This document shows, piece by piece, positions 1 through 24,000 of a stretch of 24,000 nucleotides of DNA. A program made the translations under genes and the position numbers. Numbering within the stretch: the stretch's first letter is position 1; every line of letters begins with the position of its first letter. The notes under the pieces were generated by a model. That model searched no databases. It was not told the DNA's origin and was given only the letters and a program-made list of their open reading frames with translations. This DNA comes from Dehalococcoidia bacterium. Lineage in GTDB: Bacteria > Chloroflexota > Dehalococcoidia > Lucifugimonadales > JAGWBF01. The stretch is from assembly GCA_965220375.1 (NCBI GenBank), contig OZ244824.1:1178968-1202967 (forward strand), in the 5' to 3' direction.

Positions 1-136
1 GGCGGCTGGCGTGGCGAGGTTGTTCGCAGGGCTCTCAAGGGAGAAGGCTTTAGGTGAAATTCCCCAGGGACGCTGGACGTGCACCCAATAGACTAGGGCA
101 GGGGGTCGAGTGTCAAGGAAGATTTGTCCAGAGAGT

Positions 137-1399
137 TTACAGCTTCAGCAGCTTCTGGAAGGGGCGTTCGCTGCGGTGGGGGCCAACCACAGCCAGCCTC
201 AGGTTCTCGTCTCGCAGAATGTCGGAGGCTACCCGCTCCACATCCTCCGTAGTCACCTCGTCCATCATGGCGACCACATCATCCACCGTGTTGACCTTGC
301 CCGCCAGCTTCTCTTGGGCGCCCAGCCACATCGCCACGCTGCGGCTGTCCTCCATGCGCAGCATCATCCGGCCCTTGGACAGCTCCCTGGACTTGTCCAG
401 CTCGCTCTCGGGGATGTTGTCCTGGAGTCCCTTGAGCTGCTCCAGGATGGCGGACACAGCGCCCCGAGTCTTCTTTGGTTCCACACCGCAATAAACGCTA
501 ATGGCGCCGCAATCCCGGTAGAAGCTTATGGAGCTGTGCACATCATAGGCCAAGCTCTGCTTCTCCCGGAGCTCGAGGAACAGCCGGCTGCTCATGCCTT
601 CGCCCAGGATAACGTTCATCAGGGTCATGGCGTACCGGTCCGGGTGGTCCAGGGGCAGTCCCGGCAGGGCCAGGCACACGTGGGCTTGGTCGGTGTTTCG
701 CCGTTCGACCTTGACGGGGGCGGACCCATTCCGGTCTTCCACGGGAAACCAGGGGATGGGTTCCGCCTCCTTCCAGTCCTTCAGCAGGTCATCCAGCAGC
801 CCCACCACCTCTTCATGGGACACATCCCCGGCCACAGCTGCCACCACGTTCTTCGGCGTGTACTGGCTGCCCAGGTATTCCAGAATCTGGTCGCGGGTGA
901 TGGCCTTGACCGAGTCCTGGCTGCCTCCCACATCCCTGCCCATGGGCTGGGAGGGCCAGAGGGTTTCGTCTATGAGCAGGCCTACCCGGTTGGAAGGGTA
1001 GTCGTTGGTCATACGGAGCTCCTCCAGTATCACCTCCCGCTCCTTCTCCAGCTCCTCCGGGTCCATGATGGGGTGGACCAGCATATCGGCAAGCACCGCC
1101 AGCGCCGTGGGGAAGTGGGGCTTGGCAACCTTGCACCAGAAGATAGTCATCTCCCGGTCTGTGCTGGCGTTCATCACCCCACCGACGCCCTCGATGGCCT
1201 CGCTAACGTCCCGGGCTGTCGGCCATCCCTTGGTCCCCTTGAACAGCAGGTGCTCCAGAAAGTGGGATGCGCCTGCAATATCGTCAGTCTCGTAGCGGGA
1301 GCCGGCGCCCACGAACAAAGCCATGGAGACGGAATGGATGTTGGGCATGGATGAGGTGAGAACGGGCATCCCGTTGTCGAGCACACTCCTCTGGTACAT
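137..1399 (-). CDS. M16 (pitrilysin/insulinase) family zinc peptidase
   Basis: Long minus-strand ORF with the inverted zinc motif HFLEH (HxxEH) near the N-terminus and M16-like length. I moved the start from the track start (1507) to the ATG at 1399. GGGAGA lies about 5 nt upstream of that ATG, and a start at 1507 would overlap the upstream gene by 31 nt. Confidence 0.85.
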   Translation of the reverse strand: MYQRSVLDNGMPVLTSSMPNIHSVSMALFVGAGSRYETDDIAGASHFLEHLLFKGTKGWPTARDVSEAIEGVGGVMNASTDREMTIFWCKVAKPHFPTALAVLADMLVHPIMDPEELEKEREVILEELRMTNDYPSNRVGLLIDETLWPSQPMGRDVGGSQDSVKAITRDQILEYLGSQYTPKNVVAAVAGDVSHEEVVGLLDDLLKDWKEAEPIPWFPVEDRNGSAPVKVERRNTDQAHVCLALPGLPLDHPDRYAMTLMNVILGEGMSSRLFLELREKQSLAYDVHSSISFYRDCGAISVYCGVEPKKTRGAVSAILEQLKGLQDNIPESELDKSRELSKGRMMLRMEDSRSVAMWLGAQEKLAGKVNTVDDVVAMMDEVTTEDVERVASDILRDENLRLAVVGPHRSERPFQKLLKL

Positions 1400-1476
1400 A
1401 TCATCTCCCTGGACTAGAGTTGTATGGCGGTCGGTATTGAGATCGAGGTCGGCGATGGAGTACTGGGAGGGCAGAG

Positions 1477-2121
1477 CTAGCTCTTGAGCCACTCCACGTC
1501 CCCGCACAGATCGTCCGGGTGGGTCCTGGAGTTGAACTGGGCGATCTCCCTGCGCGCATCCCCCATCAGGGTGTCGGGACCGTGTCCGGTATAGACGGCG
1601 GTGCCATCCTCCAAGGGAAGGAGCTTTTCTTCTATGCTTGCCTTCACCTGCCTGAAGTTATCGGGGGAACCTGTGCGCCCGGGCCCTCCCTTGAACAGGG
1701 TATCCCCGGAGAATACGTGATTGCCGATTACGAGGCACAGGGCGCCGGGTGTATGGCCCGGCGTGTGCATCGCCTGGAGGCTGAGGTCCCCCACTGCCAT
1801 GCTGTCGCCATCCTGCAGAAGTATGTCCGGGGTCATAGGCAGGGCCGGGGCATCATCGGGATGGGCAGCCACGGGGGCGCCGGTGCGCTCCTTGAGGCGG
1901 CGCAGACCGGCTGTGTGGTCCGCGTGGCGGTGGGTGATGATAATGGCCTTGATGGGGCCGTCCCCTGCTGCGTCGGCCAGCTTCTCCGATTCATCGGGAG
2001 CGTCGATGATCACCTTCTCCCCGGTGCGACGGCAGGTGAGGATATAGCCATTGTTGTCCAGCATACCCATATGGGGAATCTTTATGATTTCCATCTCGCT
2101 GTTTTCGAAGTGGACGGACAA
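1477..2121 (-). CDS. MBL-fold metallo-hydrolase (glyoxalase II-like)
   Basis: Contains HRHADH (HxHxDH metallo-beta-lactamase motif) plus downstream His/Asp ligand positions. TTG start at 2121 is preceded by GGGAGG 7 nt upstream. Confidence 0.85.
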   Translation of the reverse strand: MSVHFENSEMEIIKIPHMGMLDNNGYILTCRRTGEKVIIDAPDESEKLADAAGDGPIKAIIITHRHADHTAGLRRLKERTGAPVAAHPDDAPALPMTPDILLQDGDSMAVGDLSLQAMHTPGHTPGALCLVIGNHVFSGDTLFKGGPGRTGSPDNFRQVKASIEEKLLPLEDGTAVYTGHGPDTLMGDARREIAQFNSRTHPDDLCGDVEWLKS

Positions 2122-2211
2122 ATCATGCCTCCCTGAGATGAGCTAATCTACATCTTAGCAGAAATCTCCGGCAGGACAACCTGACCGGTAGCCCCGTTGA
2201 GGGCCGGTCCG

Positions 2212-5200
2212 CTACTCGTACCGAAGGGCTTCGGCGGGGGTGACCCGGGAAGCCTGCCTGGCGGGGAAGAAGGTGGTGAGCATAGCGAAGATGTAGGTTG
2301 CGATGATTATTCCCACGATCTGCAGCCAGGGCACAGAGAATTTTATGCCCTCCAGCTGGTCCTCGAACCCGACCACAAGGTTGTTGGACAGGACGAATCC
2401 AAGGCTCACGCCGATAGCAATCCCCAGCAGGGTTACAAAGGAGGATTCCAACAGGAAGCTCAGCTGCACCATCTGCTGGCGGTAGCCCAATGCCCGCAGC
2501 ACGCCTATCTGCTGGCGCCGCTCCACCACAGCCCTCATGGACACCACGCCCAGGGCGGCGATGCCTACGATTAGCCCCAAGCCCATGTAGCCGATCAACA
2601 GGTTGTAGAAGGACCTGAAGAAGGAGACCAGGTCGGCGACTTGGTCCTCCAGCACGACGGTTTCCATGCCGTTGGCCAGGAAGGCGACCTCCAGGTCTTT
2701 CGACGCTTCCCGAACGTCAACCCCTTCGGCCACCTTGAACCTGTAGGTCGTTATCGGTATCTCCCCTGCAACGGGTACATTGATGCCGTTCCTGGACGCT
2801 ATGATACCCGCCAAATCCGCCGTCGGGTCGAGTATGGCGATGATCTTATATTCCCGCTCCCAGCCGCTGAGGGGCTCCGAAACCTCCACGGTTATGGGGG
2901 CTGCCAGGTCCTCGGTGAAGGAGACTCCTTCCAGGGTGAAGCTGCCTGCATCGTTAAAGTCCTGCTCGGCCTGCTCAAGGGCACCCGAATCTATCACCAC
3001 CAGGCTTGGGTCCCGAAGGAGGGCTTCCCACACAGCGTCGTCATCGCCCCTGTACTCGGGTATCGCAGAATGGATGCCGTACCCCGTCTGGTCCAGGTAC
3101 TCATCATCCGAAGCCTGCAGCGCGTAGCTCTCCCATGCCTGGCTTTCGGCCCCTACCTGCCTGACCGCAATGGGAGCTGTGGTGAATCCGCCGATGGCCT
3201 CGAAGTTAGCTATGGACAGGGAAGGGTTGTCTGCGATGGATGCCCGGATGTCGTCGATGGGACTGGCAAAGCTGACCCCGCCTTGGATATCCCAACCCCC
3301 GGCTATGCGCTCCGTATCGCGGAAGGTGTTGGCAAAAGATTCATTGAGCAGGGACATCACCACCATGGTGAAGATCACCAGGGAGAACATGGCTAGTGTG
3401 AGGCCTGTACGGAACTTGGCGCTCATAGGGTAGGCGACGGCGGTAACCACAACGGGCCGCAGCCTCCCCACCCGAGAGGTCAGGATCGTAAGGCCCCGCA
3501 GCAGGAGGTCGGCGTTGTACATAACCGTCCACACCGCGGCGCCCACCATGCATATCCCGGAGATGAAGAACATCTCGATGTCACCCTCCAGGTCCCCGGC
3601 CAGCACATCCCCCAGGTCCGCCGGGAGCAGCCAGAAGGCCAGCACCAAGACCCCTATCAGGGTGAAGGCGTGGCGATCGATGGTCTGGGGCCTTCGGGGA
3701 ACCTGGCCGCTGAGCAAGGGTAGGACCATGGAGGCCCCGGCAATCAGCAGCAGGGCCCCTATCGTGATGGTTACCGCCTGCCCGTTCAGAATGGCGTAGG
3801 GAAGCAGCAGCACTCCCGAAAGGGCCAAGAGGAAGCCGAACACCTCGGTGAACTGGGGCTGTGCCGTCACCAATAGGCGCAGCATAAGCCCAAAGCCGAG
3901 GACCATCAGGGTCATGCCCAGGGTGAAGGCCGCCTCAGAACTCCACGCCTGGATGCCTTGATAGTACAGGAACGCCCCAATCAGGAAGATGAGCCAGCCC
4001 CTGCGCAGATAGGGCAGAGAGAAACGCACGATGGCAATGAATAAGTCGGTTATCCAGATGGGGAACACGATCACCCAGAGGACGCTGCTCAGGGAGCGGA
4101 GGGTACCCCGCAGGAACCTGCCGCGGGCTATGGAGGAGATGCCCTGCCACAGGAAGACTATGGGCCGCCCCAGGGACAGGGGGAGCAGCTTCGCCCGTTC
4201 CATGAAGGAAGGCTCGCCACCCAGGACGATGTTTTCCGGCACCCCACGCACCGCCTCGGCGATGTTCATTCGGCTGACGCGGGTTGCCGAAACTACGGCG
4301 GTGACAAAGACGATGATCATCCCCATGCAGAAGGCGGCGATAATGCTCCTGGCCTCCACATGGTAGGTGAACGAGAAGTCCAAATCGATCCGACCAATAA
4401 TGTAATTGAGCAGGGCGATGATGCCATAGCTGATCACCAAGCCCAGCAGGGTCCCCACGGCTGCGGCGATCAGGTCGTAGGTGGTGCCCTCGAAGACGAA
4501 CATCTGCACCAGGTGGCTTCGCTTCGCCCCCACGGCCCGGGCCATGCCCATCTCAGTGCGCCGGGCGGCAGCCAGCATCACGAAGATCAGGAATATCAGA
4601 AGGATGCCCACCATGATGGAGAACAGGCCGAACATGACAAACAGGGATGTGATCCCGCTTCCGGCCTGGTCGGCGATGTCCAGGAGGAAGCGCTTGAGCT
4701 CGAACACGCTCAGGGACGCCAGGTCCTGGAAGAGGTTGTACGCTTCATCAAGGACCTCCCGACGCTGGTCATCGGGCAGTCCCGCGCCTTCTATGGCTGA
4801 TAGCACATCATCCTGCACCGACGGGTCCGAGAGGGTCTGCACAAGCTCATCGGAAATCCTCGGCTCTTGCAGCTCCCGGTGGAGGATGTCGAGCTGCTCC
4901 TTGGCCCGACCCAGGGCGGAGCTTCTCTGATCATCTATGGCTGACAGCACGTCGGGCTGGCTGAGCAGGACCTTCAGCTCGGCTGCCACACCTTCGTCGG
5001 CCAGCAGCCCCCGCAGATGGGTCGTAACGTCCCGGCTAAGGTCGGCTCCATCCTGGGACCCTCCCAGGTTTGATACGGAGATGGTGTTGATCTGTCCCTG
5101 GCGCCCGAAGAGCTCCTGTCCCTGCTCCAGGGAAAGGAGGGCCGTGGGGCTGGTGCTCTGTCCTGCCATGCCTCCCGACCGGACGATTTCGGCCACATCG

Positions 5201-5853
5201 AAGGCTTTCGTGTCCCCGCCGACTTGCAGGGCGATTCGGTGGCCCGCTTGCGCCTCCAGCTCCTCGGCCGCCGCGTCGTTTAGGTAAAGGCTTCCGCCGG
5301 GGAGCTGCTGAACGGACACAACCTCGCCGGAAAGGGTGGTGAGGGGCCTAAACCCGTCCAGGTGCGCCGGGTCAAATGCAGTTACCCGCATGCGGCCCTC
5401 GCTGAGGGATGTGGTATCGCTGAAAGCCGGGACCGTCTCAGCCATGTGGGGAATGATGCCGTCGATCTGGTTGAAGCCCTGCAGGGCCTCCTGCAGCCGG
5501 CGGAATTCATCCTCGGAGAAATAAGGCGGGCCGGGCTGTCCGAAACCCTCCGGGTCCTCGGAGGAGGTCAAGACCTCGTCGATGTTTCCCAGCTCCACTA
5601 TAGCGTCGCTGCGAATGGAGCTGCTGATGGTGTCGCCGGTGGCAAAGGCTGCTGTGATGATCACAGCGCTCAGCATGGAACCGACCACGATGAGCACGGA
5701 CTGGGACTTGCGGCGGGGGATGTTGCGCAGACCCAGGCGCAGCATCACCCGGTTCCTCCACGCCAGGATGCCCACGACGAGCATGATCGCCAGGAAGACG
5801 ATCAGCATGGTCGCCGATATGTAGGTCATTGAAAGGCCGAACAGCTCATCCAT
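2212..5853 (-). CDS. ABC transporter permease, MacB/FtsX-type with two FtsX modules (1213 aa)
   Basis: N-terminal TM helix, then a long soluble segment and a first FtsX-like bundle (around RRTEMGMARAVGAKRSHLVQMF). A central block of extra hydrophobic helices and a second soluble segment follow. A second FtsX-like bundle sits at the C-terminus (RRQQIGVLRALGYRQQMVQLSF). ATG at 5853 lies 14 nt after the ATPase stop with an AGGTGAG RBS. Confidence 0.85.
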   Translation of the reverse strand: MDELFGLSMTYISATMLIVFLAIMLVVGILAWRNRVMLRLGLRNIPRRKSQSVLIVVGSMLSAVIITAAFATGDTISSSIRSDAIVELGNIDEVLTSSEDPEGFGQPGPPYFSEDEFRRLQEALQGFNQIDGIIPHMAETVPAFSDTTSLSEGRMRVTAFDPAHLDGFRPLTTLSGEVVSVQQLPGGSLYLNDAAAEELEAQAGHRIALQVGGDTKAFDVAEIVRSGGMAGQSTSPTALLSLEQGQELFGRQGQINTISVSNLGGSQDGADLSRDVTTHLRGLLADEGVAAELKVLLSQPDVLSAIDDQRSSALGRAKEQLDILHRELQEPRISDELVQTLSDPSVQDDVLSAIEGAGLPDDQRREVLDEAYNLFQDLASLSVFELKRFLLDIADQAGSGITSLFVMFGLFSIMVGILLIFLIFVMLAAARRTEMGMARAVGAKRSHLVQMFVFEGTTYDLIAAAVGTLLGLVISYGIIALLNYIIGRIDLDFSFTYHVEARSIIAAFCMGMIIVFVTAVVSATRVSRMNIAEAVRGVPENIVLGGEPSFMERAKLLPLSLGRPIVFLWQGISSIARGRFLRGTLRSLSSVLWVIVFPIWITDLFIAIVRFSLPYLRRGWLIFLIGAFLYYQGIQAWSSEAAFTLGMTLMVLGFGLMLRLLVTAQPQFTEVFGFLLALSGVLLLPYAILNGQAVTITIGALLLIAGASMVLPLLSGQVPRRPQTIDRHAFTLIGVLVLAFWLLPADLGDVLAGDLEGDIEMFFISGICMVGAAVWTVMYNADLLLRGLTILTSRVGRLRPVVVTAVAYPMSAKFRTGLTLAMFSLVIFTMVVMSLLNESFANTFRDTERIAGGWDIQGGVSFASPIDDIRASIADNPSLSIANFEAIGGFTTAPIAVRQVGAESQAWESYALQASDDEYLDQTGYGIHSAIPEYRGDDDAVWEALLRDPSLVVIDSGALEQAEQDFNDAGSFTLEGVSFTEDLAAPITVEVSEPLSGWEREYKIIAILDPTADLAGIIASRNGINVPVAGEIPITTYRFKVAEGVDVREASKDLEVAFLANGMETVVLEDQVADLVSFFRSFYNLLIGYMGLGLIVGIAALGVVSMRAVVERRQQIGVLRALGYRQQMVQLSFLLESSFVTLLGIAIGVSLGFVLSNNLVVGFEDQLEGIKFSVPWLQIVGIIIATYIFAMLTTFFPARQASRVTPAEALRYE

Positions 5854-5867
5854 TGCTCACCTGCGGG

Positions 5868-6593
5868 TTACCTGTTGGACCCTGCGCGGCCTCTAGCTTG
5901 AGAAGCAGACATGCCGTCATCCACAACTATGCCGTCCCGCATGCGGACGATGCGGTGGGCGCGGTCGCCTACATCCTGTCCATGGGTCACCATGACGAAG
6001 GTCTGACGATTCTCCTGGTTCAGGCGGCACATCAGCTCCATGATGTCGTTGGTCGTTTCGCTGTCCAGGTCGCCGGTCGGTTCGTCGGCCCAGACTATTG
6101 CAGGTTCGTTTATCAGCGCCCTGGCTATGGTCACCCTCTGGCGCTGGCCCCCGGAAAGCTCGCCGGGCAGGTGGTGGGCCCTCTCTGAAAGCCCTACGAT
6201 ATCTAGCTGCTCCATGGACTTGCGTCGGGCCTCCCTGGGATTTACACCCGCAACCAGAAGGGGCATCTCCACATTCTCCACAGAGGTGAGGACGGGGATC
6301 AGGTTGTATAGCTGGAACACGAATCCCATCCGGCGGGCGCGGTAGTCGCTGCGTTCATCGTCGGGAAGCTCGTGCAGTTTCTTGTTCTCGATGAGTATCT
6401 CCCCCTGGTCCACCGTGTCCAGTCCCGACATGCAGTTGAGAAGGGTGGTCTTCCCGCAGCCGCTGGGACCCATGATGGCGAGCATCTCGCCCCGCTCGAC
6501 GGTCAGGTCCACTCCCTTCAGCGCTTCCACCTTTATCGTTCCTGTGTCGTAGGTCTTGAATACATCCCGCACTACTACGGACGGAACCTCCAC
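5868..6593 (-). CDS. ABC transporter ATP-binding protein (MacB/LolD-like)
   Basis: Walker [10 protein letters not shown], signature LSGGQRQRV and Walker [16 protein letters not shown] start at 6593 has AGGAGGG 5 nt upstream. Confidence 0.9.
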
Positions 6594-6654
6594 TGGACCC
6601 TCCTAACCTTGACATTGACATATCGGGCGGCTTAGCCTCTCTCCAAGCAAACGC

Positions 6655-6669
6655 CCTATATCATATAGG
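6655..6669 (+). promoter_or_regulatory. 15-bp perfect palindrome CCTATAT-C-ATATAGG overlapping the Shine-Dalgarno of the cupin gene
   Basis: Read directly: 7-bp arms around a central C. The right arm runs into AGGAGGG (6667-6673), which precedes the GTG start at 6676. Confidence 0.3.
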
Positions 6670-6675
6670 AGGGAA

Positions 6676-6987
6676 GTGGCTGTGGCTAGGGGGGATGCAC
6701 CCTTGGGAGAAGTGGCAACCAGGGTGCTGTTTGAGAATGAAAAAGTGAAGATATGGAGCTTGGAGGTAGCCCCCGGCGATGCCAGCGACTGGCATCTCCA
6801 CAAGTGGGACTACGTCACCGTGTCTGTGGAGGGGGAGCGCCTTGTGCGGGAGCTGGAAGATGGGACCACAGAGCTGGTGGCCTTCGAGCCTGGGCGATGG
6901 ACGTATCATGCGGGACCTGAGGTACACCGGGTGATCAACGACAGCCAGGTCCCGTGGCAGAACCTGCTGATCGAGATCAAGGACTAG
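6676..6987 (+). CDS. Small cupin-domain protein
   Basis: 103-aa ORF with GTG start after AGGAGGG. It has an HLH (HxH) motif followed by a VSVEG strand and a later H (EVHRVIN), the cupin metal-site pattern. The beta-rich sequence is typical of a single cupin barrel. Confidence 0.6.
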   Translation: MAVARGDAPLGEVATRVLFENEKVKIWSLEVAPGDASDWHLHKWDYVTVSVEGERLVRELEDGTTELVAFEPGRWTYHAGPEVHRVINDSQVPWQNLLIEIKD

Positions 6988-7026
6988 GCGCCCGCCCAAG
7001 TTTATCCGAACGGACCTTGGCCCCTA

Positions 7027-7059
7027 TCTCCTTACCAGCGTATCCTCTTCGTAAGGAGA
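7027..7059 (+). promoter_or_regulatory. 9-bp perfect inverted repeat TCTCCTTAC-N15-GTAAGGAGA covering the vapB RBS
   Basis: Read directly. The right arm contains the AAGGAGA Shine-Dalgarno 7 nt before the vapB ATG (7066). It could be an autoregulatory operator or an RBS-sequestering hairpin. Confidence 0.35.
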
Positions 7060-7065
7060 CGCGCG

Positions 7066-7311
7066 ATGTTAGTCAAGGTCACTTCTAAGAGGCAGGTAAC
7101 CTTTCCAGCCCGGGTGCTGGAGGCACTGGGAGTTGAGCCGGGGGACCAGATTGAGCTGCTCGAAGGCCCGGATGGCTTCTTACTGCGCCCGCGCCGGATA
7201 GACTATTCCAAGCTGGGCACCCTCCGGGACAAGATACCACCCGGGACCCCGCCCTTTGACATCCGCAAATTCAGAGACGAGGGATATGATCCGTACAAGT
7301 ATCGGGATTGA
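7066..7311 (+). CDS. vapB: AbrB/MazE/SpoVT-family antitoxin (VapB-like)
   Basis: N-terminal swapped-hairpin signature: VKVTSKRQVTFPARVLEALGVEPGDQIELL. Its 3' end overlaps the start of a PIN-domain reading frame, which is the classic TA arrangement. Confidence 0.8.
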   Translation: MLVKVTSKRQVTFPARVLEALGVEPGDQIELLEGPDGFLLRPRRIDYSKLGTLRDKIPPGTPPFDIRKFRDEGYDPYKYRD

Positions 7312-7689
7312 CGCCTCCGTACTTGTGCGGCTCGCCTTGGTCAGCTACAAGACCTATTCGCCCGATGTGTCGCACGGTTAAGGGACCTCTCGTCAGGTGG
7401 AGTTGAGGTTCTTGCCTCCAACCAGGTGATCGGGGAGGCATACGTTGCCCTTCAGCGCCACTATGTCATTTCGTGGGAGGACTCCAGAGCCGCGCTTCAT
7501 GCCACCCTCACCAGCGGCCTGGCAGCCCCCCTCAACGGAGGTCCTGTACTGGATGCCCTCTCTGCCTCCGGCGGCCCCGGCCTCTTTGCCCGGCTGATAG
7601 CCAACGACTACTCCCACGCCGGTTTGGAAACTCTGACCCTGGACCGGCAGATGGCCTCGCTGCCTGCAGCGCGGCTCCTCGAAGGGTAG
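7286..7689 (+). pseudogene. vapC: PIN-domain toxin (VapC-like), disrupted by a frameshift
   Basis: ATG at 7286 (GAGGGA RBS, overlapping the vapB 3' end) opens MIRTSIGIDASVLVRLA, the first PIN acidic motif, and stops at 7379-7381. The rest of the PIN domain continues in another frame, open from 7312 to 7689: VEVLASNQVIGEAYVALQRHY ... LIANDY ... TLTLDR. The frame switch must lie around 7330-7345. Confidence 0.65.
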
Positions 7690-7726
7690 TACGGATGTTG
7701 TTCTTCTATTGAGGCGGTGGGCACTG

Positions 7727-7948
7727 ATGACTTACCACGTTTACGAGAACTGGACGATTAACAAGGCAATTGTCCACGAGGGTAGATGCCCTTATTGTAA
7801 GCATGGCCGGGGCATCCACAGGACGGATCGCGGGAGGAACGGTCAATGGCATGGGCCATACGAAACGAGAGATGAGGCGCTTCAACACGCCAGAGCTACG
7901 GAAAGGCGTGATGTGAGGGCATGCAAGTTCTGCTTGGGCGGTCAATAG
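7727..7948 (+). CDS. Small Cys4 zinc-ribbon-like protein, function unknown (island gene 1)
   Basis: 73 aa from the ATG at 7727; the track start at 7709 is TTG. It has two CxxC pairs (CPYC and CKFC) about 45 residues apart. It is the first gene of the AT-richer island. Confidence 0.55.
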   Translation: MTYHVYENWTINKAIVHEGRCPYCKHGRGIHRTDRGRNGQWHGPYETRDEALQHARATERRDVRACKFCLGGQ

Positions 7949-7972
7949 AACCCCAGCGATGAAGGGACCGGA

Positions 7973-8275
7973 ATGAATGACCAGCAGTTGGACCGAAACT
8001 TAAGATCCATAGGGAAAGAATGCTTTGTTACGTTCTTCGGAGAGCTTTGCGACCTAGAACTAACTAACGAGGCCGTTGCCAGATACATTGCGCAAGATTG
8101 GGGTTGCGATGAAGGCGCTGCCCTAACTTGGCGCGTGAATCCCGCCCGAAAGATCGTCCAAGCAGGGCGCGCGGCGGACGCGTTGGATATTTGCGCAAGA
8201 AGCCGTTTGCCAGCCCATACTAGGGATAGAGCCGCTGAATTAGCTGCCCATTTGAGGAAGTCAAGCCTGCCATGA
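7973..8275 (+). CDS. Hypothetical 100-aa protein, predicted helical (island gene 2)
   Basis: ATG preceded by GAAGGGA. Its stop overlaps the next gene start as ATGA (8272-8275), implying translational coupling. I recognise no family. Confidence 0.5.
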   Translation: MNDQQLDRNLRSIGKECFVTFFGELCDLELTNEAVARYIAQDWGCDEGAALTWRVNPARKIVQAGRAADALDICARSRLPAHTRDRAAELAAHLRKSSLP

Positions 8276-8784
8276 ACAGTGCTGAGACATTCAAGAGTTC
8301 ATTGCGATGGCTGGAACACAGCTACACAGACTACACGTTCTACACGGAGCGGGATGTCGTTTGGACAGTACAGAAGCATATCTCAGAAGAGATTGGCAAA
8401 GCAGGTCTGCGATGCCGGGTTTTCAACGACCACACTATCTTTAAGGGAACCAGGGCCGATCTGGTGATCCTTGGTGAGGGGGATTTCGTAGAGATAGCCG
8501 TTGAGTTCAAGTACGAGCCATCCCACGCTCGCAGGGCGGACCGTGGTGGAGACATCTGGCCATCAAAACTTGACCCTTCGGTAGTATTTTGGACCGGAGA
8601 GGGAAGCGTCCAAAAAGATGTAGACCGTGTGCAAGAATATGTCAAAAGGCTGTTGGCTAAGGAAGCCTTCTCCATCTTCATAGATGAGGGCGGCCGCTTC
8701 CGGTCCCGCAGCCCCCATAAGGGGAGCGAGTGGATAGACTGGGGCCGGGGTGTAAGTGTACTCTGGTCTCACGTGGTTCAGTAG
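8272..8784 (+). CDS. Hypothetical protein with PD-(D/E)xK nuclease-like motif (island gene 3)
   Basis: 170 aa. The spacing E26 ... D63 (RADLVIL) ... E78-F-K80 (IAVEFKYE) matches the restriction-endonuclease-fold core: beta-strand D, then hydrophobic strand ExK. The call rests on the motif only. Confidence 0.5.
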   Translation: MNSAETFKSSLRWLEHSYTDYTFYTERDVVWTVQKHISEEIGKAGLRCRVFNDHTIFKGTRADLVILGEGDFVEIAVEFKYEPSHARRADRGGDIWPSKLDPSVVFWTGEGSVQKDVDRVQEYVKRLLAKEAFSIFIDEGGRFRSRSPHKGSEWIDWGRGVSVLWSHVVQ

Positions 8785-8841
8785 CCGCCAATTGTGCTCA
8801 ACGTATAATAGTGAACCAATAATTTCCTCGGAGAGAGTTAA

Positions 8842-9342
8842 ATGCAGGCTTGGGTGGTCCGCGCAGGAGGGAAGGATCCTGAGGGAGGAAAGGATCAACC
8901 CTCCGTTGCGAAAGACTTTTGGAAGGCTTCGGTTGCCGCCATCGGTTGGGGGATCGGCGATTTGTCTCAAGCCAGCAATAGGGAAGAAATAGAGGCCAAA
9001 CTTCAATTCAAGAATTCGGGCTGGAGCAATTCCAAAATGGGGAACATAACTGGAAGTATCCACCGCTTTGTCCTTGAAATCAGCGTAGGGGACCTGATAG
9101 TCACGCCGGAGCCATTCGGCGGAAGTGATGTTTTGATCGGATATTGTGCAGGCCCTTATGAATACCAACCAGGGTTGATAAAGGACTGTGATGATGCGAG
9201 AAAAGTGAATTGGCAAAAAAAGATTACTAGGGGCAGCCTCTCGGGGCCGCTACGTAGGTCGCTGGTTCCAGGATTGACAGTTTACAACATAAGCAAGCAC
9301 ATCGAAGAGATACAGAACCTGCTGATTAAGACCAAAGACTAG
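8842..9342 (+). CDS. Hypothetical beta-rich protein resembling the N-terminal sensor/reader module of some Mrr-type restriction enzymes (island gene 4)
   Basis: 166 aa; ATG preceded by GGAGAGAG. The pattern is MQAWVVRAGG ... AAIGWGIGDLS ... ISVGDLIV ... LIGYCAGPYEYQP ... RKVNW ... LTVYNIS. From memory, this matches the N-terminal module fused to Mrr-cat nuclease domains in many bacterial 'restriction endonuclease' proteins. An EVE/PUA-like fold is only an inference. Confidence 0.5.
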   Translation: MQAWVVRAGGKDPEGGKDQPSVAKDFWKASVAAIGWGIGDLSQASNREEIEAKLQFKNSGWSNSKMGNITGSIHRFVLEISVGDLIVTPEPFGGSDVLIGYCAGPYEYQPGLIKDCDDARKVNWQKKITRGSLSGPLRRSLVPGLTVYNISKHIEEIQNLLIKTKD

Positions 9343-9383
9343 GACCATCCCGCCGGTGGGAACCGCCAAATACAGGAGGAGAT

Positions 9384-10670
9384 ATGCTTACCCACGAGGA
9401 TAACGAGATCCTGACCCGCACCAATGCAGGCACCCCGTTGGGTGAGGCGATGCGGCGCTACTGGATACCCGCCTGCCTCTCCAGCGAGTTACCTGAGCCC
9501 GACGGCCCGCCCGTCCGGGTAAGGCTCCTGGGGGAGGACCTGATCGCCTTCCGGGACACTTCGGGACGGATAGGACTTCTCGACGAATTCTGCGCCCACC
9601 GGCGCACCTCCCTGTGGCTGGGGCGCAACGAAGAGTGCGGCCTCAGGTGCGTCTATCATGGCTGGAAATACGATGTGGACGGGAACTGCGTCGATATGAT
9701 GAACGAGCCTGCCGAGAGCAGGCTCAAGGATGAGGTGCGTCTCACCGCCTATCCAGCCGTCGAGATGGGCCAGGTGGTTTGGGCCTACATGGGGCCGAAA
9801 GATAGGATGCCGGAACAGCCCAGGTTCGAGTGGACCCAGGTGCCGGACACCCACCGGCTGATCACCAAGAACCGGCAGGAGTGCAACTGGCTGCAGGCCT
9901 TGGAGGGAGGCATAGATACCGCCCATGCCCCCATCCTCCATCGACTGATCACCAAGGACACCAATCGCGTGGGCATCGGGGCAGACACAGAACTGGTCAA
10001 CGCCAAGCCTCCCACCCTGGAAGTGGACATCACCGACTACGGGTACCGCTACGTCGGCCTTCGGGATGTGGCAAACGACTCAGTCCTGGTCCGCACCTAC
10101 CACTTCATCATGCCCTTCCACCAGATACGGCCCCAGCAGCTCCGTTTTCGCGGGGGAGATTGGCACAACATCATCGCCGGCCATATGTGGGTGCCCACCG
10201 ACGACCAGAACGTCATGATTTACAACTGGATATACAGCTTCGACGAGCATCCCCTGATCATAGGGGAGGAGATCGAGCGGGAGCTGGGCAGGGGACCGGG
10301 AGACCTGGGGCCGGACTTCCTGAGCAAACGGAACAAGGGCAACAGCTGGATGATCGACCGCCAGGTGCAGAAGAACGAGAGCTTCACCGGCATAGAGGGC
10401 ATCAACACCCAGGACCAGGCGGTGCAGGAGGCCATGGGGGCCGTAGTTGACCGCTCCCTGGAAGTGCTCTCGACCAGTGATATGGCGGTGGTGAGCGCCC
10501 GGCGCCTCTTGTTGCAGGCTGCCCGCACCGTTGCCGACGGAGGGGACCCTCCCGGCGTGGGAACCAGCTACTACGGCGCCAGGGCGATTGATGAGGTCAT
10601 CCCCAACGACCGAAAGTGGCGGGACGTGATGCTCCCGAAGATGTACGCCGAGTCGAGGGGACAAAGCTAG
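9384..10670 (+). CDS. Rieske [2Fe-2S] aromatic ring-hydroxylating oxygenase, alpha subunit (phthalate-family type)
   Basis: Rieske motif CAH-x16-CVYH (CAHRRTSLWLGRNEECGLRCVYHGW). A downstream catalytic-domain motif (NWLQALEGGIDTAHAPILH) carries non-heme iron ligand-like His residues. AGGAGGAG RBS sits before the ATG. Confidence 0.9.
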   Translation: MLTHEDNEILTRTNAGTPLGEAMRRYWIPACLSSELPEPDGPPVRVRLLGEDLIAFRDTSGRIGLLDEFCAHRRTSLWLGRNEECGLRCVYHGWKYDVDGNCVDMMNEPAESRLKDEVRLTAYPAVEMGQVVWAYMGPKDRMPEQPRFEWTQVPDTHRLITKNRQECNWLQALEGGIDTAHAPILHRLITKDTNRVGIGADTELVNAKPPTLEVDITDYGYRYVGLRDVANDSVLVRTYHFIMPFHQIRPQQLRFRGGDWHNIIAGHMWVPTDDQNVMIYNWIYSFDEHPLIIGEEIERELGRGPGDLGPDFLSKRNKGNSWMIDRQVQKNESFTGIEGINTQDQAVQEAMGAVVDRSLEVLSTSDMAVVSARRLLLQAARTVADGGDPPGVGTSYYGARAIDEVIPNDRKWRDVMLPKMYAESRGQS

Positions 10671-10672
10671 CG

Positions 10673-10703
10673 CCCTCTCCAAGTGGCCTACCTCAGGAGA
10701 GGG
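10673..10703 (+). terminator. GC-rich hairpin just after the Rieske gene stop (CCCTCTCC-N15-GGAGAGGG), no U-tract
   Basis: Perfect 8-bp stem read directly, starting 3 nt after the TAG at 10668-10670. The lack of a T-run makes intrinsic-terminator function uncertain. Confidence 0.4.
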
Positions 10704-10804
10704 TACTACACGCGGCATTGCCCGCATAGCACCCCTGGAGTGCGGTCCGAAGCCGCAGCCGGGGGCTGAGCGGAGGCCCGAGGACTGGCGCCCTCAAAGT
10801 AGTA

Positions 10805-10839
10805 GAAACCCAGGACTAAGGACTGCCGTCCTGGGTCTT
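10805..10839 (-). terminator. Rho-independent terminator of the DUF5679 gene
   Basis: On the minus strand: ACCCAGGAC-GGCAGTCCTTA-GTCCTGGGT, a perfect 9-bp stem (10808-10816 / 10828-10836). It is followed by TTTCTACTACTTT and begins about 10 nt after the stop codon. Confidence 0.6.
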
Positions 10840-10845
10840 CAGGCA

Positions 10846-10986
10846 CTAGGCTTTGCCGATTCGATAGACCTTGGTACCGCAGGTTGAGCAGGTGCCCTGG
10901 GTTGCCGGTCGGCCGTTCTTCAGGGTTACCGGATGGGCATCCTTAATTTCTTTCTTACCACGGCACTTGAAGCAATAAGCATCCAT
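10846..10986 (-). CDS. DUF5679-type small zinc-ribbon protein (46 aa), not in the supplied ORF track
   Basis: Hand translation gives MDAYCFKCRGKKEIKDAHPVTLKNGRPATQGTCSTCGTKVYRIGKA. It has two CxxC pairs, GGGAGGG 7 nt upstream of the ATG, and its own terminator. The sequence pattern matches the DUF5679 family as I remember it. Confidence 0.8.
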   Translation of the reverse strand: MDAYCFKCRGKKEIKDAHPVTLKNGRPATQGTCSTCGTKVYRIGKA

Positions 10987-11153
10987 AGTCTTTCCCTCCC
11001 ATCAGTCACAGCTACACTCTAGCTATAACTAGCATACATAATATTTCTTGTCAAGAAGTTGGAAGGCTAGCAATTAACAGATTTGGGTCGAAAAGGGCCA
11101 GCAGGGGTGTGCTCTGTAGCTAGGCAGCCGGGATGGGATGGCGAGGTAAGCCC

Positions 11154-12113
11154 CTAATTCCCGCCGTGCAGCCGGGAAGCGTAAGGGGAGGGAGCATCCA
11201 GGTTGAACAGCTTGTGGGGCAGCCATTGGTTCTTGGGAAGGTCGAAGGACACCACTCCCACGAAGCGCCCGTCCTGGGAATAGGCCCTGTACCGCTCCAT
11301 GTAACGAACATAGGCGCCGATGCTGCGGGGCAGCGCCACAGGCTGCCCCGCCCTCAGCAGCCTCTCGGCGTCCCGGCCAATCGTCAGGCCCTTCAGCTCC
11401 AGGAGGGGGAAGTCCACGTCATACATGTGGCGTTGCCATTCATCCCGGGTCTCCTGGGAAAGGTCTTCAACGGATATTGCGTCATCGGACCTGAATGCGC
11501 CGGACCGGGTGCGTACGAGGCCGCTTAGGTAGGCCCCGCAGCCCAGGGCTTGGCCAAGATCATGGGCCAGGGATCTCATGTAGGCCCCTCTGCCGCTTTC
11601 GGCAATCAGCACCAGGGATGGGGATGTGAACTCCAGTATCTCCAGCCTGTGGATCTCCACGGAGCGAGGCTGCCTCTCCACCTCTATCCCGGAGCGGGCC
11701 AGCTTGTACAAGCGCTTGCCCTCCACCTTGAGAGCGCTGTACATGGGAGGCACCTGCTGGATGGTGCCCCTGAAGGCCTTTAGCGCATCCTCAACCATCT
11801 CCAGGGTGAGCTGGGAGGTGGGCGCCCTTTCCACCACATCCCCTTCTCCGTCGTAGGTGGTCGTGGTGGCGCCCAGGTGCACCTCCATGCGGTACTCTTT
11901 TCCGCTATCTACCAGCAGCTCCATGAGGCGGGTCGCCTGGCCGAAACATATGGGCAGCACCCCTTCGGCTTGGGGGTCAAGGGTGCCGCCGTGGCCTACG
12001 CGCTTCCGGCGTCCCGTATGCTGCTTGACCTGGCGCAGGACATCCATGGATGTTGGCCCGGTGGGCTTGTAAATGTTCAGGAACCCATTGACGGGACTGA
12101 TGTTGTTATTCAT
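11154..12113 (-). CDS. truB: tRNA pseudouridine(55) synthase
   Basis: GHGGTLDPQAEGVLPICFGQATR catalytic-Asp motif. A PUA-like C-terminus is present. The ATG overlaps the rbfA stop as ATGA (12110-12113). Confidence 0.92.
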   Translation of the reverse strand: MNNNISPVNGFLNIYKPTGPTSMDVLRQVKQHTGRRKRVGHGGTLDPQAEGVLPICFGQATRLMELLVDSGKEYRMEVHLGATTTTYDGEGDVVERAPTSQLTLEMVEDALKAFRGTIQQVPPMYSALKVEGKRLYKLARSGIEVERQPRSVEIHRLEILEFTSPSLVLIAESGRGAYMRSLAHDLGQALGCGAYLSGLVRTRSGAFRSDDAISVEDLSQETRDEWQRHMYDVDFPLLELKGLTIGRDAERLLRAGQPVALPRSIGAYVRYMERYRAYSQDGRFVGVVSFDLPKNQWLPHKLFNLDAPSPYASRLHGGN

Positions 12114-12472
12114 GTCATCTGGGGTGAGGGTCCGTCACCCACCTTGTCCATCAGCTTGAGTATATGCTCAGCTTCGTCCAGGGACTCGTCCAGGTAGTAA
12201 GTAAGCTCCGGTACCTGCTTCAGGGTCAGGCGGGAGCGGAGCTCCTTACGAATAAATCCGCTGGCTGACCCCATGCCCTTGAGCACCATGTCCTTGGCAT
12301 CCCGGCTTCCCATGATACTAACGAACACCTTGGCATAGTGCAGGTCCTCGGAGGTCTCGACCCGTGTGATTGTGACCAAGCCCGACAATCGAGGGTCGTT
12401 GAGGTCCCGGGACACAAGCTGGCTTATCTCCTGGCGTAGGATGCCGTTGATGCGGTCGGTGCGCCTGGTCAT
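12110..12472 (-). CDS. rbfA: Ribosome-binding factor A
   Basis: 120 aa with the typical RbfA N-terminus (RINGILRQEISQLV ... VTITRVETSEDLHYAKVFVS). It sits in the conserved position between infB and truB. Confidence 0.92.
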   Translation of the reverse strand: MTRRTDRINGILRQEISQLVSRDLNDPRLSGLVTITRVETSEDLHYAKVFVSIMGSRDAKDMVLKGMGSASGFIRKELRSRLTLKQVPELTYYLDESLDEAEHILKLMDKVGDGPSPQMT

Positions 12473-12540
12473 GGGTGGGCTTTCCTATAGCGAGGGTAGT
12501 CCGGGATGAAGGAGGGATGTGAAGAGGCTCGGGGTGGCAG

Positions 12541-14382
12541 TCAGCCCCGTCCCTTCTCCTGTCGGTAGGATTCCAGCACATCCCCTTCCTGGAACTCGGT
12601 GTAGTTGCCAAGCCCGACGCCGCACTCATACCCGTTGGCTATCTCGTTCACCTCTTCCTTGAAGTGGCGAAGACTGGAGATGGTGCCTTCGTGGACGACC
12701 TGGCTGTCCCTGGTTACGCGCACTAGGGAACCGCGGGTGATCCGTCCATCGGTAACCATGCAGCCCGCTATCTTAAGCCTGCGACCCATGGGGAAGATGG
12801 CCCGAATTGCCGCGCGGCCCTGCACAACCTCGTGGTATGTGGCGTCCAGCATGCCGGCAAGGGCCTTTTCTATATCTTCGATGAGATGGTAGATGATGCC
12901 ATAGTGCCGTAGTTCGACCCCTTCCCGGTCGGCCATTTTATCTATGCCCGGCTGAGTGGTGGTGGTGAATCCGATGACTATAGCCTTGGAAGCGGAAGCC
13001 AGAAGGATGTCGCTTTCGGTGATGGTCCCGCTGGCTGCATGGAGGATTCGTACCCGGGCCGCAGCTTCGTTAAGTTGCTCCAGGGCTTGGGAGACGGCCT
13101 CCACGCTGCCTTGAACATCGGCTTTCAAGACCAGGTTTAGCTCCTTGACCTCGCCCGAATCCATCCTTGTTCGGAGCTCTTCCAGGGTCAAAGCCCGCAT
13201 GCTGACGCGCTCAGTCTCTTTTTGACGCAGGCGCTCGTCTTGCAGGTCCCTGGCGGCCTTTTCGCTGCTCGCCACGGTGAAGACATCCCCGGCTTCGGGC
13301 AGGCCGCTGAAACCCATCATCACTACGGGCGTGGATGGACCGGCTTCTGTTATCCTCACGCCCACGTCGGAAACCAGGGCCCGCACCCGGCCTCCAGTCG
13401 TGCCTGCGGTGACATAGTCTCCTATCCGCAGGGTACCCGACTGCACCAAGAGGGTCGCTAGGGGTCCCCGGTTCTTGTCCAGCTTGGCCTCCACGACTGT
13501 TCCCGTTGCCGGCTTTGCGGGGTCTGCTTTGCATTCGGATATCTCGGCCACGGCCAGGATGTTTTCCAGCAGCTCGTCGATGCCGTCGCCCTTCAAGGCG
13601 GAGACCGGGACCACGATGGTGTCGCCGCCCCACTCTTCCAGGAGCAACCCCTGTTCTCCAAGCTGGCGTTTCACCTTGTCGGAGTCGGCGTCCGGCCTGT
13701 CCATCTTGTTGACAGCTACGATCAAGGGAACCTCCGCAGCCTTGGCATGGTCCAGGGCTTCCACCGTTTGAGGCATCACCCCGTCGTCGGCTGCCACCAG
13801 CAGCACCGCCACGTCGGTAACCTGCGCTCCCCTGGCCCGGATAGCGGTGAAGGCTTCGTGACCCGGCGTATCCAGGAAGGTGATATCCTGGTCGTTGTAG
13901 GTAACGGTGTAGGCGCCGATGTGCTGGGTAATTCCCCCGGCTTCCGATGCGGTAATCTTGCTTTTGCGTATGGTGTCCAGCAGTGTGGTCTTGCCGTGAT
14001 CCACGTGACCCAGAATGGTCACCACGGGCGGCCGTGCCTCTAGCGTGGAGTCGTCCACAACTCCCTCGGCGTCCGTCCCCGTGCCGGCGCTGGCAGCGGT
14101 GTGCTCCTCCCGCTTTGTCTTGATACCGAAGGCCGACGTGACCAGGGTTGCAACGTCATAGTCAATCAGCTGGTTCATGGAAGCCATGATGCCGTTCCGC
14201 ATCAGCTGCTTGATGACATCCACGGAACTGAGTTGCGTGATCTCTGCGAGCCTCTTGACCGACAAGGTGTCCGGGATAACGTACACCTTAGAGGCGGCTT
14301 TGCGGGTGGGGGAGCGCTTATCCCCCCGGGGGCCGCGCCTACCTGCATCAGCAGTGGAGGTACGTCGTTCGGTAGATGTCAT
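12541..14382 (-). CDS. infB: Translation initiation factor IF-2
   Basis: GTPase motifs GHVDHGKTT, DTPGHEAF and NKMD. I moved the start to the ATG at 14382 (MTSTERR...), which overlaps the ylxR stop as ATGA. The track start at 14529 would run through the ylxR coding region. Confidence 0.92.
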   Translation of the reverse strand: MTSTERRTSTADAGRRGPRGDKRSPTRKAASKVYVIPDTLSVKRLAEITQLSSVDVIKQLMRNGIMASMNQLIDYDVATLVTSAFGIKTKREEHTAASAGTGTDAEGVVDDSTLEARPPVVTILGHVDHGKTTLLDTIRKSKITASEAGGITQHIGAYTVTYNDQDITFLDTPGHEAFTAIRARGAQVTDVAVLLVAADDGVMPQTVEALDHAKAAEVPLIVAVNKMDRPDADSDKVKRQLGEQGLLLEEWGGDTIVVPVSALKGDGIDELLENILAVAEISECKADPAKPATGTVVEAKLDKNRGPLATLLVQSGTLRIGDYVTAGTTGGRVRALVSDVGVRITEAGPSTPVVMMGFSGLPEAGDVFTVASSEKAARDLQDERLRQKETERVSMRALTLEELRTRMDSGEVKELNLVLKADVQGSVEAVSQALEQLNEAAARVRILHAASGTITESDILLASASKAIVIGFTTTTQPGIDKMADREGVELRHYGIIYHLIEDIEKALAGMLDATYHEVVQGRAAIRAIFPMGRRLKIAGCMVTDGRITRGSLVRVTRDSQVVHEGTISSLRHFKEEVNEIANGYECGVGLGNYTEFQEGDVLESYRQEKGRG

Positions 14383-14681
14383 TGGGCGCCTCTCGCCAGA
14401 GCCAACTCTATCTTGTCCTTGAAGTAGCTCTGAAGATTTTCCTTGTCTTCCTTCGTCATTGTCGCGCGAAGAACATGGTCCAACCGGTTCTTGGCAAGCC
14501 CGCGGTCCCAGCACGGGGGATTGGGGCAAAGGTAAGCGCCTCTCCCGGAAACCTTCCCGGTGGGATCCACCTCGACCCTGCCTTGGGGGGTGCGCACTAT
14601 GCGCACCAGCTGACCCTTGGGCACATGTTCGCCGCAGGCAGCACAGTTCCTGAGCACCGGCCGCTTCGTGCGTGCCGTCAC
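14379..14681 (-). CDS. ylxR: YlxR/RnpM family (DUF448) RNA-binding protein
   Basis: Has the RNCAACGEHVPKGQLVRIV ... GRGAYLC signature. GTG start at 14681 lies 11 nt after GGAG and 13 nt after the nusA stop. The track start at 14957 lies inside nusA. Confidence 0.85.
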   Translation of the reverse strand: MTARTKRPVLRNCAACGEHVPKGQLVRIVRTPQGRVEVDPTGKVSGRGAYLCPNPPCWDRGLAKNRLDHVLRATMTKEDKENLQSYFKDKIELALARGAQ

Positions 14682-14694
14682 GTCCCCGGCGCTC

Positions 14695-16290
14695 CTATCT
14701 CTCTTCCACTCCGGTGCGGGCCTTTTTGCCCCGTGCACCCTTTCTGCCTTTGCTGGAGCCCTGGGACCCTCGTCCTCTCCGGCCCCCGCCCCCACCGCGG
14801 AATTCGCCCAGGATGTCTTCGGCGAACCGTATCTGTCCGGCCCCGGCAGCCACTGCCGGAAGGTTCCACACCTCGGCCTGGATATCCTGGCCGGCGTCTT
14901 CCTCGTCTTCGTCCTCTTCGTCGGGCTCGACTTCCTCCTCCAGCTCCTCAAGGGCAAGCAGGGCCAGCTCCTCGGGGCTCAGCCCCGAGTCCTGGATTTC
15001 AACGCTCTCTTCGGTCGGTTCATCTGGAGGCAGAGCCTCCACCGGGGCAGCAGAGACCACCTCCAGCTCCGATGCGACCGGGCTGGTAGCCGCCTCCAAC
15101 TCCTCAAGGGTCATCTCTTCGATGCCAAGGGCTTCTTCGGCCTGGACAAGCTCGCCTTCCGCTATGGGGGCATCGGGCGCCTCGACAACGCTGCCCGCGG
15201 CTGCGGCCTGGCGGGACTCCGCCGTGGCTTGACGCTCGGCCCTCAGGGTCTCCCACTCCGCCATGCTCAGGATATCCAGCCGGTAGTTGGTGAGCTTGGC
15301 GGCGAGTCGTGCGTTCTGGCCCTCTTTCCCGATGGCCAGGGACAATTGGCGTTCCGGGACTACCACCAGGGCCGAGCCTTCCTGGTCGTTTATCTCGACG
15401 TGGACGACCTCCGAAGGGCTCAGGGCATTGGCCATGAACACCTTCGGGTCCTTGTCCCACCGGACCACGTCGATCTTCTCTCCCTGGAGTTCGTTGACTA
15501 TGCTCTGGATGCGGTTCCCCCGCATCCCGATGCAGGAGCCCACGGGGTCGATCCCTTCCTGTCGCGAGGTAACGGCCACCTTGCTTCGTGAGCCGCCCTC
15601 CCGGGAGATGGCCTTTATCTCCACCACCCCGTTGAACACCTCGGGCACCTCGATTTCAAAGAGGCGCTTCAGCAGGTTCTTGTGGCTGCGCGACACCAGT
15701 ATTTCAGGCCCCTTGGCTGAGCGGCGCACTTCCATCACGTACACCTTGAGGCGCTGCCCTTTCCGGTAGCGTTCGGTGGTCACCTGTTCCTCGGGAAAGA
15801 GCACAGCTTGCGCCCGCCCCAAGTCGATGACCACCACCCGCCCGGGCTCTATCTGGTCAACGACGCCGGAGACAACATCGTCGGTGCGGCTGATGAACTC
15901 GTCGAACACCAGGTCCCGCTCCACCTCCCGGAGCCTTTGCAGGACTACCTGCTTGGCGGTCTGGGCGGCTATGCGGCTGAACTGCAATGATAGCGCCTCG
16001 GTGGCTATCTCTTCACCAACCTCGGCATCGGGCTTCAGCTTGCGGGCGGTAGCGAGGCTCATCTCTCGTTGGCTATCTTCGACCTCTTCAACCACCAACT
16101 TCAGGGCGTACACGCTTACCGGTTCGCCGCTGCTGGGATTCAGCTTGACCGAGATGTTCTGCCCCACGTTCAGGCTATCCTTCTTGAATGCTGAAGCTAG
16201 GGCAACCTCAATTGCTTGCACCACCTGCTCCCTGGGAAGGTGGCGCTCAGCTGCCAACTGGGTAAGAGCAATCAAAAAATCGCTTTTCAT
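14695..16290 (-). CDS. nusA: Transcription termination/antitermination factor NusA with long acidic plus RGG-rich C-terminal tail
   Basis: NusA N-domain, S1 and two KH regions (GSRSKVAV ... [17 protein letters not shown] ... [16 protein letters not shown]) fill residues 1 to about 345. The remaining ~186 aa are low-complexity and end in [29 protein letters not shown]. Confidence 0.93.
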
Positions 16291-16403
16291 GATGCCTTCT
16301 GCTCCCTTAGAAGGATGGGGCTCGCGGTGGGTGCTGTTTCTACTCTATGCCTTCACCCCCGGGCATTCTGTCACCGCAAAGCGCCTCCCTGTACCTAATG
16401 GAA

Positions 16404-16423
16404 AGCCCCGATAAATCGGGGCT
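16404..16423 (-). promoter_or_regulatory. Leader hairpin upstream of nusA (possible attenuator)
   Basis: The minus-strand RNA reads AGCCCCGA-UUUA-UCGGGGCU, a perfect 8-bp stem, followed by UUCCAUU. It lies about 115 nt upstream of the nusA ATG and downstream of the candidate promoter. Confidence 0.35.
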
Positions 16424-16449
16424 CCCAACGAGGTCGAGCGTGTACAAAC

Positions 16450-16479
16450 ACTATAACATCCAACGCCATCCGATTGCAA
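16450..16479 (-). promoter_or_regulatory. Candidate sigma70-type promoter of the nusA operon
   Basis: On the minus strand: TTGCAA (16479-16474), an 18-nt spacer, then TATAGT (16455-16450), which forms an extended -10 TGTTATAGT with the preceding TGT. This is hexamer matching only. Confidence 0.3.
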
Positions 16480-16552
16480 CCAGCCCCCTAGCCATTGACA
16501 GCAGGAACCGGCCAATTATTCCCACCCTGGGTACGGGCGGCCTCAGTCCAGC

Positions 16553-16582
16553 TTGCCCACCTTCAGGCAGGCGGTCTATAAT
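16553..16582 (+). promoter_or_regulatory. Candidate promoter of the LLM oxidoreductase gene
   Basis: TTGCCC (16553-16558), an 18-nt spacer, then a perfect TATAAT (16577-16582). It lies 76 nt upstream of the ATG at 16658. Confidence 0.35.
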
Positions 16583-16657
16583 CTGACCAAAGAGGGCACA
16601 TAGGCTCCGGCATCGAAGACCGGCGCGCATCCACCGCGCAGAGGAGAGCGTTCCACC

Positions 16658-17821
16658 ATGACACTTCCCACCCCCTTGAAGTTTGGAATCTTCATGGCCC
16701 CCTTCCACCGCCTGGGGGACAACCCCACCCTGGCGCTGGAGAGGGACCTTGAGCTTATCCAGCGGCTGGATGAGCTGGGCTTTGACGAAGCATGGATAGG
16801 AGAGCACCACAGCGCGGGATGGGAGACTATCGCTTCTCCGGAGATATTCATCGGCATAGCCGCCGAGCGCACCCGCCATATCCGGCTGGGCACCGGCGTG
16901 ATCAGTCTCCCATACCACCACCCCCTGATGGTCGCAAACCGGATGGTGCTCCTGGACCACCTGACCCGGGGCCGGGTAATGCTCGGGGTTGGCCCGGGGG
17001 CCCTGGTGTCCGACGCCGTCATGCTGGGCATCGACCCCGAGCTCCAGAGGGAGCGCATGGAGGAGTCCCTGGGCATCATAATGCGCCTGTTCACAGAGAC
17101 CGAACCAATTACCTACAAGAGCGACTGGTTCGAGATTAACGACGCCGTGCTCCAGCTCCGCCCGTACCAGAAGCCCCATATTCCGGTGGCTGTGGCTTCT
17201 GTGCAGTCCCCATCGGGTGTTGCCTTGGCGGGGAAGCACGGCGCCGCGGTGCTCTCGGCCAGCATTCCCCGGGATTCGTCGGGGGAAGCTCAGCTATCCT
17301 ACCTTTGGGATGTGGCAGAAGAGTCGGCCGCAAAGCACGGCAAGACGGTCCACAGGAGTGAATGGCGCCTGTCCATACCGGTGCACCTGGCTGAAACCAG
17401 GGAGAAGGCCTTTGCCGAAGCGCGCCTGGGGGCTGGCCAGTTCCAGAGGGAGTACTTCGAAGACACTATAGGCAGGAAGCCGGATGAGCCCCTGCCCGTA
17501 GAGGAGATCATTGACCAGATGGCGGACCTGGGGCACTGGATCATCGGCACCCCCGATGACTGCATAGCGGGAATCGAGAAGCTCATGGAGCGCAGCGGCG
17601 GGTTCGGCGGACTGCTGATCATGGCCCAAGACTGGGCGCCCCGGCAGGCTATATTGAACAGCTATGAGCTGATGGCCCGGTACGTGATGCCCCATTTCCA
17701 GGACAGCCTCACCGGGCTGGAGATATCCAACCAATGGTCGCGGGACCGCACCGCTGAGCTTATGGCCGCCCGGCAGTCTTCCATCGCCCGCGCCCGCACC
17801 AGCTATGCCGAGCGCCGGTAG
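16658..17821 (+). CDS. LLM-class (luciferase-like) flavin-dependent oxidoreductase
   Basis: N-terminus FGIFMAPFH ... LELIQRLDELGFDEAWIGEHHS is typical of the luciferase-like monooxygenase TIM-barrel family. Length is 387 aa. Confidence 0.88.
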   Translation: MTLPTPLKFGIFMAPFHRLGDNPTLALERDLELIQRLDELGFDEAWIGEHHSAGWETIASPEIFIGIAAERTRHIRLGTGVISLPYHHPLMVANRMVLLDHLTRGRVMLGVGPGALVSDAVMLGIDPELQRERMEESLGIIMRLFTETEPITYKSDWFEINDAVLQLRPYQKPHIPVAVASVQSPSGVALAGKHGAAVLSASIPRDSSGEAQLSYLWDVAEESAAKHGKTVHRSEWRLSIPVHLAETREKAFAEARLGAGQFQREYFEDTIGRKPDEPLPVEEIIDQMADLGHWIIGTPDDCIAGIEKLMERSGGFGGLLIMAQDWAPRQAILNSYELMARYVMPHFQDSLTGLEISNQWSRDRTAELMAARQSSIARARTSYAERR

Positions 17822-17954
17822 GCGGGGCTTCGTTAACCGGTAGGGCGCCCGCAACAGCTATGCCGAGCGCCGGTAGCCGAGGCTTTGTTAACCGGTAGGG
17901 CGCCCGCAACAGCTATGCCGAGCGCCGGTAGCCGAGGCTTTGTTAACCCGTAGG
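17801..17954. repeat. 55-bp tandem repeat, about 2.8 copies, spanning the convergent 3' ends of two genes
   Basis: Copies at 17801-17855, 17856-17910 and 17911-17954 (partial). Copy 1 and copy 2 differ at 3 of 55 positions. Each copy starts with AGCTATGCCGAGCGCCGGTAG, the last 6 codons plus stop of the LLM gene. An 11-nt microhomology (GCGCCCGCAaC / GCGCCCGCAcC) precedes each copy. Confidence 0.9.
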
Positions 17955-18467
17955 AGCGGGCTGCCCTCCCGCGCTCTCCCGCTCAAGCCGTCTCCGCTCC
18001 CGGCTGCGCACCGAGTTAAGCACCTGTTCGACAGCCATGCGCCCGACGGGGCCGGAGGCGTACATGGAGCCGAAGATGGTGCCGCCCCGAAGCACCAGGA
18101 GTTCCATGGGTTGAACGTACCGGCCGTGCTGGTCGTCGGCCCACCACGGGTCCAGCTCCCGCACATCCTCTTCGGTAATTCCGTAGGCTACGGGGATGGT
18201 AAGCCCATCTTCCTGGGCTGTCTCCGCGGCGGTGTTCCTGTCCTCCACCGTGGCGGCGATAACCTCCACGCCCAGCTCTTGCAGTTCATCGATGCTCGCT
18301 TGGTAGCTGGCCAACTGCCGGCGGCAGTAAGGTCACCACTTGCCCCTGTAGAAGAGAAGGACGAGGTAGCGGCCGGACATATCGCCTGGAAGCTGGATGC
18401 TCCGCCCATCGGTCAGGTCCAGCTTCATGGAAGGGAACTTCTCTCCCTGCACCAGCTTGCTTGGCAA
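17943..18467 (-). CDS. Peroxiredoxin-like (PRX_like2 / AhpC-TSA thioredoxin-fold) protein with in-frame TGA at the redox Cys position; selenoprotein candidate (U45-P-Y-C48)
   Basis: Hand translation upstream of the track ORF (17943-18314) continues in the same frame through a single TGA at 18333-18335. It reads MPSKLVQGEKFPSMKLDLTDGRSIQLPGDMSGRYLVLLFYRGKW-TGA-PYCRRQLASYQ... FYRGxWCPxC is the hallmark CxxC motif of this family, and the TGA replaces its first Cys. TTG start at 18467 has GGAGGTG 5-6 nt upstream. Total length is 174 codons. Confidence 0.65.
18311..18331 (-). promoter_or_regulatory. Candidate bacterial SECIS-like hairpin just downstream of the in-frame UGA
   Basis: The mRNA reads UGA-CCUU-ACUGCC-GCC-GGCAGU-UGG. 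It has a 6-bp GC-rich stem (18314-18328), a G-containing apical loop, and a possible 2-bp extension. The loop is somewhat closer to the UGA than in classic bSECIS models, so this is tentative. Confidence 0.35.
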
Positions 18468-18543
18468 GGGCCACCTCCGATGCTTCAGTTGCTATTATGC
18501 CCGCCCTTTGATCGTGGGCCGGCGTGAAGGAGGTATATGTTTC

Positions 18544-18563
18544 CCCCTCCCTTGAGGGAGGGG
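18544..18563. other. Perfect 8-bp hairpin CCCCTCCC-TTGA-GGGAGGGG in the intergenic spacer
   Basis: Read directly from the sequence. Function unknown. Confidence 0.5.
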
Positions 18564-18578
18564 ATTAAGGAGAGGGTG

Positions 18579-18625
18579 ACACTTTCCTCCCAGCCGCCAT
18601 TTGCTTCCCTCCATTAGGAAAGTGT
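18579..18625. other. 10-bp inverted repeat ACACTTTCCT-N27-AGGAAAGTGT in the intergenic spacer
   Basis: Read directly. The arms are perfectly complementary, with a 27-nt C/T-rich loop. Confidence 0.5.
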
Positions 18626-18678
18626 TACCTACGTTCGTGGATAATCTGTTACCAGTCTACCCGGTTTGTACCTACCCC

Positions 18679-18707
18679 GGCCCTCTCCCCCCTGACGGGA
18701 GAGGGCC
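18679..18707 (-). terminator. 11-bp perfect hairpin just after the XDH-family gene stop (GGCCCTCTCCC-N7-GGGAGAGGGCC), no U-tract
   Basis: It starts 2 nt after the TAA (18710-18712 on the minus strand). The stem is very stable, but no T-run follows, so it is a terminator-like or REP-like element. Confidence 0.45.
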
Positions 18708-18709
18708 TG

Positions 18710-20950
18710 TTAGCTCCCCCTTGCCTGCAGGGCTGCCAGGACTTTCTCGGCGGTGATGGGCAGGTCGGTGATGGGCACGCCGATGGCATCATAGACGGCG
18801 TTGGCCACCGCCCCGGCCGTCGGGATGTTGGCGCTCTCGCCGATGCCCTTGCTCTCGAAGGGAGCAGGCCCCGGGGTTGGCTCCAACAGCACGGTGACCA
18901 GCTCAGGGATGTCCCTGATGGTGGGGACCTTGTAGTCGCCCATGCTCAGGGTGTTCACCCTGCCGTCCTCCACCAGCATCTCTTCCATGGTGGCGTAGCC
19001 CAAGCCCATGATGGTGCCGCCGTCTATCTGGCCTTGATGGGCCATGGGATTTAGAACGGTGCCAACATCGTGGATGGTGGTGATCTTCTTGACATCCACC
19101 TGCCCCGTCTCCGGGTCCACCTCCACCTCGGCCACCTGTACGCAGAAGGACGTTATCTCAGGAGGCTTTGAAGCAAAGGTGAACTCTCCCGTCAGGGGCT
19201 CTTCGTCGGCGGCGAAGGCTTGGGCCGCTATCTGCTGCACGGGGACCTCGCCTCCGGGCATGATCACGTTGCCGTCGCGCAGCTGAACGTCATCCTGGGA
19301 GCAGCTGTACAGCTCCGCCGCCCGGGCGACCAGCCGGCCCCTCAGCTCATTGGCGGCGCCCACGACCGCCGGCCCCGATGTGTAGGTGACCCGGCTCCCG
19401 CCGGAACCTGAGTCGAAGGGTACAGCATCGGTGTTCTGGGTCAGGTACTCGACCCGGTCCACGGGAATGGTCAACACCTCGGCTACCATCTGCCGGAAGA
19501 TGGTGTGGGCGCCCGTTCCCGTGTCCCAAAGGGACATCATCAGGGTTGCCTTGCCGTCGCTGTCCAGCACCACCTTGGCGGTGGACTCCCCGGTACCCTG
19601 GGGAAGGTCCGAGATGGCCATTCCCCTTCCCACGTAGGGCCCTGCCTTGGGGGCCTGCCAGTCCGAGGCTTCGGCGGCCCGCTCCAGGCACTCGGTGGCC
19701 CTGATTTGCTCGTACTCTTCGCCGATGGGAGAGGAGTCCCCCTCTATCAGGGAGTTTTGCAGGCGGAACCTGTAGGGGTCTATGCCCAGCTCCCTGGCAA
19801 TCATGTCCGTATGGGCTTCCACGGCGTAGATGACCTGGGGCTTGCCGGGAGAGCGCATATGCCCGCAGGGGACGGTGTTGGTGTAGACCATGTAGCAGTC
19901 GATGCGGGTGTGGGGGATGCGGTAATCGCCGCACACATGGTCCGCTCCACGGATGAACACCCCCGGCTTGAAGGCCCCGGACGCGCCGCTGTTGAAGACG
20001 ACTCTAGCCTGCCGGGCTACCAGGGTGCCGTCCTTCTTGAGACCCGACTTGAGGGTGATGTGGGTGGGGTGGCGGGGGTTACCTGCCAGGAACTCCTGGA
20101 TGTAGTCCATCACCATTTTCACCGGCCTGCCCGAGTTGAGGGCAAGGTGGTAGCAGAGGGGGCCATCCATGAAATCGCCCTTGCCCCCAAAGTCGCCCCC
20201 TATGCTGGTGACGTTCAGCGTGATGTTGGTCTCAGGCATATCCCATGCAGCCGCAAGCTGGGTGCGCAGGGTGAAGGGTGCCTTGTTGTTGATCCACATC
20301 TGCACCCGCCCATCATCTTCCACCTTGGCGACGCAGGCGTGGGGCTCGATATAGACCTGGTGCACCATCTGGGTTGTGAAGGTGTGCTCGAACACAAGGT
20401 CTGCTTCGGCAAAGCCCTGGTCTATGTCTCCCTTGGACCAGACGTTGTGGGCAAAGACGTTGTTCTCGGCGATGGTGGAGGCAGGGGCGGGAAGGCCGAT
20501 GTAGGATGCAAGGTCGGGATGGAGGACCGGGGCATCGGGCTTCATTGCCTCGAAGGGGTCGTACACCGCCGGTAGCTCTTCGTACTCTACGTCGATGAGA
20601 AGCAGGGCTTCCTCGGCAATGTCCGGGGATTCGGCGGCCACGGCGGCCACCTTCTCCCCAACGAAGAGCACCCGGTCCCTGGCGAGCACGGGAAAGTCCT
20701 TCAGCCTGCGGCCCACCCTCCTGTCTGGGACATCCTGGCCTGTTATGACGGCATGGACACCAGGCAGCGCCTTGGCCTTTGTCGTGTCGATGCTTACGAT
20801 CCGGGCATGGGGGAAGGGGCTTCTGAGGACCTTGCCCCAGAGCATCCCCGGCAGTATCACATCTGCGGTGTACCGGGCCTTTCCGGTGACCTTGTCGGGG
20901 CCTTCGCCCCTGGTAACAGATTGGCCGACGGTCGAAAAGGAAGTAACCAC
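18710..20950 (-). CDS. Xanthine dehydrogenase / aldehyde oxidase family protein, molybdopterin-binding (large) subunit
   Basis: The N-terminus GEGPDKVTGKARYTADVILPGMLWGKVLRSPFPHARIVSIDTTKAKALPGVHAVITGQD is canonical for this family. Length is 746 aa. GTG start has AGGAGG 5 nt upstream. Confidence 0.9.
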   Translation of the reverse strand: MVTSFSTVGQSVTRGEGPDKVTGKARYTADVILPGMLWGKVLRSPFPHARIVSIDTTKAKALPGVHAVITGQDVPDRRVGRRLKDFPVLARDRVLFVGEKVAAVAAESPDIAEEALLLIDVEYEELPAVYDPFEAMKPDAPVLHPDLASYIGLPAPASTIAENNVFAHNVWSKGDIDQGFAEADLVFEHTFTTQMVHQVYIEPHACVAKVEDDGRVQMWINNKAPFTLRTQLAAAWDMPETNITLNVTSIGGDFGGKGDFMDGPLCYHLALNSGRPVKMVMDYIQEFLAGNPRHPTHITLKSGLKKDGTLVARQARVVFNSGASGAFKPGVFIRGADHVCGDYRIPHTRIDCYMVYTNTVPCGHMRSPGKPQVIYAVEAHTDMIARELGIDPYRFRLQNSLIEGDSSPIGEEYEQIRATECLERAAEASDWQAPKAGPYVGRGMAISDLPQGTGESTAKVVLDSDGKATLMMSLWDTGTGAHTIFRQMVAEVLTIPVDRVEYLTQNTDAVPFDSGSGGSRVTYTSGPAVVGAANELRGRLVARAAELYSCSQDDVQLRDGNVIMPGGEVPVQQIAAQAFAADEEPLTGEFTFASKPPEITSFCVQVAEVEVDPETGQVDVKKITTIHDVGTVLNPMAHQGQIDGGTIMGLGYATMEEMLVEDGRVNTLSMGDYKVPTIRDIPELVTVLLEPTPGPAPFESKGIGESANIPTAGAVANAVYDAIGVPITDLPITAEKVLAALQARGS

Positions 20951-20981
20951 GGGGACCTCCTGAGGGGAAGTTGCGTTGTCA

Positions 20982-20990
20982 AGTATAGCA
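20982..20990 (-). promoter_or_regulatory. Candidate extended -10 promoter element (TGCTATACT) for the XDH-family gene
   Basis: On the minus strand, TGnTATACT sits about 32 nt upstream of the GTG start. There is no convincing -35. Hexamer matching only. Confidence 0.3.
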
Positions 20991-21051
20991 CCGCACCCGG
21001 CTTGCGGCGTAGGCAGAAGGCTCGTGTGCCCTTATCCTGCGGGCCGCGCGG

Positions 21052-21531
21052 CTACCGGGCTAAGCTGACGTGGTACGTCTCGTATCGCGACCTGGTCTCC
21101 GCCATGCCAAGGTGAGAATAGACTCCCTTGGCAACATGGTTGTCCGGGTCCACACGCAGGCCTATGCCGATGGCGTCGGCGCTGCTGCGGGCCGACTGCA
21201 GCACTTTGTCGTACAGGCGTGAATAGACTCCCCGTCCGCGCCAGTCCGAGCGCACGTACACAGCTTGGAGCCACCAGGTGGTGCCGTTGCGGAAGTAGCT
21301 CCACATGTAGGTGACGACCACGATGCCCACCACCTCACCACCGGCATCGGCTACCAGGCAGAAGCCCCTGCTGGGGGAATCGAGGAGATGGCGGGTGCTC
21401 TTGGTGATAAGCTCCTTGTCCTGCAACCTGTCTTCCGTCTCCTCGGTGATAGCGGCCACCATATCCACGATAATTTCCAGGTCGCCGTCTTCGGCTTGCC
21501 TGATGTTAACTCCGGGCGCCGTAGCCAACAT
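21052..21531 (-). CDS. GNAT family N-acetyltransferase
   Basis: 159 aa with the acetyl-CoA binding motif A region (LQAVYVRSDWRGRGVYSRLYDKV). The ATG directly abuts the upstream MFS stop (TGAATG). Confidence 0.85.
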   Translation of the reverse strand: MLATAPGVNIRQAEDGDLEIIVDMVAAITEETEDRLQDKELITKSTRHLLDSPSRGFCLVADAGGEVVGIVVVTYMWSYFRNGTTWWLQAVYVRSDWRGRGVYSRLYDKVLQSARSSADAIGIGLRVDPDNHVAKGVYSHLGMAETRSRYETYHVSLAR

Positions 21532-22779
21532 TCACCTGCTTTCCGAGACCGGGGATGGCCTCAGGCTCATTGGAATAAACGCGACGAGGACCGCGGCGAG
21601 GGCGGTCAAAACCGCCGCGTAGTAAAACATGGTCCCGTATCCGCCCAGGTGGTCTATGGTCACCGAAGCGACGAAGGGGGACCCTATCCCGATCAGGCCG
21701 TTGATGCCAAAGACGAGCCCGATGGCCTTCGCCTCCCTTCCCTGGCCCACCACATCCAGCACACCTGCCTGCATTATCTGGTGCAGAGCAAAGCTGAAAA
21801 GCCCCATACCGGCAAATATGGGAATGAGCAGCAGGCTGTCCCCCGTAGGGACGACGACAAAAGACAGGACGGTCGCGATGGCGAGGCCGGGGACCAGCAC
21901 AGCTTTGCGGCCATAGCGGTCGGACAGGGCTCCCAGAATCGGTGTCGATACGATGCCCATCCCGGTGACCAGGGCAACGTAGAAGCCTGCTTCAATGTTA
22001 CCCATGCCCAATCCATCTTCAACGTCCTTGAGGTAGAAGGGTGTCCAGCTGAAAACGGCATCCAGCCCGATTCCCCGCAGCATAGCCGCCACAGTGAGGC
22101 CCATGACCACCGGCTCTTTCATCAGCCCGAGGGCCTCCCGGAACTGCACCTTCAGAGGGATGCGCTCCGATGCTTGGCCGTACTTCCCCAAATCCTTGAG
22201 GGACCACCAGACGAACACAGCCACCAGCACGCAGGGTATTGCATAGATGTAGAACACGTGGCGCCACAGGAGCATCCCCAACAGGGCGCCGGCCAGCACG
22301 GGACCCAGCACGTTGCCCACGTTGGAGCCGAAGCCGTGGATGGAAATGGCGAAGCCGCGCCGGTCAGGGAACCGCTGGGATATGGCGGCACCTGCGGGCA
22401 AGTGCCACAGGGAGCCGGGTATGGAAAGCAGGGCCACCGCCACGCCCAGCACCCATAGATTGGGGGACGTACCCATGAAGATGAACCCAGCTGCCGCGCC
22501 CGCCATGCTGCAGGTCAAAATGGTTCCCCAGCGGGGCTTCATCATATCCACCACGGGCCCGCCGCCCAGGTTGACCAGCGCCGATCCTCCCTGGCGTATG
22601 CCGAAGAGGATGGCCTGCTGGAAGCTGCCCAATCCCAAGCTGGCGGATATCTCGGTCAGCAGCAGGGGGAAACCTTGGTCGAACAGGTGGGATACCCCGT
22701 GGCCGAAGGACAAGCTGCCCAGGACGAAGCCTCGGTTGCTGCGAACGTCAGTGGACACTTCGGGGGACGCTCTTTCCAA
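21532..22779 (-). CDS. MFS transporter
   Basis: 415 aa with about 12 hydrophobic segments. The MFS loop motif region is ISQRFPDRRGF and LSDRYGRK. TTG start has AGGGAG upstream. Confidence 0.88.
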   Translation of the reverse strand: MERASPEVSTDVRSNRGFVLGSLSFGHGVSHLFDQGFPLLLTEISASLGLGSFQQAILFGIRQGGSALVNLGGGPVVDMMKPRWGTILTCSMAGAAAGFIFMGTSPNLWVLGVAVALLSIPGSLWHLPAGAAISQRFPDRRGFAISIHGFGSNVGNVLGPVLAGALLGMLLWRHVFYIYAIPCVLVAVFVWWSLKDLGKYGQASERIPLKVQFREALGLMKEPVVMGLTVAAMLRGIGLDAVFSWTPFYLKDVEDGLGMGNIEAGFYVALVTGMGIVSTPILGALSDRYGRKAVLVPGLAIATVLSFVVVPTGDSLLLIPIFAGMGLFSFALHQIMQAGVLDVVGQGREAKAIGLVFGINGLIGIGSPFVASVTIDHLGGYGTMFYYAAVLTALAAVLVAFIPMSLRPSPVSESR

Positions 22780-22839
22780 TGGCAGCTCCCTGTGGAGGAT
22801 AGGGCCGCCGACAGAGAACCGACGGCCCTTGAAGGTCTC

Positions 22840-24000
22840 TTAGGGGCTCCGTTTTAAGGGCAGTATGGCCACCATCAGGGCGGTGAACCCTGTGAGGATG
22901 CCGGCGTAGTAGAAGATGGAGCCATACCCTCCGTAGTTGTCTATGATGGCCGAAGCGATGAAGGGGGTCGCTATGCCCAGCAGCCCGCTCAATCCAAACA
23001 GGAGGCCTATGGCCTTGGCTTCCGTGCCCCTGCCGACCACGTCCAGCACTGATGCCTGCAGTATCTGATGTAGGGAATAGGCAAATATCCCCATGGCCGC
23101 CAGCACCAGTCCCAGCATCCACCTGCTTGACTCTCCCGCGGGTACCACCAGCATGGACAAGATGGCGGCGGCTATGAATCCAGGCAGCATCACCATCTTG
23201 CGCCCGTAGCGGTCCGAAAGCTCACCCAGGATAGGGGTGGACAGGATGCCCACCCCGGTGAGGATGGTGAGGAAGATGCCGGCGTCCAGGTTCCCCATGG
23301 CCAGACCACCTTCTTCCAAGGGCTGCTTGAGGTAGAAGGGGGTCCAGTTGGTTACGGCGCTTAGCCCGATGGTGCGGAGCATAGCTGCGATTGCCAACCC
23401 TGCGATCAGGGGATTTCGGAGCAGCCCGAAGGTCTCCCGGAACTGGGCGCCCATTGTCTTGGGGGGGCCGCCGTCTCCTCCCGAGTGTCCCAAGCCCTTC
23501 AGCGCCCACCAGACCAGGAGGGTGGCGACGAAATAAGGCGCAGCGTAGATGAAGAAGGTGGGCCTCCAGGTGAGCAGCCCAAGGATGCCCCCCGTCATTA
23601 TGGGACCGAGGACGTTGCCGACGTTGGCCCCGAAGCCGTGCAGGGTAACGGCGAATCCCCGGCGGTCGGGGAACCGCTGGGATATGGCTGCTGCCGCCGG
23701 CAGGTGCCACAGAGAACCCGGCACGGTGAATAGTAGGGAGACGACGACCAGGAAAGCGTAGTTGGGGGTGGCGCCCATCAGGGCAAAGGTGATGCCGTGG
23801 AAGAGCATGCAGCCCGTCAGGATGGCGCCCCAGTGATACTTGAACATATCCACCAGGGGGCCGCCTCCCAGGTTGATGAACCCGGAACCTACCTGCCTGA
23901 CCGCAAAAACGCTGGCGTTCTGCATGTTGCTGAAGCCCATGGCGGCAGAAATTTCGGTCAGCAGGAGGGGGAAACCCTGGGAGAAGAGGTGGGAGATGCC
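22840..24000 (-). CDS. MFS transporter, paralog of the adjacent gene (5' end outside the window)
   Basis: It aligns by eye along its whole length with the neighbouring MFS, sharing SLWHLPAxAAISQRFPDRRGFA, LSDRYGRK and VLDVVGxGxEAKAIGL. The frame stays open upstream of the track ATG (23940) to the window edge, reading GISHLFSQGFPLLLTEISAA. That matches GVSHLFDQGFPLLLTEISAS in the paralog, so the gene is 5'-truncated by the window. Confidence 0.85.
   Translation of the reverse strand, partial: GISHLFSQGFPLLLTEISAAMGFSNMQNASVFAVRQVGSGFINLGGGPLVDMFKYHWGAILTGCMLFHGITFALMGATPNYAFLVVVSLLFTVPGSLWHLPAAAAISQRFPDRRGFAVTLHGFGANVGNVLGPIMTGGILGLLTWRPTFFIYAAPYFVATLLVWWALKGLGHSGGDGGPPKTMGAQFRETFGLLRNPLIAGLAIAAMLRTIGLSAVTNWTPFYLKQPLEEGGLAMGNLDAGIFLTILTGVGILSTPILGELSDRYGRKMVMLPGFIAAAILSMLVVPAGESSRWMLGLVLAAMGIFAYSLHQILQASVLDVVGRGTEAKAIGLLFGLSGLLGIATPFIASAIIDNYGGYGSIFYYAGILTGFTALMVAILPLKRSP

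Follow-up and report, generated by a model that had tools for sequence, protein, structure and literature searches.

The window, that is, the whole stretch of 24,000 nucleotides that was analysed, contains a horizontally acquired segment of foreign composition in an uncultured Dehalococcoidia chromosome, and the four small genes on this segment, g1 to g4, are best explained, with not quite even confidence, as a split, modification-dependent (type IV-like) restriction-like module situated in a hotspot of defence and toxin-antitoxin (TA) genes. In this proposal, incoming nucleic acid that carries a modified base would be recognised by g4, a free-standing DUF8426 domain, and cleaved by g3, which represents a new family of PD-(D/E)xK nucleases. 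The small proteins g1, a zinc ribbon, and g2, whose translation is coupled to that of g3, would serve as regulatory or adaptor subunits. We infer that g4 binds a modified base, that g3 cuts DNA, that g3 and g4 act together, that g1 and g2 have any role and that the outcome is defence. The restriction-like reading is supported by the fold and invariant residues of g3, the homology of g4 to the N-termini of Mrr/PDC-S02 enzymes and the adjacency of a g4 relative to McrBC; by the foreign composition, the location in a hotspot with breakpoints at repeats and the conservation of the block in two alleles; and by the fusion of some g2 relatives to an HNH nuclease. A preliminary description of this DNA had proposed a candidate novel defence module of a restriction-like or abortive-infection kind. 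The foreign island, the nuclease fold and the homology to Mrr-type readers speak for a defence module, but its parts mostly occur apart elsewhere, and the abortive-infection reading found no specific support.

A low-G+C segment with four co-directional genes

The segment at positions 7713-9342 has a G+C content of 52.2%, which is the lowest of any 1630-bp stretch within the 24-kb window. Non-overlapping 1630-bp stretches elsewhere in the window have a mean of 61.6% (sd 1.3%, minimum 58.8%), therefore the segment lies about 7 sd lower. The G+C content at third codon positions is also low, 0.52-0.61 in g1-g4 versus 0.68-0.83 in the other tabulated genes, a range that leaves out one 46-aa ORF and one doubtful ORF. 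The sharp compositional drop reported earlier from individual 60-nt lines thus holds on window-wide statistics, and the sampled counts themselves (25, 29, 33, 42 and 40 G+C of 60) are all exact.

An ORF scan recovered g1-g4 as four co-directional ORFs on the + strand with a purine-rich stretch 5' of each start codon, an ATGA overlap of g2 and g3 at 8272-8275, and an exactly matching TATAAT hexamer (8804-8809, + strand) in the g3-g4 spacer, all as first described. A promoter and terminator scan of the window yielded nothing above chance or shuffled sequences and the hexamer has no usable -35 partner, therefore TATAAT is regarded only as a putative promoter element. Rfam and tRNA scans had no hit anywhere in the window. 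A 217-aa antisense ORF at 8563-9216 was taken as a shadow ORF and not a gene, given the purifying selection seen among homologues of the + strand genes.

A repeat-bounded site with exchangeable cargo

The site is flanked by a cupin gene (6676-6987) on one side and, on the other, by a Rieske oxygenase gene that starts 41 nt 3' of g4, and two copies of a 31-nt direct repeat bracket it. The left copy, DR1 (6958-6988, + strand), comprises the last 9 codons and stop of the cupin gene (…QNLLIEIKD*), and the right copy, DR2 (9313-9343, + strand), comprises the last 9 codons and stop of g4 (…QNLLIKTKD*). The two copies are identical at 27/31 positions, compared with 23/31 for the best direct match in 300 shuffles. 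The repeat is a duplicated cupin 3' end that encloses vapBC and g1-g4, so that the structurally defined island spans 6989-9343. The low-G+C part is confined to 7713-9342; the repeat-defined island is larger and includes vapBC. No integrase or transposase is present at the site, and a structure check of DR1 and DR2 gave no hairpin.

Five cargo variants were found at this site in near-identical Dehalococcoidia strains of the same samples, with flanks that are 97-99.9% identical, different cargo between them and island sizes of 1.8-3.5 kb. DR1 was found in 5/5 locus variants. The near-identical left flank stops at window position 6995 in variant L079, and the near-identical right flank starts at 9318-9319 in L078, L079 and L080, in which the repeat is a separate cupin-3'-like remnant 3' of g4 or of the g4 remnant. 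The breakpoints between variants therefore coincide with the 31-nt repeats. Compared with the sister strain L066/L082, positions 7713-8913 of the window, which hold g1-g3 and the initial part of g4 (24 codons), form a non-homologous segment. These 1201 bp are replaced there by 2347 bp encoding PIN, PrlF and a 135-aa protein, between flanks that are 98.3% and 99.3% identical, and the sister strain has kept g4 without g1-g3. The site is thus a strain-variable cargo site with strain-level gain, loss and replacement.

The genes directly upstream of g1 had been described as a vapB/frameshifted-vapC pair. The antitoxin gene (7066-7311, + strand, 81 aa) is of the vapB type with a MazE/AbrB fold (PF04014, E 5e-10; TIGR01439), and it is absent from variant L079. 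The toxin gene (7286-7689, + strand) overlaps vapB and is frameshifted by a 1-nt deletion near 7337, which leaves open fragments that end at 7381 and run from 7426 to 7689. The deletion was seen by alignment with the intact 134-aa gene of L066, and the gene is also intact in L080 and L082. While the AbrB-type antitoxin and the 1-nt deletion were both recovered, Pfam PIN models had no match at E <= 0.05 to the toxin, even in its intact 134-aa version. The name vapC is therefore a putative one that relies on gene position and the N-terminal IGIDTSVLV motif. With vapBC or PIN/PrlF modules among the five cargo variants, the placement of the segment in a strain-variable spot adjoining TA genes is correct.

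g4 is a free-standing DUF8426 domain

g4 (8842-9342, + strand, 166 aa) consists of a free-standing DUF8426 domain (PF28530), a predicted modified-base reader with a probable PUA-like (YTH/EVE-like) fold. Precomputed annotation assigns PF28530 to g4 and to 18 of the 19 relatives returned, the exception being P0139. Against the PADLOC PDC-S02 profiles, g4 scored E 4e-22, with residues 19-163 aligned to profile positions 13-158 of 334, and its 160-aa counterpart in L079 scored E 9e-29, again over the N-terminal half only. A fold search with the AF2 model of g4 (pLDDT 88) ranked YTH domains and the NMR structure 2gbs (Rpa0253) as its best 50 PDB matches, with probabilities of 0.91-1.0, TM-scores of 0.32-0.47 when normalised to the query and E about 1e-3; the top ones have probabilities of 0.97-1.0 and TM-scores of 0.35-0.5. 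The model thus suggests a PUA-like/YTH-EVE-like fold by a modest, purely structural likeness, and g4 is a candidate modified-base binder. Aromatic residues W4, W36, F76, Y106 and W124 are conserved, and dN/dS is 0.19-0.27. No paper mentioning DUF8426 was found in a literature search, and no g4 was detected in the viral-contig scan.

The relatives of g4 are found with several kinds of partner. In plasmid-borne relatives, DUF8426 is N-terminal to Mrr_cat, with residues 1-165 aligning with g4, and in full-length g4-bearing relatives Mrr_cat occupies residues 193-306. These plasmid Mrr_cat enzymes adjoin type I RM genes or a methyltransferase/helicase/GIY-YIG cluster. The earlier suggestion that g4 resembles the N-terminal sensor module of Mrr-cat nucleases is borne out by these enzymes and by the N-terminal half of PDC-S02. 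In L071, the genes of McrB (AAA_5 and McrB_lid) and McrC directly follow a g4 homologue with 53% identity, a McrB fragment is retained 3' of g4 in L062, two g4 relatives have McrB-N-terminal-like extensions, and some are fused to McrB-like or Mrr-like sequence. A Uma2 gene adjoins g4 in L072-74, two g4 relatives carry the JGI name COG4127, and in other Dehalococcoidia g4 homologues occur alone in housekeeping contexts.

g3 belongs to an unnamed family with a PD-(D/E)xK fold

g3 (8272-8784, + strand, 170 aa) has 308 homologues, none of which carries a Pfam domain. The predicted catalytic residues E26, D63, E78 and K80 are invariant in 41/41 aligned family members. Further invariant residues, which set the family apart from the small restriction endonuclease-like proteins compared below, are R27, D28, W31, Q34, Y81-E82-P83, R87, K99, D116, D138-E139-G140 and W154. 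The AF2 model (pLDDT 95) is arranged as helix-helix-three strands-helix-three strands (helices 3-20, 26-44 and 113-125; strands 49-57, 60-67, 73-82 and 131-139, and two more strands), with E26 on the second helix and D63 and E78/K80 on consecutive strands. The best Foldseek match in the PDB is the restriction-endonuclease-like 3ijm (probability 1.0, E 4e-3, modest TM-score 0.40-0.50), followed within the top six by the uncharacterised 3dnx and by the nuclease modules of BsaXI and DrdV. A fold search of BFVD returned weak PD-(D/E)xK-type matches only. In its model, g3 adopts a PD-(D/E)xK fold with an intact predicted catalytic set, consistent with the residue spacing that the preliminary description had pointed out. 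dN/dS of g3 is 0.13-0.25.

We considered whether g3 might be an Mrr_cat half that has separated from a PDC-S02-like enzyme and rejected this, as hhalign gave a probability of 0.5% against the Mrr_cat halves of the g4-bearing enzymes. This lack of profile similarity and the modest structural matches count against the restriction-like module.

The distribution of the g3 family raises another explanation, in which g3, possibly with g1 and g2, is a selfish or element-maintenance nuclease of the homing or recombination type that spreads its own gene. Such a nuclease would account for a repeat-bounded cassette without an integrase, and the family is indeed patchy across phyla and domains (Dehalococcoidia, Ktedonobacterales, Bacillaceae, Planctomycetes, Actinomycetota and a Halobacteriota archaeon with 47% identity), with homologues always in different neighbourhoods. 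However, solo g3 genes elsewhere lack flanking direct repeats with one exception among the loci scanned (L054), tblastn searches of phage and plasmid collections and the viral-contig scan returned no g3 relatives, and no features of introns, inteins or transposons were seen. The family is also under strong purifying selection over deep divergences, which is at least as compatible with a cellular role. We consider the selfish explanation unlikely.

g1 and g2 are small accessory candidates

g1 (7727-7948, + strand, 73 aa) contains the two motifs of the Cys4 zinc ribbon described before, CPYC and CKFC (C21/C24 and C65/C68), and has sub-threshold family matches only. Its start was placed at ATG 7727 and not at TTG 7709 because the homologue in L079 begins MTYYVYENW at the equivalent ATG. 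g2 (7973-8275, + strand, 100 aa), whose stop overlaps the g3 start, belongs to a family of ~95-aa proteins that is widespread, has no name and counts 144 cluster representatives at E <= 1e-3. Some g2 relatives occur as fusions with an HNH nuclease or with TA-type pieces (HigB-like, HI1420-antidote-like). A metagenome scan with a narrow g2 alignment found four loci, in which g2 is alone or the contig is too short to tell. No g2 match was obtained by tblastn in the phage and plasmid collections or in the viral-contig scan. None of g1-g4 matched Pfam at E <= 1 in a copy that does not include PF28530, and no usable match came from PDB sequence and profile searches, whether with g1-g4 themselves or with family profiles of g2, g3 and g4.

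The overlap of g2 and g3 is also what would be expected if the two formed a TA-like pair, in which a small antitoxin gene comes first and overlaps the gene of a nuclease toxin, with g1 and g4 incidental. The ATGA overlap is kept in both alleles of the cassette, the site hosts vapBC and PIN/PrlF modules, and the HigB-like and HI1420-antidote-like pieces joined to g2-like sequences point in the same direction. In contrast, an HMM search found no g2-like gene near the g3 homologues of 59 other genomes, indicating that g3 does not need a g2 partner, and g2-family genes also occur alone. A TA-like pair is therefore very unlikely in our judgement.

The four genes are conserved as a block in two divergent alleles

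In L079, only g1-g2-g3-g4 lie between the repeats, as a second allele (B) of the cassette. The window allele (A) and allele B share 68% (g1), 55% (g2), 76% (g3) and 37% (g4) amino acid identity, compared with 97% for the Rieske gene, and dS is 0.6-1.3 across the cassette versus 0.14-0.30 in the flanking genes. None of the ORFs is interrupted in either allele, dN/dS is 0.16-0.43 (0.16 for g1 and 0.43 for g2), and the gene spacing is kept (24 nt, -4 nt at ATGA, and 57-59 nt). Gene order and spacing are thus conserved in two divergent alleles under purifying selection. The four genes thus recur as a block, but the combination is not general, since none of the 59 other genomes with a g3 homologue has the full set. 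In these genomes g2 is absent, a g1-like gene was seen once, divergent from the g3 homologue (L010), and DUF8426 once, as an N-terminal fragment in a disrupted Mrr-type gene (L047). No neighbour is shared among the g3 homologues, and their flanking genes are mostly metabolic. Homologues of g4 are found beside McrBC, on their own or next to decayed g1 and g2.

The main rival to the restriction-like module, and a substantial possibility, is accretion without joint function. The hotspot would collect unrelated genes and remnants, g4 being an orphaned McrBC- or Mrr-type reader, g3 a solo nuclease-fold gene and g1 and g2 unrelated to them, and the block would persist as 1.6 kb of packed DNA that transfers in one piece. 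Several observations agree with this: g3 is solo in the 59 genomes; g4 relatives occur with McrBC, with a McrB fragment, fused to McrB- or Mrr-like sequence, or alone; and g1 and g2 decay beside an intact g4 in L062 (g1 a pseudogene with an in-frame TGA, g2 truncated) and L064 (g2 frameshifted). In addition, L080 retains only a 3' remnant of g4, and alleles are mosaic by recombination, for example in L078. On the other hand, both alleles have kept the four reading frames open although dS is 0.6-1.3, dN/dS is 0.16-0.43, and the spacing and the ATGA coupling are unchanged. g1-g3 are never found without g4 in the three carriers at this locus (window/L081, L078 and L079), and g4-type readers recur with some nuclease, be it Mrr_cat, McrBC or g3, or with the Uma2 gene mentioned above.

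A stronger version of the restriction-like reading is that the cassette is a self-contained, previously undescribed modification-sensing defence system, in which the DUF8426 reader would act in trans with a new stand-alone PD-(D/E)xK nuclease family, a zinc ribbon and a putative helical adaptor or regulator, and which would be mobile as a cassette that has no integrase and is delimited by a gene end present in duplicate. The solo occurrence of g3 in 59 genomes, of g4 alone in relatives, and the decay of g1 and g2 in L062 and L064 count against a single system and so against the restriction-like module as well; we regard the self-contained version as rather unlikely.

If the restriction-like module is real, the reader modules of type IV restriction enzymes could function as small proteins of their own that team up with exchangeable nucleases, and a first function would be suggested for the widespread g3 nuclease-fold family (>300 clustered members in bacteria and archaea, no Pfam model). 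Should the genes be no more than co-transferred remnants, the locus would be an ordinary small accessory island. In either case it is a compact natural experiment, with five cargos at one repeat-bounded site and two cassette alleles whose readers are 37% identical.

Comparison with known systems

The four-gene combination is no named system, as stated in the preliminary description, and PADLOC models match g4 only, in their N-terminal half. Among the closest known systems are the single-chain Mrr-like enzymes of the PDC-S02/COG4127 type, of which g4 in both alleles corresponds to profile positions ~1-158 of the 300-346-residue models. Residues W4, R7, G9, F76, D84, G100, Y106, R120 and W124 of g4 are shared with the plasmid Mrr_cat enzymes. 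Unlike these enzymes, g4 ends after the reader domain, leaving the C-terminal nuclease half of the profile uncovered, and no Mrr_cat is found anywhere in the island (Pfam, E <= 1). The island's own nuclease-fold gene, g3, precedes the reader gene instead of following it and comes from another PD-(D/E)xK family. PDC-S02 itself is an unvalidated candidate system, which also counts against the restriction-like module: in the one test found, four candidates protected against T4, T5 and T7, and the PDC-S02 representative was not one of them (bioRxiv 10.1101/2024.09.26.614923).

McrBC type IV systems with N-terminal readers (ADAM/DUF3578, EVE, YTH-like) resemble the arrangement in L071, where the g4 homologue is upstream of McrB-McrC, and COG4127 is among the domains fused to McrB (PMC11090510). 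The island differs in that positions 6989-9384 encode neither a McrB GTPase nor McrC, and its candidate effector is a 170-aa stand-alone nuclease-fold protein with no NTPase. g3 in turn is similar to small restriction endonuclease-like fold proteins such as 3ijm (the second-ranked 3dnx is described only as a 'protein of unknown function') in size, in the helix-then-three-strand core and in the E…D…ExK pattern, but it has no sequence or profile relation to any PDB chain or Pfam family.

The site as a whole differs from typical integration hotspots in having no integrase or transposase, an imperfect repeat of 31 nt and an island of only 1.8-3.5 kb. It resembles defence islands and integration hotspots in its low-G+C insert between core genes, its alternative cargos, its TA and restriction-like genes and its direct repeats derived from the duplicated 3' end of the target gene.

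Standalone EVE/ASCH/YTH-like readers (Bell, Wolf & Koonin 2020) differ from g4, which is DUF8426 and not Pfam EVE, and the partners g1-g3 differ from those described for EVE. They are like g4 in being free-standing in defence or TA surroundings. Moreover, g4 is the fastest-evolving part of the cassette (37% versus 55-76% identity), and Bell et al. report likewise for EVE domains in defence contexts (PMC7641849).

A low-G+C island at a repeat-bounded, strain-variable site

The sequence from 7713 to 9342 has a G+C content of 52.2%, the lowest of any 1630-bp stretch in the window, where non-overlapping stretches of this length average 61.6% (sd 1.3, minimum 58.8). The sharp drop in the preliminary description was thus borne out, and a recount of its sampled 60-nt lines returned the same G+C values of 25, 29, 33, 42 and 40. 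Four short genes occupy the island, all on the + strand as described: g1 (7727-7948), g2 (7973-8275), g3 (8272-8784) and g4 (8842-9342). Their GC3 is 0.52-0.61 and that of the other tabulated genes 0.68-0.83, except for a 46-aa ORF and one doubtful ORF. The 46-aa Cys-rich ORF (10846-10986, - strand) matches DUF5679 (E 2.7e-16), sits in another small G+C dip (0.50-0.55), flanked by the Rieske gene and truB, and is kept in all sister strains. A purine-rich stretch was found 5' of each of the four starts, in agreement with the Shine-Dalgarno sequences noted before, and the ATGA overlap of g2 and g3 (8272-8275) and the TATAAT hexamer at 8804-8809 are both present. The promoter scan found no -35 partner for this hexamer and no signal exceeding shuffles.

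A 31-nt direct repeat brackets vapBC plus g1-g4. The left copy (DR1, 6958-6988, …QNLLIEIKD*) is the 3' end of the cupin gene with its stop, which is duplicated at the 3' end of g4 (DR2, 9313-9343, …QNLLIKTKD*); 27/31 positions are identical, compared with 23/31 for the best of 300 shuffles. The repeat looks like an attachment-site-like duplication, and no integrase is present at the site. Using the identical neighbouring ABC ATPase, we found five versions of the locus with flanks 97-99.9% identical and five different cargos at one site (6989-9343), four of the strains coming from one sample (ERZ25067264). The window and L081 carry DR1, vapB, frameshifted vapC, g1, g2, g3 and g4 ending in DR2. 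L078 has a window-like layout with a mosaic g2, and its g3 (167 aa) and g4 (160 aa) belong to a second allele. L079, a 2.64-Mb chromosome, lacks vapBC, and its four genes take up exactly the stretch from DR1 to the right repeat. L080 carries DR1, vapB, intact vapC, PIN/PrlF on the opposite strand and a 3' remnant of g4, whereas L082 (the same as L066) has vapBC, PIN/PrlF, a gene for a 135-aa protein and g4 ending in DR2. The near-identical flank stops at window position 6995 in L079 and restarts at 9318-9319 in L078, L079 and L080, and the breakpoints of strain variation coincide with the repeats. In these three strains the right repeat (DR2') stands apart as a cupin-3'-like remnant, lying downstream of g4 or, in L080, of the g4 remnant; in the window's lineage, g4 has become joined to the repeat.

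The island had been described as following a vapB/frameshifted-vapC pair. Profile matches identify vapB as a MazE/AbrB antitoxin, and the gene 3' of it has lost 1 nt near 7337 compared with the intact 134-aa gene of sister strains, so both antitoxin and frameshift stand. Because neither the frameshifted nor the intact 134-aa version matches a Pfam PIN model, the toxin name 'vapC' is provisional.

Two alleles of the four-gene block

Between the window and L079, amino acid identity is 68% for g1 (dN/dS 0.16), 55% for g2 (0.43), 76% for g3 (0.21) and 37% for g4, where synonymous sites are saturated, compared with 97% for the Rieske gene (dS 0.14; cupin gene dS 0.30). All ORFs are intact (8/8 across both alleles) and the spacing is equal, with 24 nt between g1 and g2, the -4 nt ATGA overlap, and 57-59 nt before g4. 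The g4 of the second allele likewise matches the N-terminal half of PDC-S02, a single-gene candidate defence system of PADLOC (E 9e-29). This conservation changes the picture of independent genes that their context elsewhere gives: the four are passed on and exchanged together, and g4, the predicted reader, evolves fastest among them. Together with the hotspot and its five strain variants, the two-allele conservation is the strongest new fact of this analysis.

g3 is a predicted PD-(D/E)xK nuclease of a new family

The 308 homologues of g3 (E <= 1e-3) are nearly all 165-180 aa long and none has a Pfam domain. The nuclease-type spacing noted in g3 held: E26, D63, E78 and K80 are invariant in an alignment of 41 homologues, as are R27, D28, W31, Q34, Y81-E82-P83, R87, K99, D116, D138-E139-G140 and W154. 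The confident AlphaFold model (pLDDT 95) places E26 on the second helix and D63 and E78/K80 on consecutive strands, as fits the fold. The top PDB structural match was the restriction-endonuclease-like protein 3ijm (prob 1.0, TM 0.40-0.50), followed by the uncharacterised protein 3dnx and the BsaXI and DrdV nuclease modules, none of them reaching E 1e-3. Based on the invariant residues, the model and these matches, g3 probably represents a new sequence family of the PD-(D/E)xK fold with its predicted catalytic set intact. The gene is under purifying selection (dN/dS 0.13-0.15). A relationship to Mrr_cat was considered and rejected by profile comparison (hhalign 0.5%).

g4 carries a predicted reader domain

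g4 carries Pfam DUF8426 (PF28530), for which our literature search found no paper mentioning it, and matches the PDC-S02 profiles (300-346 residues) over their N-terminal half only (E 4e-22). In structure comparison its model (pLDDT 88) comes closest to YTH domains and to the NMR structure 2gbs (Rpa0253; prob 0.97-1.0, TM 0.35-0.5). The proposed likeness to the N-terminal module of Mrr-cat nucleases was confirmed in plasmid 'restriction endonuclease' relatives, in which the g4-type domain (residues 1-165) precedes Mrr_cat (193-306) and which adjoin type I RM genes or a methyltransferase/helicase/GIY-YIG cluster. Free-standing and fused forms share W4, R7, G9, F76, D84, G100, Y106, R120 and W124, and purifying selection acts on g4 (dN/dS 0.19-0.27). 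Compared with the L066 allele, an 18-nt insertion that looks like a tandem duplication (about 8865-8882, codons ~9-14) yields GKDPEG-GKDQP within a low-confidence loop of the model (pLDDT 57, residues 11-20).

Standalone homologues are few (19 clusters). One lies directly 5' of McrB-McrC (L071, 6001-10250; 53% identical to g4, 340 nt upstream of the 726-aa McrB, with McrC called in two pieces), the reader there being encoded apart from McrB; in L062 a McrB fragment follows the g4 homologue. Some homologues bear McrB-like or Mrr-like extensions, and other standalone ones are alone among housekeeping genes. In L072-L074 (5113-6459) a Uma2-family (PD-(D/E)xK) gene is divergent from a standalone homologue, 148 nt apart; this is another reader-beside-nuclease arrangement, though Uma2 is possibly just common in these genomes. 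Past the window's left end, about 6-7 kb from the island, is a D12-class (Dam-like) N6-adenine DNA methyltransferase gene of varying called length (L078, 13712-14680, 322 aa; L079, 13863-14678, 271 aa; L080, 13764-14681, 305 aa; L081, 8970-9833, 287 aa), which might bear on the presence of a YTH-like reader.

g1, g2 and the gene company of g3

g1 encodes a 73-aa Cys4 protein with only sub-threshold matches in family searches. g2 groups with other ~95-aa proteins in an unnamed family (144 cluster representatives), some members of which are joined to HNH nuclease or HigB/HI1420-type pieces; P0200 (293 aa) combines an N-terminal g2-like domain with an HNH endonuclease domain (residues 162-208) in one chain. 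The C-terminal half of g2 (…TRVSxARxIIxAG…AL) may be like a sigma-70 region 4-type helix-turn-helix, a likeness to which the tools gave no backing. In L062, two decayed genes stand before an intact g4: a pseudogene of g1, which has an in-frame TGA and is 80.7% identical in nt sequence to 7727-7999, and a g2 that breaks off at codon ~36. In L064 a frameshifted g2 precedes g4. In the L062 g1 homologue (7633-7854) the TGA is at codon 20 and the remaining sequence has a dN/dS of 0.25 against the window, which suggests recent inactivation, sequencing error or recoding.

A scan of species genomes placed g3 homologues in 59 of them, mostly Dehalococcoidia, the others being Ktedonobacterales, Bacillaceae, Planctomycetes, Actinomycetota, Omnitrophota and a Halobacteriota archaeon (47% identity). 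Only L010 has a g1-like gene near g3, the sole such pairing outside the window's lineage; the two are divergent, about 190 nt apart (5598-6507), and the g1-like gene is 38% identical and misses part of the Cys4 set. Likewise, only Virgibacillus litoralis (L047, 3703-6534) has a g4-type domain close by, a disrupted DUF8426+Mrr_cat gene 1.5 kb upstream (an 89-aa DUF8426 fragment and a 173-aa Mrr_cat ORF). No neighbour is common to more than 7 g3 loci, and of the 108 immediate neighbours most are metabolic enzymes, while three are PIN_3 proteins and apparently one is a DNA methyltransferase. None of the 59 genomes has a g2 homologue near g3, but the four-gene block recurs in L079. That g2 and g3 form a TA-like pair is quite improbable, as g3 so often stands without any g2 partner. 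A selfish or mobility role of g3 is also unlikely, because solo g3 genes at the scanned loci lack flanking repeats, L054 apart. There a perfect 24-nt direct repeat (about 5996-6020 and 7010-7035), which may be a partial duplication, surrounds a g3 homologue with an abnormally long ORF call (6001-6933). The main rival, a real possibility, is that the genes are merely co-transferred, g4 being an orphan of a McrBC/Mrr system and g3 an independent solo gene, which explains both why g3 stands alone in other genomes and why decayed copies of g1 and g2 are found elsewhere.

Proposed function and relation to known systems

Our favoured, still tentative reading is a small cassette, horizontally acquired into a defence/TA-type hotspot, in which the g4 reader and the g3 nuclease jointly act in a type IV-like manner. 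g4 would be a free-standing reader of modified bases and g3 a stand-alone PD-(D/E)xK nuclease, together doing the job of single-chain Mrr-like enzymes or of McrBC fitted with an N-terminal reader; accessory roles would fall to g1 and to g2, the latter coupled to g3. The defence module put forward in the preliminary description is partly supported: the data show the folds, the conserved catalytic residues, the homology of g4, the variability of the site between strains and the conservation of the block, whereas joint action of g3 and g4, the parts played by g1 and g2 and the defence function itself are inferred.

Earlier work has described EVE-type readers that stand alone next to restriction and TA genes, as well as rapid evolution of readers in defence settings (PMC7641849), and COG4127 is listed as one of the domains fused to McrB (PMC11090510). 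PDC-S02 is an unvalidated candidate, one representative of which was not among the protective ones against T4, T5 and T7 (bioRxiv 10.1101/2024.09.26.614923). The proposed split reader plus a new nuclease family is new here, genuine but unproven. As stated before, the four-gene combination fits no named defence system: the cassette lacks the nuclease half of PDC-S02, the Mrr_cat of Mrr and both McrB and McrC of McrBC. It belongs to none of the three, yet it is proposed to work as type IV restriction enzymes do.

Follow-up and report, generated by a model that had tools for sequence, protein, structure and literature searches.

Results

Gene structure at the locus

The analysed window comprises 24,000 nucleotides of a 2.64-Mb Dehalococcoidia genome and encodes NusA/IF-2, MFS and GNAT proteins, an XDH-family Mo subunit and a luciferase-like monooxygenase. 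Among these neighbours, positions 18467..17943 of the minus strand translate as a single frame of 174 codons, the sole internal stop of which is the TGA at 18335..18333 (translated context LLFYRGKW*PYCRRQL). The features of this region are the following.

18472..18478, minus strand: Shine-Dalgarno-like GGAGGTG, with 6 nt from GGAGG to the start codon (direct reading)
18465..18467, minus strand: TTG start codon (direct reading; N-terminus as in the homologues)
17943..18467, minus strand: complete predicted selenoprotein gene, 174 codons plus TAA (translation, Pfam, full-length homologues)
18333..18335, minus strand: in-frame TGA, predicted selenocysteine (Sec) codon at position 1 of UxxC (translation and homologue alignment)
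18324..18326, minus strand: TGC codon of the invariant second Cys (C48) of UxxC (homologue alignment; alignment to the peroxiredoxin 6q5v)
18306..18332, minus strand: codons +1 to +9 after the TGA, under synonymous-site constraint and predicted to contain the SECIS (synonymous diversity; fold stability)
18314..18328, minus strand: hairpin H1, ACUGCC-GCC-GGCAGU (fold of −7.7 kcal/mol)
18306..18322, minus strand: hairpin H3, the best-supported candidate for the SECIS core (covariation; clade folds; compensated variant)
17943..17945, minus strand: TAA stop codon of the gene (translation)

Translation confirmed the frame with its one in-frame TGA that the first-pass annotation had described, and the GGAGGTG ribosome-binding site and the TTG start at 18467 were also found as it had read them. 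The N-terminus obtained from this start, (M)PSKLVQG, agrees with those of full-length homologues (MPQKLVQG, MAEKLVQG). The list of open reading frames splits the gene into a 44-aa ORF (18333..18467) and a 123-aa ORF (17943..18314), and the public gene calls on the source contig give the same two pieces, as expected from the earlier claim that standard ORF calling breaks the gene apart. Two independent assemblies, ERZ25072076 (37x) and ERZ25067264 (10x), agree on the TGA; the differences between them are one synonymous SNP and a differently arranged 3' repeat.

In the window, TGA terminates the genes of RbfA, IF-2 and one MFS protein (MFS1), and it is the terminal stop of 30 of the 83 genes of the family analysed. 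Because TGA serves as an ordinary stop in both sets, UGA is not reassigned here. Of all TGA triplets in the window, just the one at 18335..18333 lies in gene-free space between two coding-like stretches.

Conservation of the TGA codon

The alignment of 32 full-length homologues (167–189 aa) placed the TGA column on the first Cys of a W-C-P-Y-C motif that hardly varies, exactly where the first-pass annotation had expected the first Cys of CxxC; the second Cys of the motif is invariant. About 50 full-length Cys proteins were found among the database homologues. Among the species-level genomes of Dehalococcoidia and Chloroflexota, the orthologues of which show 50–69% protein identity, the motif codon is TGA in 75 of 80 cases and TGT or TGC in the other five. 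All 15 close metagenome copies also carry TGA, and the codon is TGY in 65 distant relatives. The alternation between TGA and a Cys codon thus spans approximately 95 close orthologues. In the tree, the nearest relative of the window gene (L087) has TGA at this position as well. The ortholog set further includes nested replacements by Cys and Ser and tandem duplicates.

An open frame with a start codon 43–44 codons ahead of the motif codon is present in all 83 family genes. The mean pairwise amino acid identity is 0.59 upstream and 0.56 downstream of the motif codon, and the excess of third-position changes is about twofold and equal in the upstream and downstream halves. By these sequence comparisons, both halves of the gene evolve in the manner of coding sequence and under the same type of constraint. 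Further stops or frameshifts are missing from 74 of the 75 genome copies. One relative, L017, has decayed; it reads U-P-Y-Y and contains an additional in-frame stop.

RNA-level constraint and candidate SECIS hairpins

The ratios of observed to expected synonymous diversity in codons +1 to +9 after the TGA were 0.67, 0.48, 1.06, 0.88, 0.58, 0.06, 0.87, 0.40 and 0.33, respectively, in comparison with about 0.9 elsewhere, and the dip was confined to these nine codons. The value of 0.06 belongs to the Gln codon, which is CAG in nearly all Sec forms. The 42 nt located 3' of the UGA fold at −12.0 kcal/mol in the Sec forms vs −8.4 kcal/mol for synonymous recodings (z −1.22, n = 80), whereas the same test revealed no extra stability in the Cys forms (z +0.06 and −0.20) and gave z −0.13 and −0.01 for control regions. 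RNA-level constraint immediately after the TGA is therefore present in the Sec forms and absent from the Cys forms.

Bacterial SECIS elements are described by a consensus with an apical loop of 3–9 nt containing G in its first two positions, a stem of 4–16 bp, a UGA-to-loop spacing of 16–37 nt and a minimum free energy of −7.5 kcal/mol or lower (PMC13188914). The hairpin H1, which the first-pass annotation had put forward as a possible SECIS, does exist; it begins 4 nt after the UGA, and its energy of −7.7 kcal/mol lies within the threshold. As a SECIS it fared less well. Its UGA-to-loop spacing of 10 nt is outside the consensus range, it persists in the Cys form L007 and, although it is 88% paired across the family, pair counting across the family detected no covariation beyond that in shuffles. 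For these reasons, and because H1 cannot explain a synonymous constraint which reaches codon +9, it is probably at most a part of the SECIS.

The overlapping hairpin H3, which is mutually exclusive with H1, consists of the pairs G-C, C-G, (C.A), G-C, G-C and C-G with the apical loop AGUUG, and its UGA-to-loop spacing is 16 nt. Its loop, stem and spacing are within the consensus; its energy in the window (−6.7 kcal/mol, with the C.A mismatch) is slightly weaker than that of H1 and slightly above the −7.5 kcal/mol threshold. In 73 sequences, 38 double-sided cells were counted for H3 vs 18.4±2.7 in shuffles (0/500), and its covariation score was 0.281 vs at most 0.117 for slid controls. Strong folds of the H3 type were found in other clades, and L094/L096 carry a compensated H3 variant. 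H3 is thus most likely the SECIS stem-loop of the window gene, a choice which we infer from comparative sequence data. The signal came only from folds within clades and explicit pair counting: the RNAalifold consensus of all 73 sequences contained only an invariant 4-bp stem without covariation, and clade B folds differently, using another stem. The window sequence alone is not individually significant (z −0.74 for the 45-nt fold and +0.43 for the 79-nt fold), and 10% of its synonymous recodings fold equally well; because it is not more stable than shuffles, the single-sequence fold gives no evidence on its own. Another hairpin, H2 (loop at nt 24–27), was rejected for its lack of covariation and its weak fold in the window (−3.5 kcal/mol). 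A search of the window at Rfam gathering thresholds gave no match, a result that bears on the SECIS only if Rfam includes a bacterial SECIS model.

Protein family and active site

The protein matched AhpC-TSA (PF00578; E 4e-19, 69.2 bits at a gathering score of 26) and Redoxin (E 7e-14) in Pfam. A fold model was built on a Cys homologue (61% identical) in place of the window protein. It exhibited a peroxiredoxin (Prx) fold (pLDDT 88) with TM values of 0.76/0.84 against 3hjp, and the window protein is accordingly predicted from the homologue model to be Prx-like in fold. In the alignment with Prx 6q5v, the second Cys of UxxC falls on the peroxidatic Cys of peroxiredoxins, and the Sec codon falls on the Thr of the Prx TxxC, which is the position of the first Cys in the thioredoxin-type CxxC. 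When aligned with 6q5v and 5xbq, the protein lacks both the Prx signature PxxxT/SxxC and the catalytic Arg: Arg41 stands in the place of Pro, Sec45 in that of Thr and Met121 in that of the catalytic Arg. Position 121 varies among the full-length homologues; Arg41 does not.

No NCBIfam selenoprotein model reached its cut-off with this protein, and no NCBIfam model captures the clade. The protein is not a member of PrxU (NF040737; 24.9 bits vs a cut-off of 270), of the SelL-related redox proteins (NF040769; 24.7 bits vs 120, E 1.6e-5) or of ResA/TlpA (NF002854; 34.8 bits vs 170, E 1.4e-8). No N-terminal membrane anchor or signal sequence was seen in the translation. The clade is specific to Dehalococcoidia and is marked by FYRGxW-U-PYC, QPxE, YASGPVGR and an RERRR tail. 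The neighbours of the gene in the window do not recur beside it in other genomes, and because synteny is not conserved there is no operon clue to its function.

Search for Sec machinery

None of selA, selB, selD and the gene of tRNA-Sec was seen in the approximately 33 kb of the source genome examined, which included about 9 kb beyond the window. With ARAGORN, the window yielded no tRNA, and the 42 tRNAs detected in 1.5 Mb of related loci did not include tRNA-Sec. The tblastn search of all retrieved loci with E. coli SelA, SelB and SelD yielded only cross-matches to IF-2 and one weak SelA-like match. Since the survey covered about 33 kb of 2.64 Mb, we infer the Sec trait of the source organism rather than observe it.

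Discussion

The region very probably represents one intact gene, encoding a 174-residue selenoprotein of the Prx (AhpC/TSA) fold with the redox motif Sec-Pro-Tyr-Cys. The conserved TGA, its alternation with Cys codons, the coding constraint in the two halves and the RNA-level constraint all support the first-pass proposal of a UxxC selenoprotein. By analogy with what is established for bacterial Sec incorporation, SelB-GTP-Sec-tRNA(Sec) would decode the internal UGA as selenocysteine, and a short SECIS stem-loop, situated within the coding sequence just 3' of the UGA, would recruit SelB. This stem-loop would most likely be H3 (18322..18306), the loop AGUUG of which begins 16 nt after the UGA. 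The protein may act as a thiol/selenol-disulfide oxidoreductase, in which Sec would make the nucleophilic attack and the motif Cys, three residues further on, would resolve the intermediate as a selenenylsulfide. Such chemistry would be that of the thioredoxin-type CxxC rather than the canonical peroxiredoxin mechanism.

Several other readings of the in-frame TGA have to be weighed. Although the source is a metagenome assembly, an error at this codon is so improbable as to be negligible, given two independent assemblies with the identical codon and its recurrence in about 90 other genomes and contigs. A Cys-type redoxin gene inactivated by a nonsense mutation, with the two ORFs as its remnants, would require only one transversion from TGC or TGT; the public gene calls do give two fragments, and the relative L017 has truly decayed. 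However, the same codon would then have been "mutated" in about 90 orthologues at 50–69% identity, in a family where 74 of 75 genome copies are otherwise free of stops and frameshifts, where coding-type constraint is equal on both sides of the codon and where additional RNA constraint follows it. At the family level the pseudogene reading is effectively refuted, and for the window gene we consider it very improbable. UGA reassignments exist in some bacteria (genetic code tables 4 and 25), so a suppressor tRNA or an alternative code could in principle give Trp, Gly or Cys at the codon, through read-through or reassignment. This is more improbable still, since TGA ends RbfA, IF-2, the MFS gene and 30 of the 83 family genes, no other TGA in the window is flanked by coding-like sequence in gene-free space, and at the redox site TGA alternates specifically with Cys codons and is accompanied by a local RNA element.

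There is also a slim chance that translation really ends at the TGA in this organism: the lineage would have inherited the Sec-type gene, the source genome would since have lost the Sec machinery, and the gene, yielding only a 44-residue peptide, would be heading to decay. The machinery was indeed not found in the roughly 33 kb examined, and bacteria have often lost the Sec trait in the course of evolution (PMC1794560). The gene itself speaks against such a fate: it is intact in its ribosome-binding site and start codon and keeps the second Cys as well as both candidate hairpins, the two strain-level assemblies differ only by a synonymous change, and the closest relative in the tree retains TGA. 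The class is also selenoprotein-rich; in BSepDB, MAGs of Dehalococcoidia rank with the bacteria richest in selenoproteins, at up to 46–49 genes (PMC13326102).

The selenoprotein reading places the gene in known territory. UxxC selenoproteins of the AhpC/TSA type ("Prx-like") have been catalogued as an abundant family since 2005–2008 (PMC1088965, PMC2398784), and the surveys of Zhang and Gladyshev define this family, also called "Prx-like 1", by pfam00578 and UxxC/UxxU (PMC1088965, PMC1794560, PMC2398784, PMC9312934). The window gene has the pfam00578 domain and an in-frame TGA at position 1 of UxxC, its Cys homologues align at the TGA, and the TGA is kept among orthologues. On these published criteria its sequence can be assigned to the "Prx-like thiol:disulfide oxidoreductase" selenoproteins (PF00578 plus UxxC). 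It shares with them the AhpC/TSA domain, Sec as the first residue of UxxC, numerous Cys homologues, a putative SECIS directly downstream in the coding sequence and a function that is predicted; marine and environmental metagenomes contain the family in abundance. Most of its published representatives come from Deltaproteobacteria (e.g. WP_010940744.1), whereas the window clade belongs to Dehalococcoidia, and the assignment follows the published definition. The named homologue matches are MAG proteins of Chloroflexi/Dehalococcoidia, with no source name pointing to WP_010940744.1.

Canonical peroxiredoxins of the Prx6/BCP types, which provide the closest solved structures (3hjp, 6q5v and 5xbq), have the same overall fold, a peroxidatic Cys at the position of the second Cys and a Y..evGR segment that aligns with the C-terminal Y..GPVGR..E of the window protein, but all three of their catalytic signature residues are replaced in the window family. 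In the Sec-containing peroxiredoxins (TxxU, PrxU), Sec replaces the peroxidatic Cys, whereas the window gene has it at the other position (UxxC). Similarity to the extracytoplasmic CxxC oxidoreductases ResA/TlpA/StoA, which have a thioredoxin-like CxxC at the equivalent position, is detectable in sequence (3c71, E 1.4e-7), but the scores are far below the cut-offs and the C-terminal half of the window protein is of the Prx type. The SelL-related proteins (NF040769), a thioredoxin-fold redox family related to a selenoprotein, resemble it to the extent of a weak match. Like the bacterial SECIS of the E. coli fdhF type, H3 follows the UGA directly, as a stem-loop inside the coding sequence, with a 5-nt loop having G and then U at positions 2–3 and a stem of six positions (five pairs and one mismatch); it differs in a spacing at the very bottom of the range, the C.A mismatch and the overlapping competitor H1.

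A bolder interpretation, which we regard as unlikely, is that the clade forms a distinct, uncatalogued subfamily. Sec would be long-standing in it, with a few later replacements by Cys or Ser as a rough tree suggests, and the subfamily would combine a GPx-like position of Sec with a Cys at the Prx peroxidatic position, a replaced Pro/Thr/Arg triad and a minimal SECIS at the lower spacing limit, overlapping a competing hairpin 4 nt after the UGA. If so, decoding might depend on the choice between the two structures, and the SECIS would be among the 12.6% of BSepDB entries without a canonical SECIS (100% minus the 87.4% reported).

No new mechanism or new kind of system is revealed by this gene; it belongs to a selenoprotein type which has been known since 2005 and is still truncated by gene-calling software. 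Its practical value lies in annotation, in an abundant environmental lineage. Database records, for this genome as for dozens of Dehalococcoidia/SAR202 MAGs, list the gene either in two pieces or in truncated form as a "redoxin domain-containing protein", and because these forms are also not captured by NCBIfam, the selenoproteomes and redox inventories of Dehalococcoidia/SAR202 are undercounted. The approximately 90 TGA orthologues are good material both for studying the exchange between Sec and Cys and for refining bacterial SECIS models at the short-spacing end.

Structure and annotation of the gene

The first-pass annotation had described a gene that standard ORF calling splits at an in-frame TGA, and this was borne out by our analysis. 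The gene has the following elements:

18478..18472, minus strand: GGAGGTG, upstream of the start
TTG start codon, minus strand: 6 nt 3' of GGAGG
18467..17943, minus strand: predicted selenoprotein frame, a single 174-codon frame with one internal stop (translation)
18335..18333, minus strand: in-frame TGA, context LLFYRGKW-TGA-PYCRRQL

Both the ribosome-binding site and the TTG start proposed earlier are present, and the resulting N-terminus, (M)PSKLVQG, agrees with those of full-length homologues. The mechanical ORF listing gives ORFs of 44 and 123 aa, and the public gene calls of the source contig (2.64 Mb, ENA/NCBI) contain the same two pieces. The frame with its internal TGA is real and not an assembly artefact, because an independent assembly of another sample carries the identical TGA. 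The two assemblies differ by one synonymous SNP and in the arrangement of the 3' repeat.

TGA as a probable selenocysteine codon

The protein database search yielded about 50 full-length homologues (167–189 aa) and about 65 further ones called only as C-terminal fragments of 95–125 aa. As had been proposed, the TGA falls at the first Cys of the CxxC motif: in the alignment with 32 full-length homologues, this column (the first Cys of W-C-P-Y-C) is Cys in 30 and Ser in two, and the second Cys never varies. Scanning GTDB with one genome for each species yielded 80 loci, all from Dehalococcoidia, Chloroflexota or SAR202 MAGs (50–69% identity), with TGA as the motif codon in 75, TGT in three and TGC in two. 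In the metagenome scan, the close copies have TGA (15/15) and the distant FYRGxWCPYC relatives (≤39% identity) TGC or TGT (65/65). An open frame with a start codon 43–44 codons 5' of the motif codon was found in all 83 genes of the genome loci. Among the 75 TGA orthologues, the halves on either side of TGA evolve alike: the upstream half has a mean pairwise amino acid identity of 0.59 and the downstream half 0.56, and third-position differences are about twice those at positions 1+2 in both halves.

TGA is not reassigned. It terminates the RbfA, IF-2 and an MFS gene within the window, where the TGA studied here is the only one with coding-like flanks on both sides (GC3 0.81 and 0.78) in otherwise gene-free space, and 30 of the 83 family genes (loci L003-L082 and the window) end with TGA. 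In the mRNAs of those 30 genes, TGA would be selenocysteine (Sec) internally and a stop about 120 codons further on. What decay looks like in this family is exemplified by one locus (L017, around 10133), probably a pseudogene, in which TGA is kept, Tyr stands in place of the second Cys (U-P-Y-Y) and a further in-frame stop follows about 30 codons later; the window copy shows none of these marks. The presence of TGA across the species-level genomes and the close metagenome copies supports the UxxC selenoprotein interpretation, and the window TGA is very probably read as Sec.

A rough neighbour-joining tree without support values has Sec forms on most of its deep ingroup branches; a single nested clade takes in most close Cys forms, and the Ser forms branch from within Sec forms. 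The Sec gene is duplicated in tandem, with the copies 533–537 nt apart, in L016 (10127/10660), L036 (10127/10664), L088 (697/1231), L089 (1124/1658) and L093 (317/850). Both copies have TGA except in L036, whose second copy has TCA (Ser); its SxxC motif resembles the T/SxxC of peroxiredoxins (Prx).

RNA structure downstream of UGA

A clear RNA signal follows the UGA at the family level. Along the gene, the ratio of observed to expected synonymous diversity stays near 0.9, and only in codons +1 to +9 after TGA does it drop (0.67, 0.48, 1.06, 0.88, 0.58, 0.06, 0.87, 0.40 and 0.33). At codon +6, nearly all Sec forms encode Gln with CAG; His takes this position in 12 of 32 Cys forms. In Sec forms (n=80), the 42 nt 3' of UGA fold at −12.0 kcal/mol, whereas recoding the same peptide synonymously gives −8.4 kcal/mol (mean z −1.22). 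Neither close (z +0.06) nor distant (z −0.20) Cys forms show this excess stability, and it is likewise absent from two control regions within those Sec genes (z −0.13 and −0.01). For the window alone, 10% of synonymous recodings fold equally well or better, and single-sequence folds were unremarkable (z +0.43 for 79 nt, −0.74 for 45 nt).

Three mutually exclusive hairpins (H1–H3; nt numbered from the U of UGA) fit the window sequence, two of which are:

18328..18314, minus strand: H1, ACUGCC-GCC-GGCAGU, nt 8-13 paired with 17-22, −7.7 kcal/mol
18322..18306, minus strand: H3, nt 14-19 paired with 25-30, loop nt 20-24 A-G-Y-U-R, covarying

The bacterial SECIS consensus comprises a 3–9-nt loop with G within its initial two positions, a 4–16-bp upper stem, a UGA-to-loop spacing of 16–37 nt and MFE ≤ −7.5 kcal/mol (PMC13188914). 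H1, the element put forward by the first-pass annotation, is present but is probably not the SECIS, or only part of it: its spacing of 10 nt falls short of the published range, and although its pairing across the family is 88%, its covariation is no better than in shuffles. Its 5' arm is set by the Tyr and Cys codons, and with its 3' end at nt 22 it leaves the constraint at codons +8 and +9 unexplained. A Cys form (TGT; L007, 10127-10172) still folds H1 as ACUGCC-GUC-GGCAGU, which reflects either a recent Sec-to-Cys conversion or a by-product of the Y-C-R-R-Q-L codons. H2 (loop nt 24-27) is weak in the window and shows no excess covariation.

H3 has 38 double-sided covariation cells versus 18.4±2.7 in shuffles (0/500) and a covariation score of 0.281 versus 0.128 in shuffles and at most 0.117 in all slid controls. 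For pair 14-30, 53 sequences have GC and 10 have CG; for pair 15-29, the counts are 29 GC, 18 CG and seven UG. L094 and L096 carry C instead of G18, which breaks H1 and is compensated on the H3 side (GACGCC-AGUU-GGCGUC). In other clades an extended H3 forms strong hairpins (−18.9 kcal/mol and, with a bulged U, −20.2 kcal/mol); Clade B (SAR202-like, UGA AGC UAC...) has a different stem. H3 agrees with the consensus in loop, stem and spacing (exactly 16 nt), whereas the window copy contains a C.A mismatch and reaches only −6.7 kcal/mol. We slightly favour H3 as the predicted SECIS core and read H1 as a structure overlapping it, partly a by-product of the codons.

Protein family and Sec machinery

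With Cys substituted for TGA in protein searches, the window protein matched Pfam AhpC-TSA (4e-19) and Redoxin (7e-14). No NCBIfam family reached its cut-off (PrxU about 25 bits versus 270, SelL-related about 25 bits versus 120). The nearest solved structures by sequence are Prx6-type peroxiredoxins (6q5v, 4.8e-9) and ResA (3c71, 1.4e-7). A Cys homologue with 61% identity in the alignment was modelled with AlphaFold (pLDDT 88, pTM 0.84), and the model best matched peroxiredoxin and BCP structures (3hjp, TM 0.76/0.84). HMMER alignments set W-C/U-P-Y-C opposite the Prx motif F-T-P-V-C, which places the Sec codon at the Thr of Prx TxxC, the position of the N-terminal Cys of thioredoxin-type CxxC, and the invariant second Cys at the peroxidatic Cys. 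In contrast to canonical Prx, the Pro of PxxxTxxC is replaced by an invariant Arg, and a variable Met stands opposite the catalytic Arg. These differences point to a predicted Prx-fold CxxC/UxxC oxidoreductase rather than a canonical peroxiredoxin.

The window contains no tRNA. In the related loci (1.5 Mb), no tRNA-Sec was found and no SelA, SelB or SelD was identified (one weak SelA-like match), and a further approximately 9 kb of the 2.64-Mb source genome, which brought the part examined to about 33 kb, contained no Sec-machinery genes. In BSepDB, two Dehalococcoidia MAGs are among the ten most selenoprotein-rich bacteria (49 and 46 genes; PMC13326102).

Other features of the region

17790-17954: 55-bp tandem repeat, three copies, directly 3' of the Sec gene
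~18544-18563, minus strand: GC-rich inverted repeat CCCCTCCCT-CAA-GGGAGGGG
7066-7311, plus strand: MazE/AbrB-type antitoxin ORF (Pfam 5e-10; whole region 7066-7689)
7256-7381 (start ..IGIDASVLV..) and 7426-7689, plus strand: two short ORFs in different frames after the antitoxin ORF

The first copy of the 55-bp repeat extends over the final codons and TAA stop of the Sec gene. No further copy is present elsewhere in the window, and of 166 fetched loci only those of the source genome have the repeat; its region aligns differently between the two assemblies, and the stability of its fold is unexceptional (z −1.09). The inverted repeat, which may be a terminator or regulatory hairpin, lies in the 243-nt gap separating a xanthine-dehydrogenase-family Mo-subunit gene from the Sec gene. 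It has no T-run, and the terminator scan made no call. The two short ORFs had no Pfam match and look like a putative PIN-type toxin split by a frameshift. Past the window end (24000), at 3600-8515 of loci L085/L086, phage portal and rve-integrase genes adjoin MFS transporters. Gene calls there differ between the two assemblies (integrase of 336 versus 155 aa; one 451-aa gene versus 313+150 aa), which points to a prophage or mobile element in decay that varies between strains.

Relation to known selenoproteins

A "Prx-like" selenoprotein family, in which a thioredoxin-like UXXC replaces the Prx TXXU, was defined in the Sargasso Sea and GOS selenoproteome surveys (PMC1088965), and the GOS data contained 225 Sec sequences of "Prx-like 1" (pfam00578, UxxC) along with 2,740 Cys homologues (PMC2398784). 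Since selenoprotein families are defined by a conserved domain plus Sec motif (PMC9312934, PMC13188914), the window gene would, judged from its sequence, count as a member of the Prx-like family. No conserved neighbours hinting at a specific pathway were found. The finding is an annotation error in a known kind of selenoprotein, in a lineage already known to be selenoprotein-rich, and it is of value for annotation and as a source of clean comparative data on bacterial SECIS elements with short spacing.
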